From a virus, in IMG/VR virus record IMGVR_UViG_3300021420_000001, positions 32,001-96,000 of that record: DNA of 64,000 nucleotides; one strand, 5' to 3'. Both the position numbers and the translations under genes were made by a program. The notes under the pieces are model-generated. The model saw only the letters and a program-made list of their open reading frames with translations. It did no database searches and had not been told where the DNA came from. This document shows, piece after piece, positions 1 through 64,000 of the stretch (positions are counted from its first letter, which is position 1; each line of letters begins with the position of its first letter).

Positions 1-489
1 GCCGGATGCGTCCACAATCGAGATTCCCGTAGAAGTGATTTGGACGTAAGTCGTCGGAGCCTGATTGAGAATGCCGCCAATATAGATACCGTCAGCGAGA
101 TCATTGCGGCGGAACGAGCCGGGCGTGACAGGCGTGCTCTGGCCATTTTTGATATTGGTAATGTCTCGGTCTGAACAAACGAGGTAACCTATATCACCAA
201 CGACTGGATCACAGATAATTGCATTAGCTCCACCCTGTAGCCGAAAGTACTGAACCCCCGAAATAGTGCCATGGGGCTGGGCGTTACCGTTGCCATCGAT
301 CTGGCTTACAAGAGGCTGGACATCTACTGTCCCAGCTACGGAAACTCCGCCTGTATTGTGGACCGCCGTGACTAACACCACCTTCATGGTGTTCATGCGG
401 GCCAGCATTTGTCGAATGATAAAAGTGATCTCTCCTAATGGATCCGTTAGATCATAGGGAGACTGTTGGCCGTACCCAAAGTTGCCCAT
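1..489 (-). CDS. Baseplate spike/assembly protein (Gp138/gpV-like), truncated by window edge
   Basis: Not in the ORF track. Translated by hand from ATG at 489 (TGATG overlap with the upstream stop): MGNFGYGQQSPYDLTDP...GTVDVQPLVSQIDG...YFRLQGGANAIICDPVVGDIGYLVCSDRDI...RRNDLADGIYIGGILN. Frame stays open to base 1. Position follows the hub gene. Confidence 0.85.
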   Translation of the reverse strand, partial: MGNFGYGQQSPYDLTDPLGEITFIIRQMLARMNTMKVVLVTAVHNTGGVSVAGTVDVQPLVSQIDGNGNAQPHGTISGVQYFRLQGGANAIICDPVVGDIGYLVCSDRDITNIKNGQSTPVTPGSFRRNDLADGIYIGGILNQAPTTYVQITSTGISIVDASG

Positions 490-1433
490 CAGATTGTCGG
501 GACGGCCGTCTTGCCGGCATAGTCTGGATTGAAGCAGGCTAGTGTCGATTCCCACAAGCCGTTGGGAACGAGTGAATCCAGAGCGTGGTCTACACGAAGC
601 ACTACCCAGGTTCCGGTTGCTTTCGGAAGAGAGCTTTGGATCTGTATTTTCCCACCCAACGCAATCTCGGGATTGTAGATTGTCTTGACTGTAAGCCCAA
701 CCTGCGAGTACGAAGGGTACCCGATCATTCCAGTGCTCGGAGAAACCAGAGGCACAGAAAGAGTGTTACGTGACCCCCCTCTAGGCCAAATTGCTAGAAC
801 CTGCTTAGTGTTCACACCTGGAAAGACATCAGCTTCAATTTGCGCATCATCGCGCACCTTCTTCCACTGGTCAGCGTTAGTTCCGGGGAAGTAGGAAGGC
901 GGTAGCTTGACATTCACGCCATTGTTCTCAAAGCCGTAGCCCATTTGCTGGGCCAGAACGCTCATCACATTGCCAACGTCTACCGGCCCGGTGGAACTGA
1001 ATGGCTTAGCCGGGATGACCTGATAATCAAGCCCGGCAATGCACTCAAACGTAAACGGCACGTCTGGCGCTCTATTGAAGTCTGCAGTCGCCGACCAGAT
1101 CGTGCCGATGAACACAACAGATAAACCGTTAACCGCGTCACCAGCTCGGATCGTAATTGAATTGTGCGCTATAAGACTGAAAACCAAACCAAGTGTGGAT
1201 AATTGATTCATAAGACTTGGGCTTAGACCATAGACTTGCACGGTAGCCGTTGACCCTTTTGGCTGACCCGCGTATTGAATTCGGGCAGAAGTCCGCGAAC
1301 CAGAGATCGTTATCGAGTTGGCATTCGGTTGGTTGGACACGTCGCTAGTAAAGAATGGCGCAGCATTGGTCAATGGTGACTGCGCGAGGGTAACGTCAAG
1401 TTCGATTAGCTTTTGTACAAACGAGTCAGCCAC
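489..1433 (-). CDS. Baseplate hub protein (gp27/gpD-like)
   Basis: 314 aa with ATVQVYGLS, ITIRAGD, VFIGTI, LVSPSTGMIGYP motifs; synteny between plug and spike genes. Confidence 0.8.
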   Translation of the reverse strand: MADSFVQKLIELDVTLAQSPLTNAAPFFTSDVSNQPNANSITISGSRTSARIQYAGQPKGSTATVQVYGLSPSLMNQLSTLGLVFSLIAHNSITIRAGDAVNGLSVVFIGTIWSATADFNRAPDVPFTFECIAGLDYQVIPAKPFSSTGPVDVGNVMSVLAQQMGYGFENNGVNVKLPPSYFPGTNADQWKKVRDDAQIEADVFPGVNTKQVLAIWPRGGSRNTLSVPLVSPSTGMIGYPSYSQVGLTVKTIYNPEIALGGKIQIQSSLPKATGTWVVLRVDHALDSLVPNGLWESTLACFNPDYAGKTAVPTI

Positions 1434-1439
1434 TAGGGA

Positions 1440-1754
1440 CTATCCCTGATTTGGAGCAAGATCGGATGCTTTCAAATAAACCAATTGATACCTTGATCCC
1501 AAGCCTTGATAGATTGGATCGTTGCTTCCCTGCAAATCATTGAATACCAAGTCGCCAACAAATCCCAAATACAGCGATCGCACAATTCGATTCAGGTTCT
1601 CACAAAGAACTCCACCGATGATCAAGGTTGAGCTGATATACAAATTGCAGAACAGCCCGAAGGCTGTTTGCGTCAGTTGAATTGTACAGGGCTGGTTCGC
1701 CAGCTGAACCTGCAGGCTCTGGTTCGCCAATGGCTGGATGGGAATGATCATCAT
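1440..1754 (-). CDS. Baseplate plug-family protein
   Basis: 104 aa, IPIQPLANQSLQVQL...GFVGDLVFNDLQGSNDPIYQGLGSRYQLVY; typical size and position. Confidence 0.75.
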   Translation of the reverse strand: MMIIPIQPLANQSLQVQLANQPCTIQLTQTAFGLFCNLYISSTLIIGGVLCENLNRIVRSLYLGFVGDLVFNDLQGSNDPIYQGLGSRYQLVYLKASDLAPNQG

Positions 1755-2404
1755 GTGAAAGGAAGACTCGTCGTCTGTCCGGAAGTCAGGAATGGAACGG
1801 GCTGAACATTGCCCAACCCTTGCTGCCCACTATCCGTAGGCGAAAGGGTGTTACTGAAAATGGACGTGGACGTCTCTCGGATTTCCAGGAACCAAATATC
1901 GACGATCAGGACCCCCAGTCCGTTGACGGCGGTACGTTTGAAATCAAAGTGACTAACGTTACAACTCAGAAAAACCTGCTCAGGCGTCACAATGTTAAAG
2001 AGCGATGTTGAGTTCGCAATGCCTTCGACAAGCGTCAGGAGCGAGACCCGATTGGATTCCGCACCGCCGGCCGCGACCCGTACCCGGACATCGAAGGGCA
2101 ACTGAACCTTGTCGTAGCTCTGGAAGCCGCCTTGCTCGACCGGGTAGTTACTGATGCTCCAATCTTGCTTGTATTCAAAATCGATGATGGAGAAATTGCC
2201 AATCGCTCCGCCCGTAAGAAAGGAGCTAAGGGGACTCAAAGCGCTGGCTATGATAGGTATCCCAAACTCGGAATAGATGCCCCAGAGTAGCGGCTGTAAG
2301 CCCTGACTCAGGCTAGAGACAAGACCGATGAGCAACCCTGCACTCGGGATGGGTAAGTAGCTGGAGAGCGAAGGAACGCCAGGAAGGTTGGGGACGTCAG
2401 GCAT
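1751..2404 (-). CDS. Tail tube initiator / Dit-like baseplate protein
   Basis: 217 aa; ISNYPVEQGGFQSYDKVQLP motif; directly after the tape measure gene. Confidence 0.75.
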   Translation of the reverse strand: MPDVPNLPGVPSLSSYLPIPSAGLLIGLVSSLSQGLQPLLWGIYSEFGIPIIASALSPLSSFLTGGAIGNFSIIDFEYKQDWSISNYPVEQGGFQSYDKVQLPFDVRVRVAAGGAESNRVSLLTLVEGIANSTSLFNIVTPEQVFLSCNVSHFDFKRTAVNGLGVLIVDIWFLEIRETSTSIFSNTLSPTDSGQQGLGNVQPVPFLTSGQTTSLPFT

Positions 2405-3630
2405 CAGTAGGCACTATTGACGGAAGAACTACCGAAGGGCGAATTCAAGTAAGGAACCGCTCCAGGCAAACCTCTCGCAAATCCTCCAGCATCGGTCACC
2501 CCAGGCAGGTTCGCGTTGATAGTCCCGACATTGACTGTGCTTACGGTCGAGTTGCGTGTCGTGCGGTTATTGACGCTTGAAGCCGCAGCAGCACCTTTAG
2601 CCCCAGTCAAGGAGCCGCTGGCAATAACGACGCCACCTTCCTCGATACTGTAACCCGTAGCGCCTGATAGGATGCCTATTCCAGTGTCCCCACGAGGAAC
2701 TAACTTCTTTACTGGACCTTGCGGTTCCAACCCAAATACTCGTGACAACCAAGCCGGAGGGGTTCCAAATCGATCATGAACATGTTTTTCTAAGTCAGTC
2801 TCGATCTTCTTGGCTTCAGGGCTTCCAGAAGGGGCAAGCCATTTAGTTAAAAGGGTGGTGAGGCTATTTATGGCAGGAATAAAGTAATTTAACAGTACGC
2901 GAGCGACGTTATTTGCCGCTGTATCGAACAACGTCATGCTTGCGATGAATTCTTCCGAGAAGGTTCCCACTCCATCCCCCGCCGGAGTAACCTTCTCGGC
3001 TGCTGGTAATCGCTTATCAAGTTCCAGCAGCAAGTTGATCATGCGCTCGTTCATGCCTGGGAATTCACGCGCCACCGCGCCAAATTGTGCGCCCGATACT
3101 CCAGGGGTCCGACCATAGCGCGACAGGGCTTCAAGAGCCTTGATCGGCTTGTCATAGTCTTCTGGACGTAGTCCTATCTGCTTAAAGGCGGCCAACAACC
3201 CCGCTGGCGGATTACCTGGGTTACGTAGGAAATCTTGCCAGGTATCGGAAAGTCCACCAATAGCCGCATCAGCATCTTCGGCCGAACCGCCGATGGATTG
3301 CATAGCAATACGCCATTTGGCGATTTCTTGCGAAGAAGCATTGACAGTCCGGGCTAGTCGAGCGGCAGAGGCATCAAGGTGCGTCAGGTGTCCGACTATA
3401 TCCGCGATACCTCTGCCGCCATAGAAAGCTGCGACAAATCCGATAGCCTCGCGTTTAAGCCCAATAAAGAACTCAATGACCTTCTTGCCTTGGGACTCGA
3501 CTTCCTTTCCACCTTTGGTCGCTTCTTCCTCAAGCTTACGGATAGAAGCCATTGCAGACTTCTGCCCCGCAGTAAATTTCGCGGGATCGAGCGCTAACTC
3601 CAGAATGAGGCTGTCGATTACAGTGGGAAT
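2404..3630 (-). CDS. Tail tape measure protein (short); probable non-canonical ATT start at 3630
   Basis: The ORF track gives 2404..3552, but the frame is open upstream and reads (I)PTVIDSLILELALDPAKF, which resembles a typical TMP N-terminus. GGAG lies 7 nt before the ATT. Helical Ala/Gly-rich sequence; located between chaperone and baseplate genes. Confidence 0.75.
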   Translation of the reverse strand: MPTVIDSLILELALDPAKFTAGQKSAMASIRKLEEEATKGGKEVESQGKKVIEFFIGLKREAIGFVAAFYGGRGIADIVGHLTHLDASAARLARTVNASSQEIAKWRIAMQSIGGSAEDADAAIGGLSDTWQDFLRNPGNPPAGLLAAFKQIGLRPEDYDKPIKALEALSRYGRTPGVSGAQFGAVAREFPGMNERMINLLLELDKRLPAAEKVTPAGDGVGTFSEEFIASMTLFDTAANNVARVLLNYFIPAINSLTTLLTKWLAPSGSPEAKKIETDLEKHVHDRFGTPPAWLSRVFGLEPQGPVKKLVPRGDTGIGILSGATGYSIEEGGVVIASGSLTGAKGAAAASSVNNRTTRNSTVSTVNVGTINANLPGVTDAGGFARGLPGAVPYLNSPFGSSSVNSAY

Positions 3631-3632
3631 TG

Positions 3633-3871
3633 TCAGTCTCCGTCGGGCTTGCGCTGACTCAGAATGCGTTGATTGTGGGCATCCACGTTCACGACCTCAA
3701 GAATGTCGTAGAGGTCCTCGATTGAGAGGATTGTCTTACATTCAGCCATTGTCGCTTTACCACCAGAGATCACCGCGCCGACTAACGGTGAAACGTTTAC
3801 GTACTCAAGGAGTTCATTGCTGTCGAAACTTCCGAGATCAACTTCGACAGGCTGTCGGCGAAAGAAAAACC
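3633..3871 (-). CDS. Putative -1 frameshift extension of the tail assembly chaperone (gpGT-like)
   Basis: The -1 frame is open from the GGTTTTTCTTTC run (3860-3871) to TGA at 3633 and encodes ...ELLEYVNVSPLVGAVISGKATMAECKTILSIEDLYDILEVVNVDAHNQRILSQRKPDGD*. Confidence 0.65.
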
Positions 3872-4270
3872 AGTATGCAGCTCCAGCACTTCAGACCGTA
3901 ACCAACCCAACGTAGCAACCTCTTGAATCTCACCTGGGATCAAGGGGCGGGCCGAAGCCATATCTCTCTTGTCAGGAATGGCCTTGACACAGTCCAGCAT
4001 CTCGTCCAGAAGTGGCGAAAGCTCCTCGAACTTGACCGAGGCTCGGAGGAAGACATTCAAGGTCACAATGGCGACCCCGACCATGCCGAGACTCTGGATG
4101 TTGGTTGGAATCTGGGAGTCGGAACCCTTAAGCGCCAGGAAGGCCCGCATGGCCCACTTCTCGGCCTGGGCGGCGGGCATTTCTGTTATGAGAAAGCTCT
4201 TGTTGACGTCACGCCCCCAGGAAGGTTCATTCGGTACGGTTACGATTTTCTGCTTGAACAACGAATCCAC
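3797..4270 (-). CDS. Tail assembly chaperone
   Basis: 157 aa; GRDVNKSFLITEMPAAQAEKWAMRA...EVATLGWLRSEVLELHTGF; lies between tube and TMP. Confidence 0.8.
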   Translation of the reverse strand: MDSLFKQKIVTVPNEPSWGRDVNKSFLITEMPAAQAEKWAMRAFLALKGSDSQIPTNIQSLGMVGVAIVTLNVFLRASVKFEELSPLLDEMLDCVKAIPDKRDMASARPLIPGEIQEVATLGWLRSEVLELHTGFSFADSLSKLISEVSTAMNSLST

Positions 4271-4279
4271 GGTTACTCC

Positions 4280-4468
4280 TTACGGTTTCAGCTTCGGGTA
4301 CTCTAACTCGGGTTCGTCCACCTTACCCTGTGGCGGGTAATCCATCGGGGTCAGGAACTCGACTCGCTTGATCGTAATCCCATCATCCTGAAATTCAAAG
4401 GCCTTGACAAACGGGCAGTATGTCTGATGTAGGTTACCACACCAACGGCAAGGTTGTGACAATGTCAT
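4280..4468 (-). CDS. Small hypothetical protein (CxxC...H...C)
   Basis: 62 aa, operon orientation, fills the gap. Confidence 0.55.
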   Translation of the reverse strand: MTLSQPCRWCGNLHQTYCPFVKAFEFQDDGITIKRVEFLTPMDYPPQGKVDEPELEYPKLKP

Positions 4469-4692
4469 GGGAAGCTCTTGACTCGTGGGCTCGTTTCTTC
4501 CTAAGTCTGATAGGCGGAACGGCTGTAATGATGCTGGCTACAATTTTGCTAATAGCTACAAGGGCTCCATTTATCGGCCATTTAGCAATGACTTTTGGAT
4601 GGCTCGTTTGTTGTGGATTTGCCTGGGCAATTTTGAATTTATTCAAGCTACCTAAGCAGCCTGCGGGAACGAAGACTGCCACCGAATCATGA
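4462..4692 (+). CDS. Possible antisense two-helix membrane protein
   Basis: MSWEALDSWARFFLSLIGGTAVMMLATILLIATRAPFIGHLAMTFGWLVCCGFAWAILNLF: two hydrophobic stretches. AAGG lies upstream, and it fills an otherwise unexplained gap. Confidence 0.4.
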   Translation: MSWEALDSWARFFLSLIGGTAVMMLATILLIATRAPFIGHLAMTFGWLVCCGFAWAILNLFKLPKQPAGTKTATES

Positions 4693-5083
4693 ACTTACGA
4701 GGCTTCAGCGTACGGCCCGCATTCGGCATGACCGGATATGTAATCAAGAATCCATTGGAGAGCGTCCACTTGGTTCCAATAGCGGGAAGTTTGACCTGAC
4801 CAGAAGCTGCGTATTTGGTCTTGTTGGCTTGTTCCTGCGTCCACCATGAATCGAACACCGCATTGGAAGCCGAATCAGCTTGGAGCGTGATACTCCAAGC
4901 CACCGGGACGAAGACGAAGCCTGCTGAAAGAATGCCGTCTACGCCCATGAGGGTCTCACCCGCCTCCAGCGGCTCGACATCAAAGATGTCGTCAGCCGCA
5001 AAGCCTTGGAGCTGGACCGGGGCTAGTAAGACGTTCGGAATTGTCAAAATGACTATGCTATTGGCGGCTGTTATGTTGCCCAT
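4652..5083 (-). CDS. Tail tube protein
   Basis: 143 aa; NITAANS...LQGFAADDIF...MGVDGILSAGFV...ITLQADSAS; follows the sheath gene. Confidence 0.85.
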   Translation of the reverse strand: MGNITAANSIVILTIPNVLLAPVQLQGFAADDIFDVEPLEAGETLMGVDGILSAGFVFVPVAWSITLQADSASNAVFDSWWTQEQANKTKYAASGQVKLPAIGTKWTLSNGFLITYPVMPNAGRTLKPRKFMIRWQSSFPQAA

Positions 5084-5208
5084 AGGATTCGGGACCTCAA
5101 GTTAGAGGGTTTCGACGGCCAGAGACCGTCGTGGACGCGTTTTCGGGGGTTGGGGGCTAGGAAGGGGCGGTCTTCGCGAAAGGACGCGCCAGCGACCTTC
5201 TCAGCCCG

Positions 5209-6969
5209 TTACTGGACCTCGATAGAAGCCATGTTGATCTGCTGTACCGAGCCGCCGTCAGCATACCATAGAGAAATGGGGGGAGACCCCCTTGCAGCCC
5301 GGACGGCTGGTGATGCTGGGAGAACCTGTAGATACCAGCCCTGGTTGCTGACTGTGCCAGCAACGTTCGCACCAGCCGCCGTATTGATGGCGATGACCTC
5401 GGTCGAGGAAAGGATGACCCCGACCCGGATTGCACCAAAGTTGAGAGCCTGCTGAATTGGGGTGGCAAGCGCCTGTTCGATCAAGGCGTTTCCTGCGGCA
5501 TTGTACGGGATCGAGTTGATCGTGCCCAAGAGATTCATCAAGGCCAACTGGAACTGTGAGTTCATCCAGATCTGATTGACGTAGCTGTCCAACCACAGGA
5601 ACGGTCCCGAAATCGATCCAGGATAGGCGAAGACGAAACCAGCGTTGGCTGTCGCGTAGGCACCATAGAAGTTGTAGCCATTCGCGATCAGATTGGAGGC
5701 AATGGTCTGGTTCGTGACCGTTGCCGTCAGGCCACTGTAGGTGTCGAAGGCGATAGTCGCCCGACCATTGGTCTGGTTGAAATTGAGCTGTGCGATCGAA
5801 CCAGAGACCGCCGCGACCAGGAATTCATTGTTCGGGTCGTACCAGACCGAGGTTCCGGTATAGTTACTGCCGTTGACGCCGACCAGATAACCGAGAGAGG
5901 TCGTAGCCGGAACCGTCGAGGTCGGGCTTGCATCATTATCCCAGGCCAAGTAGGCGTAGCGATTATTCTGGCCGTTAGTCCAGGCCGCAAAGGCGAGTTT
6001 GTTGGTGTTACTACCCGTATTGATGGATCCGACAAGATCCGGATTGAAGGCCGTGAAGAACGTAGCCCAATTCGTCGTGACTTGTATGAGTCCGTTCATG
6101 AAGGCGGCGGGCGTCGTAGCTGCTGCGCCCTGAGACAAGACCGCCCCTGTGACCTGCGTCAATAGCAAGTTGGTAGCAAGAGCCCCAGAACCGAACGTGA
6201 TAGTTGACCCACTCCCGGACGTAGCCGAAACTATCGTAAAGGCTCCGGATACGGAGTCGTAGATGACCCCTGGCGCAAACGCGGTCATACTCGCAGAGAT
6301 TGCGAGCTGTGAGGCGCTAACCTGATAGGTTCCGGTACCGCCAGCTGAACCAGAAAGTTGTGAGATGATATAGGTACCGAGTGTGACGCCCGTACCCTGG
6401 ACAACGTCACCGACGCCGATCGTACCAGAGGAAAGGGATGAAATTGTAAGAGTTGTCCCTGGAGTAAATGCTCCGGTACCGCCGATCGAACCCGTAAAGG
6501 TTGCAGCCTGCGCTCCCTGGATCAGAAGTCCGTTGGCAATAATCTGCGCCGCATTGGAGAAGCTGGTCGCAGCGGCTAGGCTGATCGAAGCCGTCTTGAC
6601 TGATCCATCGATCGAAAGGCCAAGCGTGCCACTATAGCCTTGTAAGGTACCGAGCGTGATCGCCGAGATATTGCCGCCACGTAGATAAGCCGAAGCCGCA
6701 TTGAGAGGGCATTGTGCCATCAACAATGCCGCCGGAACCTGGGTGGCGTTTGCATTACCACTGAAGTAAGCGTTAGCAAGCGCGGTCTTAGCAGCATCTC
6801 CCGCCCCAAAGAAACTGATGACTGCCGCCGCTGACGGGAAGGACTGAACCGTGCCAATTGGAATGCGCGTGCTTTCGGTCAGCGCCAGCCCAATCAGGTT
6901 AAGGCCTGATCCGCCCGCACTGATGACGCTCGGAGTTACCGCAACAATAGCTGAGGCCGGGATTGTCAT
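5209..6969 (-). CDS. Tail sheath protein (DUF3383-like) with an inserted Ser/Thr/Gly-rich beta domain
   Basis: 586 aa; TIPASAIVAVTPSVISAGG, NWATF, GYNFYGAYATAN, WLDSYVNQIW, WYADGGSVQQI motifs. Confidence 0.9.
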   Translation of the reverse strand: MTIPASAIVAVTPSVISAGGSGLNLIGLALTESTRIPIGTVQSFPSAAAVISFFGAGDAAKTALANAYFSGNANATQVPAALLMAQCPLNAASAYLRGGNISAITLGTLQGYSGTLGLSIDGSVKTASISLAAATSFSNAAQIIANGLLIQGAQAATFTGSIGGTGAFTPGTTLTISSLSSGTIGVGDVVQGTGVTLGTYIISQLSGSAGGTGTYQVSASQLAISASMTAFAPGVIYDSVSGAFTIVSATSGSGSTITFGSGALATNLLLTQVTGAVLSQGAAATTPAAFMNGLIQVTTNWATFFTAFNPDLVGSINTGSNTNKLAFAAWTNGQNNRYAYLAWDNDASPTSTVPATTSLGYLVGVNGSNYTGTSVWYDPNNEFLVAAVSGSIAQLNFNQTNGRATIAFDTYSGLTATVTNQTIASNLIANGYNFYGAYATANAGFVFAYPGSISGPFLWLDSYVNQIWMNSQFQLALMNLLGTINSIPYNAAGNALIEQALATPIQQALNFGAIRVGVILSSTEVIAINTAAGANVAGTVSNQGWYLQVLPASPAVRAARGSPPISLWYADGGSVQQINMASIEVQ

Positions 6970-6995
6970 TTTTGGCTATTCCTTGCGTCCGGAGG

Positions 6996-7703
6996 TCATA
7001 TAACCTCTACGAGATTCAGGGCGAGAATGGATGCGAATTGCTGGCTCACAGAAATGTACTGGTTGGCCTGGAGACAGGCCTCAACGATCCAGCGATCTTC
7101 CATCGCCTCTTGGTCATTTATGAAAACCATCTGTTTGGGATCGTCAGCATACAAAGGCGCAACATCAAAACCAGAACTGATGAACTGATTTACTCCGTAC
7201 TCGTCGCGTAGCGAAGTCGAGATGACTACTGAATTATCCGCCGATGAGGGGCCATGTACATCCAGCTGGATTTTCCACTCGGTAGGCTGAAGCAACGCCT
7301 TCAATCCAGCAGCCATCAATTGACTAGACACAGTCTGTGAATTCGAGATCGAATAAGTCCCTGGACCACCAGACCCAGAAATGAACGCTGTTATCGTCAA
7401 CGAGCCCGTAGCAAGCCCCGTACCGAAGACCTGAGCACCAATTGCGATGGTCCCAGAGGCGACCGAACTCACGGTCATTACAGTTCCGGCTATCGAAGCC
7501 GTAAAGACTGTATCAGTATAGGTATCGACATTGGTCTCAAGACGCGTCTGGCTCAGCGGGGTCATCATCACGAAATCAGAGCCGACAGGCTCAGGAACGC
7601 GATTGACCTGAGACTTATAGATCCCAACTCCTGGCGGGAGAACAGCGGTCAGAAAGTTACCCAGGGCCGCAAAGACGTTGGCCTGATTAGGAGTAGGTAT
7701 CAA
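6996..7703 (-). CDS. Tail completion/terminator (neck) protein with inserted S/T/G-rich domain
   Basis: 235 aa; QVNRVPEP, IQLDVHGP, PLYADDPKQM, EDRW motifs; precedes the sheath gene. Confidence 0.8.
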   Translation of the reverse strand: MIPTPNQANVFAALGNFLTAVLPPGVGIYKSQVNRVPEPVGSDFVMMTPLSQTRLETNVDTYTDTVFTASIAGTVMTVSSVASGTIAIGAQVFGTGLATGSLTITAFISGSGGPGTYSISNSQTVSSQLMAAGLKALLQPTEWKIQLDVHGPSSADNSVVISTSLRDEYGVNQFISSGFDVAPLYADDPKQMVFINDQEAMEDRWIVEACLQANQYISVSQQFASILALNLVEVI

Positions 7704-7888
7704 GGTAACGCCAACGCGAAGTTAATCAAATCAGCGTCGGCTAGATTCGTGTAGACACCTTGCGGATTGGGAGCCAGCACATTACCGACACCGTCAACCT
7801 GGATTTCGCTGTCAGCAATAGCGTCGATGAGGTCAGCGTTAGTGGTTGACTTCGCAAGGATTTGCGCACGCGCGGTTGCGACGTTCAT
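7700..7888 (-). CDS. Small hypothetical protein
   Basis: 62 aa; GAGG upstream; stop overlaps the next start. Confidence 0.55.
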   Translation of the reverse strand: MNVATARAQILAKSTTNADLIDAIADSEIQVDGVGNVLAPNPQGVYTNLADADLINFALALP

Positions 7889-7912
7889 GGAGACCTCAAA
7901 GGCTTTGTAAAT

Positions 7913-8004
7913 TGGTGCTTCCGGAACGGATTCGAACCGCCCTACAACGCTTTATCCGGTTCTGTCACGGACCAAGGCGTCGATCATCCAATGAGTTCGG
8001 AAGC
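7913..8004 (-). ncRNA. tRNA-like RNA with atypical elongated anticodon arm
   Basis: Minus strand GCTTCCG...GGGCGGTTCGAATCCGTTC-CGGAAGC-A-CCA: perfect 7-bp acceptor stem, TTCGAAT T-loop, encoded CCA, minimal D hairpin TCAT/ATGA. Intergenic. Confidence 0.7.
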
Positions 8005-8005
8005 G

Positions 8006-8422
8006 TTAGTAGGTCTGAGCCTGGAGCGCGGCTAGTAGCGCAGGAGATGAGCTATCGTTCTGTAAGACCAGAACCGCCTTTACCCAGTCAGGCCATTGTT
8101 CAGGGACAGCCGTGACGAGCCAGACCGTACCATCAGGGAGAACGATGACATCGCCGCCCTTGAGGGTGACTCGCTGGCCGGCGCTGATGACACCGTTGGT
8201 ATAAAGCGTACGGAGCGTGCCATTCAGATTGAGACCCTCGACCTGATGGAGGTCCTTGATCGAAAGCTCTTGCACCTGACCTTGAACTACGACCGGGGAA
8301 GCGTACTGCGGGGAACGGGAATAGTCAGCGTTGGTGATGCTTCCGGTACTAGAACGGACAATGATCGGGATTGGAGGGTTGACTGTTCCAACCATGCCCT
8401 GGACTAGTCCGTGCATGTTCAT
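8006..8422 (-). CDS. Head closure / head-tail adaptor protein
   Basis: 138 aa; MNMHGLVQGMVGTVNP...GQVQELS...KGGDVI...WLVTAVPEQWPDWVK. Confidence 0.8.
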   Translation of the reverse strand: MNMHGLVQGMVGTVNPPIPIIVRSSTGSITNADYSRSPQYASPVVVQGQVQELSIKDLHQVEGLNLNGTLRTLYTNGVISAGQRVTLKGGDVIVLPDGTVWLVTAVPEQWPDWVKAVLVLQNDSSSPALLAALQAQTY

Positions 8423-8817
8423 TGGATAGCCGAAACGATCCCAAGCCTACGACATTCTTCCAAGGCTGCGTCAGCAGGGCCATTTATCCAAGATAGTTCT
8501 TGTTGCTCCTTAGTCATTCCTTCAGGTGGATTCATATGGGCAACAGCTTCACAGATAGGGCAATATTCTGTCCCATCCGGTTTCGCGCCCATAAGGTAGA
8601 GGCCTCCCATTTTCAATGCTTGACTAGTAATCATCCAATGACAAGACATTAATGGATCATAATCCGGAGTACCGCCTTTTAATTCAGTTACTGCATCAGT
8701 GATGGCTTCTTCACCACTCTTTGCCCCCAAATGGGATAGACCACGATTCTTAATTGCAGTCCGTAATTTATCCCAATGAGGTTGACATATACGCATTCGT
8801 CTATCTTTCTGATACAT
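8419..8817 (-). CDS. Hypothetical protein
   Basis: 132 aa with CQPH and CPIC; overlaps neighbours in operon style. Confidence 0.6.
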   Translation of the reverse strand: MYQKDRRMRICQPHWDKLRTAIKNRGLSHLGAKSGEEAITDAVTELKGGTPDYDPLMSCHWMITSQALKMGGLYLMGAKPDGTEYCPICEAVAHMNPPEGMTKEQQELSWINGPADAALEECRRLGIVSAIQ

Positions 8818-8995
8818 AACCCTCAGTACAGAACGCGACCGTTACCTTTGGTGTTCGGAACCCAGCATCGATCGGGGAGTCAGGCAGGATCGTACCAATG
8901 AAACTCTTGGCATCGGTCAGACAAGTCATCCGGTCAATACGGGGTTCCGCAACGATTGTCAGGTCCGAGTAGATCAGGACCAGGATGAAGGTCAT
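8801..8995 (-). CDS. Small hypothetical protein
   Basis: 64 aa, operon orientation. Confidence 0.5.
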   Translation of the reverse strand: MTFILVLIYSDLTIVAEPRIDRMTCLTDAKSFIGTILPDSPIDAGFRTPKVTVAFCTEGYVSER

Positions 8996-9234
8996 ACCAA
9001 CTCTGGGTTCAACATTTTCTCGAAGATCGTGATACTGGTCTTACGTTCGACAATTGGACGGAAGCGCCAATTCTGCCAAGCACGTCCAGACCCATCAATA
9101 TCAATACAACCAATTCCGTTTGTCAATGAATGCACCACGTAAATACGATTTTTGACCAGAGGATAGGTGCAATGCCATTTGTTCGCAGGCAGACTAGCAT
9201 CAACACAAACAACTTTCTGTCCAACATGGAACAT
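8992..9234 (-). CDS. Small hypothetical protein (VGQKVVCV family)
   Basis: 80 aa; shares its N-terminus with 44000..44245. Confidence 0.65.
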   Translation of the reverse strand: MFHVGQKVVCVDASLPANKWHCTYPLVKNRIYVVHSLTNGIGCIDIDGSGRAWQNWRFRPIVERKTSITIFEKMLNPELV

Positions 9235-9241
9235 GAGGCAA

Positions 9242-11674
9242 CTAAGCCGCTACCGGCTCCTCCAAAAGGTTTCGCTTGAGCCTAATGTTAGTCATTTGCT
9301 TGATCTGTTCTTCTGCTGCCGCACCGTAGCGATGACGAATCATACCTAGGTAGACGGGAGATGTGAAATACACCTGGAAAGCCATATCGCGGAAGGCAAG
9401 GACCTGTTTGGCCGTAAGACTCTGCGTACTCAACGGAAGACAATCTTCTGAATGTTGTGCGTAGCCGCTCCAATTCTTGGGCAGCTCAATCCCAGTCTTG
9501 ACGGCTTCCTCGTATAGCTTGGAGCCAGGATATGCCATTGCCGAGTAGAAGTTGGCGTACTCGGTGTTCAGTTCCATTGCCAGCCTCAACGTCGCCTGCA
9601 TAGAAGGATAGTCATCATCAGGAAGCCCGAAAATATAATTCCCAATGACATTAATACCGGCCCGTTGAATATTCCGTACAACATCCACAATGTCATCATT
9701 CTTGAGTGCCTTCTGGGCTCCATCGCGGACGTGCTTGGAACCGGACTCGATCCCGAGTGCTAGCCAGCGGAAGCCCGCCTGCCTAAGCATTTCCAATGTA
9801 TGGGGCTTGACGGTATCGATCCGCGCGTACGCCCACACATTGATCTCTTTGCCGAGTCCGGTCGCGATCAGCTGCTTGGCAATTGCCGTATAGTGACGTT
9901 CATTGAGCACGAACATCTCATCGACGATCTTGAAGGTCTTGACACCGTAACGGGCATTAAGCATGACCATCTCGTTGACGACTTCGGTCGAGTCGCGCAT
10001 CCGGTAAACGTTATTACCGAAAGGAGCCGATATGCAACAGAAACTACAATTTTTGACAAGAACGTTGTTCGCGTAAAACCATCCCGTAGCTGGAACCGTC
10101 AGACAGTAGACATCATGTACACCCTTCAGGGGCGTAACCGACACCACCCGATGATTGATCAGCTTCCCATCTTCCTGTTTATTTTTCCATGGATTGAAAT
10201 TACGGCGGCCTGCAAAATCCTTTGCATGCTTTGCCTCTACGCTTCGATAAGCCCGACCAGTCTCATGATCTGTCCACCAGCGACGTCTCACTTCTTCACG
10301 TTTTTTAGCTGCTATACGCAACTTCGCAATATAAGCAGGATCGGCTGCACGCTTCTGAGCAGCCTTACGATAATTTTCAATGGATTTTGCAGAACGTGTT
10401 AATCCTGTTAAGCCTTTTGTAATTTTAGCGCGCCATTCGGGGGTCATGTTTTTAGCGGGATTATTTGTTCGCATCCGTTCCCCAATTTCAGGATGCTGAG
10501 AAAAATGCTCTAAGGCTGATGCGTAATACTCAAGGTTATTGGGATGATCATTTGTAGAATCGTGATCTACGTGATGTACATGCTCTGTCTTTTTAAGTCG
10601 ACGTTTAATCAAATATTCCATGATCATCCGAGAACGGACCTGCCGCCCACGTCCACTCCAATTAACATATATACGTTCTACGTAAGAATTATACTCAAAT
10701 CGAAGGGCACGAACATGCGCACCCTCAACAAGATTTTGAGCTTCGCATGCCCATTGTTTTCCCTTAGCTTTTGTTTGCCCCCACTTGAACTGAAGGAACT
10801 TGTGATCAGGGGTACAATCAATATGGGTTCCATCATCAAAACGAACCCGAACGAGTTTCGACTTTCCATACTTTCGAATATGGATAGAGTCCGTAATGTA
10901 TGCTCGCTTTGATTCAGGATCAAAGGTGTATATAGGAACTCCCTTGTCACCAAAACGTTTTACGAGTTCTCGTATTGGAATATTCCCATAAATCGTATTT
11001 ACAGGAGTATCTCCTGCTAAACATTTAAAAGGGCAATTTAACGTGGTGTGAATAGAAGCGTACGGTTGGCGAGATGATCCGTCCAAAACCTGCCAATTGT
11101 GACTTCGGTACTTGTTCATTGGGAGCAAGTCCCAGGCGTTACCGTGCAAGTGCTTCATATCAATTAGAGGGGCGGACGGGTTGAGATAAACATTATCACC
11201 GTCACGCCAAACGAGGCCAGGGATGTCGTCTTGGTCTTGTCCCGTAAGCAAGCCTAAGATGGTAACCGGACCCTCACCAACACAGGCATAGTCAATCGAT
11301 TCCTCCTGCATCGTTCGCTGGGGAAGGGCTGAGACATGTCCGCCAACCATGATGATCGGAGATTCTACAGCTAGCCGTTTGATTGCTTTAGAAATAGCGC
11401 CAGCTCCTGGCATTTGTTGCGTAGAAGCTGATGGCTGATGCCCATAAGCTGCGATGCAAACTAGACGAGCCCGTGCCGCTAAGATGCAGGCTGCGACCTC
11501 TGAAGGAGAGAAACCTTCGGCTTCAGCGTCCAAAATCTTGACTTCAAACCCACGGTCACGAATATAGCCGGCGATCAGGCGTGCCCACATAGGGGGTTCA
11601 CAGGCGACGAGGTTCTGATCCAGGTCGCCGTAAGCAGTTGTGCTCGGCGGATTGACGATCAACAAATCAAGCAT
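9242..11674 (-). CDS. Cobalamin-dependent radical SAM enzyme (class B methyltransferase-like), intein-containing
   Basis: B12-binding N-domain (LLIVNPP, VKILDAEAE, IMVGGHVSALP, GEG). The CxxxCxxC motif is CPFK|CSFC after intein removal. Also FKIVDEMF, LGIESGS, YIFGLPDD, YPGSKLY. Spliced product 485 aa. Confidence 0.9.
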   Translation of the reverse strand: MLDLLIVNPPSTTAYGDLDQNLVACEPPMWARLIAGYIRDRGFEVKILDAEAEGFSPSEVAACILAARARLVCIAAYGHQPSASTQQMPGAGAISKAIKRLAVESPIIMVGGHVSALPQRTMQEESIDYACVGEGPVTILGLLTGQDQDDIPGLVWRDGDNVYLNPSAPLIDMKHLHGNAWDLLPMNKYRSHNWQVLDGSSRQPYASIHTTLNCPFKCLAGDTPVNTIYGNIPIRELVKRFGDKGVPIYTFDPESKRAYITDSIHIRKYGKSKLVRVRFDDGTHIDCTPDHKFLQFKWGQTKAKGKQWACEAQNLVEGAHVRALRFEYNSYVERIYVNWSGRGRQVRSRMIMEYLIKRRLKKTEHVHHVDHDSTNDHPNNLEYYASALEHFSQHPEIGERMRTNNPAKNMTPEWRAKITKGLTGLTRSAKSIENYRKAAQKRAADPAYIAKLRIAAKKREEVRRRWWTDHETGRAYRSVEAKHAKDFAGRRNFNPWKNKQEDGKLINHRVVSVTPLKGVHDVYCLTVPATGWFYANNVLVKNCSFCCISAPFGNNVYRMRDSTEVVNEMVMLNARYGVKTFKIVDEMFVLNERHYTAIAKQLIATGLGKEINVWAYARIDTVKPHTLEMLRQAGFRWLALGIESGSKHVRDGAQKALKNDDIVDVVRNIQRAGINVIGNYIFGLPDDDYPSMQATLRLAMELNTEYANFYSAMAYPGSKLYEEAVKTGIELPKNWSGYAQHSEDCLPLSTQSLTAKQVLAFRDMAFQVYFTSPVYLGMIRHRYGAAAEEQIKQMTNIRLKRNLLEEPVAA
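10049..11023 (-). mobile_element. Intein (325 aa) with HNH endonuclease and NUMOD3-like segment
   Basis: Starts CLAGDTPV, block B IDCTPDHKF, ends VYCLTVPATGWFYANNVLVKN followed by Cys+1. Internal HVHHVDHDSTNDHPNNL. Visibly AT-richer than the exteins. Confidence 0.93.
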
Positions 11675-11799
11675 TATACGTTTCCATACCTGGAATTTCT
11701 CAGCATTTTGTAGCCAAGGATCAGCTCTTTAATTCCGGCATCGAGCGAGTACTTAGGTCGCCATCCAGTGGCTTCAATCTTGGTATTGGAGACAATCAT
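11674..11799 (-). pseudogene. Displaced duplicate 3' end of the epimerase gene (41-aa mini-ORF)
   Basis: MIVSNTKIEATGWRPKYSLDAGIKELILGYKMLRNSRYGNV* aligns without gaps to the epimerase C-terminus VVSNAKIEATGWRPKWTLDKGIEELIKGYCMLRNTVHGNI*. Confidence 0.9.
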
Positions 11800-12272
11800 G
11801 GATGCTTTTCCGGGGGCCAACGATTGCCACTTTTAATTGAACAAATATGTGCGTAATGAACTCCAAATCGACGGCTGAGCGCCATCATACCTTCTTTACT
11901 TGCCCTAATATAATCAACAATTTCCCACGTCAGTTTGGCTCTAGCATTCTGCTCGCCCGGTTGCGACTTAGCAGCGCCGTTTGTACGACCCTTACGAGCA
12001 CAATCAGACATATTATCCAAGTGCGTTCCTAAAAATAAATGACTTGGTCGAACACAACTTGGATTGTCACAGGTATGACAAACTTCTAATCCTTTTGGGA
12101 TAGCGCCAAAGTGCAATTCCCAACAAAAGCGATGAGCTTTCTTTTGTACGCCAGCAATCTTTATCGCCCCATAATCACCGTTCTTAGACAGATCCCAAAA
12201 CCAACATTTACGGGTCTTAATAACATGCCGCCAAAACCGTTGAACGGGAGTTTCGTCTGGCCAACGAGACAT
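11796..12272 (-). CDS. Free-standing HNH homing endonuclease
   Basis: RFWRHV..CWFW..YG..AHR..VCHTCDNPSCVRPSHLFLGTHLDNMSD..KGR, then GEQNARAKLT and a C-terminal HTH. Likely start is ATG 12272 (TAATG overlap). Confidence 0.92.
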   Translation of the reverse strand: MSRWPDETPVQRFWRHVIKTRKCWFWDLSKNGDYGAIKIAGVQKKAHRFCWELHFGAIPKGLEVCHTCDNPSCVRPSHLFLGTHLDNMSDCARKGRTNGAAKSQPGEQNARAKLTWEIVDYIRASKEGMMALSRRFGVHYAHICSIKSGNRWPPEKHP

Positions 12273-13204
12273 TAGATATTTCCGTGAACCGTATTGCGAA
12301 GCATACAATAACCCTTAATCAATTCCTCAATTCCTTTGTCCAAAGTCCATTTTGGCCTCCACCCAGTAGCTTCAATTTTAGCATTTGAAACTACATAATT
12401 CCTTTTATCCAGGTCTTCTCCAATAGGAGATTCAAGGAAGACGAAGTTGGGCACGTGAGTCTTAATTCTTTCGCATAATTCGCGCTTAGACAGGTTTGCG
12501 TCGGATAAACCCACATTGTAAATCTGACCCTTCATCTTACCGAAACGATAGAGCCCTTGCAGGAATGCAGCAGCGGCATCTCTAATGTGGATGTAGTTGC
12601 GTTTGAAATCCGCCTCGAAAAGTACTACCGTCCTATCGTGTACGGCACGATATACAAAATCGTTAACCAGCAAATCGATACGCATACGGGGAGACATACC
12701 GAAGACAGTCGCGAGTCGGAAACTGATACTGTTCTCGCGTTCCATCACAATCTTTTCGGCATCGACCTTGGTCTGACCGTAAAGACTGATGGGCTTGAGT
12801 GGACTCTCCTCGGTACATTCCTTACCCGGTTCCCCGATACCATAACCGCTATTCGAGATCGGAATCAAGACAATTTGTTCTTTGCTCATATGCGAGATTG
12901 CAGTCTGGACGGCACCGACATTGGTACTCGTAGCCGCCAATTGATCTCGATCACAGAGTGGCGCACCGACAAGAGCGGCTAGTGGAATGAAGACGTCGTT
13001 GACTTTTAGCTCTGACTCCAGAATGCGATAGTCTCTTGCATCCCCATTGATAACTTCAAAATGGGGGCTGGAACAAAGGGCGTTTAGCGGGGCTTGGCCA
13101 AACAGAAAGTTGTCAATGACGGTAACCCGATGCCCGTCAGCAAGAAGGGCTGGAACGAGGATACTTCCGAGATATCCCGCTCCCCCGGAAACCAGTACCC
13201 TCAT
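12272..13204 (-). CDS. NAD-dependent epimerase/dehydratase/reductase (extended SDR)
   Basis: VSGGAGYLGS Rossmann motif, YGQTK (YxxxK), FRLATVFGMSPRMRIDLLVNDF. Confidence 0.92.
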   Translation of the reverse strand: MRVLVSGGAGYLGSILVPALLADGHRVTVIDNFLFGQAPLNALCSSPHFEVINGDARDYRILESELKVNDVFIPLAALVGAPLCDRDQLAATSTNVGAVQTAISHMSKEQIVLIPISNSGYGIGEPGKECTEESPLKPISLYGQTKVDAEKIVMERENSISFRLATVFGMSPRMRIDLLVNDFVYRAVHDRTVVLFEADFKRNYIHIRDAAAAFLQGLYRFGKMKGQIYNVGLSDANLSKRELCERIKTHVPNFVFLESPIGEDLDKRNYVVSNAKIEATGWRPKWTLDKGIEELIKGYCMLRNTVHGNI

Positions 13205-13479
13205 CCAGAAACTCCCAAGAACTCTTCCTTTATGATTGAAGGTTCACAATGTCGACGCCTAATATCAAATCCGCGGCGCTTTGTTACTGTGACGAGAAAT
13301 TCTCGTGAACCAATATCATCACTAAACAAAAGCTCGTAAGGAGTCTCTGGAATAAATTCTTTTGTCTTATCGACATCTCGTATATCTAAGGGAAGCCACG
13401 CAGCTTTCTCCGTCTCAAAAAGTAGACAAGCCCGGACCCCATTATCATCATAAGCAAAAATGCTGATGGTACGCTTCAT
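13201..13479 (-). CDS. Hypothetical protein
   Basis: Likely start MKRTISIF with AGAGGG upstream; stop overlaps the epimerase start. Confidence 0.5.
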   Translation of the reverse strand: MKRTISIFAYDDNGVRACLLFETEKAAWLPLDIRDVDKTKEFIPETPYELLFSDDIGSREFLVTVTKRRGFDIRRRHCEPSIIKEEFLGVSG

Positions 13480-13523
13480 GCTACAACCCTCTTTATGCCA
13501 GCCCCGCCACTCATCAGAATACG

Positions 13524-13982
13524 TTATCGGGCACGCTGCGGTCCTTGATTCTGATCTTGGTATTTTCCGTTGTATGGAATTTCCGTTGGCCGATCTAACT
13601 GATGAAAGATAACTTGGGCAATTGCCCATCCAGGCTCCATTTTCAGTAGCTCAAGATTATGATATGTAATTTCAAGCGTGAGGTATCCCCGCCAACCCGG
13701 CTCCAACACGGTATTTTGAACCAAAAGTCCACGACGCGCCAAAGAAGATTTATCATGCACTACACCAACAATGTTATCTGGCAAATTGAAACGTTCAAGA
13801 GCTGATGCTAAAACAAAACAACCATTATACAATGTAATTTGTTCCGCTAAAGTTATATCTACGCCACAAGCACTAAGTCCTATAGAATTACCAAAACCAT
13901 CTTTCGACGATTCGTTAAGCGGACTTACTAAACCATTCCCACTTACACTAAACTGTCTGATTGTTTGGGCGCTAAGAACCAA
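13524..13982 (-). CDS. dcd: dCTP deaminase / trimeric dUTPase superfamily
   Basis: VHDKSSLARRGL, NTVLEPGWRGYLTLEI, IAQVIFH, YNGKYQDQ. Confidence 0.88.
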   Translation of the reverse strand: MVLSAQTIRQFSVSGNGLVSPLNESSKDGFGNSIGLSACGVDITLAEQITLYNGCFVLASALERFNLPDNIVGVVHDKSSLARRGLLVQNTVLEPGWRGYLTLEITYHNLELLKMEPGWAIAQVIFHQLDRPTEIPYNGKYQDQNQGPQRAR

Positions 13983-13983
13983 G

Positions 13984-15135
13984 TTACACCAATACCTTCT
14001 TCATGATCTCGACCGCCCGACCAATCTGCTCCTCTATTGGGTACGGGGCGCAGCCGATGAAAAGTCCACAATCGTGGATACGATCCGCATTCGGCGTTTC
14101 GGCCTGAGACCGCCAGGGAGCCCCATAGGCGTGCTTGAGGAACGAGCCCCCCGTCGGTAAGCGCGAGTCAATCCCCGCGTCAGCGAGCTCCGCAACGAGT
14201 CTGGACCGCATTTCCGACGAAGAAACGGTGAGGGGGAGCCCAAACGGGCTGGGATCCATGCTCCGGCTGACCGGTAGTTTGATCGGGAGGTCTTTCGTCA
14301 AGTCTCGGAACAGGGCTAGATTACGTTGGCGGGCGACGATGAAGCCCTTGAGCTTCTTCAACTGCTCCCGCGCGATAGCGGCATGCATTTCCAAGGGACG
14401 GAGGTTGTATCCGAAGTGGGTAAAGTTGTAGCTGTCCTCGAAGGTCTTCGGTGGATCGACGTCGCGGGTCCAACCATGGGCCCGGAGAATGCGACAGAGC
14501 CTAGCGCACTCAGCATCATTTGTAAGTACGAGACCTCCTTCTACAGCACTGATCTGATGCGAATGAAAGAAGGAGAACGAATTCATTAGGCCAAGGGTGC
14601 CACAGAGATCGTTGCCGTAGTAGGCACCCAGGCTTTCGCAGTTGTCTTCGATGAAGTAGCCACCGTGGGACTCGATTGCGACCTTCAGGAAGTTCAGTGG
14701 CGCGGGGTTGCCAAGAATTGAACAACCAACCACCAACTGAGAGCCAGTAACATCAGGTAGCCCAGAACACCAAGTATTATCGCAGTCCTCAATTTTGAGG
14801 CGAAGTCCCGCGTTAACAAGCGGAGCATACGTGGTACTCCAAGCTAGGGCCGGGACGATAACCTGATCCCCACGCTTGAGGGGGTGTTCCTTTTTGGCGA
14901 AGAGTGCCGCAACCATCAACAGATTGGCAGATGATCCGCTATTGCACATAATGCCGTACTTCATCTTGTGAAAGCCGGCGAACTCCTCTTCGAACTGCTC
15001 GACCTCTGGACCCATTGTAAAGCGGTCAGAGGCGATAACCCGATGAATCGCAGTCTTCTCGCGCTCGTCCCAGGACGAAAATGCGGTCGGATACCAAAAT
15101 CCCTTATTCCAAGGCTTGACTACGACGTCGTGCAC
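13984..15135 (-). CDS. DegT/DnrJ-family PLP enzyme, ColD-like NDP-4-keto-6-deoxyhexose 3-dehydratase
   Basis: NSGSSANLL, VPALAWSTTYAP, EDNCESLG, SFFHSHQISAVEGG (His where aminotransferases have Lys), AHGWTRD, GYNLRP. Confidence 0.88.
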   Translation of the reverse strand: MHDVVVKPWNKGFWYPTAFSSWDEREKTAIHRVIASDRFTMGPEVEQFEEEFAGFHKMKYGIMCNSGSSANLLMVAALFAKKEHPLKRGDQVIVPALAWSTTYAPLVNAGLRLKIEDCDNTWCSGLPDVTGSQLVVGCSILGNPAPLNFLKVAIESHGGYFIEDNCESLGAYYGNDLCGTLGLMNSFSFFHSHQISAVEGGLVLTNDAECARLCRILRAHGWTRDVDPPKTFEDSYNFTHFGYNLRPLEMHAAIAREQLKKLKGFIVARQRNLALFRDLTKDLPIKLPVSRSMDPSPFGLPLTVSSSEMRSRLVAELADAGIDSRLPTGGSFLKHAYGAPWRSQAETPNADRIHDCGLFIGCAPYPIEEQIGRAVEIMKKVLV

Positions 15136-15377
15136 GATGTCCTCTTACGTTTACGTTTACTATACGGTGCGGATTGACGCCGGGCTCTCTTTGGTCGAAT
15201 CAAAGCCTGAACCTTGGCTCGGGCTTCGTTCACACAAGGAATGCAAAAATAATGCGTAACCCGATTTTTGTCGCGTCGAACCCCGGCCATAGTCTTTTGG
15301 TGAATTGGACACCAGGGCACGATACGTCCTGAATTAAGTGGTGGGATTTCTGTAGGCTCCCACCCGGCCTTGGTCAT
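15120..15377 (-). CDS. Small basic Cys-containing hypothetical protein
   Basis: 85 aa; CPIH and CIPC. Confidence 0.5.
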   Translation of the reverse strand: MTKAGWEPTEIPPLNSGRIVPWCPIHQKTMAGVRRDKNRVTHYFCIPCVNEARAKVQALIRPKRARRQSAPYSKRKRKRTSCTTS

Positions 15378-15517
15378 CTCTAAATCCCCTTAGCTGGCAG
15401 GGTCGGCTATGACCATCACCTTAGCCGCCGTGAAGGGGTAGTCGGTATTAGGCCGTAAATCCGGGTTTCATTTCTAGGCTGGTGCCTCCTCTGGTTGAGG
15501 GTGGGAAGGTCTGCAAA

Positions 15518-16081
15518 TCAACCATACTGAGAAAGTTGCTCGATGCACAACGTAGAGCCCTCTCGATTTAACGCATCTCGATACAAAGGCATGACATCCT
15601 GCGCATGGTCGATATTGACGACCACTATGGTCTGTAACATAGCGCGGAATGCTGCAGAAAAGTCTCCCAAATGCTGGTGCCCAGGATCGAGAGGTCTGTC
15701 CGTTGCGATTGCGGTACGGATGATGACTTTGGGACGATAGGCTGAGTAGCGTGGGATGGCATCTAGGTGAAGTACAAGTTGACTCATTGCCAATAGCAAA
15801 AAGTTCACGCGCGGATAGATACAAATGGGCAGGTCACCATTCAGGGAGGCCCCAATTGCAGCACCAAGTTGCATATCCTCAGCGACGGGCCACTCGATTC
15901 GCCTATGCATTGGAACATTACGCAAAGCGTTGAACATCGCAGTACCCGGAAATTGTACCGCCTGACCCAGAAAGACAGAACGCGGATGCTGAGACAGCAT
16001 CTCCATTGCTTTACAGAGTTCAGAGAAGTATGCCGTCTCCGGCTGCTGCGTAGGGGCGACGCGGACGCTTGGCACTGACAA
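15518..16081 (-). CDS. TPP-dependent enzyme, E1-beta/transketolase pyrimidine-binding domain (short)
   Basis: SVFLGQAV, EWPVAEDMQLGAAIGASLNG, IYPRVNFLLLAMSQLV, PGHQH. Confidence 0.87.
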   Translation of the reverse strand: MSVPSVRVAPTQQPETAYFSELCKAMEMLSQHPRSVFLGQAVQFPGTAMFNALRNVPMHRRIEWPVAEDMQLGAAIGASLNGDLPICIYPRVNFLLLAMSQLVLHLDAIPRYSAYRPKVIIRTAIATDRPLDPGHQHLGDFSAAFRAMLQTIVVVNIDHAQDVMPLYRDALNREGSTLCIEQLSQYG

Positions 16082-16090
16082 GGGTTGATC

Positions 16091-16681
16091 CTAGAAGTTG
16101 ACGCGGACGCCAGCCCCACTATGGGGCCAAGGCAATTTGTAGTGGAACGCAAGCACACCAGGAGCGTCAGCCTTGAACGGGTCGCCCCAAGTTTCCTGGG
16201 TTGGGGTACACACCGACTTGCCATTGTCCTCGATCACAAAGTCAAGGGGTAAATTGTGTCCTTGCGAATAGACAACGCACTCAGTGAACATCCCAGTAGC
16301 GGAAGTCATGTCCCCAACGAAGCACCAGACCCGATTCTTGCCGCCCGCTCGTTTGATGGACCAGGCAATCCCAAGAGCAATCGGCAAAATGCCTCCGACA
16401 ATTGCGGAGGATATTATGCGACGTTCAGGATAACAAAGCGTAATAGACTTTCCCGCGAGGATGTCTCGCTTAAGTATTTCAGGCGGGACGCCGTGCAGTA
16501 AACATTTGTAGTGACTTCTCCAGGAGCAACAAACCCAATCGTCCGGGTAGACCTGTTTGAAGATTTTGATGAGTTGTTCTTCATTCCCCCCATCCAAATG
16601 TATTGGGGCTCTAATATGCCCCGCATTGAATTCGGCAGCGATGTCTTTTTCGAACGCGATGAGCTCTTCAGCGGAAAGCAT
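16091..16681 (-). CDS. TPP-dependent enzyme, E1-alpha-like (short)
   Basis: IRAPIHLDGGNE, WRSHY, SSAIVGG, FVGDM...VIEDN (variant TPP motif), PHSGAG. Confidence 0.88.
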   Translation of the reverse strand: MLSAEELIAFEKDIAAEFNAGHIRAPIHLDGGNEEQLIKIFKQVYPDDWVCCSWRSHYKCLLHGVPPEILKRDILAGKSITLCYPERRIISSAIVGGILPIALGIAWSIKRAGGKNRVWCFVGDMTSATGMFTECVVYSQGHNLPLDFVIEDNGKSVCTPTQETWGDPFKADAPGVLAFHYKLPWPHSGAGVRVNF

Positions 16682-16844
16682 AAACCACCAATCCAGTAAT
16701 AACCGACAAAACCAAACCCCAGATAAAACCCGTTCTAAGTCCCTCTATGTAACCCGATAGCCTAGCCGTAGAACGTAGATTACAAGGACAATGTTCCCAA
16801 TTTGGATAAGGGCAACGACCGCCAACAACGCATTCTTTCTGCAT

Positions 16845-17225
16845 TCAATTCAACTTATCGAATTTGACGACCGTCGGCTTCGGCTTATTCTCAGGATCAG
16901 ACTTGAAAAGCCAAGTCGTATAAGCATCCAGGTCTTCGCGGGTCAGAAAGAATTCCCATTGACCATCAAAACTTCCGTCCCCGTTAATCTCCGTAAGCAT
17001 ATCCGCAACGTCAAAAGCCATCAGTGCGGGCGGAAGGTTCTCAGCCTTGAGTTCGTCACTCCGATCGATCTTGATCAAAAGTATACCGGGTTCGAGGAAC
17101 TCTACGATCTCACCCCACTGGCTGTACTCGTTACCGCAATGAAAAACAAACTTGCCGACGAAGCTGTTGTTCATGAAAATACATTCCAATTGCCAAAGTC
17201 CTCGACAAGTTCTGCTGCAAAACAA
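16845..17225 (-). CDS. Hypothetical protein
   Basis: Acidic ORF in operon orientation; true start probably MNNSF. Confidence 0.55.
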   Translation of the reverse strand: MFCSRTCRGLWQLECIFMNNSFVGKFVFHCGNEYSQWGEIVEFLEPGILLIKIDRSDELKAENLPPALMAFDVADMLTEINGDGSFDGQWEFFLTREDLDAYTTWLFKSDPENKPKPTVVKFDKLN

Positions 17226-17749
17226 TCTACTTTGTAGTCTTTGCGCCCACCCGCTTCCTCGGCAAGGATATTCTTTGCCGAATTCCTGACGCCATTGATG
17301 CTATGCGTCAATTTGAGAAGCTTGTCCTGCTCGGGACCACCTTCCCGCGCGTGCGCCTCATTCTCCCAAATATATCGATTCGTAAGTTGTATTAATGTGA
17401 TCGCCATAATCGCACGGGCAGTCAACTTGTGGTCAAGCTCATTTAGGATGATGTCAATGTCATGAAGGATATCCGCGCGCTCTTGCAGATAGTGATCACG
17501 TTGTTTCGGGATGAACACCATTTTCTGTTGTGTGATCGTCAAGCGGTCGACCAAATCACTTAATGTCGGAAGATACCGGCGCTGCGGGATCTGATTTGGA
17601 ATAGAAACTACTGCAGCCGCTTGACGTGGTCGCTGGGATGGAAGGTCTCGTGTTTGGAATCCCGGAATTCCGGTCGTCACATCCTCAGGCACGTCGGCTC
17701 CAAATTCATCCACGATTGACCCCACTATGCAACTGCCTTCTGCTTCCAC
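17171..17749 (-). CDS. Helical protein (DUF6165/DUF4254-like), often adjacent to glycosyltransferases
   Basis: TLSDLVDRLTITQQK...TNRYIWENE...INGVRNSAKN pattern, recognised by eye. Confidence 0.55.
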   Translation of the reverse strand: MEAEGSCIVGSIVDEFGADVPEDVTTGIPGFQTRDLPSQRPRQAAAVVSIPNQIPQRRYLPTLSDLVDRLTITQQKMVFIPKQRDHYLQERADILHDIDIILNELDHKLTARAIMAITLIQLTNRYIWENEAHAREGGPEQDKLLKLTHSINGVRNSAKNILAEEAGGRKDYKVDCFAAELVEDFGNWNVFS

Positions 17750-18681
17750 GCCTCTATCGGTCTATTCATACCATCCAAAATACCGATCTGCTGGAGTGCC
17801 TTACCCACACAGTTTTCAGGAGAGAGCTTTTCCATGAACGCTTTCATCTGCGCAGCATGGACACCCTTCCAGGCCGTACGGGTAAGTATACACTGATCGT
17901 AAAAGCTTTCGATCGATGGCGCAAACCGTACGATCTCATCCCAAGGCTTACTGAGGAAGTGAGGTTCGGCGACAACTGGACGACCAAGACAAAGTGCGGT
18001 ATTGCAACGCGAAGAACTGACAAGCCCCATCTCCTCGAACTTCCTGATCTGTACGATGACCTTGGCCTGACGCATAATCCGATCGCGTTCGGTCTGATCC
18101 TTGAAGTCGGCGATGATACGTACACCCTTCTCGGAAAGATTAGCACGACGGGCGAGCATCTTCAATATCTTCAGGCGGCGCTTGGTCAACGACCCGTAGA
18201 AGCCGAAGTCATACGTCGGGGCGAAGTCTCCAGTACGCACGAGGGAAGGTGCGTAACCGAGTTCACAAGGTGCGGCAGGACAGAACTGACCATACCACTT
18301 GGTAACATGATCACCGGGAACGAGATGGATAATGCCCTCGGCATATTTGGCGGCTTCCGGGAAGGTCTTCTGGCGAAAGACCATCTCCTTTTGGGTACCT
18401 TGATTGAAACCCTTCTCGGAAGGTTCCTCAGTCGCCAGGATGATGAAGCGTGCGCCAGATTCATAGCCGTGCGCTAGAAGCTTTATGGCGTCGGGGGTGA
18501 AGCCTTCCACCACTATGTTCATGCCCTGACCTGCCAGGGTATTCAGGAACATGTGATTACGTTGATCCCAAACTATTTCGTGACCTAGAGCCCTGCAAGC
18601 ATGTCCGAAAATACCAACGACGTCTTCAAGTGATCGCTGCCCTAAATCACTGTGGTTGGCCATATTTACGAGGAAGTTCAA
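17725..18681 (-). CDS. Putative GT-B glycosyltransferase
   Basis: YDFGFYGSLTKRRLKIL, ERDRIMRQAKVIVQI, SSSRCNTAL..PVVAE resemble the C-domain of CgeB-like GTs. Confidence 0.7.
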   Translation of the reverse strand: MNFLVNMANHSDLGQRSLEDVVGIFGHACRALGHEIVWDQRNHMFLNTLAGQGMNIVVEGFTPDAIKLLAHGYESGARFIILATEEPSEKGFNQGTQKEMVFRQKTFPEAAKYAEGIIHLVPGDHVTKWYGQFCPAAPCELGYAPSLVRTGDFAPTYDFGFYGSLTKRRLKILKMLARRANLSEKGVRIIADFKDQTERDRIMRQAKVIVQIRKFEEMGLVSSSRCNTALCLGRPVVAEPHFLSKPWDEIVRFAPSIESFYDQCILTRTAWKGVHAAQMKAFMEKLSPENCVGKALQQIGILDGMNRPIEAWKQKAVA

Positions 18682-18860
18682 GACAGAACTTCCTTCTTAA
18701 ATTCCTCCAAAGAAACTAATTCCCCCTCAGTCAACCTCTTCCTACCTTCCCGCACATCAGAAATACGTTCGCATTCAGAACAGTACGCAAAGTGATCAAA
18801 AATCGAATGCTTACGCATAAAACCGTAGCCATGGATCAGGCACCAATCATCGTCACACAT
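18678..18860 (-). CDS. Small hypothetical protein
   Basis: 60 aa; CLIH and CSEC. Confidence 0.45.
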   Translation of the reverse strand: MCDDDWCLIHGYGFMRKHSIFDHFAYCSECERISDVREGRKRLTEGELVSLEEFKKEVLS

Positions 18861-18862
18861 TT

Positions 18863-19354
18863 TTACTCTACGACCTCGTAGGCTACGGCCCGCATCATAT
18901 CACCGGTTCTAATCAGAGGTTTAGCGCCAAAAGTTTTTGGATTGCTTGGATCGTATTTCGTATTCCCTGCTACGCCTCTGGCTCTAAGGGTAGCTGGCTT
19001 CAGTGGTGGCGTATTTGTGTCTTTAATTGATTGCCGTAACTGCTCAGCAATAAGAACTCCGGCTTCTCCTAAAGCTAGGTTTGTATCATAATTATGCTTC
19101 TTCAAAAGCCCTGCAAGTCCCGCAGGCCACTCGGGACTCTTTGCCTTCACCATATTACTGAAGAAAGGTCGTGGAGGAATTCCTGCTCTCGGTGCACCAT
19201 AATTCTGGATAGCGGCGATAAGCGCCACAGAAGTCCCGTTCGGATAGCGCGCACCGGCCAGAAAACCAACATGAAGCGTAGCATACTTATCTAATTTGGC
19301 CGTAATCTCGACCAGGGCCCTCTGGAGTTTGTCGCCGCCACGGATTTCGGCCAA
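18863..19354 (-). CDS. Neck/virion morphogenesis protein (HK97 gp10-like)
   Basis: VGFLAGARYPNGTSVALIAAIQNYG..IPPRPFF...PLKPATL...KPLIRTGDM. Confidence 0.85.
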   Translation of the reverse strand: MAEIRGGDKLQRALVEITAKLDKYATLHVGFLAGARYPNGTSVALIAAIQNYGAPRAGIPPRPFFSNMVKAKSPEWPAGLAGLLKKHNYDTNLALGEAGVLIAEQLRQSIKDTNTPPLKPATLRARGVAGNTKYDPSNPKTFGAKPLIRTGDMMRAVAYEVVE

Positions 19355-19360
19355 AGTCGA

Positions 19361-19702
19361 CTAGCCCCCAGAAGGGCCAGGGGCGGTCGCTGGGACGGGT
19401 TCCGCCGGAGGGGTGGGTGGGTGCCCATGAGCCCCGAGAGCCGCCTCCACGCCCGCTAGAACCCCGCTGGTATCGTTTACCTTGGCCTCTAGGGCTGTGA
19501 TCTGGGCTTCAAGGGCCGAAATCGTCCCTTTGAGGGCCGCAATATCGGCCCGATCGGCCGCACTCAGGTCGGAACTGAGGACGGGGCCGGCTGACGCTGG
19601 GTTGGATTCCAATGCGGCAAGGCGGGCTTCCACCTTGGGTTGCCACTGGCGGAAGGCGATTGCGTCTTCGTCAATACCCATTGGGTTTCTCCATATCCGC
19701 AA
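19361..19702 (-). CDS. Coiled-coil hypothetical protein
   Basis: Heptads RLAALES, IAALKGTISALEAQITALEAKV; Pro-rich tail. Confidence 0.6.
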   Translation of the reverse strand: MRIWRNPMGIDEDAIAFRQWQPKVEARLAALESNPASAGPVLSSDLSAADRADIAALKGTISALEAQITALEAKVNDTSGVLAGVEAALGAHGHPPTPPAEPVPATAPGPSGG

Positions 19703-19952
19703 ACATTTGCGAAAACGTATTGTACATATACAGGTTAAAAGCCTGCTCTTGCAAATAAGCAGTTGCTTCCAATACAGCCCGTCTCTTATTTTCCCAAACC
19801 CAATAAGGTTTTGACTGCAATAAATGTGCGGGAATAGAAAACGCCTTAACTATCTCAGCCTGAATTTGATCGTAAATCTCCTTGGCTTCAGCCGAAGACC
19901 AAACAATTTCAACTACCGGTTCCATTTCAGAACTCGATCTGGTGCCAAGCAC
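19671..19952 (-). CDS. Hypothetical protein
   Basis: ORF in operon orientation filling the gap. Confidence 0.45.
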   Translation of the reverse strand: MLGTRSSSEMEPVVEIVWSSAEAKEIYDQIQAEIVKAFSIPAHLLQSKPYWVWENKRRAVLEATAYLQEQAFNLYMYNTFSQMFADMEKPNGY

Positions 19953-20667
19953 CGTTACGCTTTTGCATCGCCCAGAGCCGGTCAGCGGTGGAAACCTGGC
20001 CGAAGACCTCCACTATAGCCTGGGTCACACCGGGATGATAGCTACGACCCGCGTCGTGGGCATCGGACTGGCCTTCGCTGATCATTTGCTGATGATGAGC
20101 ATGGTCTTGAAGTTCGTGGTACTGAAGCTGGAGATCATCCCCACAAAGGACGCCGCCATCACGAACTAAATGCGCAGCACCCACAATATCAAATTTAGCG
20201 GTTTGATAGCGATGATCGCCGTCAATAAAAACAATGTCAAAACTTTCATAGGTCAAATCCAACTTTATCAAAGCAGTAGCAGAAGCCTCTTTGATCACCT
20301 TCAGCCGCTTGTCGATCCCGAGTACCTTCATATTGTGCCAGAACAACTGCTCGATCTGGCCAGACCGCGCCGCCTCGTCCATGATCCTGTGGGTCTCGGA
20401 AACGTTGTTATTGAAGTAGGGAGCCCACTGGTCGATGGCGATGAAATTAGCTCCAGAATAGGCGGCTTGGTCCCAAGTGTGAAGGGACGCTCCGGCCCAA
20501 GAACCAACCTCAAGAACGGTTAATGAATTAGAATGAGGTGCAGATTGGTCCGCTATCTTGAGCAAACTACGGAAATGCGGCAGGTACTTTTCATATGGTC
20601 CCTGCTCCGAGATCAGGAACTCGCCGAAGTAGGGCTGGCCGCTTTGGAGGATTTCGTCGAGGGTCAT
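19927..20667 (-). CDS. Class I SAM methyltransferase (Methyltransf_24-like)
   Basis: VLEVGSWAGAS, IAIDQW, FDIVFIDGDHRY, GGVLCGDD. Confidence 0.9.
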   Translation of the reverse strand: MTLDEILQSGQPYFGEFLISEQGPYEKYLPHFRSLLKIADQSAPHSNSLTVLEVGSWAGASLHTWDQAAYSGANFIAIDQWAPYFNNNVSETHRIMDEAARSGQIEQLFWHNMKVLGIDKRLKVIKEASATALIKLDLTYESFDIVFIDGDHRYQTAKFDIVGAAHLVRDGGVLCGDDLQLQYHELQDHAHHQQMISEGQSDAHDAGRSYHPGVTQAIVEVFGQVSTADRLWAMQKRNGAWHQIEF

Positions 20668-21119
20668 ACTATCTGATTGCCCCTAACTTTATGCCGGTAT
20701 CGAGAATGATGTAGCCACAAATAAATAGTGCACAACTTGCAGCCATTATCCGAATGAAAAGTTCAAATGAACTCATGTAATTGCCAATACAAGAACGCAA
20801 ATCAGAAAGGTCAGCGACCCAATTACGATCCAATCTGTGAACGTTAGACACATTTTACTTCTTCGGGATCTGTTTCAGGACCTTGACCAGATCGTCCACG
20901 AGCTTGCCGACGAAGAACGTATCGGCTGGAACTGGAATTCGCCCGTCTTTGCTCATGACAACCTTGGCTTGATCTTTGGCCATACGAGAGCTAGCACATT
21001 ACGTGCTTGCAACTTAAGGAGCAACTCAGGATCAAGATCAGTGACGCTATTATTATGTCCCGCAGACGCCCGCTGGATAGCAGCCTTGATTTCCTCTTCC
21101 AATTGCTGTGCTTCTAAGT

Positions 21120-21905
21120 TCACGTACACACCAGATGAATTGCCTGTTGCAGAACTGGATCTTTCGGATAACGATCCCCGATCAGAGCCTTATCGACCGG
21201 GGAAAGCTTATCCCAACCATACGAGACGGGTGGATCACTAACTCCAAACCGTGCCCAGGCCAACATACGTGGTCTCCGGGGTCTCGGGGCCATGTGCATC
21301 CCACGTGGATCGGTCAGGAAGATCGTACCGGCCTTACCCGTCATAGCCGTAACGACGTTATCGGGTGGGGCCTCGTAATTGTAACCCAGGTTCTGATTGC
21401 TAGGATTCGGATAGAACTTCTGCGAACCGCGCTGATACAGATGAGCGCCGTCTTCCTTCATCTCGATGTCCGTCCCCATGAAGAACACGACCAACTGTTG
21501 CCGGTCGTCGCCATCGATATGCCACCAATGTGTATCCGCGTACTTGGGCACGTTAGGCGGGACGGGCTGGGTCCAGAACGCATTCATGGAGTAGAGGAGC
21601 GGTGGCTCACCATCAAAATATTGTTGGACAAGTGGGTAAAGGCCAAGAGCCGTTTCCAGGATGTGGGGCGCGGTCACAACGTCCTGCATCGAGTGGCAGA
21701 ACATCGGCCAAGCTTGATGCCCCAGATAAACGCTCTTGAACGTGTCTCTAGCCGTAGCCTTAGCCGCCACGTGGGCGTTATAGACTTCAGTTTTGTACAG
21801 ATGCTCAATAACATCCTGGACCGGAAACGTAGTCGGTATCTTCGCGATGCCGTCCCGACGCATATCACCGAGGACAAGGGCTTGCCACTGGAGAGCGATG
21901 TTCAC
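21120..21905 (-). CDS. 2OG-Fe(II) dioxygenase (PhyH-like)
   Basis: WHIDGDD (HxD), GAHLYQRGS, GKAGTIFLTDPRGMH, distal Arg. Confidence 0.8.
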   Translation of the reverse strand: MNIALQWQALVLGDMRRDGIAKIPTTFPVQDVIEHLYKTEVYNAHVAAKATARDTFKSVYLGHQAWPMFCHSMQDVVTAPHILETALGLYPLVQQYFDGEPPLLYSMNAFWTQPVPPNVPKYADTHWWHIDGDDRQQLVVFFMGTDIEMKEDGAHLYQRGSQKFYPNPSNQNLGYNYEAPPDNVVTAMTGKAGTIFLTDPRGMHMAPRPRRPRMLAWARFGVSDPPVSYGWDKLSPVDKALIGDRYPKDPVLQQAIHLVCT

Positions 21906-22462
21906 AATGAAGGTTCCTTATAGCAGTAGGCAATGCCGAGAAGGGTGCCAATCGTAGTGAATTGCTTCCCTTTAGCCTTCAACTCCTCGACAAACTCGTA
22001 AGCAATAATTGTGGACTGATTACCCGCGTAAGGGATGACATCATGAAACGCAATAACACCACCTTCGCTCACTAGAGGCTCGTAATTGTAGTAATCAGCA
22101 CGAAGTCCGTCGTAGCTTTTGTCGCCATCGATAAATAGTAGATCGAAGGGAGACAAATAGACGCAGCGGCCTACAGTATAGCGAGCGTGACTGTCACCCC
22201 AAATAATCCCCTCTCCTTTGTAGGGAGAGCCGTCCTCAAGTTCGACCGTCCACGCATGCTTGAACAGATTAGCAAAGACAAACTGAGAAGCACCGGGGAC
22301 ACCAAGCCCAATCTGTAGGCAACGATCCCGCTTATTCAGCTTTGAGACAAACTCGGTAAACTCTTCCCGGACTTGTTGGATGGCAGACATTTCATTGCCA
22401 TCACCTAGCCAACCACTCCAAGGCAAGAAACGAGAGTCGTTTACGAGAGCGTCCAGGTCCAT
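21902..22462 (-). CDS. Class I SAM methyltransferase (Methyltransf_24-like)
   Basis: LQIGLG, WGDSH, FDLLFIDGDKSY, GGVIAFHDV. Confidence 0.87.
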   Translation of the reverse strand: MDLDALVNDSRFLPWSGWLGDGNEMSAIQQVREEFTEFVSKLNKRDRCLQIGLGVPGASQFVFANLFKHAWTVELEDGSPYKGEGIIWGDSHARYTVGRCVYLSPFDLLFIDGDKSYDGLRADYYNYEPLVSEGGVIAFHDVIPYAGNQSTIIAYEFVEELKAKGKQFTTIGTLLGIAYCYKEPSL

Positions 22463-23133
22463 TAGAGAGGAATTTCCTTATCTACGTTCCACTGACTCGT
22501 GTGCTCGATTACCACAGCGGGGTAGTCATGCCGCCACCGCTCCAGGAAGAGGGCCTCGTCGGCGGAGTTGGGGGCGGTACTAACATGGAAGTGTCCATGA
22601 AGCTCAATGACTGCATGAGGGTCAGTAGCCACAGCGCCACCGGCACGCCAGCAACGTAGGCTAAGGTCCACATCACCATAGTGAGCAACATATGACTCGT
22701 CAAAGAAACCACCAATCGCGTCAATTGTCTTACGGGAAAGCATACCCCAGCGCGCGTATTGTTTGCCTTTGATCGTACAGATCCTGTAATGACCCTCAGT
22801 CACGGGCGGATGGGTGCGGAACTCGGCAATGAAGGGCTCTACCTGGCGGTCAAGAAACCCAGCCATAATATCCAGAGCATGAGGCCAAGGAAAACATATG
22901 TCGGAAAGCCAGCAGATGTGCGTCGCCGTAGGATCAGTCTGGCCGTAAGCAAACCCAAGAACCCGGGCACTGCCCAGATGATCGTCCCTGACACACTTGG
23001 CTCCGGTTACGTCAAAATCAAAGTGCGGGGATGCGACGATGACTTCTTGCACCCGATCGTTCATCCACAACCGATCGACAACTTGTTGGGCTTGTTCCTG
23101 TAAGCGCGCGGCGGGGAGGATGACAGAGATCAC
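22462..23133 (-). CDS. Glycosyltransferase family 2-like
   Basis: ISVILPA, EVIVAS, IGGFFDESY..YGDVDLSLRCWRAG. Confidence 0.85.
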   Translation of the reverse strand: MISVILPAARLQEQAQQVVDRLWMNDRVQEVIVASPHFDFDVTGAKCVRDDHLGSARVLGFAYGQTDPTATHICWLSDICFPWPHALDIMAGFLDRQVEPFIAEFRTHPPVTEGHYRICTIKGKQYARWGMLSRKTIDAIGGFFDESYVAHYGDVDLSLRCWRAGGAVATDPHAVIELHGHFHVSTAPNSADEALFLERWRHDYPAVVIEHTSQWNVDKEIPL

Positions 23134-23366
23134 GCGCTATTTCCATTCCTCGCGTAACCTTTAGCAACCAGAACTTGCGCAATATGCGCAAATTTCTGGC
23201 GCGTCACCGACATTGCATCCTTCCAAGCGTCGTCAAACATCTTCCCAGCCAGTTCCGGGGAATAAGCCATAACGCCTGACTCGCCAAAGTCCCAGATAAA
23301 ATCCGCTTCAGCTATATCTCGCGCGAGTTCAGCTATATCTCGCGCGAGTTTCTCTATATCAGACAT
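23130..23366 (-). CDS. Small hypothetical protein
   Basis: 78 aa; contains a 7-aa tandem duplication. Confidence 0.5.
   Translation of the reverse strand: MSDIEKLARDIAELARDIAEADFIWDFGESGVMAYSPELAGKMFDDAWKDAMSVTRQKFAHIAQVLVAKGYARNGNSA
23307..23350. repeat. Perfect 21-bp tandem duplication
   Basis: ttcagctatatctcgcgcgag twice; in-frame, encodes LARDIAE twice. Confidence 0.9.
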
Positions 23367-24255
23367 GTAAGCCTGCCTTGGTCAGAACCTTGCCCCAAAA
23401 AACTTCAGGACTATGTTCTGTAACCATCTTCTTGTGGAACTTCTCGGCCACAGCCTTTATCGCAAAGTCTGGTACGTCTCGGTTCAGGTTCAAGATATCT
23501 TCAAGGGAATCATACTCGATGTAATCTTCGCCTGGACTGAACCATTTGTTGAGCGGCGAATTACGAACCTCTAGTACAGCAGAGCCAGCAAAACCTGCCT
23601 CGATCACGCGACCCTTGACGTGAAGATGAGCGCCCGTACCTGTCTCTGCGCAATTCAGCGTCAGCTTAGTCTGATCCATGATCTGAGCGAAGTCGTTATA
23701 GGAACGTCCAACTGGACCCTGACGGAAGTCGATTAAGCTGCGTGACTGAAGCTCCCGGATCAGTTTATCGCGATGCCCAGTACCGCCAATCATCCCAAGC
23801 TTGATAGTGCGTTGGTCCCAAGGCAGAGGATTGAACGAGCGCGGGTCTGTGGGCGTTAGGAGTGTGATGCCCTCAGCGAAAGAAGCAATCGGCGTTTCAA
23901 AGCTGCCGTCGATTGCCACCATCGTCGTAAAGCATTCTTTTGCATGATACTCCTCAAGGACCGGCCACCAGGGATAGTCCGCTGCGTCACCACAAATGAG
24001 AATAAGCGGCGCTACGGCTCGCAATCGTTGCAGGGTGGGAGGACTGGGAACCGGGCGTCCGTGGGAAGGCTCGTAAGCACCCACGTAAACCATGAAATCA
24101 GGCTTGGAAACTCTTGCAAGCTCGATGAGCTCGTCATGACGATCATGAGGGCGATCATCGTACTGAGCAACTTGAACTTCATGTCCTATAGCCTCTAGCG
24201 AACGCCAGAAGGGTTCGCAATTGCTGGTATGAGTGACGAATACAAGTACCCTCAT
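23359..24255 (-). CDS. GT-B glycosyltransferase (CgeB/Glyco_trans_1_2-like), paralog 1
   Basis: HVKGRVIEAGFAGSAVLE, WFSPGEDYIEY; strongly similar to 25210..26109. Confidence 0.85.
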   Translation of the reverse strand: MRVLVFVTHTSNCEPFWRSLEAIGHEVQVAQYDDRPHDRHDELIELARVSKPDFMVYVGAYEPSHGRPVPSPPTLQRLRAVAPLILICGDAADYPWWPVLEEYHAKECFTTMVAIDGSFETPIASFAEGITLLTPTDPRSFNPLPWDQRTIKLGMIGGTGHRDKLIRELQSRSLIDFRQGPVGRSYNDFAQIMDQTKLTLNCAETGTGAHLHVKGRVIEAGFAGSAVLEVRNSPLNKWFSPGEDYIEYDSLEDILNLNRDVPDFAIKAVAEKFHKKMVTEHSPEVFWGKVLTKAGLHV

Positions 24256-24524
24256 TGAGAATTTGCCGCCGTCCAGGCTTTCATATTCTCCATTCCTTGA
24301 GGGCTAATAAGCAGTTGACCCCGCGTTGATCCGTCCGGATAAGACGCTCGGGTAAGCCAACGAACCTCTTCCGTACCAACGATACCTAAGAACTTTTCCA
24401 TAGCGTCAGGTGTCATTCGGGGAAGGTCTCGGTAGACCCAACCGTCAGCCCGTAAAGTTTCGCCAGGGAACGGTTCACCTTCAGGTAGAGGCCAACTATC
24501 CATCCAATCTTTCAGTGCACTCAT
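24252..24524 (-). CDS. Hypothetical protein
   Basis: 90 aa; ATGA overlaps on both sides. Confidence 0.6.
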   Translation of the reverse strand: MSALKDWMDSWPLPEGEPFPGETLRADGWVYRDLPRMTPDAMEKFLGIVGTEEVRWLTRASYPDGSTRGQLLISPQGMENMKAWTAANSQ

Positions 24525-25102
24525 GCCGGGAACACAAAGCAGAAGCCACGCTTGGAACCACTCACCGCCTTAGCATACTCGATGCGGTAGGTCGGGCTCC
24601 ACTTGAGCAATTCAGGACGGATGAAGGCTTCGTTCATCTCGTGATAAACGCCATTCACGATCATGTGGTCCCAACCGAAGTCGTTCTCGTGGCCGGGGAC
24701 CTGGAAATCATGGAAGACGAGGATGCCTTTGCCAGGAGTAATTGCACGGATTTCATCCAGGGTCGGGCATTCACCGTCCCAGTGCGCATCGATGAAGAAG
24801 ATCGTATTACTTGGAAGATCGTACATAATGGAAGTAAGCACTTCCGGGGAATGCCCCGTCAAGAATTTGAAGTTGGGCATACCAGCCAAGGCTAGACGCT
24901 GATTGGCAACCTCGACGCACTTAGGGTCGTGATCAATCCCAATGTAGTTCGGCACCATCTTGGAAAATGCGAGAGAAGATTGACCATCGTTCAGGCCGGT
25001 TTCTACGACGGTGTCAATGGCATGCTCCGCAATGATCTCTGCCAAGCGATCCCGCAGGTTGAAATCGTCAAGTGCGTAATTCGGACCGGGCCAGTAACCC
25101 AT
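24521..25102 (-). CDS. Class I SAM methyltransferase-like
   Basis: VVETGLNDG, IGIDHD, GHSPEVL, IFFIDAHW, LVFHDF. Confidence 0.82.
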   Translation of the reverse strand: MGYWPGPNYALDDFNLRDRLAEIIAEHAIDTVVETGLNDGQSSLAFSKMVPNYIGIDHDPKCVEVANQRLALAGMPNFKFLTGHSPEVLTSIMYDLPSNTIFFIDAHWDGECPTLDEIRAITPGKGILVFHDFQVPGHENDFGWDHMIVNGVYHEMNEAFIRPELLKWSPTYRIEYAKAVSGSKRGFCFVFPA

Positions 25103-25209
25103 AATAATTTACCACTGATGTCCGCACTTGGCACAATATCCGTGGGCCTTTGTACCTGGAGCTCGGGCATGCCGAAAGTGAAATCTTCTATGAAACAACC
25201 AACACCACA

Positions 25210-26109
25210 TTACGATCGCCCCAAAGCCTTTGTCAGTACCCGCTGCCAGAATAAAAGCGGGTGGTGCCGCGTGAACACCTTACAATGGAACCTAGCCGCC
25301 ATCTGCCGTAAATGATCATCGTCCGTGATTTCGACAATCTGAGCAGCTTCCTCGGCGTTATCGAACTCCAAATAGTCAACGCCAGGCTCGAACCAGTTCT
25401 TGGTCGGGGAACCGCGCTTCTCCAAAAGGACTGAACCTGCAAAGCCGGTCTCCACAACCCGACCCTTGACATGCATACTCTGAGTCGAACCCGTGATCCC
25501 GTAATTGTACGTGATCTTGGTATTACACATGATCGCACCCATCTCATCGTAGGTACGACCAATAGGACCTTGCCGAAAGTCAATAAGACCCTTCTGTTGG
25601 AGAGCCTCGGTCGTGGCCTTACGCTCTGAGTGGCCTAAGCCACCAACCATACCGAGCTTGATTGTCTTCTGCTCCCAAGGGACGGGCTTGAAGGAGCGCC
25701 AATCAATCGGCGTCAGCTCCAGCATCCCATTCTCGAAGCGGTCAATGGGTGTTCCAGGAGCGCCATCGATACTTACCTGGACCGTGAAGCACTTTTCCTT
25801 TTCGTAGACTTCTAGCATCGGCCACCAAGGCGGGTCTCCGGCGTCGTCACACATGTGCACCATTGGTGCCACAGAGTTGAGGGCACGAAGAACGTCTGGC
25901 TGGGGCACGGGACGACCATGATATTGTTCGATGGCCCCGATAAATAGAATGAAATCCGGACGCCAAGATCTAGCGGTATCCACGAGTTCGTGGTGCTGTT
26001 CATGCGGGCGGTTGTCATATTGCTGCGTGAAGACTTCGTGTCCGATAGACTGAAGGGAACGGTATTTATTTTCGCAGTCCGTGTAAGTTATCAGGCACAA
26101 AACTCTCAT
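25210..26109 (-). CDS. GT-B glycosyltransferase (CgeB/Glyco_trans_1_2-like), paralog 2
   Basis: HVKGRVVETGFAGSVLLE, WFEPGVDYLEF. Confidence 0.85.
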   Translation of the reverse strand: MRVLCLITYTDCENKYRSLQSIGHEVFTQQYDNRPHEQHHELVDTARSWRPDFILFIGAIEQYHGRPVPQPDVLRALNSVAPMVHMCDDAGDPPWWPMLEVYEKEKCFTVQVSIDGAPGTPIDRFENGMLELTPIDWRSFKPVPWEQKTIKLGMVGGLGHSERKATTEALQQKGLIDFRQGPIGRTYDEMGAIMCNTKITYNYGITGSTQSMHVKGRVVETGFAGSVLLEKRGSPTKNWFEPGVDYLEFDNAEEAAQIVEITDDDHLRQMAARFHCKVFTRHHPLLFWQRVLTKALGRS

Positions 26110-26297
26110 TTCTTTTCAACCGCAAACGCAAGATTCAAATACCCTTTTGCCAAAGACTCCTTGAGCTCATCAAAAAGTATAGCAGACTCGTATTTCGTTT
26201 TGCAACGTAATGTAATTCGCACAGATCCATCCGACATGAGATCTAATTCAAAGTTCTGGGCAGCAACCAATTCCGATTTAACGGCTACAACACCCAC
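26106..26297 (-). CDS. Small hypothetical protein
   Basis: 63 aa, abutting neighbours. Confidence 0.45.
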   Translation of the reverse strand: MGVVAVKSELVAAQNFELDLMSDGSVRITLRCKTKYESAILFDELKESLAKGYLNLAFAVEKK

Positions 26298-26507
26298 CTA
26301 TTCCTTCCTCTCAATGTACTTGGCCGGACCCTGCTTCAACCGTTCCGCCCTGGACATACGCACGCGCTTGGTATTCTTCAGAGCATTACGACGATAGCCC
26401 CGATAAGTGGAAGCAGCGCGAGGCGGTTTGCGCTTAGGCGGAGCCTGAACGACGACACGACCTGGAATGTAGCGTTCGATCACGGCAACCAATCCTTCAA
26501 CATCCAA
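26298..26507 (-). CDS. Small basic hypothetical protein
   Basis: 69 aa, Arg/Lys-rich. Confidence 0.45.
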   Translation of the reverse strand: MDVEGLVAVIERYIPGRVVVQAPPKRKPPRAASTYRGYRRNALKNTKRVRMSRAERLKQGPAKYIERKE

Positions 26508-26598
26508 GCCAAACTAAATCCAACACCAAATGCCCCACAAGACATCAGCAGTGGCGCGTAACGATCACGATTCGACATTTGCCCCCAACGAGTACGAA

Positions 26599-27219
26599 TC
26601 AACTCAGTAACTCCCTTAGAGCACCTGAGTCACGCATACCACGAGCTAGGTCACCGTGCGAGAATCCAGGCACAACAGTTGGCTTGACGCCAATCCGCTC
26701 GATCATCTGCCGGTCCAGTCGCGTATCAGGGCCGTCACTGATGAACGCTTTCACAACTGGGATTGGACCGTCCTTGAAGTAGGGAAGAAGTTCCACGTCC
26801 GGGTTGGCGGGGTCCACGATGAAGGGATGGTCAACCGGGTCGAACCCATTAGGCTGGCGCGAGGTCAGAGCTGATATTGCAATGACTTCGTCCGCATGCC
26901 CCAATTGTCCGTATAGTAGTGCTGCATAAGCTCCAGAAGACACGCCGATAGTAATGACGTACTTGTCATAATGGTCCCAAAAATTGGCGATATAGTCTCC
27001 AACCTCCCCTTGGTCACCAATTCCCTGAACACCGTAATGATGATAGCGCTGGGTTGAGTCCCGCATCAGGACGTAAGAGCAATCCAATTGCTCCAGCGTC
27101 TTTCCGAATTGATAGACATTCTGTGGTCCGCCGGCAAAGGCGATGACCAATCGATCAGAAGGCTTCAGATGTTCTTCGTAATCCACCAAGCGCAACTCGA
27201 CCCGTTTACCATTGACCAT
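26599..27219 (-). CDS. Alpha/beta hydrolase-fold protein (esterase/acyltransferase-like)
   Basis: LVIAFAG oxyanion strand, GVSSG nucleophile elbow followed by AYAALLYG, Asp (RLD), His (FSHG). Confidence 0.75.
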   Translation of the reverse strand: MVNGKRVELRLVDYEEHLKPSDRLVIAFAGGPQNVYQFGKTLEQLDCSYVLMRDSTQRYHHYGVQGIGDQGEVGDYIANFWDHYDKYVITIGVSSGAYAALLYGQLGHADEVIAISALTSRQPNGFDPVDHPFIVDPANPDVELLPYFKDGPIPVVKAFISDGPDTRLDRQMIERIGVKPTVVPGFSHGDLARGMRDSGALRELLS

Positions 27220-27234
27220 GACCTAACCATACGC

Positions 27235-30171
27235 TCAGTTCAATTGCGCGCAAGGCAGGTGGGTAGCAAGGTTGAGTTCCTGATTGTCCGAAGTCAGAAC
27301 CGTACACTGCAACAGGTACGTCACGTTGGCCACGCAACCCGCGAACTGCTGCAGGACAGCCCGACCGAAGACCCCCGCAGGAACCCCAGGGAAGGCCGGA
27401 GGGACGGGTCCGATCTGGGAGGCCCCAAAGACTATCCCCTGTGGGTTAGGGTCCTGGGTGAGGCTTACACCCGCGTTGGCGACCGTTATCCCGACAATCG
27501 AGGCGATCGTGACGCCAGACCCGAGCCAAGGGTCGAAATTGAACGTGACAGTTACCTTCTCCACGGTGGGATCGATAACCGAGAGATCATTACCATAAGG
27601 CATGCCCATAACCCTTGGCGTTGTCACAAAGGTGCGGGCGGAGCCCTGTTTGGATGGCAGCGTAGAATTCGGCGCGTTCGGATTACAGACAAAGCGTGGG
27701 TCTGTAATGAGCAGCGCTGTCGGGAATAGGATTGCGCCATTGCGCCAGTAGAAGCCTTGCCACGCGGGAATGTCGGCCGGAACGCTACTACCGTAATTCC
27801 AATTCTGTATTGGCGGAGTTACGACCGTTGGCCGGTTCGTGACGTTGGCGTTGACTTGACCCAACCACTGCCAGAATGGTTCATCAAATGGACGGGTCTG
27901 GAATTTCCACAGTGGTGCAGAAGGCTGACCACCAGCTGTTACAATTGGCGTAAGTAGGGTATTACTCTTTGGCCCGAACTGCCAACCACTGGAATCATCT
28001 TGCCCAAACTTCCAAGGAATGTAGATGAAAGGTTCGTTGACGACAGGAACAAGGTTGATGTTCCTTGGCTTGGAACCTGACTGCCAACTAGAAGAGTCAT
28101 CGAAACCGTAACACCACGGCGAATACGTAAACGGCAGCGTTGGTACAAACGGAGTTAGATTTATGTTACGAGGTTTAGACCCAGACTGCCAATAGCTTGA
28201 ATCGTCCTGACCGAACTGCCACGGCGTATAAATGAAAGGCTCTACAACAACGACGGGAATAAGATTAACGTTCTTAGCCTTAGTCTTCAGTTGCCAAACG
28301 TCATCATCAAAAGGACGCGTTGAATAGAAAGCCGGACGTAGAACGGTCTTGGGTCCGGGAGGTAACGTTATCAGTGCAGCGGCTGTTCCCGTCCAATTCC
28401 AATTACTCGAATCATCAAAGCCGTAGCGCCAGGGGGAATAAGTGAAAGGTAAGGTCGTAACTGATGCAACCAGATTTATGTTCTTGGCGACAGGAAGCCT
28501 TTGCCAAACGGGCATGTCGTCTGGAGGACTATAATACCAAGTAGAAATTGATGGGAATTGAACACTCGCGGCTGCGTTCAGATTGTACGGGGCTTTGAAC
28601 TGCCAAGTGCTTGAATCGTCAACGCCAAATTTCCAAGGGGGGCTAACGGTGGGGGTATTCCCCGATGCAATTAAATTAGCATTACGCTCTATTGCCGGTT
28701 GCCAGATAAAATCATCTGAAGGACGTGAAGCGTAAAAGGGCGGACGTAGAACAGTTTTATTTGTAGGCGCATTCAACAGCGTGTAGAACGTCGCTGAACC
28801 TACCGCATTGGATTGCTGCCAATTAGGCTGATCATAATTGGCAAATGAATATGCCCAATTCTGCTTGAATGGATTCGTAGCCGCAACTGTAAGAAGGCTG
28901 CGGTTATTCGTAGAGGGCTGTCTCCACGCAGAAGAATCATCTAGGAGGTAATCCCAACGCTTTGTCAGAACTTGACCAGGAGCCCCAAAGAATTTAGTCC
29001 CGGTAAGGATCTCAAGAATGCCGGAATTGTAATTCTCGGGAGTGCCTTGCCAAGCAGATTCGGCGATATCGTAATCAAACTTCCACAACCAAGGGATGTT
29101 AACAAACGCCTCAGAGACTTGAAGCGGGCTACGGCCTTGTGAACTAAATTGCCACCCCGAAGAGTCATCGTAATTGTATAGCGGTCCCCACCTTTTAGTT
29201 GGAGGTTGTCCACCAACATCCAATAGCACAAGAGTATTTGCATTACGATTGTCGGCCGTCGGAGCCCAAATGAAATCGTCCGATGGTCGTGGCGCAAAGA
29301 AAGCTGGACGCAGGACCGTCTTAGGTAAAATACTTGCAGCTAAGCTACGGTTGTATGGTGCAGAAGCGAATGACCAAAGGGAAGAATCATCAATACCATT
29401 CAAGAAAGATCGAGCGGGTTTCTTGTTGACAAAAGCAGAGACATAATTGATGACGATAAGACCGTTAGCACCTACGCCCGCAGTACCTCCAGTAGTAGCC
29501 CCGCCACCGCCGGCGCCGTAATTACCGCCAGCACCGGCTGTGCCCGTTGTACAGCCACCGCCACCGCCACCAGACCCATGAGAAGCATCATACTCCGTGC
29601 CGGGATTTCCTGCAGTACCACTCGTTGTCCCACCGGCGCCGCCTGTGCCTCCTGAAGTACCGTCTCCCTGACCACCAATACCACCGTTACCCACAGTACC
29701 ATTGGCGCCAACATTGCCAGCTCCGTTAGGGCCACCTGCACCGCCACCGCCTCCAGCATCGGTCGAGACTGATCCGCCGTTACCGCCATTATTTGCAGAG
29801 GTACCTACGCTAGCAGCGGCAGTCCCACCGAGTCCGCCAGTTCCCCCACCTCCAGTGACAGCAGCAGCGCCCGCAGCTGCGCAACTGACTGTATTACCAT
29901 TCGCAACAGCATTAGCTAATGAAGTAGCATTAAACCAAGTGTCGTTACCCTTTTGTCCTGTTGCTCCACCAGCACCAATCCCAACGTTGAGAACGGCGCG
30001 TGGTGTAACAGTGAGAATACTCCGTGCCCAGGCGCCACCTCCGCCACCGCCACCTGCGCCGGCTCCGCCAGCACCACCAGAACCAGAGCCAAGGCAATCA
30101 ACAACAACCTGAACGCAATCGTCAGGAACCGTCCAGGTCGTCGTACCGTTCAGTAGGAAAATCTGAGGCAT
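27235..30171 (-). CDS. Large putative virion appendage protein: Gly-rich domain, ~16 Trp/Asp repeats, C-terminal fibre-adaptor-like domain
   Basis: N-term TWTVP..VDCLGSGSGG...GANGLIVINY polyglycine domain. Central PWxFGxDDSSxWQ repeats. C-term DPTVEKVTVTFNFDPWLGSGVTI...YLLQCTVLTSDNQEL. Confidence 0.75.
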   Translation of the reverse strand: MPQIFLLNGTTTWTVPDDCVQVVVDCLGSGSGGAGGAGAGGGGGGGAWARSILTVTPRAVLNVGIGAGGATGQKGNDTWFNATSLANAVANGNTVSCAAAGAAAVTGGGGTGGLGGTAAASVGTSANNGGNGGSVSTDAGGGGGAGGPNGAGNVGANGTVGNGGIGGQGDGTSGGTGGAGGTTSGTAGNPGTEYDASHGSGGGGGGCTTGTAGAGGNYGAGGGGATTGGTAGVGANGLIVINYVSAFVNKKPARSFLNGIDDSSLWSFASAPYNRSLAASILPKTVLRPAFFAPRPSDDFIWAPTADNRNANTLVLLDVGGQPPTKRWGPLYNYDDSSGWQFSSQGRSPLQVSEAFVNIPWLWKFDYDIAESAWQGTPENYNSGILEILTGTKFFGAPGQVLTKRWDYLLDDSSAWRQPSTNNRSLLTVAATNPFKQNWAYSFANYDQPNWQQSNAVGSATFYTLLNAPTNKTVLRPPFYASRPSDDFIWQPAIERNANLIASGNTPTVSPPWKFGVDDSSTWQFKAPYNLNAAASVQFPSISTWYYSPPDDMPVWQRLPVAKNINLVASVTTLPFTYSPWRYGFDDSSNWNWTGTAAALITLPPGPKTVLRPAFYSTRPFDDDVWQLKTKAKNVNLIPVVVVEPFIYTPWQFGQDDSSYWQSGSKPRNINLTPFVPTLPFTYSPWCYGFDDSSSWQSGSKPRNINLVPVVNEPFIYIPWKFGQDDSSGWQFGPKSNTLLTPIVTAGGQPSAPLWKFQTRPFDEPFWQWLGQVNANVTNRPTVVTPPIQNWNYGSSVPADIPAWQGFYWRNGAILFPTALLITDPRFVCNPNAPNSTLPSKQGSARTFVTTPRVMGMPYGNDLSVIDPTVEKVTVTFNFDPWLGSGVTIASIVGITVANAGVSLTQDPNPQGIVFGASQIGPVPPAFPGVPAGVFGRAVLQQFAGCVANVTYLLQCTVLTSDNQELNLATHLPCAQLN
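27720..29440 (-). repeat. Array of ~16 degenerate ~30-45 aa protein repeats
   Basis: Cores in order: IDDSSLW, SDDFIW, YDDSSGW, YDIAESAW, LDDSSAW, YDQPNW, SDDFIW, VDDSSTW, PDDMPVW, FDDSSNW, FDDDVW, QDDSSYW, FDDSSSW, QDDSSGW, FDEPFW, ADIPAW. Confidence 0.88.
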
Positions 30172-30197
30172 AGATGCTCACGCCCCTAAATTTTCCA

Positions 30198-30440
30198 TTA
30201 ACGAAGAAGCATGTTCGGGAAACCAAGCGAGGTCTTTGGTGGAACTTCACCTACGACTTCTTCAGGAGGTACTGCCGACCCCACAACGCCTCGATAGCAA
30301 CCATCACAAATAGGTGGGTCGAACGGAGTCGTCATTGGTATCTGTAGGATACGGCGAAGTGCCTCGACCTCTGCAAGCGATCGACGTTCTCGCTCGAAAG
30401 GTTCGAGGCACCAACCACAAAGCAGTGTCTGCTTAGCCAT
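30198..30440 (-). CDS. Small Zn-finger-like protein
   Basis: CGWC...CDGC. Confidence 0.6.
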   Translation of the reverse strand: MAKQTLLCGWCLEPFERERRSLAEVEALRRILQIPMTTPFDPPICDGCYRGVVGSAVPPEEVVGEVPPKTSLGFPNMLLR

Positions 30441-30467
30441 TTGTACGTCCCAGAAAAGTATACTACG

Positions 30468-30977
30468 TCAGAGCGACTCGTACACCATATGACTTCCGAC
30501 CAATCCGGGAGTACCGCCTGTGAAGGCCGAGAGTGAGACCTCCCCAAGCGAGGCCGTATTGCCCAAGACGCTGAAGCACTCCTCTAGGCGGTTGGCGCGC
30601 CAGAAGTAGACGCCACCAAAAGCATTGAGCGAGCAGTTCGCCAAGTGCAATGTAGACGATCGCTGAGGTGGTGTCGCATTGATATTACCCGTCAGGGCCG
30701 GAGCGGCAAGCGCGGCAGTGGCCGGATCAATCGCGGCGTCGGTCACACCCGTACCGTTCGAGTTGGTAACACCGACCGTGGAGTCCCTGGAGAGTAGCAT
30801 GATCGTCGGGGACGAGGACGAAGGGGCCTGGCCCGCAATCGAGATTTCCCATACCTTGTTCAGCTGGGTAGCCGTACCACCCTGTAGGATGAACGGATAG
30901 GTGCCACTCGTCATACCAGTCGTGTCGGCAAAGGCAGTCGGGGTCAGGGTCGTATTGGAAACAATGCGTCTAGCCAT
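30468..30977 (-). CDS. Beta-rich Ser/Thr-rich putative structural (fibre subunit) protein
   Basis: 169 aa; strong SD (AAGAGGAG); C/G-ending codons like the capsid genes. Confidence 0.65.
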   Translation of the reverse strand: MARRIVSNTTLTPTAFADTTGMTSGTYPFILQGGTATQLNKVWEISIAGQAPSSSSPTIMLLSRDSTVGVTNSNGTGVTDAAIDPATAALAAPALTGNINATPPQRSSTLHLANCSLNAFGGVYFWRANRLEECFSVLGNTASLGEVSLSAFTGGTPGLVGSHMVYESL

Positions 30978-31044
30978 AGTTCACTCCTCTTGGCTTTTCT
31001 GCCGGCCGTCATGGCTAGGGCAGGTTGAATTCCGGGGTTTGACG

Positions 31045-31401
31045 TTATCGAAGAAGACGCGGGGGGATAGAAGGGGGTTGCCCCTTGGCAACAGCATCCA
31101 CAAATTCATCGATGACCTGCTTCATGGGCTTGAGCTCTACGCCAAGCTTGCGCAGCAAATCGCAATTGTCGCAGATGTATCGGTCCAACTTACGACAATA
31201 AGCTCGCTCACGCTCCCGTAGTGGATTGCGTACAATAAGACTCTCACAATACGGACAATTATACGTCGCTGCCTGAAGACGCTTACCGGCTTCGACTGGA
31301 ATTGTGCCATGACCGACCTTAGCCGCAAGCTCTGGGGAAACGCCAGGGCTCTCGCGGTGGTCGATCTCAAGGTAACCTTCGAGCTCGCGTTTGGAGAACA
31401 T
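31045..31401 (-). CDS. Cys-rich Zn-binding hypothetical protein
   Basis: CPYC...CRKL...ICDNC. Confidence 0.65.
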   Translation of the reverse strand: MFSKRELEGYLEIDHRESPGVSPELAAKVGHGTIPVEAGKRLQAATYNCPYCESLIVRNPLRERERAYCRKLDRYICDNCDLLRKLGVELKPMKQVIDEFVDAVAKGQPPSIPPRLLR

Positions 31402-31404
31402 TGC

Positions 31405-32220
31405 CTACATCATGATCATGGGTTGAGCACCAAAAAGGGTGTCCGGAGAGATTCCTGAGCTCGTAACCCCTGAGAAAAAACTCTGTTGTGAAATAGGAGG
31501 ATACCAAAAAGACCAAGGATCGGATGCTGCTTGTATTAATTCTGGGAGTAGGTTAAATCTACCAACAGAAAACATTGCAGCACTATTATTACCGATTCCT
31601 ACAAGGGTGTCTCTATTGCCGAATACGTAAGTACCGTTACTAGGGGAGGCAACGCTTGCCTGCGTTCCGGTAGCGGTTTGGATTTGCCCGGTCGCCAGAT
31701 TTCTGACCGCCGCGTTCCACGTAGTAGTACCCTGGTGAAACGAAATGGCAAAGAAGTAAGGTAATCCAACAGTGGGAACTATTCCGGTCGTTACCGATGT
31801 ATCTCCACCAAGTGTGAGGGCAAATGCCGTTACACCGCTAGTAAACAGTCCTGGTCCGATGCCGGTACCGCTTCCAGAAGAATTACAAGCGTAGAAAGCC
31901 GTACCTGAAACAGTAGATGGGCGAACAATTGCGGCCACTGTATAAATCGTCTCAGTTGTTGCCGGCCGCGAAGACCACGTAAAAGCGTCCGTCGACGCAG
32001 CAAATTTAATTGCTGGCCCAAGCGCGCCATCGATCAGAGCAGAAGGACCGCCGACAACTATACCAGGCTTTGCCCCATTAACTAAATCTACAGCTCCACC
32101 ACTTGACGTCGCCACAAAAGAAAACCGGGTCTTAACTCCAGCTAAGACGTGGGTAGGGTCAAACCCGGATAGACGTCCTGCCGGGTAAGTAAGCGGATTA
32201 TATGGACGAAGAAGACGCAT
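31405..32220 (-). CDS. LamG/concanavalin A-like jelly-roll protein (putative virion lectin)
   Basis: AVDLVNG...GPAIKF...YTVAAIVRP...YFFAISF...LPELIQAASDPW pattern. Confidence 0.65.
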   Translation of the reverse strand: MRLLRPYNPLTYPAGRLSGFDPTHVLAGVKTRFSFVATSSGGAVDLVNGAKPGIVVGGPSALIDGALGPAIKFAASTDAFTWSSRPATTETIYTVAAIVRPSTVSGTAFYACNSSGSGTGIGPGLFTSGVTAFALTLGGDTSVTTGIVPTVGLPYFFAISFHQGTTTWNAAVRNLATGQIQTATGTQASVASPSNGTYVFGNRDTLVGIGNNSAAMFSVGRFNLLPELIQAASDPWSFWYPPISQQSFFSGVTSSGISPDTLFGAQPMIMM

Positions 32221-32718
32221 TTAAGCGTTCAGATTTTGGTTGTAGGTACGATACTTCACAGTCTGAGTACCAGCCGAAAGTGCCGTTGATGGTAGTAAAT
32301 TGTTGACAAGCGCGAATCGGAAGGAGCCAGGAGGTAGAACCAACCCCTGTACAAAGTACACAAGTGATGTTAGAGTAGCTACGCGAAAGTTTACCGGTAC
32401 TGGGGGAAGCGCAGGAGTGCCTACCGTTTGCGTACCGGGTGTCGCATAAAGTCCATCACCATAAGTAGTACCATCATCAAGCAAAGGATAAAGATACAAA
32501 GCAACACCGGCACCAGCTGTCAATGTCGTAGAAGCAATGGCAAGTCGGATGGAAATATCCATATACTGATCAAGTGATGTTCCATTGGTAATGTCACCCA
32601 CCGACGAAAGAACCCCGCTACCGTTTGGTAGGCTGACAAGATCGGATGAATTGATCAAGGTTGCAAAGCCAAGACCGGGGCCAAGCCGTCCGCCAATCCA
32701 TGCTGTGTTATTCGCCAT
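32221..32718 (-). CDS. Beta-sandwich putative structural protein
   Basis: 165 aa; ITNGTSLDQYMDISIRL, VALYLYPLLDDGTTYGD, LPPGSFRFALVNN. Confidence 0.6.
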   Translation of the reverse strand: MANNTAWIGGRLGPGLGFATLINSSDLVSLPNGSGVLSSVGDITNGTSLDQYMDISIRLAIASTTLTAGAGVALYLYPLLDDGTTYGDGLYATPGTQTVGTPALPPVPVNFRVATLTSLVYFVQGLVLPPGSFRFALVNNLLPSTALSAGTQTVKYRTYNQNLNA

Positions 32719-32730
32719 ATGTTAACCCTC

Positions 32731-34794
32731 TTAGCTGCTTCCGTTTGCAATCGCAAACGCCGGAAAGGATTGATAAGGAGAACTGTAAATATCTCCAGGA
32801 TACATGCTCCAGGGGAGGTTTCCAGCCAGGGTGAAGTACGCACCCATAGAACCCGCTGGAAGACCGGGTGTAGTCTTAAATTGAGATATCAAATCTTGGA
32901 TAATCTGGTTAAAGGTAGAACTGTACTTGTACCCAGTCAACATGACATCGATCTTGCCGCCAGAGCCGCCGTAGGTTGTGCTAATACCGATGCTCGTACA
33001 TTGCGCCGTTGTAGGCGCTTGCGCTTCATAACCACCCTCGTATAGCACAAATGGCAAGCCGTAGGTAGCACCCTGCGAAACCCACCCAGGGTAAAATATT
33101 CCTGAATGCGTAGCCAAAGTCTCTCCTCCAGCCACGCTATTCTTTTTTCCGTTACGGACATCTGCGTTTATCCAAGCAAATGCAGCATCATTATTGCCAT
33201 TAGCGTAATTATCCGCTGCTCCAGTCAACCCAGCAAGATCTCCCGCTCCATAAGTTCCACCGTACGCCGGACCAGCGCATAAGATCGCACCAGCAAAGTA
33301 ATTAGCGAACGAGAAAACATCCGCGTAATCGATGGGACGACCATTACCCCCCGCACCCACTGTCTGATTGTAACTTACGCCGATGATGCTGGCATAGTTT
33401 GGGAACGTAGCAGTGTTTAAATCGGTCCCTTGCCAGCGGTAGATGTCGGTGGCTACAGGATCATTGACTTCCCCCTGCGCCATAACTCTCTTGAAGTTTT
33501 TCTGACCGCCGTAAGCCGTAGTTATCAAGGCCATCGTCAGTCTAAATCGAAGCCCATAAGTGGAAAAAATATATCTGGCATTACTGCTCGGGAAACCCAA
33601 CGCAGTGCCTACTGCACCGGCCCAGGATGATTGCTCGAATCCACTGGAAATGTTCCAAATCTCATTTGAGTATTCATAGTAACAATTCAGATCTTTCCGT
33701 AGATTGTTTTTTATGTAGGTCGCATCAGCCGTGATGTAGGCATCAGTTGCATGGACCGGAATGTGATACCACATATCCATCCCAAGCTCGTTGCACATTT
33801 CCACCATTGCGAAAACAGGAAGACATTTGATACCTAAAGCACTTCCACTACCCAACCAGGCCCCCAAAATACTATCATATACCAAAGTCCAACAACTACC
33901 TGCCGAAATGGCGCCAGACCCCAAATTCTGGGCACTCATATTGAAAACCGGAACCCCTACTGTTCCATTTAGGGTTAGAGTTACATTGCCAGTGTTTGCT
34001 GCATTAAACTGAAGTTGTATCGTCTGTCCTTGCGTGAGTGTAGCTCCACTCACTGTTACTGAATATGTATTCCCGGAGTTTGTTGTTGAGCCCCCCCAAA
34101 CTGTCGGCTCCCAACGGTTGGTGTAGCAAATTGCCGTAGATAGGCAATTCATTCCAACACCAGCTAAATTGTTGTTACTGTCGCAGTTATCAATCGTCGG
34201 CATACGGACGATCTTTGGATTCAACCTTTTCATAATGCTAAGAAAATCGGGATTGAACATGAGACCGGCATTCAAAGCCGGTCCATCAGCTTTTCGATAA
34301 AGTCGCAATTGCGTCAGATTGATAGTAGCTCCAGAAATAAATCCAGCCTCACAACCACTAAGCGTGCTCGGAGGAACGTTAAAGGTAAACTCTACAGATC
34401 CATCAGTACCAAATACTCCCAGATCAAATTGGGTAGTATACACAAAAGAATTACCAGCATAGACAGTAACTCCCGTACCAAGGCTAATTACCATCCCGTG
34501 GTTGCTAGAATTACCAAGCACGCCTTTCCAATCAAGAACCCAATGTCCGGTATATGATGAAATCGGCTGGATCAGGAAATTTATACTCGAAGATAAAGTG
34601 CCAGTCGGAAAGTTATTGTTGTCCAACATTCCAGGAAAAGCAGTGGTACCATTGTTAGTAAAAGTCCCCATCAAGAACATGTTCATGTAAGGGTACGGAT
34701 AAGGCATGTAGTCAATATTCAAGACATTCGAGCCTGCGGGTAATGCCGCAGAACTAAAGAAATTTCTAACCGCTCCCCCACCGCCAAGCAGCAC
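32731..34794 (-). CDS. Glycoside hydrolase-like (TIM-barrel, clan A-like) protein with inserted fibre-type domain
   Basis: FNPDFL..LNPKIVRM, MVEMCNELGMDMWYHIP, YYEYSNEIWN (NE acid/base-like), VLYEGG (nucleophile-like). Insert NTYSVT...FNAANTGNVTLTLNG...GAISAG..LVYD. Confidence 0.65.
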   Translation of the reverse strand: MLLGGGGAVRNFFSSAALPAGSNVLNIDYMPYPYPYMNMFLMGTFTNNGTTAFPGMLDNNNFPTGTLSSSINFLIQPISSYTGHWVLDWKGVLGNSSNHGMVISLGTGVTVYAGNSFVYTTQFDLGVFGTDGSVEFTFNVPPSTLSGCEAGFISGATINLTQLRLYRKADGPALNAGLMFNPDFLSIMKRLNPKIVRMPTIDNCDSNNNLAGVGMNCLSTAICYTNRWEPTVWGGSTTNSGNTYSVTVSGATLTQGQTIQLQFNAANTGNVTLTLNGTVGVPVFNMSAQNLGSGAISAGSCWTLVYDSILGAWLGSGSALGIKCLPVFAMVEMCNELGMDMWYHIPVHATDAYITADATYIKNNLRKDLNCYYEYSNEIWNISSGFEQSSWAGAVGTALGFPSSNARYIFSTYGLRFRLTMALITTAYGGQKNFKRVMAQGEVNDPVATDIYRWQGTDLNTATFPNYASIIGVSYNQTVGAGGNGRPIDYADVFSFANYFAGAILCAGPAYGGTYGAGDLAGLTGAADNYANGNNDAAFAWINADVRNGKKNSVAGGETLATHSGIFYPGWVSQGATYGLPFVLYEGGYEAQAPTTAQCTSIGISTTYGGSGGKIDVMLTGYKYSSTFNQIIQDLISQFKTTPGLPAGSMGAYFTLAGNLPWSMYPGDIYSSPYQSFPAFAIANGSS

Positions 34795-35274
34795 CTAGAA
34801 GTTCCCCCACCAACCGCCAGGACCCCACCCCCCAAAAACGGGCCAGGGGTTTGCGGGTTTTGGTGCTCCAGGCAAATATCGCATAGTACGGAAAGGACTA
34901 CTTGCTAACCAGTACATCGATCCGAAAGTAGTCTGGTTCCACCAGCTAGCGTTCGCGTTGACCGGCATCGGCATTTCAGTCGCTACACTGACCGAGCCTT
35001 CTGATGCATTCGTAATACGCCCAACCACATTTGGATCACGATTGGGTTGGCCTGTATTGTCCGGCTTAGGCGCAAACAACTGCACGATATGTGCCGTCGC
35101 CAGATTGAGGAGATTGGTCTGCGTCGTAGCATCCTGCACAGGACCACCACCGTCATTACGATGTACCTGGGTTGCCAAATTCCAGTACATCGTGGCCTGA
35201 GCAGAACTCAAATACGAAAACTGGGGAAATAATTGAACCCAGCTGTCGTACGAGAAGGGTACAATAACACCCAC
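34795..35274 (-). CDS. Head-to-tail connector (DUF4054-like)
   Basis: FPQF, LLNLATAHI, VGRITNASEGSVSV, WWNQTTFGSMYW, FRTMRY. Confidence 0.88.
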   Translation of the reverse strand: MGVIVPFSYDSWVQLFPQFSYLSSAQATMYWNLATQVHRNDGGGPVQDATTQTNLLNLATAHIVQLFAPKPDNTGQPNRDPNVVGRITNASEGSVSVATEMPMPVNANASWWNQTTFGSMYWLASSPFRTMRYLPGAPKPANPWPVFGGWGPGGWWGNF

Positions 35275-35284
35275 GTCGGTCTAC

Positions 35285-35743
35285 TCAGTTCGCGGTCTGG
35301 CTGTAAGGTGTGATCTTCATCCCCACCTTGGGTGGGTTCTTGGGATCGATCGGCTCCAGCCCCGATTTGACCTTCTCGACATGTTGTTCCTGCGCCTGCT
35401 TGGACGCTGCGTCAAAGGTTGGGTGCGCAAAGATGATACGATTCAACAACACATCCGCATCCTGATTCTGTGCCACCCACTCTTCCCAGAAGTCGGCCGG
35501 AACCTGGGTCAGGGCATAGCCGCCAGGCATGGGAACCTCTGGAACCTGCCCGAACTTGAGCGCGCATCCGGCCAGCTTGACGGGCTCGCCTTTCTTGCGC
35601 GCCTTCTGGATAGTGCGGGTACCAGTCGGAGACGCTTCATGCTGATCCTGCATCTCCCAGAGCTGGAGAATGAGCCCATTAGGTAGCTTACAGGCAACAG
35701 TGACAGTAGACACAGACTTCTTCGTAGTGACGCGCTCGACCAT
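35285..35743 (-). CDS. Conserved post-capsid hypothetical protein
   Basis: VTVACKLPNGL, GGYALTQVPADFWEEW, SGLEPIDP. Confidence 0.75.
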   Translation of the reverse strand: MVERVTTKKSVSTVTVACKLPNGLILQLWEMQDQHEASPTGTRTIQKARKKGEPVKLAGCALKFGQVPEVPMPGGYALTQVPADFWEEWVAQNQDADVLLNRIIFAHPTFDAASKQAQEQHVEKVKSGLEPIDPKNPPKVGMKITPYSQTAN

Positions 35744-35760
35744 TGTAACAAACTCCTCTT

Positions 35761-36051
35761 TCAGCCCATTTTGAATGTGGGGTTATTAAACCCTTGTACC
35801 TTGTTCCGACTCCAGGCCCGACCCTTCAGAACGTTAAGATCTTCCTCAGCGAAGACAATATTGTTCCGTACGGCGTCAGAGTCGGCATTGGCCTTGAGCC
35901 AAGCCGCCCAGAGCTCTCCGTCCACGCCTTCGGTTATGGCATAGCCACCAGCCCTATCCTGAACCTGGACTTTGTTAGGGCCGAGGAGAGTTACCTGCCT
36001 ACCAGCACCGCTGATAAGCATCCCATTTGGTACCTTGCAAGCTACGAACAT
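35761..36051 (-). CDS. Short paralog of 35285..35743
   Basis: VACKVPNGM, GGYAITEGVDGELWAAWL, NNIVFA. Confidence 0.7.
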   Translation of the reverse strand: MFVACKVPNGMLISGAGRQVTLLGPNKVQVQDRAGGYAITEGVDGELWAAWLKANADSDAVRNNIVFAEEDLNVLKGRAWSRNKVQGFNNPTFKMG

Positions 36052-36069
36052 TGGGCCGCCCCTAAAGTG

Positions 36070-37167
36070 TTATACGCCCAAGAGGCCTGCGACTGCGGCG
36101 GGAACCTTAATTATCGCGCCCCAGGTACCACCAGTGACCTTCTGACGATAGGACGAAATCTCACGAATGATAGGGTGCGCACGCATCTTTTCGTTGAAGG
36201 CGCAGTAGCCGGTCGTCTGACCTTCAAGTGCGGGTGCGAACAACTGGACGAAGTTGCCGGCTGCGATGCCTTGTGGGTTGGACGCAGTCGTGACCGCGTA
36301 CTGGATCGCCGTCTTGATCTCGATCTTCGGGAAGTTCTTCTTCAACAGGTCATGCACGTTGACGTTGAAGGTATTGGTCGCGGTCAAGGCGACTTCCGAC
36401 TGCGGGGACATCGCCAGGATCAACTTGTCCTCGGCAGAGACCAGACCGTTGGTCTGTTGGACCAGCTGAAAAAAGAGCGACTGAATGTCGGTGAAGACCT
36501 CGTTCGCTGTGGCCTGGACCACACCGCCAGAAATCCACTTCGTACCGCCGTACGCCTTGGAAGCCGGTGAGATGGAAGCCGGCAGCGCCGGATCATTCAG
36601 CAGGCCGTAATTCTGAAGTCCACCCACACCAAAGAAGTAGGTGAAGTTCAGGAACTTGCCCATGACGGTCGCAGCGGCCTGATCCTTCTCGGACACCCAG
36701 TTGAGCTTGGCGAGGCCCATACGTGCCAGTTCGAGTTCACCGTACTCCTTGACGCCCTGGAACAGATAGGCCTGACGGTTCGGAAAGTCGGTGTTGACGC
36801 CGATCTCACCGTTGCCGGAGTAGTCGCCATAGCTGGAGACTTCACCCGTATGCTCGACGACCGGGAAGATTCTGGTCTGGTCGAGCCAGGTGCCGGCTCT
36901 CCGTTCCCCGAAGATTTCCGCCGCCTTGTTGGGCGTAAAGAGAATACGCACGACTTCCGGATCGATGGAGGTCGTAAGCAGCGCCGGAATACCGGCATTG
37001 GGATCGGTCGTCAGCGTCGGCTGGGCGTCCATTGCGAGGCCCCAATTGTGGCGCCACTCATCCGGGAGATACTGCCGGACTTCTGCTCCAGGCTCGAACG
37101 AGATGCCTCGAGCCTCAAGGTGAGGACGGTCAGCCCGCCACTGCGTGATGGCTTCTTGCAAATTCAT
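36070..37167 (-). CDS. Major capsid protein (DUF2184-like)
   Basis: 365 aa; AMDAQP, GEVSSYGD, YFFGVGGLQNYGLLNDP, EKMRAH, GGTWGAII. Strong SD (AGGAG) and strongly biased codons. Confidence 0.92.
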   Translation of the reverse strand: MNLQEAITQWRADRPHLEARGISFEPGAEVRQYLPDEWRHNWGLAMDAQPTLTTDPNAGIPALLTTSIDPEVVRILFTPNKAAEIFGERRAGTWLDQTRIFPVVEHTGEVSSYGDYSGNGEIGVNTDFPNRQAYLFQGVKEYGELELARMGLAKLNWVSEKDQAAATVMGKFLNFTYFFGVGGLQNYGLLNDPALPASISPASKAYGGTKWISGGVVQATANEVFTDIQSLFFQLVQQTNGLVSAEDKLILAMSPQSEVALTATNTFNVNVHDLLKKNFPKIEIKTAIQYAVTTASNPQGIAAGNFVQLFAPALEGQTTGYCAFNEKMRAHPIIREISSYRQKVTGGTWGAIIKVPAAVAGLLGV

Positions 37168-37250
37168 TTTGATTTGCTCCTGTTAGTCGGCCATCGTCTC
37201 AGCGGTGGGCCGAGCATTGAGTTTGAGGGGAGTTTTAGCGATGGCTAAGG

Positions 37251-38342
37251 TTAGCCGAGATGCTCAGAGCTCATTTTCACAAGCTCACCGACGAGGCCGT
37301 TGCTCATGGCCTGCCACTTGGTTTCGATCGAACCCAGGAAGAGCATCGTCTGGACAGCAGCCTCAGTCTGGGAAGGATAGACGTAGTAGGTTCCCGTACC
37401 ACCCGTGCCGGTGCCGAGTGCAGTGATATACGTTCCCGCAGCCGCACCGGTGCCGCTAATCGTTGCCCCAACACCCAGCGTACCAGAGACCAGGGTTGCG
37501 GCCGTCAGCAACCCGGCCGATCCGTTGATCGTAGCGGACGTATACGTCTGCTCCGGGATGTTGAGGGTATAGATACCAACCTGACCCGTAGAGCCAGAAA
37601 GCTGGCCGGTGATAGTCGTGCCGGTCGCGATGGTCCCACCGCCCGTACCGGTCAGCGTGGTACCGGGGGTCAAAGTGCCAGAGGCCAGCGCCGTGACCGT
37701 CAGGATGTTGCCGGCGATCGAAGCCGTGATGGTCGAAAGTGCGGGGGCAATCGAGCCCGTGATGTTGGCGGACTGTATCGGGTTGCCGGAATTCGCGAAG
37801 TAGATGGAACCGTCCGCGAAGTTGGCGTAGGCCTTCTGACCAATCTGTGCCGTCGTCGTACCGCGGTTTTTAGCCCAGAAGTCGCCCCCGGTGGCCACGG
37901 TGATCGGAAAGCCTTGCGGGACCACAAGCGTGGCATCGGACAGGAACACCGTAATGAGCGCTTGCTGCTCGCGGTGGATGAAGCCTACCACCATCTGCGA
38001 GCTGGATCCCGGACCAGGGAACGTACCGCCACCCGCGATGAGCTGAGCACCAGTGAAGGACGTACTGACCTGAGTCGGCGTACCATCAGAATCGACAACT
38101 CCCGAGTACCAAGCGAAGCGGCCAACGGTTGCTCCATTGGGACCGGTCACAAGCCCGCCTGGGCCTACGTTGACGAAGTTACGGGTGCCGGAGTTGAAGG
38201 AGCAAAAATCACCTTCGACCCCAGGCGCAGGCTGCACATTGACCTGACCCTGGAAGCCCGTGATAAAGCAGTACCGGAAAAGTTCCGGGTCGCGAATTGC
38301 CGTCTGGCCCAAAAGCCAGTTCTTACGGATGTCTCCGTTCAT
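37251..38342 (-). CDS. Capsid cement/decoration protein with two inserted S/T/G-rich domains
   Basis: [47 protein letters not shown]...GELVKMS. Start ATG 38342 with AGAGGAG upstream. Confidence 0.82.
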
Positions 38343-38508
38343 GGGGAGAACTCCTCTGTTAGAGAGAATTTCGGGTTGCGGGAGCCCCACGACCTAGGAG
38401 ACGACCCTAGGACGGCCAGAGAGCGGCTGGATTGGGTGGGGAGGGGAAAAGGTAGGGGAAGGCCGAAGGACGCGCCAGCGGCCGTTTCTGCGGGTTCTAG
38501 CGGGATTC

Positions 38509-39669
38509 CTAGGCGAATCCGATCTTCGCGGCGTCCGGATACCGCTTATTGAAGTCCGAAACCGAGGACGAATCCATCCCCAGGCTATCATCCTGGGCCT
38601 GCTGGCGTTGCTTACCGGGCTGGGGAATACGCTCCAAGATGACTTTGAAGGCCGAAGGATGTACGCCCTTCGTATCCACGCCAAGCGCCGTCAGGGCCGT
38701 CTTGTAAACACCCTCGGCAGAGTCATGGGCCATGGCGAGGTCACCAACCCAGGGCCGCACGAAGCGTTCGGCATCGCGGGTTGCCTTGGTGGCTTCCCGC
38801 ATATCGGCGATCTTCTTGTCGGCGCTATCGTTCGCCACCTTGACGGCACGCGCGATAGCCGCGTGCACCTGATCTCCAGACATCTTGCCTCCTACTTCCG
38901 GCTTGCCTTTGAACGGCGGAGGCTCATCCTTCGCCTTCTTGTCCTTCGCCTTGGCGAACTTGGCCCCATCCTCCTCATCGACCTCGTCCTCACCTTCCTC
39001 GGCGGCCTTCTCGGAGCCGAGTTTGGACTTGGGGACGCCCTCAGGCTCGTTCTCCTGATCTTCGCCTTCCTCGGCCTTGGGGCCGAAACCGGCGGCGTCG
39101 ACGGCGCCCGCGATATCATCCTCGGACATGCCCTTACTGGACAGATAGCCCTTCAGCTTCTCGCCGGGATCCTCATCCATGGTCTCGTCTTCGTCCTCCT
39201 CCGACATCTCTGCCTTCATCGGCATGCCGGAATTGGGGTCAGTTTCGAGAGCATCAGCGTCACCATGCTCCAGGGACTCGACCTTCTCCAGGCCGTCCAG
39301 GAGTTCGACGAGACCATCAACGGAAGCGTCCTTGGCGAGCCTGCCCTTGGTCTGCTCCTTGATGCCGGCGACGATAGCACCCTTCTTGCTGGCAAAGTTC
39401 TTGTGCGTCACGCTACCGAGGATTTTACCCCAGTCAAGCGGTTTGGCATCCTTCGCCATCTTCGGCTTCAGCCAGGTCATCAGAGCCCCCTGAGCCGTAG
39501 CAGCCTTACGAGTCAAAATTCTCTTCGTGCTCATGTTGAGCTCCTTCTGGTTTAATTTACTATCGCCGACTACGGCGGATTTCAACAAAGATGCATCCAG
39601 CCCGAGAGCTTCAACAGCAGCCTCAGGCGTCTTATACTTTCTCTTCAATGCCTCAGTCAATTTTGACAT
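38509..39669 (-). CDS. Capsid scaffolding protein
   Basis: Highly charged, acidic centre; AERFVRPWVG, DSAEGVYKTAL, GVHPSAF; between protease and cement genes. Confidence 0.8.
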   Translation of the reverse strand: MSKLTEALKRKYKTPEAAVEALGLDASLLKSAVVGDSKLNQKELNMSTKRILTRKAATAQGALMTWLKPKMAKDAKPLDWGKILGSVTHKNFASKKGAIVAGIKEQTKGRLAKDASVDGLVELLDGLEKVESLEHGDADALETDPNSGMPMKAEMSEEDEDETMDEDPGEKLKGYLSSKGMSEDDIAGAVDAAGFGPKAEEGEDQENEPEGVPKSKLGSEKAAEEGEDEVDEEDGAKFAKAKDKKAKDEPPPFKGKPEVGGKMSGDQVHAAIARAVKVANDSADKKIADMREATKATRDAERFVRPWVGDLAMAHDSAEGVYKTALTALGVDTKGVHPSAFKVILERIPQPGKQRQQAQDDSLGMDSSSVSDFNKRYPDAAKIGFA

Positions 39670-39678
39670 TTGAAATCC

Positions 39679-42111
39679 TCAAACTCGGGCAACCTTCATC
39701 GAGTCATCCATGCCGAGCTTTCGGACGGCATCCTCGATTGCAGCCCAACGGAGTTCTTCCGGAACCTTATCACCAATCCTAACGTCAGTACCAGCGCGAC
39801 CCTCTTGGCAAACAGCAAGATGATTTGCGATGATGTCCACCATCTTCCCATCGTAAGGTACGCCCTTATACTCGCCCGGCTCCATTAGGGCCTTGTATCT
39901 GTAACCACAGCTCAGTTCGCGTTTCTCCCCCGACTTGATTGCGTCAATATCGTCCTGAGACCAAATGACCAATGAATTACGCAAATAAGGATCATCAAAC
40001 TCTGCATCTGTACCCGTAGCACCAATCACTTCATCTGGTTGATGATCATCCGCCGAAACTGGGATGTGCTCACGTAGAACCGGGATGCCGTTGAAGGTGG
40101 GGGCGGCTTTAGCGAGTTCGTCCGGGTCGCGCAGGAGTTGATACACCTTGTCAGGGTCCAATTTGAGCGTACCGTCCTCGTCCGGTATCTCTTTGCCCAA
40201 GTACGGGCAAACGTTGGCCTTACTAATATTCGCAACAGTTACATGCAATCGACCATCAGCATCGTACTCACGCACGGACTTATCGAGGGCAAGTACCAGC
40301 TTATCGTCAGAGGCCCGAATGCTTCTATCTAGCGCGGCCCACTTGGCTTCGTCCTGTACCACCTTAGTATCTTCAGCACCACTTTCCTTCAATACATCTA
40401 CGCCATCAATCTTTGCAGACCAAATCTTGTCGGCCCCATCTCCATCGAAATTTGACTTGAACGGGTTCTCGTCCTCCTCGACGACTACATTTCGAGAAGA
40501 CCCTTGCGCCCCCAACCGCCAGATAGAACGTAGAAACCCAGCCATGTTGAAATCGCCATCGTACTCGATCTCAACCTTATGCTCAGGTTCCTGCTTACTG
40601 TCCATCGTGACTTCAAGATCACCATGGTGGTGCGGAATAGGCTTGACGTCAGCATCCTTGGGTGGATTGCGTGGCGTCAGCTTCTCGATCCTGGACTCTT
40701 GACCACGGAACCAGGCGCAGAGCGCATCCCAATCAATGCCTTGTTCCTTACAATATTGTCGTTCGCTGGGCGTTCCAGCGGCATTGTGGGACTGAAGATA
40801 GATTTGCTTCTTTTCTTCGGTCTTGGGCTTACGTCCATGCTCTTCTTCGAACTTCTCAATGCGCGTTCGAATCTCGTCCAGTTCCGGTACTTCATGATGG
40901 ACTAGGTCTTCGACAACATCGACAATCTTGCCATTGATCTCTACAGTCTCCGGCAGGTTGCGATTGACGTACATGGTCTCGCCGTCTTTCGACATGCAAG
41001 AGACCCAAGGACCATCATGAGTGTGGTCAATCTTTACGGCGTAGGTATTCTTGGGCGTGAAAAGCTTGCACCAACCGTTCGGATCGATAGGGTCCTCAAC
41101 GAGTTGGCAGTGCGAAATACCACCTTCCTTGAAATCGTATTTGCAGATCGAGCAGTGAGACTCTGGCTTGCCGTTGCCGTAATCGACTTCTTGTTGAGAG
41201 AGCTTGGCGTCATAGGCTTCACAATCTTTGGCCTGCTTCGCCGCCTTTTTAGCTTCTCGATACGCAACGGCTTCAGCATTTTGGCGCTTAGTAAGATTGA
41301 ATTCCTGCAAATCGTAAGGATAAACAGCGATAACTTTTCCAGACGAATCAACAACCTCGTACTTTCCAGGGGAAAATTTAACAGTTGCGGCATCCTCCGC
41401 ATGCTCGTCTTCCTGTTCCTCCTCGGACAGGAACTTCATCAGCCCGTCTTTGAGTCCAGCCCAATCCTCAGGCGTCATATCTTCACCCGCCTCGGAACCA
41501 AGTTTGGTCTTAAGCGTCTTGGCTACAGCGGGATGAAGAGGTTGCGGCAACTGGTCCAAACTCGACCAGCAAAACCCACTATGCTCACCGTTCAGCTTAG
41601 GGACGAACTTGGCCGCTACAGGCTGAGCAAACGTATGGAACGCCATTCCTGTCGGAGTCGTAACCTTGTCCAGCAGCTTTTTCTCGCCGCTGGGCTTGCC
41701 GCCAATTTCCTCACGTGACTCGCGGTCAGCGGCTTGTTCTGGGGTCTCACCCTCCTCGGCATTACCACCAGGGAGCGCCCAATGGCCCGCGTAGTTCTCT
41801 TCCTGGGAACCACGACGGAGAAGTAGGACCTCGCCATCAGGTGCGACAAATAGTATACCAGCGGCAATACCACCCTCGTTAGATTCTTCGTCCTTACCCT
41901 GTGCAGCACGACGCTTTGCCTCAAGCCGCGTCTTCTTCTCCCACTCTTTCCATTTACGCTCGCCCTCAGTTTCTGGCAAGTCGTAACGCCCCTTCATCTG
42001 CTCGCGAGACTTAAGCGCCTCGCTCTCATCTTTACGATAGCCCTTGTAAGGTTGCTTCTCGCGCTTGGGGGCGTCTTCAGCGAGACTCTTGGGTACATAG
42101 CGTTCTACCAC
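39679..42111 (-). CDS. Multi-domain prohead protease: NUDIX + HiPIP-like Cys motif + further domains + C-terminal DUF2213-like protease
   Basis: Nudix box WALPGGNAEEGETPEQAADRESREEIG; CSIC...CQLVEDPIDPNGWCKLF; ISKANVCPYLGKEIP, ELSCGY, NHLAVCQEGRAG. Confidence 0.87.
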   Translation of the reverse strand: MVERYVPKSLAEDAPKREKQPYKGYRKDESEALKSREQMKGRYDLPETEGERKWKEWEKKTRLEAKRRAAQGKDEESNEGGIAAGILFVAPDGEVLLLRRGSQEENYAGHWALPGGNAEEGETPEQAADRESREEIGGKPSGEKKLLDKVTTPTGMAFHTFAQPVAAKFVPKLNGEHSGFCWSSLDQLPQPLHPAVAKTLKTKLGSEAGEDMTPEDWAGLKDGLMKFLSEEEQEDEHAEDAATVKFSPGKYEVVDSSGKVIAVYPYDLQEFNLTKRQNAEAVAYREAKKAAKQAKDCEAYDAKLSQQEVDYGNGKPESHCSICKYDFKEGGISHCQLVEDPIDPNGWCKLFTPKNTYAVKIDHTHDGPWVSCMSKDGETMYVNRNLPETVEINGKIVDVVEDLVHHEVPELDEIRTRIEKFEEEHGRKPKTEEKKQIYLQSHNAAGTPSERQYCKEQGIDWDALCAWFRGQESRIEKLTPRNPPKDADVKPIPHHHGDLEVTMDSKQEPEHKVEIEYDGDFNMAGFLRSIWRLGAQGSSRNVVVEEDENPFKSNFDGDGADKIWSAKIDGVDVLKESGAEDTKVVQDEAKWAALDRSIRASDDKLVLALDKSVREYDADGRLHVTVANISKANVCPYLGKEIPDEDGTLKLDPDKVYQLLRDPDELAKAAPTFNGIPVLREHIPVSADDHQPDEVIGATGTDAEFDDPYLRNSLVIWSQDDIDAIKSGEKRELSCGYRYKALMEPGEYKGVPYDGKMVDIIANHLAVCQEGRAGTDVRIGDKVPEELRWAAIEDAVRKLGMDDSMKVARV

Positions 42112-42128
42112 AAGAGCCTCCTTAGATG

Positions 42129-42214
42129 CTCCGCCCGCTGACTAGGGGCGACGTGAGAGTCAGCGGGCGGAGGCCCTCAGCCCCAAGGATCGAATGCTGG
42201 GGAGCATCCTTGGG
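42129..42214. other. Two tandem intergenic hairpins
   Basis: Perfect 15-bp inverted repeat 42129-42143/42158-42172 and 9-bp inverted repeat 42182-42190/42206-42214. Confidence 0.75.
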
Positions 42215-42225
42215 CGGAGATCGCT

Positions 42226-43035
42226 TTAGAACAGGATCTTGCCGAAGACTTCGTACTTGCGGCCAGAGGTCAGACTCCCGAAGACCGGAGCACCAGCGCC
42301 AAAGCCGGTGATACCTACGCCCTTGTCCGCGAAGACAACCTGAGCACCGACATCCAGAACACCGCCCGTGAGCTTGCCAGTCGTATCGACGATCTGGTTC
42401 ATGACGCCAGCGCCCACGAGCGCGGCAATACCAACGCCATTACTACTGGCGCCAGCAAATCCCGCATTGAAACCCCACTCTTCGATTCCGGCCATCAGGT
42501 AAGGATGGCCGTTAGGAAGAATGGTAATGCCCGGAATGGTGGGCGCCGTCGGCAGGGTCGGGAAACCCCCAAAACCAAGATTGCCGATCAGCGCCAGCGG
42601 GTTGAAGCCGTAGACCTTTACGACCTGGTCGGCACTCCATCGGGTAGCGAATGAAGCCGGAGCAACCGTACCATTTGCTCCAACCGCAGGGGCGGATGCC
42701 GTCACATTACTCCAGTAGCCATTGCCCTCGAAGGCGACCGCTTGCGCGCTTCCGGAAGCATTGACGCCCATGCTGCGCATATAGCCGAACGTAAGGCCCA
42801 GGCTTCCACCAAGGGCATTCGCATTCCCGGTGGCGAGCGAAGATGCAAGAAAAGTGCCAGAGGCGCTGTCCTGCTCGACGCCGCCCTTACTGGCAAAGCC
42901 CCAGTAAGGACCAGAGCCATTGTACGGGAATGCGAGAAGGTTGGATGCCGGCGCCTTCACTAGCATATCAGCCGCCTGAGCCGAGGTAGCGATTGCTGCC
43001 ACAGCCAGGATAGATACAAACAAAGATTTGTACAT
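42226..43035 (-). CDS. Outer-membrane beta-barrel protein (Omp25/RopB-like moron)
   Basis: Start MYKSLF at 43035; signal peptide ending AQA|ADMLVKAP; aromatic beta strands; C-terminal Phe. Confidence 0.8.
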   Translation of the reverse strand: MYKSLFVSILAVAAIATSAQAADMLVKAPASNLLAFPYNGSGPYWGFASKGGVEQDSASGTFLASSLATGNANALGGSLGLTFGYMRSMGVNASGSAQAVAFEGNGYWSNVTASAPAVGANGTVAPASFATRWSADQVVKVYGFNPLALIGNLGFGGFPTLPTAPTIPGITILPNGHPYLMAGIEEWGFNAGFAGASSNGVGIAALVGAGVMNQIVDTTGKLTGGVLDVGAQVVFADKGVGITGFGAGAPVFGSLTSGRKYEVFGKILF

Positions 43036-43277
43036 GTTACGATCCCCACTTTGTACAGAGCCTATTGAACAGGGACAGGCCCCTGTAGTCCCCCCTTCAT
43101 GACGACTTGGATTCTCTTTTCCCCGAATCCAAATTCGCCTCACTGAACAATCTTATTCGTGCAAGAGTAACTGTTTACAAACATCGCAGCATTGCTCTTC
43201 GGGGCATGTAGCTAGTGGCTTAATCGGCCAAGGGTTATTGCCATACCCGGAATAGGGTTGCTGACAAATTACGCAAA

Positions 43278-43616
43278 TCATTTTACCTTTACCTTGTCAA
43301 GTAACGCAATATGCTTTGCCCCCAACCGTGGAGACAACTGTCGATCCAGATACTTGGAAATGATAATGCCTGTCGCCTCAAATTTCTCGCGCAGATACTT
43401 ACTACGCCCATGAGAAGCCTGACTGGCGTAATGCTCACCACCCAACAGCGCATTCTCTTTTGCCAAATCTTCGGCGTCAGCGTCATCAAGCTTCTGAAGC
43501 TTCTCTTCCTCCAAATCAGATAGGAGGATTTGCACTTCAGGAATGACGACCTCTTTGGTCCTAATTTCCTGACCGTGATGCTCAACTTCTTCCACGCGAA
43601 ATACAAATTTCAACAT
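43278..43616 (-). CDS. Hypothetical protein
   Basis: 112 aa; abuts the upstream stop. Confidence 0.55.
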   Translation of the reverse strand: MLKFVFRVEEVEHHGQEIRTKEVVIPEVQILLSDLEEEKLQKLDDADAEDLAKENALLGGEHYASQASHGRSKYLREKFEATGIIISKYLDRQLSPRLGAKHIALLDKVKVK

Positions 43617-44003
43617 TTACGCAACCTTTCGGGTAACGAAGTCTCGATTGATCTGATCCTTGCCATGCACCTTGATCAACCGTTGCAGATAAGGATCACC
43701 ATCTGGTACACGGAAGACGTAGAACCCGCTGATGATTGGTTCGCCATCAGCAGAAATCTTCTCTCGTGCGAACGTATTATTGTTCATCTTGGCACGTGGG
43801 TTGGGCTTACCTTCCTGATCACGTAGATGATTGACCCAACGCGCCTGACAGGCCGACACGGAACGGCCTGGAATTACGTCGGCAATATCGCACCAGGGAA
43901 GGCATTTATGTACGAAAGCGCGCAAGAGCGCGTCTTCCTTGTCGGACCAACCCTGACAAGATCGGCCGGTGCCTGTATATCCGCGTCCGAAAGGAGAAGT
44001 CAT
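43617..44003 (-). CDS. Myb/SANT-like (GcrA-like) HTH protein
   Basis: WSDKEDALLR...WCDIADVIPGRSVSACQARW. Confidence 0.7.
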   Translation of the reverse strand: MTSPFGRGYTGTGRSCQGWSDKEDALLRAFVHKCLPWCDIADVIPGRSVSACQARWVNHLRDQEGKPNPRAKMNNNTFAREKISADGEPIISGFYVFRVPDGDPYLQRLIKVHGKDQINRDFVTRKVA

Positions 44004-44245
44004 TGCAAACCTTTTTCGGGTCTGAAAAGTTCTTCATGGTAGGAAACAAAAGGCTCGTCAATTTCCTTTACTTGAAACAGATGACCATCGAACCAATCCC
44101 AGATACCACTAATTGTGTAGACCTTACCGCATTCCGGCCAAGGGTATTCAGAAATTGGTGCGGCAATAGAGGCATCAGGGTGACGCTGATCGCAAACAAG
44201 ATCGCGTGTTCTGACGCAAACGACCTTTTGCCCAACATACCACAT
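44000..44245 (-). CDS. Small hypothetical protein (VGQKVVCV family)
   Basis: Similar to 8992..9234 (VGQKVVCV...Y...FRP). Confidence 0.65.
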   Translation of the reverse strand: MWYVGQKVVCVRTRDLVCDQRHPDASIAAPISEYPWPECGKVYTISGIWDWFDGHLFQVKEIDEPFVSYHEELFRPEKGLQ

Positions 44246-45312
44246 TACGAGAATCCTGCGACAACCGATCTACTTACGCAGCGGCAGTTTACCTCAGTGC
44301 CGGGGAAGATGTATTTTTTTACAGCTGGGTCCCACCATCCCTTAACAATATCATACGGCTTGCCATTTTGGCGCACATGAGTCGGTCTTGGATGTTTTCC
44401 AGCCCCAGAATGAACCCAGATCGCAGTCGTAATTCCAAGCTCCAATTGCCGCGCTCTGGTAATATTTGCAGTAATCTTGTTCGATTGATCCCGACTAATC
44501 AACTCAGCCCTTTTACGAGTGGTGTGAAATTGCCTCTGCAAATCAGTCGTCAGCTGGTGCAGGTCACGCCCCGTCTGCACGGATCGCATGACCATACCCT
44601 CGATCTGGGTAAAGTATTGGGATGGGATGCTTTTGATGAGGCTGACGTTCTCTTGGATCGATGCGGCCAAGATGTCACGCTGCGCCTTTGTCATCTGCAT
44701 CTCGACAGTCCAGCCCCCCTTCTTGAGGATTGACTGCAACTGTTTCGTAGAACGCTGATGGACCTTGAGTGAGAACCATTTGGCAAGATCAAGAGAGGCT
44801 TCGTTAAAGCCTTTCTGCCATCTACGAGAGAGTTTGCGGATTGCTCTACGTAGTTCGATAGCGGGTAGGGCGTCTTGCGCTAAAGTAGCATTAAGCCGAT
44901 CGCGCTCTTTCTCAGCTTCACGATAATTACTGCGAGTTGCTACAATCTTACGATCTTTCATTATCCGCCAGTAATGGGCAACCAACTCAATGTAATACTT
45001 TGACTGAGCATCCTGCGCTAAGGCCGTGACCTCGGGCTCGTTCGCCTTAAATGCCGCCTTGAGCCAATATACCACCGACTTTTGCATATCATCGATTAGG
45101 CACTCAAGCTTGCGACGATATTCGATCTCTAATGCAAAGCTTGGATGCACAGGACGTAAGACGCGGTCTTTTTTAGGCTTTGCGTCGATCGCGATACGAT
45201 GTTGCAGAGAACGGAGCTTTTGGTCTTGCGCCTGGATGATCTGCTGGGCTTGTTCCAGCTGCTTACGCAGAACTTGATTGTCAATTTTGGACTTAGCGGA
45301 AACGGGAAGCAT
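44245..45312 (-). CDS. Head morphogenesis protein (MuF/SPP1 gp7-like)
   Basis: ENVSLIKSIP, RAELISRDQSNK, WVHSG..PRPTH, PGTEVNCRC. Confidence 0.9.
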   Translation of the reverse strand: MLPVSAKSKIDNQVLRKQLEQAQQIIQAQDQKLRSLQHRIAIDAKPKKDRVLRPVHPSFALEIEYRRKLECLIDDMQKSVVYWLKAAFKANEPEVTALAQDAQSKYYIELVAHYWRIMKDRKIVATRSNYREAEKERDRLNATLAQDALPAIELRRAIRKLSRRWQKGFNEASLDLAKWFSLKVHQRSTKQLQSILKKGGWTVEMQMTKAQRDILAASIQENVSLIKSIPSQYFTQIEGMVMRSVQTGRDLHQLTTDLQRQFHTTRKRAELISRDQSNKITANITRARQLELGITTAIWVHSGAGKHPRPTHVRQNGKPYDIVKGWWDPAVKKYIFPGTEVNCRCVSRSVVAGFS

Positions 45313-45315
45313 ATA

Positions 45316-46266
45316 TCAATCGTAAATATTAGGAGCGGCTTTACCAGTCAATTCTCGGTAAGTTTTCGCCCAACGCTCGTAGGCATCCTTTGTATTTTGC
45401 CCATAACTACCGTAACGATTTTCACCTTGTTTGAAAGTGTTGCGCAATCTTGACATAGCTCCCAAAGCTTCTTGAACACGCTTTTGATCAGCAGGCCCAG
45501 CAACATCTTTACCTTTCTTTGGGGGCTTGTTCCCATACTTTGTATTTGTCAAATCATCGGTGGGACCAGAGCCTGGCGCTCTAGTATCAGTTGGTCTTGC
45601 ATTCCTGCTAGCAGGCTTCCCCTGAGCCGCTTTTGCGGCAGCCGTCAAAGGCTCAGGCTTGGTATACACCACGTTAGCCTTCTCGATGTCCATGCCCTCA
45701 AACATACCATCCATCGCATATTCGATATAGTCCAAAGCCTCCTGCTTCACCCCAAACATGCGCGGACCGCCAGGACCATTAGCGAACCAGCGACCAGAGT
45801 CCAGCGCCATACCTTCCAACAAGACGAAGTCACCAATCCGGTCTACGATCTGCGCTTGACAGTCTGGCAATGAATCACAGGCGAACCGGAGGGGCATTTG
45901 ATCTTTTGCTCCTACGGTGAGAAGACCACGAGAGGCATCCATCGCTTCCTCCTCGTCTCCCCGTGCCTTAATCGGCCCGCTCACCTGACCATGAGCAACA
46001 ACTCCTTCCGACTTGTAACCAGGGTTTTCCTTCTCTGCTGTGTTTACCGCCTCTTGTCTAGAAGAGGCTCTGAGACGAACTCCACGTCGACGCCCACCTT
46101 CTCCCACTAGATTGACTTGCCACTCCATATCTGCGTCCTCAGCCTCATCCCCGCGTGCCTTACTATACGCAATTGCCGCTGCCTGCTTCGGGTCCTTGCC
46201 GGCGTTGATCTCAGTGCCGATATTGCTACTGATGGTCTCTTTGCTGGAACCTGATTTCAGCGGCAT
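45316..46266 (-). CDS. Modular putative internal head protein
   Basis: N-term MPLKSGSSKETISSNI..KQAAAIAYSKA, then short modules separated by A/G-x-D motifs. Confidence 0.7.
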   Translation of the reverse strand: MPLKSGSSKETISSNIGTEINAGKDPKQAAAIAYSKARGDEAEDADMEWQVNLVGEGGRRRGVRLRASSRQEAVNTAEKENPGYKSEGVVAHGQVSGPIKARGDEEEAMDASRGLLTVGAKDQMPLRFACDSLPDCQAQIVDRIGDFVLLEGMALDSGRWFANGPGGPRMFGVKQEALDYIEYAMDGMFEGMDIEKANVVYTKPEPLTAAAKAAQGKPASRNARPTDTRAPGSGPTDDLTNTKYGNKPPKKGKDVAGPADQKRVQEALGAMSRLRNTFKQGENRYGSYGQNTKDAYERWAKTYRELTGKAAPNIYD

Positions 46267-46278
46267 CAGCGTTTCTCC

Positions 46279-46698
46279 TCAGGCAGTCGGTGAATTCGGC
46301 GGCATCGGGTGGGGGGCGTGGTCTTCAGTCTTGGCTGCTTGACCATTTACAGAAGTCCCTGCAGCCGAAGACTTCTTATCCTGAAAGGCAGCATCCATGA
46401 CTGCAGCAGCGTTACCGAATGCAGGCAAGGCAGCATCGAGAGCCTTGCGCCGCTCGTCGATTGCAGCAACGCCCGCCATGAACCGCCTGAATGAGATTTC
46501 ATATGCGTCGAGGACAGGACCAGCAATCTGGTCTCCTTGAGCAGTATCCTCCATTAGTTTACCAGCACGCTCAGCGTGAGCTGTAATCCGGTCAATGGCT
46601 GATGGCGTGGTCATTTGTACTGTCCTGTTACGGTCTGCTTCAATCCAGAGCGTGAGCAAGCGGTCGAATTGCCTCGGAGCAGAGAGCCATGAATTCAC
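46279..46698 (-). CDS. Hypothetical protein
   Basis: Ala-rich helical ORF in operon orientation. Confidence 0.55.
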   Translation of the reverse strand: MNSWLSAPRQFDRLLTLWIEADRNRTVQMTTPSAIDRITAHAERAGKLMEDTAQGDQIAGPVLDAYEISFRRFMAGVAAIDERRKALDAALPAFGNAAAVMDAAFQDKKSSAAGTSVNGQAAKTEDHAPHPMPPNSPTA

Positions 46699-46967
46699 AT
46701 CGCGCCGCCACCTTCAAACCTGTATGGAAAGCCTAGCCGATTCCGAAGCCACGTCCAATTCCATATGGGCTGAGACGTGCCGCCTATTTTGCGGTCGCCT
46801 AAGAGCGGCCACGCTACCCCCCAATTTTGCAAAGCAAATTGCCACAGCATCCAGCCTCGGTAGCCGCGTGGCCTATGCGCGTCGATGAATGGACGCCATG
46901 ACTTTACGAACGGCGCTAGACCAAACTTGTGGCCCCATAACCATTCGACAAAAGTCAGCGCACTCAT
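46695..46967 (-). CDS. Trp-rich small hypothetical protein
   Basis: 90 aa; ATGA overlap with the portal stop. Confidence 0.5.
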   Translation of the reverse strand: MSALTFVEWLWGHKFGLAPFVKSWRPFIDAHRPRGYRGWMLWQFALQNWGVAWPLLGDRKIGGTSQPIWNWTWLRNRLGFPYRFEGGGAM

Positions 46968-48745
46968 TCCGCAGCCTCGCTTGGCAAAAGCTTCTTCAGC
47001 TTAGTCATACGCTCAGCCCGCTCGGGATGGGGCTTAGGCTGGCTGTGCATCAACCTTACCAGCTTACCCGTCCGGGCCGTGCGATGGCTCATATCGGGTT
47101 CGGACCCATCTAGATCGGGTTCTAAGCCCCCTAGAGCGTCTTCGGACCCATCCTCAGGATTTTCCCCCTCATCCCGTTCGGACGCGCCTGCGACCGTTTC
47201 TGCGGGTTCCTCGCCCTCTCCTAGCTCGGCCTTGACCCCACCACCGCCACCCTTGGGTATGAGGCCGGCTTCGATCTCGCCCTTGAGGTCAGGCATCGTA
47301 GTCTTATCCAAGCCCTGGTAGGGCGATTCGGCATCATCGGCGAGACGGATACGGACCTCTTCCTGACTGATGACACCCATATCAACGTAGATCTGATCGG
47401 TACGGGCCTGGACCTCGCCGACCTCAGAATGTTCTTTCTCATCCATAGACCAGAGCGGCTCGAAGGCGAACGTAATGGCAGGATCAACTTGGCCCCAGAG
47501 GTCTAGCATCGTGAAATGCATCAGACGTGTCAGGTTCTTACGAAGAAAGGTTTCCTGCCGATCATGGATGGTGTCGTAGAATGCCCTGATCTCGCCTTCG
47601 GAGCTCGCATTCAGTCCCGTCGGCTGCAAACCCGTGAACTTGACAGCCGGGATGCGCGCTACCGACATCATGTGTTCTTGGGCTTGGGCCTGTAAGGCAT
47701 CGAGCGTACCAAGAGGCGCAACAGTATTTGTGAACTCCTCGGTGTCCTTGTCGGTCAACATGATGCCGCGATTGTCGCGGAACCGATTGAAGAGTTCTGC
47801 TCGCTTGAAGAGTAGGTCACCACCCTCCATCAGGGACTCAGCTAAGTTTGTCTTCAAACCCCAAACGACGAAGGCGTGGATCAGGTCATTGACGGATTGC
47901 CGGGTTATCAGCCAGTTATCTACGTAGGGCTTCATGATCTGACTGAGTGACAGACCACCAAAGCTATACGCAGGCTTCAGGATGTCGGGAACTTCACGTC
48001 CTACGAAAGTAAGGAAGCGGGAAACATGCAACTCTTTACCCATTACGAACCAGTGTTGGGGGTTGTACCAATCTGGTGCCAAAGGATCATTGGAGTTGTA
48101 ATTGGTCGGGTAGGCCCAGATGGCCTCTACGGTCGTAAGACGTTTCAGTGATCCACGCTTGACCTTGGCCCGACTGATCTTGTTCTGACCATCACCAATC
48201 GGCATGCGGAGTTCGTTAGCATCATCCTTGGAACCAAAATCCAGATGTAGATGGGATCGACCGAAGTAACCATCCTGCTCGATCAGAGTACGGCAACGAT
48301 CCTGGACTTCGAGTTCCTTCCACTTGTCCTCGAGTTCCTTGATCTCCTTACCCTTGTCTGCCTTACCGACAGCTTCGAACTTGATCCATTTACGGCACAT
48401 CTCACCGGCTATTGTTTCGACCGGGATGCGATATTCAGGTCTCTGAGCGAGCTGCGCGAGATAAGGATAGCCTAGGAACTGTAGGCCTTCATGGAACGAT
48501 TGCCCAATAACAGATGAAGCCCAAGAGAAATCGCTATTGAAGCCGGAGTTGTCATCCATCGCCATCTTTGCGGCTTTGACAGCGCGCATGAGGCGGGGCG
48601 GATGGGCCGGGAACTGGAAAGTCTGGACGGATTGTGATGCATTACGTGACGGACCGGCTCTGGCTATGGCCTGATCGTAGGCAAAGCTCAAGTCCTGACG
48701 AGTGGGCTTAGCCTTCTTGCGCTTAGGGATGTAACGGGCGACCAT
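46964..48745 (-). CDS. Portal protein (DUF1073-like) with acidic C-terminal extension
   Basis: FLGYPYLAQLAQRPEYR, HVSR, LKPAYSFGGLSLSQ, GLQPTGLNASSEGEIRAFYD, FEPLW. Confidence 0.92.
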   Translation of the reverse strand: MVARYIPKRKKAKPTRQDLSFAYDQAIARAGPSRNASQSVQTFQFPAHPPRLMRAVKAAKMAMDDNSGFNSDFSWASSVIGQSFHEGLQFLGYPYLAQLAQRPEYRIPVETIAGEMCRKWIKFEAVGKADKGKEIKELEDKWKELEVQDRCRTLIEQDGYFGRSHLHLDFGSKDDANELRMPIGDGQNKISRAKVKRGSLKRLTTVEAIWAYPTNYNSNDPLAPDWYNPQHWFVMGKELHVSRFLTFVGREVPDILKPAYSFGGLSLSQIMKPYVDNWLITRQSVNDLIHAFVVWGLKTNLAESLMEGGDLLFKRAELFNRFRDNRGIMLTDKDTEEFTNTVAPLGTLDALQAQAQEHMMSVARIPAVKFTGLQPTGLNASSEGEIRAFYDTIHDRQETFLRKNLTRLMHFTMLDLWGQVDPAITFAFEPLWSMDEKEHSEVGEVQARTDQIYVDMGVISQEEVRIRLADDAESPYQGLDKTTMPDLKGEIEAGLIPKGGGGGVKAELGEGEEPAETVAGASERDEGENPEDGSEDALGGLEPDLDGSEPDMSHRTARTGKLVRLMHSQPKPHPERAERMTKLKKLLPSEAAE

Positions 48746-49210
48746 TTAACGTTGCCAAGAAGACCCAGTTGCTTCCCAAGGACCATATTTCTTGTGCTCA
48801 GGGTCTGCGTTAACCTGATTTTCAACTTGTTTACGAATTCCGTTTTCCTGCGCAGTACTTCGTGGCCCTGACGTTCGCATTGAAACTGTTAAACGCTTTC
48901 CATCTTTTGCTTTAAGCGAAATTTGCAAACTATGTTCTTCAGCATCTGTTGAAGGCTTCGGCTTTGGAGGAGGTTTACCTTGCCCATACTTCGTATTTGT
49001 CAAATCCTCGATAGGCCCAGAACCAGGGGCTCTAGTATCTAGAGGTCTTGCATCCAACGCTATTCCCTTAACCTCACTCCGCGCAATCCCCACATCCATT
49101 GCCATCCGGCCCGCGTAAGCGACGGCTTCCTGCTGCGTCACGAACTGAATAGAGCGCGAGCCACCATGCTTGAATTCGAGATCGACGGTGAACCAATTAT
49201 CATCACTCAT
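48746..49210 (-). CDS. Modular putative internal head protein
   Basis: Shares DTRAPGSGPxxDLTNTKYG with 45316..46266; has AMD, ALD and STD motifs. Confidence 0.65.
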   Translation of the reverse strand: MSDDNWFTVDLEFKHGGSRSIQFVTQQEAVAYAGRMAMDVGIARSEVKGIALDARPLDTRAPGSGPIEDLTNTKYGQGKPPPKPKPSTDAEEHSLQISLKAKDGKRLTVSMRTSGPRSTAQENGIRKQVENQVNADPEHKKYGPWEATGSSWQR

Positions 49211-49485
49211 TTGCGCCCTCGCTCTGCTACCGCAAACTGATCAGTCGTAGCGTCCTGACTCAGGACCACGGACTTAGCGTCAGCCGTACCGGCAACCTTG
49301 TACTGGTCCTTGGGCTCGACTTCGCTACGCTGCAAAGGCGGACCAACCCGACCCAGGACCTCATCCGTGATCAGGTTCCAATCAATGCCTTTACGCTCCC
49401 GATCAGACATTATCTGGACCGGAGCCATGATGTGGAACAGGTCGACCTTCGTCAGGACCATAGACCCGAAGCCACTGACCGCCAC
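49207..49485 (-). CDS. Hypothetical protein
   Basis: 92 aa, operon orientation. Confidence 0.5.
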   Translation of the reverse strand: MAVSGFGSMVLTKVDLFHIMAPVQIMSDRERKGIDWNLITDEVLGRVGPPLQRSEVEPKDQYKVAGTADAKSVVLSQDATTDQFAVAERGRK

Positions 49486-49580
49486 AGACTTCCCAAAGCA
49501 GGCCAGTTGATCCGCGCATACGCGTTCCCTCAGGATACACGCTTGCGCTAGCTCTTGGGGGTCACTGCCAATCGGGTGTC

Positions 49581-49775
49581 TTAGTTTCGGACATTGACGA
49601 AGGCCCCATGTCCCGCCGCGAGTCGGGCAAGGTAGTGCTCATGGCTCAAACCAAAAGACCAGGCCTCGTAACGACGGATTTGCTCAGACTCATACTTCCA
49701 GGGGGGACGAGGCTGATCTCTCACAGCAGGATCGGCCATGTCATTGGTTCTGTCGACGGCATAAGAGTCAGTCAT
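49581..49775 (-). CDS. Small hypothetical protein
   Basis: 64 aa. Confidence 0.5.
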   Translation of the reverse strand: MTDSYAVDRTNDMADPAVRDQPRPPWKYESEQIRRYEAWSFGLSHEHYLARLAAGHGAFVNVRN

Positions 49776-50034
49776 GCTTTGTACCGGCTATACGCTTGGC
49801 CATTTCATTGGACAAGGTCGTAGCGTCGGCAAGCGAGAGTCCAGCCTTCTGGGCATTTGCCAATACTGCCGAAGGAGCGTGCGTTGGTACCTGAGAATCA
49901 ACAAACCGAAACGGCATACCCGCAAGTAGGTGCAACTCGGCATCGCCCTTGAGGGGCGTACCCAACTGCTTGTTGAGTACGACCGGGATGGTGTCGACGT
50001 TCAGGTGTGCGGGGAGAGGTGCCATAATATTCAT
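49768..50034 (-). CDS. Small hypothetical protein
   Basis: 88 aa; AGGA upstream. Confidence 0.55.
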   Translation of the reverse strand: MNIMAPLPAHLNVDTIPVVLNKQLGTPLKGDAELHLLAGMPFRFVDSQVPTHAPSAVLANAQKAGLSLADATTLSNEMAKRIAGTKHD

Positions 50035-50037
50035 ATC

Positions 50038-50241
50038 CTATTTCTGAGAAGAAGGTTTCCGCACCCAAGCACCTTGCCAATTGGCCCCTTCCTCCAACCG
50101 CAGGAAACCTATTGCATCAGCGGTGGGACCAGAAGATTTCTGCGCCTGAAGGCGGGGCGTGACATAGCCAGACAAAGGTATACGCCAGACCGGCATTGGA
50201 GTCTTCTTGGAAATCTGATTACGCGTAGGACGTTTATTCAT
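50038..50241 (-). CDS. Small hypothetical protein
   Basis: 67 aa; ATGA overlap with the terL stop. Confidence 0.45.
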   Translation of the reverse strand: MNKRPTRNQISKKTPMPVWRIPLSGYVTPRLQAQKSSGPTADAIGFLRLEEGANWQGAWVRKPSSQK

Positions 50242-51899
50242 ATCCTTGCCAATACTTGATCAGAGATTCGCATGACGGCCTTAGGTGGAACAGGCCAGTA
50301 GCACATGACGACGGAATCAGCCAAATTAGGGGATTTGGAACCATCAGGCTGCTTGTTGACCAGTAGCTTCAGCTTCGAAGACTGACCCATCGTAGGCTGG
50401 CTCAATTCTTTCTGCAGCTTACGTATAAGCGGTATGCGCGAATCGAAACTGATCAATTCCTCGACCTTGTAGGTAAACCCGAGCTCGGTACGGGCTCTAT
50501 GGGTCTGCTCGCAACATCGCGCCAACTGCCACCAGGCTTGCGCCTTCAGGTTCTGGTAGAAGTCCGAGTTGATCGGAGAATCCTTGTCCCTCGGAATGAC
50601 GTTCTTGTCGGGATAGAGAACCTCGGCGCCAGCGTTCCACGGACAGAGGCGGATATTCCTGGGCATGAAGCCTTCGGCACTTAGGCGATTGCCCTCTGAT
50701 TTGACGTTGGTACCTACACCTATAACATCGTACTGAAGATTGATCGGACCTAACCCCTTACAGGCGGCTATGGCACGACGCGCCGTGACGCCGGGGTCTG
50801 GTGCACCCCACTCATCCAGGGTTCTAAGAACCCTACCTTTGCGTAACGCCAAAGCGTTGGTATCACCACCCTCGTCAGCTACGTCAAGAGCACCGCACCA
50901 CAGCCCATCGTCATTGAAACCGGGAATGTGTAGATGGGCATCGACGCAGGAGTCGAACCATTCCGGCTTGATGATGACCCCGACAACCGAGGCCCCATAA
51001 TTACGATCGACCTCTTGCGCGAAGATATGCTCCAAGCCCTCGGCTACCGCCTTGGACTTACGTCCATCGTACCACTCCTGGGTCTTACCCGGATGGTCGC
51101 GCCAGTCCATGACGAAGACGTTGACGCGGTCTTTGTGGATTGATTGACCGGGAGCCCAATCTACTCCAGATTCTCTTTTACGGTGGAAGACCGTTCCCAT
51201 TCCGTAGACGGAACTGAAGTCAATCTGCACTTTGGCGTTGTCGGAGAGTGCCGCCTCGATCAGCTCAGGTCTTTCGTACTTTGCAGCCTCATCCTTGAAG
51301 TAGATAAGTGAGCGACCGCCTCGTCCGATTTCATCACCGGACTCACCTGTAATGGCCCCGCCACCACTCGGGTTGATGATCTTCAGGGAGCCCATATGGT
51401 CGCGTAAATTGAATCCGGGTGGGTAGAATTCTACGGGCAGACGTTCGATAGCCCTACGAATCTTCTCGAAGATCGAGTTCATGTCGCCGATACGATCGAC
51501 GAGGTCAGATTTGCGGGAGCCCCACCCGATCGCAGCACCGTCCCAGAACCGCCAGAGATGGATGGAGATCGCGCAGCAGAGCCAGGTGACCCCCATGTCC
51601 CTGGATTTCTCGATGAGCCCAGAGCCCCCTTCTTTCAGGCAGGCATAAATGAAGTTGACGGCTTCGCGCTGACGCTTGAAGAGTTTGAATGGGAGATACG
51701 TAAGCTGATCCGTGCCCGCATTGCGGGGATCGTAAGTGTCAATCCAATGCTCGATGAATTCTACTGGATGATCTTTGTAGTACTCAATTGCACCGGCTAA
51801 GAGTCGTGGCTCCTTGCGAAGGCGTATGAGCTGCTCTTGGCGCCAGGCAAAATGCTTTGTGTAATTAGGTGGCCAGGGAACTATACGCTGGAGCATCAC
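50238..51899 (-). CDS. terL: Terminase large subunit
   Basis: LFKRQ, Walker A EKSRDMGVTW, Walker B YFKDEAA, nuclease GALDVADEGGD, NLKAQAWW, KSPNLADS. Confidence 0.93.
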   Translation of the reverse strand: MMLQRIVPWPPNYTKHFAWRQEQLIRLRKEPRLLAGAIEYYKDHPVEFIEHWIDTYDPRNAGTDQLTYLPFKLFKRQREAVNFIYACLKEGGSGLIEKSRDMGVTWLCCAISIHLWRFWDGAAIGWGSRKSDLVDRIGDMNSIFEKIRRAIERLPVEFYPPGFNLRDHMGSLKIINPSGGGAITGESGDEIGRGGRSLIYFKDEAAKYERPELIEAALSDNAKVQIDFSSVYGMGTVFHRKRESGVDWAPGQSIHKDRVNVFVMDWRDHPGKTQEWYDGRKSKAVAEGLEHIFAQEVDRNYGASVVGVIIKPEWFDSCVDAHLHIPGFNDDGLWCGALDVADEGGDTNALALRKGRVLRTLDEWGAPDPGVTARRAIAACKGLGPINLQYDVIGVGTNVKSEGNRLSAEGFMPRNIRLCPWNAGAEVLYPDKNVIPRDKDSPINSDFYQNLKAQAWWQLARCCEQTHRARTELGFTYKVEELISFDSRIPLIRKLQKELSQPTMGQSSKLKLLVNKQPDGSKSPNLADSVVMCYWPVPPKAVMRISDQVLARI

Positions 51900-51908
51900 A
51901 CAACGACG

Positions 51909-52148
51909 CTAACCCACCTTCACGTTGATCGCACGAGCACCCTTCTTGACCAACTCGACCTGAAAAGAGATGGGCTGACCCTCTTTCAACTCCGTAACAC
52001 CCTCAGGCAGAGCATTGATGTGTAGAAACACATCCTTATCACCCTCGACATCCTTGGGCTTGTTGATGAAGCCATATCCCTTCTCAGTGTTGAACCACTT
52101 AATGGTGCTGGTGTAGCGTTCACTTACGTTTCCGTTGACTTCACTCAC
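51909..52148 (-). CDS. csp: Cold-shock domain protein
   Basis: IKWFNTEKGYGFI (RNP1), DVFLHINAL (RNP2), LKEGQ. Confidence 0.93.
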   Translation of the reverse strand: MSEVNGNVSERYTSTIKWFNTEKGYGFINKPKDVEGDKDVFLHINALPEGVTELKEGQPISFQVELVKKGARAINVKVG

Positions 52149-52348
52149 GATGACGTACTTTCCTTCTCAGGGATGATAGTCGTGTTCTGCAGGTAGTTGT
52201 AGATATTGACCTGCATCTGCTCCAGCATCAAGACCCAACCCGGGACGTTCGGATCAGTACCAGACAACTTGTTGGAAGTTCGGTACTGGCTCGTAGCCTC
52301 TGACATAGCCGCAGAGGAGTCGATGAGCAATTGACGTTCAGGAGTCAT
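52145..52348 (-). CDS. Small hypothetical protein
   Basis: 67 aa, overlapping neighbours. Confidence 0.5.
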   Translation of the reverse strand: MTPERQLLIDSSAAMSEATSQYRTSNKLSGTDPNVPGWVLMLEQMQVNIYNYLQNTTIIPEKESTSS

Positions 52349-52572
52349 AGCTTTACAATAATACCTGTACAGAGCAGCGTTAGAAACTCATAAGGATCCT
52401 GAAGCGCGCAATGCCTCCAGTACTCTCGATTACATATTTCACAGAGGCATTGACCAGAAGCGCGGTGATAATCTCCACGCTCAATCCTAGCTTCAATATC
52501 CTCAGTAACTTCAGCCCGATGACCAAATGCTTTACGTAGCACGTTCTGTCTCCGCCTGGGTCTTGTGCTCAC
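52345..52572 (-). CDS. Small Cys/His hypothetical protein
   Basis: RASGQCLCEICNREYWRH...LLCTGIIVKL. Confidence 0.6.
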   Translation of the reverse strand: MSTRPRRRQNVLRKAFGHRAEVTEDIEARIERGDYHRASGQCLCEICNREYWRHCALQDPYEFLTLLCTGIIVKL

Positions 52573-52801
52573 GTGACGTCACAATCTTCAGCGTACCTGT
52601 GAATGGTTTCTGCTCAGGAGTATAGAACCTCGCCATATCCCTGAGCTCCATACGCATACGCAGGTCAGAGTGCTTGGTAGGTTCCGGATGGCGGCTACCA
52701 GAGAGAACCTGATTACGGGGATCCCAGGGCTTGCTGGTATCAAGGGTAAGCATCTTTTCGAGCAACGCTTCATTAGCACGAATGGATTCAGGAGAGGACA
52801 T
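52532..52801 (-). CDS. Small hypothetical protein
   Basis: 89 aa; TAATG overlap. Confidence 0.5.
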   Translation of the reverse strand: MSSPESIRANEALLEKMLTLDTSKPWDPRNQVLSGSRHPEPTKHSDLRMRMELRDMARFYTPEQKPFTGTLKIVTSREHKTQAETERAT

Positions 52802-53091
52802 TAAATTTTCTCGAATGGCTTATTAGGATCAGACGGGATTTCATTCCGCGTAAGCCAACTCATAACCTTGTACTTCAAGAAATTACCCATTTGAGCCGCA
52901 ACGTCACAGTTAGCTTTGTCCTTACCGTAGGTTGTTACATGCTCAGCAATTTGGTCTGGTCCGGCTCCAACCTTACGAGCAATAATTACAACCTGATCGA
53001 AACCATACTTCTTAGAAATTGCTTCAGCGGCGCTAACAGGAATGGGCTTAGCACTCTCATCAGAACTCAAGTACGAAGATCGACCACCCAC
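52801..53091 (-). CDS. Small hypothetical protein
   Basis: KPIPVSAAEAISKKYGFDQVVIIARKVG..EHVTTYG. Confidence 0.6.
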   Translation of the reverse strand: MGGRSSYLSSDESAKPIPVSAAEAISKKYGFDQVVIIARKVGAGPDQIAEHVTTYGKDKANCDVAAQMGNFLKYKVMSWLTRNEIPSDPNKPFEKI

Positions 53092-53103
53092 AATACGCTG
53101 TCC

Positions 53104-53472
53104 CTATTTCGATGCGATCAACTTGGGTTTGAACTCAACCCGGCTATGCAACGTCTCCTCGTACAACTTTGCTGCCTCCTGCGGGGTGATGTCCTTCACT
53201 TCATGAATCATACGGTGGGTGTGTTCGACAGTACCCTGATGCGTCATGTTTGCTGTTATCGCAATTGGCATCTTGGAATGCTGATAAGGGAGAGCCTGGG
53301 CAGCGGCATAATCCCTACGCTCATCCGGCATCTTGGGATCACGATATATTCTGACAAAATACTCGAGAGGGGTTTCACCCGTAGAAGCAACATGCTCCCG
53401 TAATGCCTTAGTAACCTTATTCGGAATTCCCTTTTTCCGACCACCACCAGGACGCGCACCACCTCTCGGCAT
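53104..53472 (-). CDS. terS: Terminase small subunit (putative)
   Basis: MPRGGARPGGGRKKGIPNKVT...TPLEY...RRDYAAAQALPYQH; upstream of terL. Confidence 0.8.
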   Translation of the reverse strand: MPRGGARPGGGRKKGIPNKVTKALREHVASTGETPLEYFVRIYRDPKMPDERRDYAAAQALPYQHSKMPIAITANMTHQGTVEHTHRMIHEVKDITPQEAAKLYEETLHSRVEFKPKLIASK

Positions 53473-53718
53473 CAGACCTACTCAAACTTTGTTAATTTTC
53501 CAAAGTAAAACTACTACTACTACTTATCGACCACATTACGTCGTTCTTGCTCAGCAATTGTAGCGACTCGGATGATCCTATCTAGGTAATCTATTTCAAT
53601 AGATTGAGGGGCCGTTGCATTATTCTGGCAACGCCAGAAATCTGCCAAGGTCACAACAGTCGAATATGGAACACCTAACTGCCTTGCAATCGTCAGGAAC
53701 GGATACGAAGAGGACATT

Positions 53719-53901
53719 TCAAAATCCTTGGTATGGTCGACGTTCCTTGGGAAGCTTTCCGGCCTTCCTTGCCCTACACCAGATCATGTATATCGTGATG
53801 GGTTTGAGATTGAACCACTCGGCAATTTCCTTACCGGTAAAGGAACTCTTCCAGAGACGTATAATTTTTTCATGGAAACCGGGAGGCGGATGAGTCTGCA
53901 T
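53719..53901 (-). CDS. Small HTH protein
   Basis: IIRLWKSSFTGKEIAEWFNL..ITIYMIWCRAR. Confidence 0.55.
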   Translation of the reverse strand: MQTHPPPGFHEKIIRLWKSSFTGKEIAEWFNLKPITIYMIWCRARKAGKLPKERRPYQGF

Positions 53902-53908
53902 TCTCTAA

Positions 53909-54655
53909 TCATACCTTATCGAGACTTAACTCAACCGCACTGCATAAGAAATCACAAGAAGGAACAATTGGATTGGTAGTGGGGTAATCAAGAGGGATTT
54001 CATCAATGAAACAACGTTCGCCTTTAATAATTGTCAATCGCACATCCAATTCTCGGGAAAGTTTCACCATGCGCTGAAATTTGTCAGGAAACTCTTTTCG
54101 GACTAACGCCCAATACCCTGGAGCCGACGCCTTTACGCAAGGCATGCAATTGTTGTTTTGAAACCCTAATCCGTAAAGAATGGGAAGTTGAATTCCCGCT
54201 CGTTTGACTATCGCTAGGCATTCCGCCTTGGTCACATAACGCTGAATCAAAGGGGTCTGAACAGTCAATTCTGGATAATTGGTCCGAAAGGCTCTTGCCC
54301 TTTTTCGATCAGCGCCGTCATAAGTATACCCAAATACATGAATGTCGGTCGGTCTTTGGTACTCGAGCCTGGGTCCTATCTTCAACGTTCTCGTACAAGG
54401 GGCACCATGAATCCCCGAAAGGTAGCGTTCCTTAGTCCAGACATCCCAAGTATCGACATACTGATCAGATCTCAATTTTACGACTTTACGACCAAACCAT
54501 TTTTCGCAATCTCGCAGGAAACGTTTATTATCTGGATGCTCGGCTCCAGTATCACAATACACCGGAATGGACTTAGGAGTAAGTTTCGTCGCCAGTGCCG
54601 AGGCTGCTCCGCAAGAAAACCAGCTTATGATCCGGGGTTCGGGCATCCAAAGCAA
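53909..54655 (-). CDS. PAPS reductase-like / PP-loop ATPase family protein
   Basis: ISWFSCGAASA, YCDTGAEHPDN, APCTRTLK, GFQNNNCMPCVK, SCDFLC. Confidence 0.8.
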   Translation of the reverse strand: MLWMPEPRIISWFSCGAASALATKLTPKSIPVYCDTGAEHPDNKRFLRDCEKWFGRKVVKLRSDQYVDTWDVWTKERYLSGIHGAPCTRTLKIGPRLEYQRPTDIHVFGYTYDGADRKRARAFRTNYPELTVQTPLIQRYVTKAECLAIVKRAGIQLPILYGLGFQNNNCMPCVKASAPGYWALVRKEFPDKFQRMVKLSRELDVRLTIIKGERCFIDEIPLDYPTTNPIVPSCDFLCSAVELSLDKV

Positions 54656-54670
54656 TCATACCCTGAAAAA

Positions 54671-54682
54671 ACGGCTACCGCA
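54671..54682 (-). promoter_or_regulatory. ops-like element (TGCGGTAGCCGT)
   Basis: Matches the GCGGTAG core of the RfaH ops consensus GGCGGTAGnnTG. Lies in the short intergenic gap directly after the NusG-like gene; a TACAAT hexamer is at 54728-54733. Confidence 0.55.
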
Positions 54683-54736
54683 CTGCTAGATCAATCTCGA
54701 TCTTACAGCAAGAAATAAACAAAACTGATTGTACGC

Positions 54737-55231
54737 TTAGGCGGCTTCCAAAAGATCTGTACTCAATAACGTGGGGGTCATACGTCCAAGGAAACTCAGG
54801 AGGACGCGTTCCCTTTGTTTCGCATCCTGTCCCTGGTAGATCCCCGTATATCCTGAGAAGACCCCGCCCTTGACCCGGATCTCTTGACCTTCCTTGAATC
54901 TATTAGCCTGGTCGAGTTCGGGTAGGGCAACGAAACCATTGACTTCTCTTTGTTTCAATTTGATGATTTCGCCATCGGGAATGGTCGCGGGGGTATCCAG
55001 GAAAGTGACCACAGTCGAAATGCCGAACGTATTGAGAAGAAAATGCCAATTGGAAGGGAGAGTGTGGACAAAAAGGTAGTTGGCAAATAAGGGTTGGGCG
55101 ACGATATGCTTTTTACGCGTGGTCAATGTCTTTGGTAAGTAGAAGTCATGCCCTTGACGGTGAACGTTTTCCGCCGCCCATTCCTCGCGTTGGGGTTTCG
55201 TCCGCGCTACGATCCAACTCATGCCCTTCAT
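54737..55231 (-). CDS. NusG/RfaH-family transcription antiterminator
   Basis: NGN domain WIVARTKPQRE..YLP..PLFANYLFV; KOW FKEGQEIRVKGGVFSGYTG; VLLSFLGR. Confidence 0.9.
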   Translation of the reverse strand: MKGMSWIVARTKPQREEWAAENVHRQGHDFYLPKTLTTRKKHIVAQPLFANYLFVHTLPSNWHFLLNTFGISTVVTFLDTPATIPDGEIIKLKQREVNGFVALPELDQANRFKEGQEIRVKGGVFSGYTGIYQGQDAKQRERVLLSFLGRMTPTLLSTDLLEAA

Positions 55232-55730
55232 GGGTTTGATGTTTTAATGTAGTCGGAGGAACTTTGCAAGAGGTAAGTTTGTTGTGGGTCAGGTAAGTCG
55301 CTAGATTCCTTGAAGCGTTATATACTAATTCCATTACGTCCTGGAATTGCTTTGACTGATATGGGAAGAAAGCGGGGTCCGGAATTTTGGGAACAGGAGG
55401 ACTGACAAATTCCCCTAGACAGAATACGTGGCGATCTTTAAGATGACCGCAGGCCTTCTCTTCCAGTCTACGTTTATTGCCCTTGTCCATGTAAATAATT
55501 ACGTCAGCCCAGATCAGATCATTGGTTGTCAGACAAACGCTACGATGTTCGGAAAGGTCCAGTCCGATTTTCTTCCTAGCGTATTCTCTTACCGGCTTGG
55601 CTGCTGGCTTATTATCGTCATCCCGGAATCCTCGCGATCGGATATGTAGCTTTGTATTGAACTTTTGCACGATAGCGTGACACAGAGGGCTACGATAACG
55701 ATTTCCATGACACAGAATCAAAACATTCAT
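55146..55730 (-). CDS. Low-molecular-weight phosphatase (LMW-PTP/ArsC fold)
   Basis: MNVLILCHGNRYRSPL (Cx5R), IRSRG, DLSEHRS, ADVIIYMD, IPDP. An in-frame 58-aa upstream extension runs to 55904. Confidence 0.82.
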   Translation of the reverse strand: MNVLILCHGNRYRSPLCHAIVQKFNTKLHIRSRGFRDDDNKPAAKPVREYARKKIGLDLSEHRSVCLTTNDLIWADVIIYMDKGNKRRLEEKACGHLKDRHVFCLGEFVSPPVPKIPDPAFFPYQSKQFQDVMELVYNASRNLATYLTHNKLTSCKVPPTTLKHQTHEGHELDRSADETPTRGMGGGKRSPSRA

Positions 55731-56303
55731 TTGCGACCCACTCTCTTGCCCAAGACCATTCAGCCTGTCGGCCGCACGCTTCGCAGCATTACGGCTGGGA
55801 TAAGCCGCGACAAAGTGCTTCTCTCCGGACGAATAGCGCCAAGCGACCGCCCATTGTTTGTTTCTATAGTAGACGATATACATCGCCGCCTCTTCGCTTA
55901 GCATCGGTCCCGCCTATCGGCTACGCGGCATTTATCCGGCTCCCGACACGGCGCGCCCCCACCTACGCTACGGGCTCTCGCCCGGCCGGACTCGAACCGG
56001 TGACTCGGATTCAGTGGCCGGAACAGTTTCCGCGGTCGCCTTGGCCCTTTCTAGTGCCATCTCGAATTTTGCCTGCGCATACCCTTCGGCCCTGCCGGCA
56101 GCCCGCGCGGCCCCCAGCAATTCCTCTAGCTCGTTCTGACTAATTGCATTTTTCATGATCCGCTTCACGGCCCACGAAACAACGGCTATTGCCACCGATT
56201 CTCTGCTTGAGAGCAGTTGAGCACGGTTTGGGACGAGATTCCACCTCGCTTGGTCCTGCCTCACGTCACCCTCCAGCTTCCCTATCCGTCCGAATCGCCC
56301 AGG

Positions 56304-56525
56304 TCATAGGTCTCTCGTCTCGGTGTGGGACAGCTCAGTCGGCGTGTGCGACGTGAGCCAAAAAACCTCGTTTCCAATCTGCATCCACCACTGCCTATCG
56401 GTCATCTGCTCAATGTGCACATCGCAACCTTTCGCCACGATCTCATCGACCGAACCATCTTCGTTGCGGCGGATTTCGACGGTCACGGCTGCAACAGGAG
56501 GTCCATCTGTGCATAGTTCGGCCAT
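56304..56525 (-). CDS. Small hypothetical protein
   Basis: EIRRNEDGSVDEIVA..VHIEQM..WWM; AAGGAGG SD. Confidence 0.6.
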   Translation of the reverse strand: MAELCTDGPPVAAVTVEIRRNEDGSVDEIVAKGCDVHIEQMTDRQWWMQIGNEVFWLTSHTPTELSHTETRDL

Positions 56526-56993
56526 CTATCCCTCCTTCGCGCCGACACCCTCACCGAGAGCGGCCTTCATCGCCTCAAGAACCGGTGCGGTGGTTGATCC
56601 GCGCTCGATTGCCTCGATCGTGGCTTCTGCGGCGCTTTCGATCCGTTTTAGCCGCAGATACCGATGCGTCAAGATCGTGATGGTGTCTGTCGCGGAGTCT
56701 GTCATCGAATGTGCGCCTCCCTACGATCTTCGGGGTCAGGCCCTTGGATCGCGTACATAACCATGCACGCGATCATCAGTGGGACCAGGAAGATGGCGAC
56801 AGCCATTCCGGCAATAGAATTGATCTTCAAGGGTTCAGCTCGCATTGTCTCCTCCTCCTTTGATAGGTGCTGCCGGCTGCGCGCCGCCATCCTTCGCTTT
56901 TGACACTTAAATCCGATCCAAGTAAGAGCTGCGCCAGGCGATGCCAAAACAACACCAGACCACCCTATTGAGTACTCTAGGATCAACCAAAAT

Positions 56994-57911
56994 CTATAGC
57001 GCAGCATAGTAAGCATTGAAACCTTCAAAGCGTCCCTCCAGGATTGCCTTTATATTATTCGCAATCACCTCTTTCTGCAATGATCCATCATGCACAGTGG
57101 CGCGATACCCAATCTCCTGCCAATGAACGTATTTCGGAAACTTGGGAAAACACCATCGCGGATATGATTTGGGTTCCAGGGGGATATCTTCAAGGGCATG
57201 AACCAGGAACGTCTTACAGTAATCGATACAGGATTCCAATTCATCGCTATTCAACGTGCCTGGAAAATGGCGCCATTCGATGGTGTCACTCTCCAATAAT
57301 TGACGCAGACTGACGCAGCACCGCGGTTGTAGATGCCAGCAAGGAGTTCCGTTGGGACGATGTGGAACCTCAGCCTCGAAGAATTGGTCAACTGTCTTTG
57401 CCGCTAACTGTCCTTGTACCCGCTTTGCAGACAACAACGTATGGTGACTGACCTTACGCCGTTTGTAACGCCGCATTGCGCCTTCGTATTCCCTTCCCTT
57501 GTATTCCCATGCCGATGGACAAGGGATGGGTTCGATACTCTCTAACAGCTTTGGCATGCGCTGGTGGATATATTGCTGTACCCGTTTCAGGGATTGTAGA
57601 TCATCCCTGAGTCCGGGCACGCGGATATGAACATGCAAATTACTACGATAATTAACCTTGACTTCGGGAAAGAGTTTACAAATCTTTTCCAGGCATTCGA
57701 CCTGTCCATCGATCGTATCTGTCGGCGGGGTGTTGACCTCACCTCCATGATGATACAACTTATCCAATGGATCGTTAGCGATACCCGAACTGTTAACTAT
57801 CGTGTGATCCTTACGATTATTTTCGCAATGCTTGGGTAAGGGCTTGGTACGATCGTAATCGGCGAATTCGAACTCTGCGCCATAGGTCCAGTTTTTGGGA
57901 TGGTATTTCAC
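56994..57911 (-). CDS. Putative amidoligase (carboxylate-amine ligase, GCS-like fold)
   Basis: TYGAEFE, GGEVNT, SNLHVHI, TIEWRHFPGT. Confidence 0.78.
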   Translation of the reverse strand: MKYHPKNWTYGAEFEFADYDRTKPLPKHCENNRKDHTIVNSSGIANDPLDKLYHHGGEVNTPPTDTIDGQVECLEKICKLFPEVKVNYRSNLHVHIRVPGLRDDLQSLKRVQQYIHQRMPKLLESIEPIPCPSAWEYKGREYEGAMRRYKRRKVSHHTLLSAKRVQGQLAAKTVDQFFEAEVPHRPNGTPCWHLQPRCCVSLRQLLESDTIEWRHFPGTLNSDELESCIDYCKTFLVHALEDIPLEPKSYPRWCFPKFPKYVHWQEIGYRATVHDGSLQKEVIANNIKAILEGRFEGFNAYYAAL

Positions 57912-58062
57912 AGCTTGACTTTACCTTTGGTCCGAACAGCTATCATTGGCATATAGCATTTCTCACACATCGGTACGCTATTGTCACGACTCAGGCGCTC
58001 AGATTCGATCTCATCAATTTCCCGCTTGGTTTTGCAACCAATACATTGCGCCGTAATTTTCA

Positions 58063-58290
58063 TCACAGACCCTTTATGGTAATTTCCACCGGCTGACCTT
58101 CGTAGAGTTCCGGTTTCTCGTTACCGAGATGGAGGTGTTCCCAGGAACCTTCGAAACATACGAACCAACCCAGGTCTTCTTCCGTCAGCTCGGCTTTACC
58201 ACCTACCATACGTCCACGCACGGTACGTTTGAGGAATTCGACCGATTTGACCTTTGTCTTGATCCGGTATCTCATTTTGCTACAAACCAA
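58063..58290 (-). CDS. Small hypothetical protein
   Basis: 75 aa, beta-rich. Confidence 0.5.
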   Translation of the reverse strand: MVCSKMRYRIKTKVKSVEFLKRTVRGRMVGGKAELTEEDLGWFVCFEGSWEHLHLGNEKPELYEGQPVEITIKGL

Positions 58291-58511
58291 CGACCTTCCC
58301 TACCACAAACATTTAATACTCTGGCCCAAAACCAATCGTAGTGTCTGTGGGTAGCGCAGTATTTAGTTTCGTGAACAGGCTTGGGGTTGATCCCAGTCAC
58401 AAAATCCCGCTGTGGCTTTCCCAAAGGATTTTGTGGCGCATTGCACTTAGCGTACTCTGGACTAGACCCGTCATTCAAACACCACTTGCAATTGATACAG
58501 AGCCTTTGCAT
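58272..58511 (-). CDS. Small Cys-rich hypothetical protein
   Basis: CINCKWC...C...C...CGREGRWF. Confidence 0.6.
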   Translation of the reverse strand: MQRLCINCKWCLNDGSSPEYAKCNAPQNPLGKPQRDFVTGINPKPVHETKYCATHRHYDWFWARVLNVCGREGRWFVAK

Positions 58512-58513
58512 AT

Positions 58514-58954
58514 TTAACGTCCTCGGTAAGCACGGGAATCGAGATCGGGAATGGTTGCCACGCGGGCCCCATCCTCGTAGAAGACATCAATCGGAATTCC
58601 ACCTCTTGCGTTGAAGTAGCCGGCAATGCGGAACCAAATAGGTTGAACGCACTCGATGATATGGCGTCCAATCTGGATGACACAGGCTTCATGAAAGGCT
58701 TGATGATTACGATATGAGCCCAAGTACAACTTCAAGGATTTGGACTCGACCAGATACTTACCCGGGATGTAATCGATCACCATCGTTGCGAAATCAGGCT
58801 GCGACGTTACCGGACACAACGAGGAAAATTCTGGACAGGTGAACCGAGCCACGTACTTGATTTCAGGATAGGGGTTCGAGACCGGATCAAGAATGAAACT
58901 TGTCGGTACAGTCGGCAGTTCGGACTTCTGACCAAGGTGGCGGGGTTCCTGCAT
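58514..58954 (-). CDS. queF: NADPH-dependent 7-cyano-7-deazaguanine (preQ0) reductase
   Basis: PEFSSLCPVTSQPDFA, QueF motif ESKSLKLYL, FHE, RGGI. Start MQEPRHLG at 58954. Confidence 0.92.
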   Translation of the reverse strand: MQEPRHLGQKSELPTVPTSFILDPVSNPYPEIKYVARFTCPEFSSLCPVTSQPDFATMVIDYIPGKYLVESKSLKLYLGSYRNHQAFHEACVIQIGRHIIECVQPIWFRIAGYFNARGGIPIDVFYEDGARVATIPDLDSRAYRGR

Positions 58955-58955
58955 A

Positions 58956-59471
58956 TTACTTCCCTTTGTTGTACAGATCGAGAATGATCTTGGCCCGTTT
59001 CCACAACTCGGCATTGCCCTCAGTTAGAAGAGGCAGCAAGAGTTCCTTTTCCCGCATATAGGTTACCGCGAAATGCGGGTCGTGGGCAACGATGTCCTTG
59101 CTGTTCGAGATCAGGTCGGCAAGCTTGATCGTCTTGCCTTCGGGCGATGCGTTGGCATTATGAAGTCGGTCAAGTTCCTTACGCTTTGCCCGCTTGCCAT
59201 CTTCGGGACGCGATCGATCAGTCACTTCGTCGACCAGTCTGGCAACCTCATACCCGAACAGCTCACGTAATTGGATATCAGTGACGGCCTGATCTTCCTT
59301 ACAATCATGGAGCCAGGCGGCGGCGATGACCTCGTCCCGGCATCCGACCTCTTGACAGAGTCCGGCGACCTCCTGCAAATGAACGGCGTAAGGCAAGCCC
59401 GTATACTTGCGGACCTGAGTCCTGTGAACCCGTTGGGCAAAGTTCTTGGCCCTGTATGAGAGTTTTGTCAT
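58956..59471 (-). CDS. HD-domain protein, small alarmone hydrolase (Mesh1/SpoT-HD)-like
   Basis: FAQRVH.Q.RK..PYAVH, AAWLHDCKED, EVTD, IKLADLISN. Confidence 0.87.
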   Translation of the reverse strand: MTKLSYRAKNFAQRVHRTQVRKYTGLPYAVHLQEVAGLCQEVGCRDEVIAAAWLHDCKEDQAVTDIQLRELFGYEVARLVDEVTDRSRPEDGKRAKRKELDRLHNANASPEGKTIKLADLISNSKDIVAHDPHFAVTYMREKELLLPLLTEGNAELWKRAKIILDLYNKGK

Positions 59472-59472
59472 A

Positions 59473-59775
59473 TTAGTTATCTGCATCAAAAAGATTATGC
59501 CGCGACCTACCAAAACGTATAGTTCCCGGTGCGGTACGCCGCAAGGACGCTAAACCGCGATTAATGCAGTATCGAACTACAGCTGGGAGAGGTCCACTAA
59601 TTGTTGCCTTTGCCACACCCTTACCCCAGAACCCGTAAGGGTTAACACCAACAGGTTGACGGGGCATTCGTGTTCGCAGCCCACGAATGAAGGCATAGGC
59701 TCGATCACGCTTTTTATGCTTATCCTTACTCATGACATATCGCATCCCTGTAAACACGTGCGACGAAATCGTCAA
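59473..59775 (-). CDS. Small basic hypothetical protein
   Basis: Fills the gap in operon orientation; true start probably MSKDK. Confidence 0.45.
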   Translation of the reverse strand: MTISSHVFTGMRYVMSKDKHKKRDRAYAFIRGLRTRMPRQPVGVNPYGFWGKGVAKATISGPLPAVVRYCINRGLASLRRTAPGTIRFGRSRHNLFDADN

Positions 59776-60706
59776 TCCATTGGTAGTCCGGTTTATCAGG
59801 CAGGGACGATTTCGTCGCAGCTACTTCGACATCGACCAACAGTTGCTCGATCTCGGCACTGACCTCCTGATAGGGCAACTGTCCCAATTTGATTGCCAAG
59901 ATGTGTGCAGCGTTGGGAAGAGGAAACGTCACATTGGCTGTCGCCAGGAACTCAAGGGCTTGCGCCCCAACCCGGACAGCGTGCGACAATGCCTTCCAGT
60001 CTACGCCCTGCTGACTCTCGGCTTGTAGAGCCCGTTGGCCGTACTCGTCAACCAACCGCTGGACAATACCATATGCGTTCTTGATCGAAGACGTAAAAGG
60101 CAACTTACGATTACAGACATCCCAGTGGCGGATCATTGTACCGTTCGCCAATGGAATATCTATGAGTAGCATATGCTCGACACCAGAAATACCCTGAGCT
60201 ATTACTCCCTCAAATTGAGCAAGCTTCGGGGTCGTTCCATACTTCTCGATCAAATCATTTAGAGTTTTCAGGGCTAACCGAGCTGCAGCAACCCGAGACC
60301 CTTTGATCCCATATTTGTTGGCCTGCTGACGACAGTAGCCGACAAAGGCCGTGGATTTCCGGGTCAGGAGTCGATGACTTTGCACCAGGAGTTGTGCCCA
60401 TTCAATCGAACAGTTTTCGTTGATCCAGGACCATTGAGGAGCAAAGAGCATATCCAGGGCGACCGTCTGTCCCTCGGATAGCAACTCGAGATAGCGTTGG
60501 AGGCTGTAGCTTTCTTCCTCGATTTCTCCAGGCAGATTCTTTTCCTTCTCCGCCTTGGGACGTGATTTGTTGATCGAACCCTTGACGCGCTGGAGAAGGA
60601 TATCCTGCGGGTCCGGGATGTATACCGATTTGAAATCCAGATCAGAGTTCGGCGTCGTCGTCCCGTAGAGATGACTACCAAACTTTATGGTGACAATGTT
60701 ACGCAT
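59726..60706 (-). CDS. DNA polymerase beta-superfamily nucleotidyltransferase (RlaP-like)
   Basis: FGSHLYGTTTPNSDLDFKSVY, FVGYCRQQANKYGIKGSR, DWKALSHAVR. Confidence 0.87.
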   Translation of the reverse strand: MRNIVTIKFGSHLYGTTTPNSDLDFKSVYIPDPQDILLQRVKGSINKSRPKAEKEKNLPGEIEEESYSLQRYLELLSEGQTVALDMLFAPQWSWINENCSIEWAQLLVQSHRLLTRKSTAFVGYCRQQANKYGIKGSRVAAARLALKTLNDLIEKYGTTPKLAQFEGVIAQGISGVEHMLLIDIPLANGTMIRHWDVCNRKLPFTSSIKNAYGIVQRLVDEYGQRALQAESQQGVDWKALSHAVRVGAQALEFLATANVTFPLPNAAHILAIKLGQLPYQEVSAEIEQLLVDVEVAATKSSLPDKPDYQWIDDFVARVYRDAICHE

Positions 60707-60887
60707 CCATTTCCTTGATGATCAACGCGAGTAGCTTGATGCAATGACTGAGTCCGACAGCCCGTTCCATATCTCCGATGGAAAGGGCGGCATCACGGAG
60801 TTCGATCAACAATTCCCGCATACCATCGACATCCCTCAGATCGTAGACGTCATCGCCTGAAACGTATCTCTTGGTCATTTATTTTTC

Positions 60888-61259
60888 CTAGAAGGGGCAG
60901 TCTTCGTCATCATACGGGGCAAGTTGTTCCTTGATCGCCTCGAGTCTTTGACTCTCCTGTCCACGTTGTTTTTCCTTCCAGACTCGATATCGTTCAGGCA
61001 TTATTAACGTAGTCCTGCATCTAGGATTTATGCAATTAAACCACCGAGTATAATAGTAAGGCTGACGCAAATGTTTGCTCGTAATCTCCCCATGTTCCCT
61101 AATCTCAGTAGATTGCCCGCATCGGGGACAGGGATCACCATCTAAGCTTACTACTACTCTATTCTTTTTACGCATTACTTTACGCTTCCTATATATACTT
61201 CTATTCATACAACCTACTCCATCAAGACACAGGTAACCCTTTCCGCAGAGGAGGAGCAT
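60888..61259 (-). CDS. Zn-ribbon hypothetical protein
   Basis: CPRC...CINPRC. Confidence 0.55.
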   Translation of the reverse strand: MLLLCGKGYLCLDGVGCMNRSIYRKRKVMRKKNRVVVSLDGDPCPRCGQSTEIREHGEITSKHLRQPYYYTRWFNCINPRCRTTLIMPERYRVWKEKQRGQESQRLEAIKEQLAPYDDEDCPF

Positions 61260-61777
61260 ATCACGTTGCTCCCCCTCTTTCCCTGATCAGAGGAAGTCAC
61301 AGTCTAGGAAGAACTGTAACCGCGTACTTGTTAATCCTCGCTACGTAGAGCTGAACCTCGTAGCACCAATGGTGTTCCCATTGGCTCGCATGACCCCACT
61401 CTGGGCTGGAGCCTTGCCGGACCAGACGTATACGTTATCACAACGATCTACGTCCAGCTTCTGCACGCCGGGTGGGATGATCAATTCCCCTGACGAACGT
61501 GCCGACATCGGATACCCTTACCACGGTTTCTTAGGCCGTAGGTTTTCGTAAATGCGCCGGGACGTAAGCAGCACACCGGAGCCCGGACCACTACCTGCGT
61601 TATTTAACCAGGTACAGGCAAACCTGTATTCCTTGCATTACTGGGCAAGTGCAGGGTTTTGGATGCAAGCTCAATCGGAAAATAATCCGGGCCGAGCGCG
61701 ATTGCTTTCTGTCAGAAAACTTGGTATAAATCTTTCTGACGCTTATTCCGGATGTGCGCTCCACATCAATCCATCCG

Positions 61778-61822
61778 AAAAGCAGCCCTGCGGTGCAACC
61801 AACATCGCCGGGCTTTTTCTTT
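61778..61822. terminator. Imperfect GC hairpin with flanking A and T runs (terminator-like)
   Basis: aaaagc-agccctgcggtg...catcgccgggct-ttttcttt at the 3' end of the ProQ-like gene. Confidence 0.45.
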
Positions 61823-62388
61823 TATGCTGATTTCTTTTTTGAAGCAACCTTTGGCTTCTTTGGAACTGGAAGCGGATTCAAGAGTTCGATTAGTTCGAGC
61901 GCTTGGCATAGTTCGTAATGGGGGTCGGACTTATCTTCGGACTCAAGAACAATCAATCCTTGCGGCGTTGTACGTAAACCTTCCTTGATCAGGCGCCGCG
62001 CCGCTCGTTCCACTTCTTTCAGCTTCCATAACTTGGTTCTCATTTTACGGGCTTCGGAAACACCCAAAGCGCGCCAAGCGGCCTGTTTGGCCTCCTCTGT
62101 CGTAACTCTTCCTACGACTTTTCCGAGGAGATCGATCCGTTCTGCGCCTGTAATCACAGAAGCTAAGTAGCTAGTCTCATCGGTATATAAACGTAGAATA
62201 GTCCGAACCTTGTTCCGTGCTATATCAGGAGCACATGCAAACAAATCCTCTTTGATCCCAATCTTGAGGGGGCGTTTAGATATCATAAAACACAACGGAA
62301 ATCGCTTGTAGAGTTCTTCTTTAGTGTCTTGTATGGTTTTCAGGTTGGTAACAAACGCCATCGCATTACTCCAAGTTTCCTTAATCAT
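61822..62388 (-). CDS. ProQ/FinO-domain RNA chaperone
   Basis: LYKRFPLCF..RPLKIGIKEDL...LRLYT...YL....GAERIDLLGKVVGRVT.EEA. Confidence 0.88.
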   Translation of the reverse strand: MIKETWSNAMAFVTNLKTIQDTKEELYKRFPLCFMISKRPLKIGIKEDLFACAPDIARNKVRTILRLYTDETSYLASVITGAERIDLLGKVVGRVTTEEAKQAAWRALGVSEARKMRTKLWKLKEVERAARRLIKEGLRTTPQGLIVLESEDKSDPHYELCQALELIELLNPLPVPKKPKVASKKKSA

Positions 62389-62564
62389 ACGACAAAAGGC
62401 ATCTTTTGTGGGGGTATGTCTTGGTCAGCGGAACCTACCCGGCACAGAGGCGCATCGCGCATAGTCTGGCGATACCGGGACGGCATAGGGAAAGCTGGGA
62501 GACCGGATCAGCGAAGGGATGCCGCCCTGAGATCCGGTCCCCATATCTCTTTCTGGGGTTCCCC

Positions 62565-62801
62565 ATGACAAAACGTCCTACTACTAGAAAACCCATCCCC
62601 AAGGATGATAACGTTCCCGACTTCTACATCAAAATAAAACCCAAGGACAGGGATCGAACCGGCTGGTCAACCGTCGGGGTCGGTTGGCAGGGTGATAACG
62701 GAATCAAAATTCAATTGCAGCGCGGCATACATCTAGACTGGAAGGATTTCCATGGCGACTACATGGACAACTTCATTCTGATGCTGGTTCCCAATAACTG
62801 A
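62565..62801 (+). CDS. Small beta-rich hypothetical protein (DUF736-like)
   Basis: Start MTKRP at 62565; WSTVGVGWQGDNGIKIQL. Confidence 0.55.
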   Translation: MTKRPTTRKPIPKDDNVPDFYIKIKPKDRDRTGWSTVGVGWQGDNGIKIQLQRGIHLDWKDFHGDYMDNFILMLVPNN

Positions 62802-62802
62802 C

Positions 62803-63291
62803 ATGTCCCATTTCCAGACCATTATCGACTTGTTACCTTCACTCACGAACGAAGAGCTCAATCAACTGTTGATCCGTACCAAATTCCTTTTCAGCCCCAT
62901 CGCCAATAACCAATCCGATGAATCCTGGGTCCTGCAATGTATTTGTGACTGCCTTTCCAGTAAAGGCGTAGAATTTGCTTCGGTTCCCTTTCTCCTGAAA
63001 TCCCCTGACATTGGTTCCTTTCGTGATAAATTGCCTGGCGTATTACGTTATCTGGAAGGTTCCGGATTGCAACGTAATGAACGCAAAGCGGTCCTGACCC
63101 TGGGAATACAAGGTCTTTACGACAATCTGGTGGAAATGGGTATGCTGGTCTCGGTCCGGGTCGTCCTCCGTCATTTCCACAGGATACCTTCGGTGCTGAG
63201 CAAGGAGTATCCGGGCTATGCAAAGGCGGGCGTACTCCACAAACTCGTCCAAAGGGAACGTATGAATACTGGCAATGGACATTCACGCTAG
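62803..63291 (+). CDS. Hypothetical protein
   Basis: 162 aa; abuts the upstream stop. Confidence 0.6.
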   Translation: MSHFQTIIDLLPSLTNEELNQLLIRTKFLFSPIANNQSDESWVLQCICDCLSSKGVEFASVPFLLKSPDIGSFRDKLPGVLRYLEGSGLQRNERKAVLTLGIQGLYDNLVEMGMLVSVRVVLRHFHRIPSVLSKEYPGYAKAGVLHKLVQRERMNTGNGHSR

Positions 63292-63300
63292 GAGATCTCA

Positions 63301-63585
63301 ATGCTTTACAATTCAAAATGGGATGCGAAAGTCAAGCAGAACATCTACGCGCTGCCTACTCTGATCGCGTGGTTGGAGACGATGCCGGCTGACCGTACCT
63401 ACAACTTCACGGATTGCCTCGGCGGCACATGCCTGTTTGGTCAGTATCTGGAAGCCCACGAGGTCGCGTGGAGCCGCGGTGCGACCTATGTCAAGTTGAT
63501 AGGTACGGAGTTGGAGGCAATCGCGGCCGAAAAGCCGTGGACCTTTGGTGCCGCTCTTGTCCGTGCCCGCGAGTTGGTTGAGTAA
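63301..63585 (+). CDS. Hypothetical protein
   Basis: 94 aa; AGGAG SD. Confidence 0.65.
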   Translation: MLYNSKWDAKVKQNIYALPTLIAWLETMPADRTYNFTDCLGGTCLFGQYLEAHEVAWSRGATYVKLIGTELEAIAAEKPWTFGAALVRARELVE

Positions 63586-63590
63586 GGGGA

Positions 63591-64000
63591 ATGACTATTG
63601 TCTTCAATCAGGACCGCAACGTTCGTCAGAGCGATTACAAACCGCCATCCGAAGGCGCGGTCCTAGTCGTAAAAGCCCCCTGGGTTACCCTTCAGGGCGA
63701 AGGCCCTTATGTTGGTTATCCCGCTATTTTCATTCGATTGGCGGGCTGCAATCTCGGAAAAAAGGACAGCTGTAGTTTCTGCGATTCCCAGTTCGCTTTC
63801 GATAAAGGTACGTGGCGAACGCCGGGAGAATTGGTACTGGCTGTCTACGAAATTGCCAAAGGATATACTTTCCGCGATCGGCTTGTCGTCCTGACGGGCG
63901 GGGAGCCTTTCCTCCAGGAAGTGGCTCCGTTGATTGATCACCTTATTGATGCTGGGTGGACTGTCCAAGCCGAGACGAATGGTTTTTTCTGGAACAGTCG
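63591..64000 (+). CDS. queE: 7-carboxy-7-deazaguanine synthase (radical SAM), truncated by window edge
   Basis: Not in the ORF track. Hand translation: TLQGEGPYVGYPAIFIRLAGCNLGKKDSCSFCDS...VVLTGGEPFLQ...QAETNG. Confidence 0.9.
   Translation, partial: MTIVFNQDRNVRQSDYKPPSEGAVLVVKAPWVTLQGEGPYVGYPAIFIRLAGCNLGKKDSCSFCDSQFAFDKGTWRTPGELVLAVYEIAKGYTFRDRLVVLTGGEPFLQEVAPLIDHLIDAGWTVQAETNGFFWNS

Follow-up and report, generated by a model that had tools for sequence, protein, structure and literature searches.

How did the HNH endonuclease gene of this phage come to lie between a complete sugar epimerase gene and a second copy of that gene's own 3' end, and which of the two ends is the native one? The features of the locus within the window (the whole 64,000-nucleotide stretch of phage DNA that was analysed) are as follows.

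12272–13204, minus strand: epimerase gene, a complete extended-SDR NAD-dependent epimerase/dehydratase of 310 aa (PF01370, E 4.7e-24)
12275–12394, minus strand: in-gene copy of the duplicated segment, epimerase codons 271–310 (GC3 34%)
12270–12274, minus strand: TAATG, overlap of epimerase stop and HNH start, read from the sequence
11796–12272, minus strand: free-standing HNH_3 (His-Me finger) endonuclease gene, 158 aa (PF13392, E 9.5e-17)
11796–11799, minus strand: ATGA, overlap of HNH stop and mini-ORF start, the novel joint here to within a few bases
11674–11799, minus strand: remnant mini-ORF of 41 codons, the putatively displaced epimerase 3' end (homologous codons 11677–11796)
11672–11676, minus strand: TAATG, overlap of mini-ORF stop and radical SAM start, read from the sequence
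9242–11674, minus strand: B12-binding radical SAM gene, 810 aa (PF02310, PF04055, PF14890)

All genes at this locus are carried on the minus strand, and direct reading of the three junctions agrees with the original prediction (TAATG, ATGA and TAATG). A complete epimerase thus stands upstream of the nuclease gene and a fragment duplicating its 3' end stands downstream. Full-length homologs of the epimerase have 309–314 aa and are 71–80% identical to it. The radical SAM gene follows the remnant directly, starting at 11674, and is itself split by an HNH-bearing intein (approximately 10049–11023), which breaks the extein at residues 217/543. A soil run that is possibly the source of this DNA, and hence not independent support, provides a Logan contig of 107,656 bases that is identical over 11000–13300, and no variant or HNH-free form of the locus was seen among the contigs of that single run. 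With DNA identity between the copies at only about 60%, repeat-driven misassembly is unlikely. Searches of phage records with blastn gave no match.

The nuclease belongs to the HNH_3 (His-Me finger) family, its PF13392 match covering model positions 1–45 of 46. It carries the catalytic motif CHxCDNPxC ... HL ... DN, in which H66, C68, D69, N70, C73, H78, D86 and N87 are invariant in the alignment, it matches phrog_1872/phrog_59, and relatives have a helix-turn-helix-like domain to which its C-terminal part can be aligned. The gene is the sole copy in the genome. A PDB sequence search with the protein found no match, and a metagenome scan with the HNH alignment recovered 80 general family members, none adjoining an epimerase or radical SAM gene.

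HNH genes of phages are often borne by introns, and the in-gene end together with the HNH gene might then be spliced out as part of a self-splicing intron. This is the least probable of the explanations weighed here: no Rfam family, and hence no group I or II intron around the HNH gene, was matched at E<=1 in 9000–13500, and the upstream ORF is already full length, with 310 aa like its homologs. The insertion is therefore probably intron-less, as the original prediction had proposed.

The prediction had also stated that the last 40 epimerase codons occur twice, flanking the HNH gene, with copies similar in protein and diverged in DNA, and both statements hold. Epimerase residues 267–310 and the remnant frame share 29/44 identical and 37/44 positive residues (BLASTP E 2e-20), and comparing the genome with itself in six frames recovers the pair. 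When only the 40 homologous codons are counted, identity is 28/40 for residues and 74/123 for bases (stop codon included). Synonymous differences affect 18 of 26 synonymous codons, so that these sites are saturated, whereas pN is only 0.23. The remnant contains no stop and no frameshift and keeps all family-invariant residues; rare residues number two in the remnant and two in the working copy. The boundary of the duplication, at codon 270/271, falls in the most conserved C-terminal motif of the epimerase (DKRDY|IVSN), and the working copy has a rare residue on each side of it, N269 (3%) and V271 (7%).

Saturation of synonymous sites combined with retention of the invariant residues in the remnant indicates that each end diverged within a functional gene of a different phage and that the joining came afterwards. 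The sequence comparison thus supports divergence of the copies under purifying selection in separate genomes before they came together. Had the epimerase 3' end been duplicated in tandem within this genome, then diverged and later received the HNH gene, the same layout would result, and the layout alone speaks for this course of events. Such a history is very improbable, as a non-functional copy would have had to reach saturation with its frame open and every invariant residue in place; moreover, a sister relationship of the in-gene copy and the remnant is rejected (AU p 0.038).

Base composition points to a link between the working end and the nuclease. GC contents of the in-gene copy, the remnant and the HNH gene are 38.2%, 43.9% and 44.8%, respectively, and the corresponding GC3 values are 34%, 51% and 35%, in line with the earlier description of the in-gene copy as AT-richer and HNH-like. 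The HNH GC3 of 0.35 is the fourth lowest among 127 genes. Within the epimerase gene, GC3 falls from 53% in the body to 31% over codons 257–310, with a change point at codon 257 (LLR 4.3), where the following tract begins.

12365–12436, minus strand: tract with A or T at most third codon positions, epimerase codons 257–280 (3/24 G/C), spanning the codon 270/271 boundary

Only 0.13% of 24-codon windows are this AT-rich at third positions, and they lie in 7 of the 127 genes, including the HNH gene and the start of the intein. The signal as a whole is modest, with the LLR at the value given and about 6% of 41-codon windows equally AT-rich at third positions. The values support a link in composition between the HNH gene and the in-gene end, with the remnant matching the backbone.

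Taken together, these features make it moderately probable that the locus represents a homing-endonuclease cassette that replaces gene ends, like those known as WHO elements in yeasts and as mORFs in fungal mitochondria. The HNH protein, a putative homing nuclease, would cut the epimerase gene of HNH-free alleles within its conserved DKRDY|IVSN motif. With an HNH-bearing phage as the repair template, the HNH gene would then be copied in along with a diverged epimerase 3' end that presumably resists cutting. What remains between the HNH gene and the radical SAM gene would be the previous 3' end or, alternatively, the downstream fragment of the donor acting as a right-hand homology arm. These 41 codons may hand ribosomes on to the start codon of the radical SAM gene, a putative coupling role.

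A simple form of this mechanism, in which the remnant is the phage's own old end, was part of the original prediction and is not supported by comparison with relatives. The check it had proposed was to ask which copy HNH-free alleles match, and the closest of these, L001, is nearer to the in-gene copy (37/44) than to the remnant (29/44). With 99/95 support, the gene body falls with the clade that contains P0004 (the L001 epimerase). In the C-terminal tree the in-gene copy sits among P0004/5/6/8 and shares its clade with the gene body, leaving the protein trees without discordance. The remnant resembles P0002 and P0009 (34/40 residues) and forms a sister lineage in the protein trees. Its membership in the P0004/5/6/8 group, which is part of the clade to which the gene body is sister, is rejected (AU p 0.017), but not when the five-member clade is considered (p 0.14). 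The two kinds of evidence on the in-gene 3' end therefore differ: GC3 indicates a history distinct from that of the 5' part of the gene (31% versus 53%), yet the trees are concordant. Of the proposal that the cassette brought a replacement 3' end, the layout and the GC3 shared with the HNH gene are retained, whereas the protein trees reveal no foreign in-gene end.

The same concordance of the in-gene copy with the gene body and L001, and the P0002/P0009 type of the remnant, would be expected if the in-gene end were native and the HNH gene had arrived together with the downstream fragment, entering behind the undamaged stop codon of the epimerase. This polarity is nevertheless improbable. The AT-shifted copy is the in-gene one, and the remnant, by its GC3, is backbone-like rather than HNH-like; an HNH gene followed by an epimerase fragment occurs in no sampled relative, and the donor would already have needed the duplicated layout.

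Related phages differ in occupancy of the site, the gene being present in some and absent in others as in free-standing homing endonucleases. The site is empty in L036, L132 and L001, with the epimerase abutting the radical SAM gene directly in L036 and L132, and is filled by an HNH_3 gene in the window, L037, L041 and L042. In the last three, the radical SAM gene directly follows HNH_3, which overlaps the radical SAM start or, in L041, lies within about 150 nt of it, and the epimerase duplication is absent. The occurrence of HNH at the site without duplication in L037 and L041 indicates that a replacement end is no constant part of such HNH genes. In L041, the last approximately 130 nt before the radical SAM start hold the leftover C-terminal domain of an earlier HNH. 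Among the approximately 100 HNH_3 loci screened, none has an epimerase duplication of the window type and no second genome with the same epimerase–HNH cassette was found. The four HNH genes upstream of radical SAM genes formed one clade in a quick tree (SH-aLRT 80) but not in the careful tree, although their monophyly is not rejected (AU p 0.45), and no site-specific lineage is claimed. In L001, a 53-aa ORF was considered as a decayed HNH gene and discarded, having no significant similarity to one and weakly resembling DUF4177 (E 0.0095); the TAATG...CGTTGG common to the window and L001 is probably due to chance. An attempt at dN/dS dating of the window against L001 gave no date, synonymous sites being saturated (pS 0.77).

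The filled sites that bear no duplication would also fit a one-off accident, in which the HNH gene normally resides between its upstream gene and the radical SAM gene and a single illegitimate, microhomology-mediated crossover fused two co-infecting phages, one bearing the HNH gene and broken shortly beyond its stop, the other HNH-free and entering at epimerase codon 271. The left arm would then derive wholly from the first parent and the right arm from the second, in keeping with the concordance of gene body and in-gene end and the discordance of the remnant, and the duplication would be irrelevant to mobility. The window HNH end (...AAG CAT CCA TGA TTG) resembles that of L042 (...AAG CAT GTT GAT TGA) over the radical SAM start, so that an ATTG microhomology joint is possible. 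Such an accident is rather unlikely, in that it leaves unexplained why AT-rich third positions are limited to codons 257–310. In addition, both the epimerase body and the radical SAM gene are similar to the L001 type, the latter already at its first codons.

Units analogous to the window cassette, with other targets, also argue against a single accident. One is L137, a second cassette in the same genome outside the window, which consists of a helicase gene, a phrog_374 HNH gene of a family other than HNH_3, and a helicase 3' fragment (E 1e-9). Its GC3 values (in-gene end 44, HNH 38, remnant 82, gene body 63) follow the same pattern as those of the window cassette; the helicase relatives are distant (44–47%), too far to settle polarity. 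The other, in L073, is a mirror-image case at the 5' end.

The end-replacing layout favoured here is already known from yeast and fungal mitochondria, and the present locus would be an HNH example in a phage. The mechanism has been published for the WHO elements of Torulaspora and Lachancea yeasts (Coughlan et al. 2020, eLife; PMC7282813). As in the window, the endonuclease gene of those elements lies between a full-length target gene and a leftover downstream 3' fragment; the replaced 3' end is resistant, the fragment can serve as a homology arm, cleavage takes place at the boundary, and the 5' and 3' parts of the target gene differ in history (PMC7282813). WHO proteins are intein-like LAGLIDADG-zinc finger proteins of the eukaryotic nucleus, whereas the window nuclease is an HNH_3 protein in a phage operon. 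In the window, unlike in WHO elements, the genes overlap stop-to-start, the fragment is still an open 41-codon ORF, and it is single rather than one of a cluster.

Mobile endonuclease ORFs (mORFs) of fungal mitochondria likewise create gene hybrids, in Allomyces macrogynus atp6 and in Glomus atp6, atp9, cox2 and nad3 (PMC3630166). Their order of core gene, inserted C-terminus, endonuclease ORF and native C-terminus corresponds to the layout in the window, and their duplicated ends are also similar in protein and diverged in DNA (PMC3630166). The native end at mORF loci is far closer to close relatives than the inserted end (PMC3630166), whereas at the protein level the window does not show this. 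Furthermore, mORFs are often fused in frame to the target gene, unlike the separate ORFs of the window, and nuclease family and genome type differ. Free-standing homing endonucleases of T4-like phages, which spread by intronless homing (e.g., MobE), resemble the window in having an HNH gene between conserved genes, present or absent among related phages, and flanking DNA is co-converted with them (PMC2790892). In the classical T4-like cases, as far as known and found in the literature, no duplicated target end is left.

The locus is a clean illustration from nature of how a selfish nuclease gene can invade a coding sequence and leave it unbroken, here in a sugar-modification operon with stop/start coupling in an uncultured soil phage of 111 kb. 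The biology of this single locus is ordinary for a mobile element. Together with the second cassette, of another HNH family, in the same genome, it suggests that end replacement is a common spreading route for phage homing endonucleases. More tentatively, phage HNH genes of several families might constitute a widespread, undescribed class of WHO-like end-replacing homing elements. In tightly coupled operons, the displaced end would then be retained and translated as a mini-ORF, since the termination-reinitiation context for the next gene (here radical SAM) lies within it. If common, end replacement would be a source of chimeric gene ends and of small leftover ORFs that annotation pipelines call orphan genes.

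The window belongs to a 111,480-bp soil-metagenome record with direct terminal repeats, in which the duplicated epimerase end lies within the following run of genes (window coordinates).

13984-15135, minus strand, DegT-type PLP enzyme
13524-13982, minus strand, dCTP-deaminase-like gene
12272-13204, minus strand, extended-SDR epimerase, 310 aa
11796-12272, minus strand, HNH_3 endonuclease gene, 158 aa (PF13392, E 9.5e-17)
11674-11799, minus strand, mini-ORF of 41 codons (the remnant)
9242-11674, minus strand, B12-binding radical SAM gene with an HNH-bearing intein

The remnant frame aligns with epimerase residues 267-310 (29/44 identical, 37/44 positive, E 2e-20), and the homology begins at IVSN, immediately 3' of the ATG overlapping the HNH stop. 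The 40 shared codons have 28 residues and 60% of bases in common, bearing out the original observation of a duplicated end similar in protein and diverged in DNA. The Logan assembly of a run that is a possible source of the window DNA crosses the region unchanged. The junctions are TAATG (epimerase/HNH), ATGA (HNH/mini-ORF) and TAATG (mini-ORF/radical SAM), as had been described, and GGAAA is present about 12-14 nt 5' of the HNH, mini-ORF and radical SAM starts. Neither a sigma-70-like promoter nor an intrinsic terminator is predicted in 11400-12600. A role of the mini-ORF in translational coupling is plausible.

The two copies have separate histories. The synonymous codon differs in 18 of the 26 same-residue codons (Trp and Met excluded), which is about saturation, whereas the nonsynonymous difference is only 0.23. 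All residues invariant across the 119 homologs are retained in the remnant, whose rare residues number two, as in the working copy; one of them, T275, also occurs in other phage epimerases (L132-L136). A tree with the in-gene copy and the remnant as sisters is rejected (AU p 0.038). Saturation, the kept invariant residues and the rejected sisterhood rule out an origin of both copies in place; with the low nonsynonymous difference, they indicate that both ends evolved within working epimerase genes of different genomes and were joined later, recently relative to their divergence.

Composition differs between the copies. GC3 is 0.55 +/- 0.09 over all genes of the genome, 0.53 in epimerase codons 1-256, 0.31 in codons 257-310, 0.35 in the HNH gene (the fourth lowest gene) and 0.51 in the remnant, in agreement with the earlier description of an AT-richer, HNH-like in-gene end. 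In codons 257-280, just 3 of the 24 third positions are G/C, and windows this GC3-poor occur in 7 of 127 genes, including those of the HNH and the intein start. Composition thus points to arrival of the in-gene copy with the HNH gene. The duplication boundary, inside the best-conserved C-terminal motif (GEDxDKRDY|IVSN), is flanked in the in-gene copy by the rare residues N269 (3%) and V271 (7%).

Protein phylogeny, by comparison, points in the opposite direction or is neutral. For the gene body (aa 1-262), the sister group is the clade of homologs P0004/5/6/8/11 (support 99/95); the in-gene end groups with P0004/5/6/8 (84/96), a position sister to them being equally likely. The remnant resembles P0002 and P0009 (34/40); its placement inside P0004/5/6/8 is rejected (AU p 0.017), and that inside the five-member clade is not (p 0.14). 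The radical SAM gene is nearest the type of L001, a relative's locus, from the first 115 residues onward. That the remnant is the old end of this phage, as proposed, is not supported by the trees: its GC3 is close to that of the gene body, but its exclusion from P0004/5/6/8 speaks against it. The model for WHO elements, yeast endonuclease elements, reconciles the two kinds of evidence. There, the nuclease gene moves as a unit with a resistant 3' end, and the donor's downstream fragment serves as right-hand homology arm, so that the fragment in the recipient can come from the donor, the recipient or, as a chimera, both (PMC7282813).

Both empty and filled alleles occur in relatives. Phage-clade epimerases (P0002-P0014) have 71-80% identity, and many bacterial homologs 66-70%. 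HNH-free alleles, the search for which had been suggested, are of three kinds: a direct overlap of the epimerase with the radical SAM start in L036 (69% identity), the same direct adjacency in L132 (59%) and, in L001 (79%; the closest relative compared in DNA), a weakly DUF4177-like 53-aa ORF between the two genes. L037, L041 and L042 carry HNH_3 genes (45-47% identity) at the equivalent site, with stops overlapping or just 5' of the radical SAM start, and L035 and L049 carry a distant HNH there; the epimerase duplication is absent in all five. In L041 (3359-4019), a complete HNH_3 precedes a diverged second copy of its C-terminal domain (33% identity, E 1e-10), which takes up the final ~130 nt ahead of the radical SAM start and is apparently a leftover of an earlier resident HNH. 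A quick tree unites the HNH genes at this site in one lineage; a careful tree does not, and the AU test leaves monophyly unrejected (p 0.45). Among the relatives and HNH_3 loci screened, no second genome with the exact epimerase/HNH/remnant cassette was found.

Neighboring positions also vary. The dCTP-deaminase-like gene has the genome-minimum GC3 (0.31) and is absent at the corresponding position in L001, where the DegT-type gene and the epimerase are separated by two unrelated ORFs; this position is a second variable site, 5' of the epimerase. The radical SAM intein (10049-11023), likewise with AT-rich third positions at its start, is shared with L001; other relatives have different inteins (P0265 and P0273, PF07591; P0280, PF14528) or are intein-free (P0267, P0275, P0276). 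Selfish elements have a hot spot in the radical SAM gene. Elsewhere, the peptide ARPxDTRAPGSGPxxDLTNTKYG, near-identical in its core at the DNA level, occurs in two different proteins (45436-45618 and 48887-49069) that flank a 593-aa gene (46964-48745); an endonuclease link is not apparent.

Six-frame self-comparison of the genome revealed a second cassette outside the window, at genome positions 100,613-102,507 (L137:14-1908), consisting of the following.

Upstream gene, SNF2-like helicase ORF (Helicase_C, E 3e-8), joined to the HNH by an ATGA overlap
Nuclease, 213-aa HNH of a family different from HNH_3 (phrog_374, E 5e-73)
Remnant, open frame, diverged copy of helicase residues 335-361 (16/27 identical, E 1e-9)

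The helicase body has a GC3 of 63%, against 44% for the in-gene copy, 38% for the HNH and 82% for the remnant, the same polarity as in the epimerase cassette. This remnant has no ATG and lies 18 nt past the HNH stop; coupling thus does not hold for such cassettes in general. A metagenome contig (L073:296-1218) presents a 5'-end mirror of the window layout: there, an ORF for an HNH_3 with an HTH_3 domain continues in frame from a diverged duplicate of the next gene's first 21 codons (18/21 aa). With the layout recurring in this way, a systematic mechanism is favored over an isolated accident.

We infer that the HNH would cut sensitive alleles near codon 270, that repair would copy a diverged epimerase end together with the HNH gene, and that the old end would be left beside the radical SAM gene. 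At its 3' end, the HNH gene (...AAG CAT CCA TGA TTG TC) resembles the L042 HNH/radical SAM overlap (...AAG CAT GTT GAT TGA TT); speculatively, the mini-ORF ATG and an ATTG microhomology may thus come from a donor's radical SAM start.

Classical phage intronless homing, e.g., by MobE (PMC2790892), has a free-standing HNH and co-conversion in common with the epimerase cassette but is not known to leave a duplicated target end. A full-text literature search found no phage description of the end/HNH/leftover-end layout. The layout does match those of WHO elements (PMC7282813) and of gene hybrids made by mORFs, fungal mitochondrial mobile endonuclease ORFs (PMC3630166). The epimerase cassette would therefore belong to a kind of element already known from these two systems.

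Follow-up and report, generated by a model that had tools for sequence, protein, structure and literature searches.

A candidate neck-fiber backbone with tryptophan- and aspartate-containing repeats in an uncultured soil myophage

What purpose is served by a 978-residue protein whose central portion consists of sixteen degenerate tryptophan- and aspartate-containing units, and where in the virion might it reside? The question is raised by a gene in a 64,000-nucleotide stretch, hereafter the window, that spans positions 32,001 to 96,000 of IMG/VR record IMGVR_UViG_3300021420_000001. The virus, a soil myophage of 111 kb, is uncultured, and its head and neck are similar to those of the PB1/E217-type phages. 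In the reading favored here, to which we assign a probability of roughly 45%, the protein (P0001) is a C-terminally anchored neck-fiber backbone, the repeats of which probably dock a 169-aa protein encoded nearby.

Gene and domain organization of P0001

The following features are considered first.

27235..30171, (-) strand: whole open reading frame of P0001, 978 aa, with an ATG start codon; proposed neck-fiber backbone
29422..30171, (-) strand: glycine-rich N-terminal domain, aa 1-250 (Pfam PF21722); proposed distal head
27718..29421, (-) strand: repeat region, aa 251-818, with 16 units of ~35 aa, three of them of the KTVLRP..RPxDD subtype, as defined by profile and motif statistics
27601..27717, (-) strand: linker, aa 819-857, leading from the repeats to the C-terminal domain; low-to-middling pLDDT
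27238..27600, (-) strand: Ig-like domain at the C-terminus, resembling Gp77 and collars, aa 858-978; proposed to anchor the chain at the neck
34795..35274, (-) strand: DUF4054 head-to-tail connector (Pfam DUF4054, phrog_302); may be the ring onto which P0001 docks by its C-terminal domain

The P0001 gene is positioned between the connector gene, which encodes an E217-like DUF4054 protein, and the sheath gene. A comparison of the DUF4054 protein with the PDB matched the head-to-tail connector of phage E217 with an E-value of 7e-4. A full set of baseplate and tail-fiber proteins is encoded elsewhere. A tape-measure role for P0001 was rejected because the tail module holds a 382-aa tape-measure homolog. 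The ribosome-binding site of the P0001 gene is weak, and that of the gene for the 169-aa protein is strong (GAGGAG).

A previous reading based on the sequence only had described 16 units lying between a polyglycine domain and an adaptor-like end in a 978-aa protein, and the open reading frame, the Pfam Gly_rich_2 family and an iterated profile all agree with that description. Glycine accounts for 34% of residues 1-245, and Gly_rich_2 (PF21722) is matched at aa 8-243 with a score of 39.5 bits, which is above the cut-off of 24.3. Searches of PDB sequences with the N-terminal domain, and with the 687-aa protein, provided nothing useful. The linker that follows the repeats is conserved between P0001 and its closest homologs, P0002-P0004, which are encoded on contigs of 43-53 kb.

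The repeat units and the neighboring jelly-roll protein

The consensus for the repeat unit of P0001 is PF..PW.[FY]G.DDSS.WQ....N.NL. An iterated profile, started from five seed units, located the 16 units at aa 251-818 with per-unit E-values down to 3e-17, and twelve D-D-x-x-W motifs are found in the protein at a spacing of ~35 aa. The second subtype that had been recognized by eye, KTVLRPxF..RPxDDxxW, is indeed present in three copies (aa 284, 472 and 608), and the repeat region is rich in Pro, Trp and Asn as claimed (10.8%, 5.4% and 7.4%, respectively). No DNA-level tandem repeat of the unit period was found in the gene, so the units are ancient and are maintained as protein sequence. Among 695 units from distant homologs, the D-D and Trp positions of the motif are 78-98% conserved; the aromatic and Asp motif positions are 80-98% conserved. 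A comparison of repeat number among homologs, as had been suggested, revealed that it varies from 12 to 26 units.

The repeats matched no entry in Pfam, PHROG or the PDB, and no cultured phage. In the AlphaFold2 model of P0001, calculated with an 85-sequence alignment, aa 248-845 have a pLDDT of ~35 and are devoid of secondary structure. The ESM Atlas model of the repeats likewise displays no fold (pLDDT 0.52), and the ESM Atlas search with the repeats yielded only disordered-like look-alikes. A Foldseek search with the full-length model returned weak matches, the best with an E-value of 3e-3. With no family match and no confident monomer fold, the repeats do not present as a self-contained β-solenoid or other known repeat fold. 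Rather, in models that treat the chain as a monomer and so cannot separate a rope from an obligate trimer, the repeats form an extended polypeptide without a globular fold, as in the chain-like fibers of the podophages GP4 and A1002. This is in keeping with the string envisaged from the sequence.

Additional features of the window are relevant to the identity of a docking partner.

30198..30440, (-) strand: 80-aa CxxC...CxxC protein, part of the cassette at most related loci
30468..30977, (-) strand: 169-aa jelly-roll protein; partner candidate, strongly conserved and co-inherited
31045..31401, (-) strand: 118-aa four-Cys protein, a cassette member with homologs in related loci

It had been suggested to look for the partner among neighbors of 169, 165 and 118 aa. 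Conserved synteny points to the 169-aa protein, in the company of the 118-aa protein and the zinc-ribbon-like 80-aa protein; the 165-aa protein, having no homolog in any related locus, drops out. A repeat protein is encoded just downstream of a 169-aa homolog in all eight of the evaluable related loci, one of which is a T7-like podophage, and a 118-aa homolog usually lies upstream of the repeat protein as well. A small partner that is encoded beside the putative rope and co-inherited with it, the pattern of GP4 and A1002, was accordingly found in 8/8 cases. Homologs of the 118-aa protein, 42-83% identical, are present in L005 (a 3.9-kb fragment of the P0002 locus), L006, L007, L009, L011, L013, L014 and L016, and those of the 80-aa protein in L005, L007, L009, L011 and L015. 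The 169-aa homologs of the related loci share 46-92% identity with the 169-aa protein of the window, the repeat proteins just 24-42% with P0001. The 169-aa family comprises at least 1498 clusters at 90% identity, with lengths of 169-171 aa, and the best 120 of these (at least 1498) clusters are 67-92% identical.

The AlphaFold2 model of the 169-aa protein has a pLDDT of 93. Jelly-rolls of the trimeric TNF/C1q-like and cement kinds come closest to it in fold, with Z-scores of 7.4 or less that signify generic similarity only. The protein shows no BLASTP similarity to gp80, the bead of GP4, and gp80 from PDB entry 8JOU was absent from the top 50 structural matches of the model among 48,161 chains. 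Searches of PDB sequences with the 169-aa and the 165-aa proteins provided nothing useful. The 165-aa protein was rejected, upon direct comparison, both as a paralog of the 169-aa protein and as a gp80-like protein. In a soil RNA library, two contigs are identical to the gene for the 169-aa protein. Contigs from that library on the P0001 gene cover its Gly-coding stretch only and differ by several letters; such contigs cannot rank expression and may stem from DNA carry-over, and they carry no weight in the present reading.

In the fused protein P0279, one jelly-roll is joined to a Pro/Trp-rich region within a single chain, which hints at a 1:1 arrangement rather than one jelly-roll per repeat. 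The same protein bears on the main rival to the docking model, which we consider possible, if somewhat doubtful. Fifteen C-terminal domains would gather the chains in threes, the repeats would fold only as a trimeric β-structure, and the virion would carry five homotrimeric shafts. The 169-aa protein would then be a cap, a trimerization nucleus, a chaperone or a separate virion part, not a bead on every repeat. Both the single jelly-roll per chain of P0279 and the nearness of the 169-aa fold to the C1q, TNF and collagen NC1 heads, themselves trimers and nuclei of trimeric stalks, are in accord with such a shaft. Low-confidence monomer AlphaFold2 models, as obtained for P0001, are moreover common for trimeric phage fibers, and there is precedent for a 15-mer collar feeding five trimers (PMC11445570). 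Note that in the gp53 collar of Pseudomonas phage DEV, for which the gathering in threes was proposed, the collar is formed by the N-terminal domain (PMC11445570). A homotrimeric shaft leaves unexplained, however, why the partner is far better conserved than the repeats. In addition, bulky tryptophans and a proline content of 11%, as observed in the repeats, are unusual in the cores of known trimeric β-helices and β-spirals.

It had also been proposed that the serines of the DDSS motif, or the tryptophans, are acceptor sites, such that the repeats would function as a display scaffold modified by the enzymes encoded downstream. This proposal, which fits either structural model, is considered unlikely. 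The genes invoked are in place: glycosyltransferase and methyltransferase genes, those for the sugar enzymes DegT and epimerase, and B12 radical-SAM genes come after the P0001 gene. P0001 also has the highest DDSS content in the family, with DDSS in 8/9 of its strict D-D-x-x-x-W motifs, and at locus L012 a repeat protein is again paired with sugar genes. The acceptor idea nevertheless has poor support, given the lack of conservation of the serines. Across the 695 units of distant homologs, Ser occupies the two positions in only 11% and 32% of cases, as opposed to 78-98% for D-D and Trp, and the L012 motif is without Ser. Sugar genes lie nearby in only two of ~10 loci, and homologs of the window sugar enzymes are absent from the other related loci save for one weak methyltransferase match in L015. 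Conserved acceptors linked to glycosyltransferases across the family, as for glycosylated phage structural proteins, were not found. Modification of P0001 in this particular phage is possible.

The C-terminal domain and its likeness to neck collars

The AlphaFold2 model of the C-terminal domain is confident, with pLDDT values of 94-98. Its best structural match, at the top of 992 chains, is the fiber-tail adaptor gp77 of the Ralstonia podophage GP4 (PDB 8JOU, chain 8jou_B; PF23148). All 89 modelled residues of gp77 (89/89) superpose onto the predicted domain with a root-mean-square deviation of 2.0 Å, a Z-score of 9.5 and 20% identity, and the two share the same Ig-like fold. The wall domains of the neck collars from the Agrobacterium phages Milano (gp13, PDB 8FWC) and 7-7-1 (PDB 9RKT), myophages like the one considered here, follow with Z-scores of 8.9 and 7.9. 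Generic Ig domains score 7.2 or less, many of them at Z 6-7. Three independent phage neck-collar structures thus outscore generic Ig domains, and the adaptor-like character that had been attributed to this end of the protein is borne out.

At the sequence level, Pfam Gp77 (PF23148) matches the domain with an E-value of 2e-5 and 25.5 bits, which is 1.5 bits under the cut-off of 27; it is also matched by 17/27 aligned family members (E<=1). Alignment of the domain with gp77 alone by hhalign gave an E-value of 0.003 with a probability of only 10%, and a search of PDB sequences with the domain profile provided nothing useful. The domain also exists on its own, in proteins of 88-120 aa, and within otherwise unrelated long proteins, always at the C-terminus.

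Both gp77 and gp13 assemble into rings of 15 copies that encircle the neck and anchor fibers (PMC11445570, PMC10491603, PMC13730344), and in Milano and 7-7-1 the 15-fold collar ring surrounds neck protein 1 (PMC10491603). We read the C-terminal domain of P0001 as a neck anchor. Still less likely than glycan display is that P0001 is not a neck appendage, with a generic Ig fold serving a capsid-surface, baseplate or non-virion protein and the repeats a disordered linker; Ig-like folds are common, many score at Z 6-7, and the Pfam Gp77 score is under its cut-off, but the three neck-collar structures rank above the generic Ig domains, the gene sits in the neck module, and conserved aromatics are atypical for disordered linkers.

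In GP4, a gp77-type domain anchors chain-like fiber I, which is composed of a rope protein and small beads (PMC13730344). In the GP4 genome, the gene for the bead is located upstream of that for the adaptor. Whereas GP4 is a podophage and its gp77 is a free 93-aa protein, the P0001 phage is a myophage, and the repeat chain carries the domain fused at its C-terminus. In GP4, gp79, which we can only guess to be the rope, contains Gly/Ala repeats of ~18 aa that are unlike those of P0001; a sequence search of the PDB did not find gp79. The collar of Milano is a fiberless sheath, disulfide-linked and built of four rings, whereas in P0001 a chain of ~850 aa precedes the domain. In the Pseudomonas podophage A1002, the nozzle-rope gp39 is accompanied by the fiber dimers gp40 and gp41 (PMC13730344). 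By description, gp39 resembles P0001 in layout, having a long rope-like segment, serial docking sites for adjacent-encoded proteins of 147-171 aa, and an Ig-like end (PMC13730344). The A1002 rope is located in the nozzle, however, not the neck, and the docking demonstrated there is inferred for P0001.

In phage DEV (long fiber gp53) and in the Anabaena myophage A-1(L), a 15-fold neck ring anchors five long flexible fibers (PMC11445570, PMC10966104). Those of A-1(L) are bead chains of ~100 nm with 16 beads (PMC10966104), in which bead is linked to bead, head to tail, with no rope, unlike the arrangement proposed for P0001. No sequence relation of P0001 to DEV gp53 or to the A-1(L) fibers was found. 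The collar domain of gp53 is N-terminal and that of P0001 C-terminal; attachment by the C-terminus is the opposite of most phage fibers, and it was counted against the neck-fiber reading.

The proposed fiber and its distribution

In the neck fiber proposed here, the C-terminal Ig-like domain of 120 aa would act as do gp77 in GP4 and the wall domain of gp13 in Milano. By analogy with these, it would form a ring, probably of 15 copies, around the dodecameric head-to-tail connector and thereby tie the chain to the virion. The repeat region of 570 aa would extend from it as a string without its own fold, each unit displaying the conserved P-F...W-x-[YF]-x-x-D-D-x-x-x-W patch. These patches most likely dock copies of the 169-aa jelly-roll, perhaps one at each repeat. 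The repeat number may then set the length of the bead-on-rope fiber, as in the chain-like fibers of GP4 and A1002. The glycine-rich N-terminal domain would constitute the distal head, possibly an adhesin.

At locus L015, each module has its own gene, the three being neighbors: the glycine-rich module is 264 aa long, the repeat module 543 aa (E 1e-12) and the collar module 88 aa (E 1e-22). Approximately 94 clusters of repeat proteins were found at 50% identity; some members of the repeat and 169-aa clusters lie in contigs binned with Acidobacteriota, a member of which is a possible host. Searches by tblastn of 50,697 cultured phage records with P0001, both whole and as its C-terminal 161 aa, and with the 169- and 118-aa proteins gave nothing meaningful, and scans of IMG/VR found no relatives. 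A 215-aa protein that follows the 169-aa homolog in L016 contains PFV..DWPNP units of ~35 aa, for which the match to the repeat profile is not significant (E 0.25). The 254-aa open reading frame upstream of P0002 (L005) has no significant similarity to the N-terminal domains of P0001 or P0004.

P0001 is apparently part of a set of four genes that transfers among different types of phage. Tentatively, the Trp/Asp repeat and the 169-aa jelly-roll may represent an undescribed rope-and-bead system which, with two zinc-ribbon-like proteins, makes up a portable four-gene cassette. Such a cassette would fit myophage necks and podophage tails by means of exchangeable end domains, with ~12 to 26 repeats setting the length and with C-terminal attachment.

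Neck, collar and rope-and-bead fibers have only recently been resolved, and in few cultured phages. The present analysis suggests that a sequence-unrelated version of such fibers is common in uncultured soil phages, and a large viral protein family so far labelled "hypothetical" gains an annotation. The four-gene module would offer a compact system for understanding how a repeat chain sets appendage length. Should the collar domain at the C-terminus prove to be a general anchor, its presence could flag neck appendages in metagenomic phages.

Architecture and genomic setting of the repeat protein

The record containing the window is a complete genome of 111,480 bp with direct terminal repeats, from a soil metagenome assembly; the window covers its bases 32001-96000. 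The genes surrounding the repeat protein, P0001, all lie on the minus strand.

Features of the P0001 region (window positions)
9242-11674, minus: B12-binding radical-SAM gene split by an HNH endonuclease-bearing intein (Pfam B12-binding, Intein_splicing, Radical_SAM; PHROG HNH)
27235-30171, minus: P0001, ATG start, 978 aa
27718-29421, minus: repeat array of P0001, aa 251-818, 16 units of ~35 aa by iterated profile
P0001 aa 858-978: separate C-terminal Ig-like domain
30198-30440, minus: 80-aa protein with paired CxxC motifs, zinc-ribbon-like
30468-30977, minus: 169-aa protein, candidate partner of the repeats
31045-31401, minus: 118-aa protein with paired CxxC motifs, zinc-ribbon-like
32731-34794, minus: 687-aa ORF heading the island
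39679-42111, minus: 810-aa fusion of a NUDIX hydrolase (aa 82-199) and a DUF2213 head-maturation protease (aa 614-782)

Upstream of P0001 are encoded a MuF-like head protein, the NUDIX-protease fusion, a minor head protein, the major capsid protein, and a DUF4054 connector. The capsid protein and the connector match those of Pseudomonas phage E217 in the PDB. ORFs of 687, 165, 271, 118, 169, and 80 aa separate the connector from P0001. Downstream follow a 206-aa ORF, two glycosyltransferases, three methyltransferases, E1-like TPP, DegT, and epimerase genes, the intein-bearing radical-SAM gene, and a DUF3383 tail sheath. Farther along, the genome encodes a tape-measure homolog, a baseplate hub and wedge, and a tail fibre of 412 aa. 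P0001 is therefore probably an accessory appendage gene, located in an island by which the neck module is interrupted. The 687-aa ORF, without a Pfam, PHROG, or PDB match, contains a YSNEIWN stretch; the sole place at which it aligns with a 441-aa protein of the related locus L015 (9775-11100) reads FEIWNEEN in the latter (E 0.04). Both may be virion-carried clan GH-A-like glycosidases.

The sequence-only reading had described P0001 as a repeat array between a polyglycine domain and an adaptor-like end, and this description holds. The N-terminal domain (aa 1-245) is 34% glycine and matches Pfam Gly_rich_2 above the cut-off, and the E-values of the 16 units extend down to 3e-17. The gene contains no DNA tandem repeat of the unit period, and thus the units are old. 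Three of the 16, at aa 284, 472, and 608, belong to a KTVLRPxF..RPxDDxxW subtype; these three copies suggest that the array arose through triplication of a block comprising one such unit and several ordinary ones. In many stand-alone repeat proteins, too, the first unit is of this subtype and lies at the very N-terminus.

The repeats have no counterpart in Pfam or PHROG, nor in the cultured phages searched. Among distant homologs, 695 units give the consensus P-F-x-P-x-x-W-x-[YF]-x-Y-D-D-[PAS]-[SAP]-x-W-x-G-x-P-x-x-[NS]-x-x-L-x-P-L-L-T, with the second tryptophan conserved in 98% and the two aspartates in 81% and 78%. Strong selection acts on the motif. AlphaFold2, with an alignment of 85 sequences, gave a pLDDT of ~35 and no secondary structure over aa 248-845, and the model in the ESM Atlas is no better. 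In these models the repeats thus do not form a known self-contained solenoid, the outcome that would have refuted the sequence-only reading. Aromatic residues conserved in such a chain suggest that it folds when it assembles, whether with itself or with a partner.

The C-terminal domain

With aa 246-978 as the query, phmmer was run exhaustively on 1.84 billion representatives, and the 202 hits were sorted with custom profiles. The repeats occur in 94, ten of which also carry the C-terminal domain; another 59 contain that domain alone. Approximately 30 of the latter are stand-alone proteins of 110-120 aa beginning with MPxGND, and in the remainder the domain is mostly C-terminal on unrelated proteins of 500-1060 aa; of 28 scanned, five contain Laminin_G_3. 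The P0001 domain matches Pfam PF23148 ("podophage GP4 fiber-tail adaptor gp77") with an E-value of 2e-5. Its score, 25.5 bits, falls below the cut-off of 27; the family also matches 17 of 27 relatives.

The AlphaFold2 model of the domain has a pLDDT of 94-98. Its top structural match (VIA) is GP4 gp77 (8jou_B; Z 9.5, rmsd 2.0 Å over 89/89 residues, 20% identity), followed by the collar proteins of Milano (Z 8.9) and 7-7-1 (Z 7.9); generic Ig domains rank lower. In published structures, these proteins form 15-fold rings around the dodecameric head-to-tail adaptor, and the GP4 ring anchors both a chain-like and a trimeric fibre (PMC11445570, PMC10491603, PMC13730344). The C-terminus of P0001 is thus probably a neck anchor, for which any ring stoichiometry would be by analogy.

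A conserved cassette and a candidate partner

One scan of metagenomes and one of genomes together gave twelve related loci. In seven (L005, L006, L007, L009, L010, L011, and L013) a repeat protein adjoins a homolog of the 169-aa protein. The 118-aa homolog is present in six of these, the short L010 being the exception, and the 80-aa homolog in four (L005, L007, L009, and L011). L008 and L012 are cut at a contig end, and L014 ends after the 169-aa homolog. The gene following that homolog in L016 encodes three or four similar units, which are not significant against the repeat profile. The portal, capsid, and nozzle of L009 identify it as a T7-like podophage, and thus the cassette is found in more than one morphotype. 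None of the 165-, 271-, 687-, and 206-aa neighbours of P0001 has a homolog in the twelve loci. No family match was found for the 80- and 118-aa proteins, which could be fibre assembly factors.

After the 169- and 80-aa homologs, L015 has individual genes for a 264-aa glycine-rich protein (E 1e-14 against a custom N-domain profile), the 441-aa protein, a diverged repeat protein of 543 aa and ~14 units (E 1e-12), and a collar domain that stands alone in 88 aa (E 1e-22). This split version of P0001 links its three modules to a single assembly. The L014, L015, and L016 contigs are binned with Terracidiphilus and Bryobacteraceae (both Acidobacteriota) and with Anaerolineaceae genomes, L015 with a Bryobacteraceae genome, which hints at possible hosts of this phage group.

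At 90% identity, the 169-aa family forms at least 1498 clusters, nearly all with lengths of 169-171 aa. Identity to the query is 67-92% for the best 120, and no homolog among the matches listed has a Pfam family or name; the closest clusters in the Atlas come from viruses. AlphaFold2 predicts a confident jelly-roll (pLDDT 93) with only generic structural matches, namely the HFTV1 turret (Z 7.4), collagen VIII NC1, C1q and TNF heads, and phage cement proteins. These do not include the GP4 bead, gp80, to which BLASTP showed no similarity either. Two contigs (238 and 158 nt) from a soil metatranscriptome of a different study are identical to the gene within 30436-30871; DNA carry-over is possible. 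A search for longer forms returned one fusion, the 576-aa metagenome protein P0279, in which an N-terminal jelly-roll homolog (51% identity) precedes a Pro/Trp-rich region that contains DWPxP motifs and is followed, at the C-terminus, by PASTA domains (PF03793). The latter suggest a cell-wall-binding end in some relatives.

Possible roles of the repeats

We tentatively favor, at a probability of roughly 0.45, a neck fibre that would be fixed by its C-terminus and whose repeat units would dock the 169-aa protein. The synteny is fixed across phage types, the repeat chain shows no independent fold, and the candidate partner is far better conserved than the accompanying repeats, as it should be if a single surface has to accommodate many different units. 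GP4 offers a precedent, its rope-and-bead fibre being anchored through this adaptor fold; the fold of its bead, however, differs from that of the 169-aa protein, and P0279 suggests one jelly-roll per chain, which also counts against this reading. So does the monomer model, which is compatible with an obligate trimer. The main rival, somewhat less probable, is a trimeric shaft in which the repeats would fold only as a homotrimer.

The sequence-only reading had also offered the DDSS serines or the tryptophans as acceptors for the neighboring enzymes. These enzymes do adjoin P0001, which is unusually rich in DDSS (eight of nine strict motifs), but other family members do not conserve the serines. 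Homologs of the sugar-related genes occur only in L012 (one of ORF 17171-17749, plus a weak match to the epimerase) and L015 (a single weak match to a methyltransferase), so that most related loci lack the enzymes, and the L012 motif has no serine. Glycosylation may still take place in this phage itself, but the repeat is not accounted for by it.

No description of the repeat, the 169-aa family, the cassette, or the reversed polarity that C-terminal anchoring would give the fibre was found in the libraries or literature searched. The kind of structure to which they would contribute is already known from collar-anchored neck fibres and rope-like fibres.
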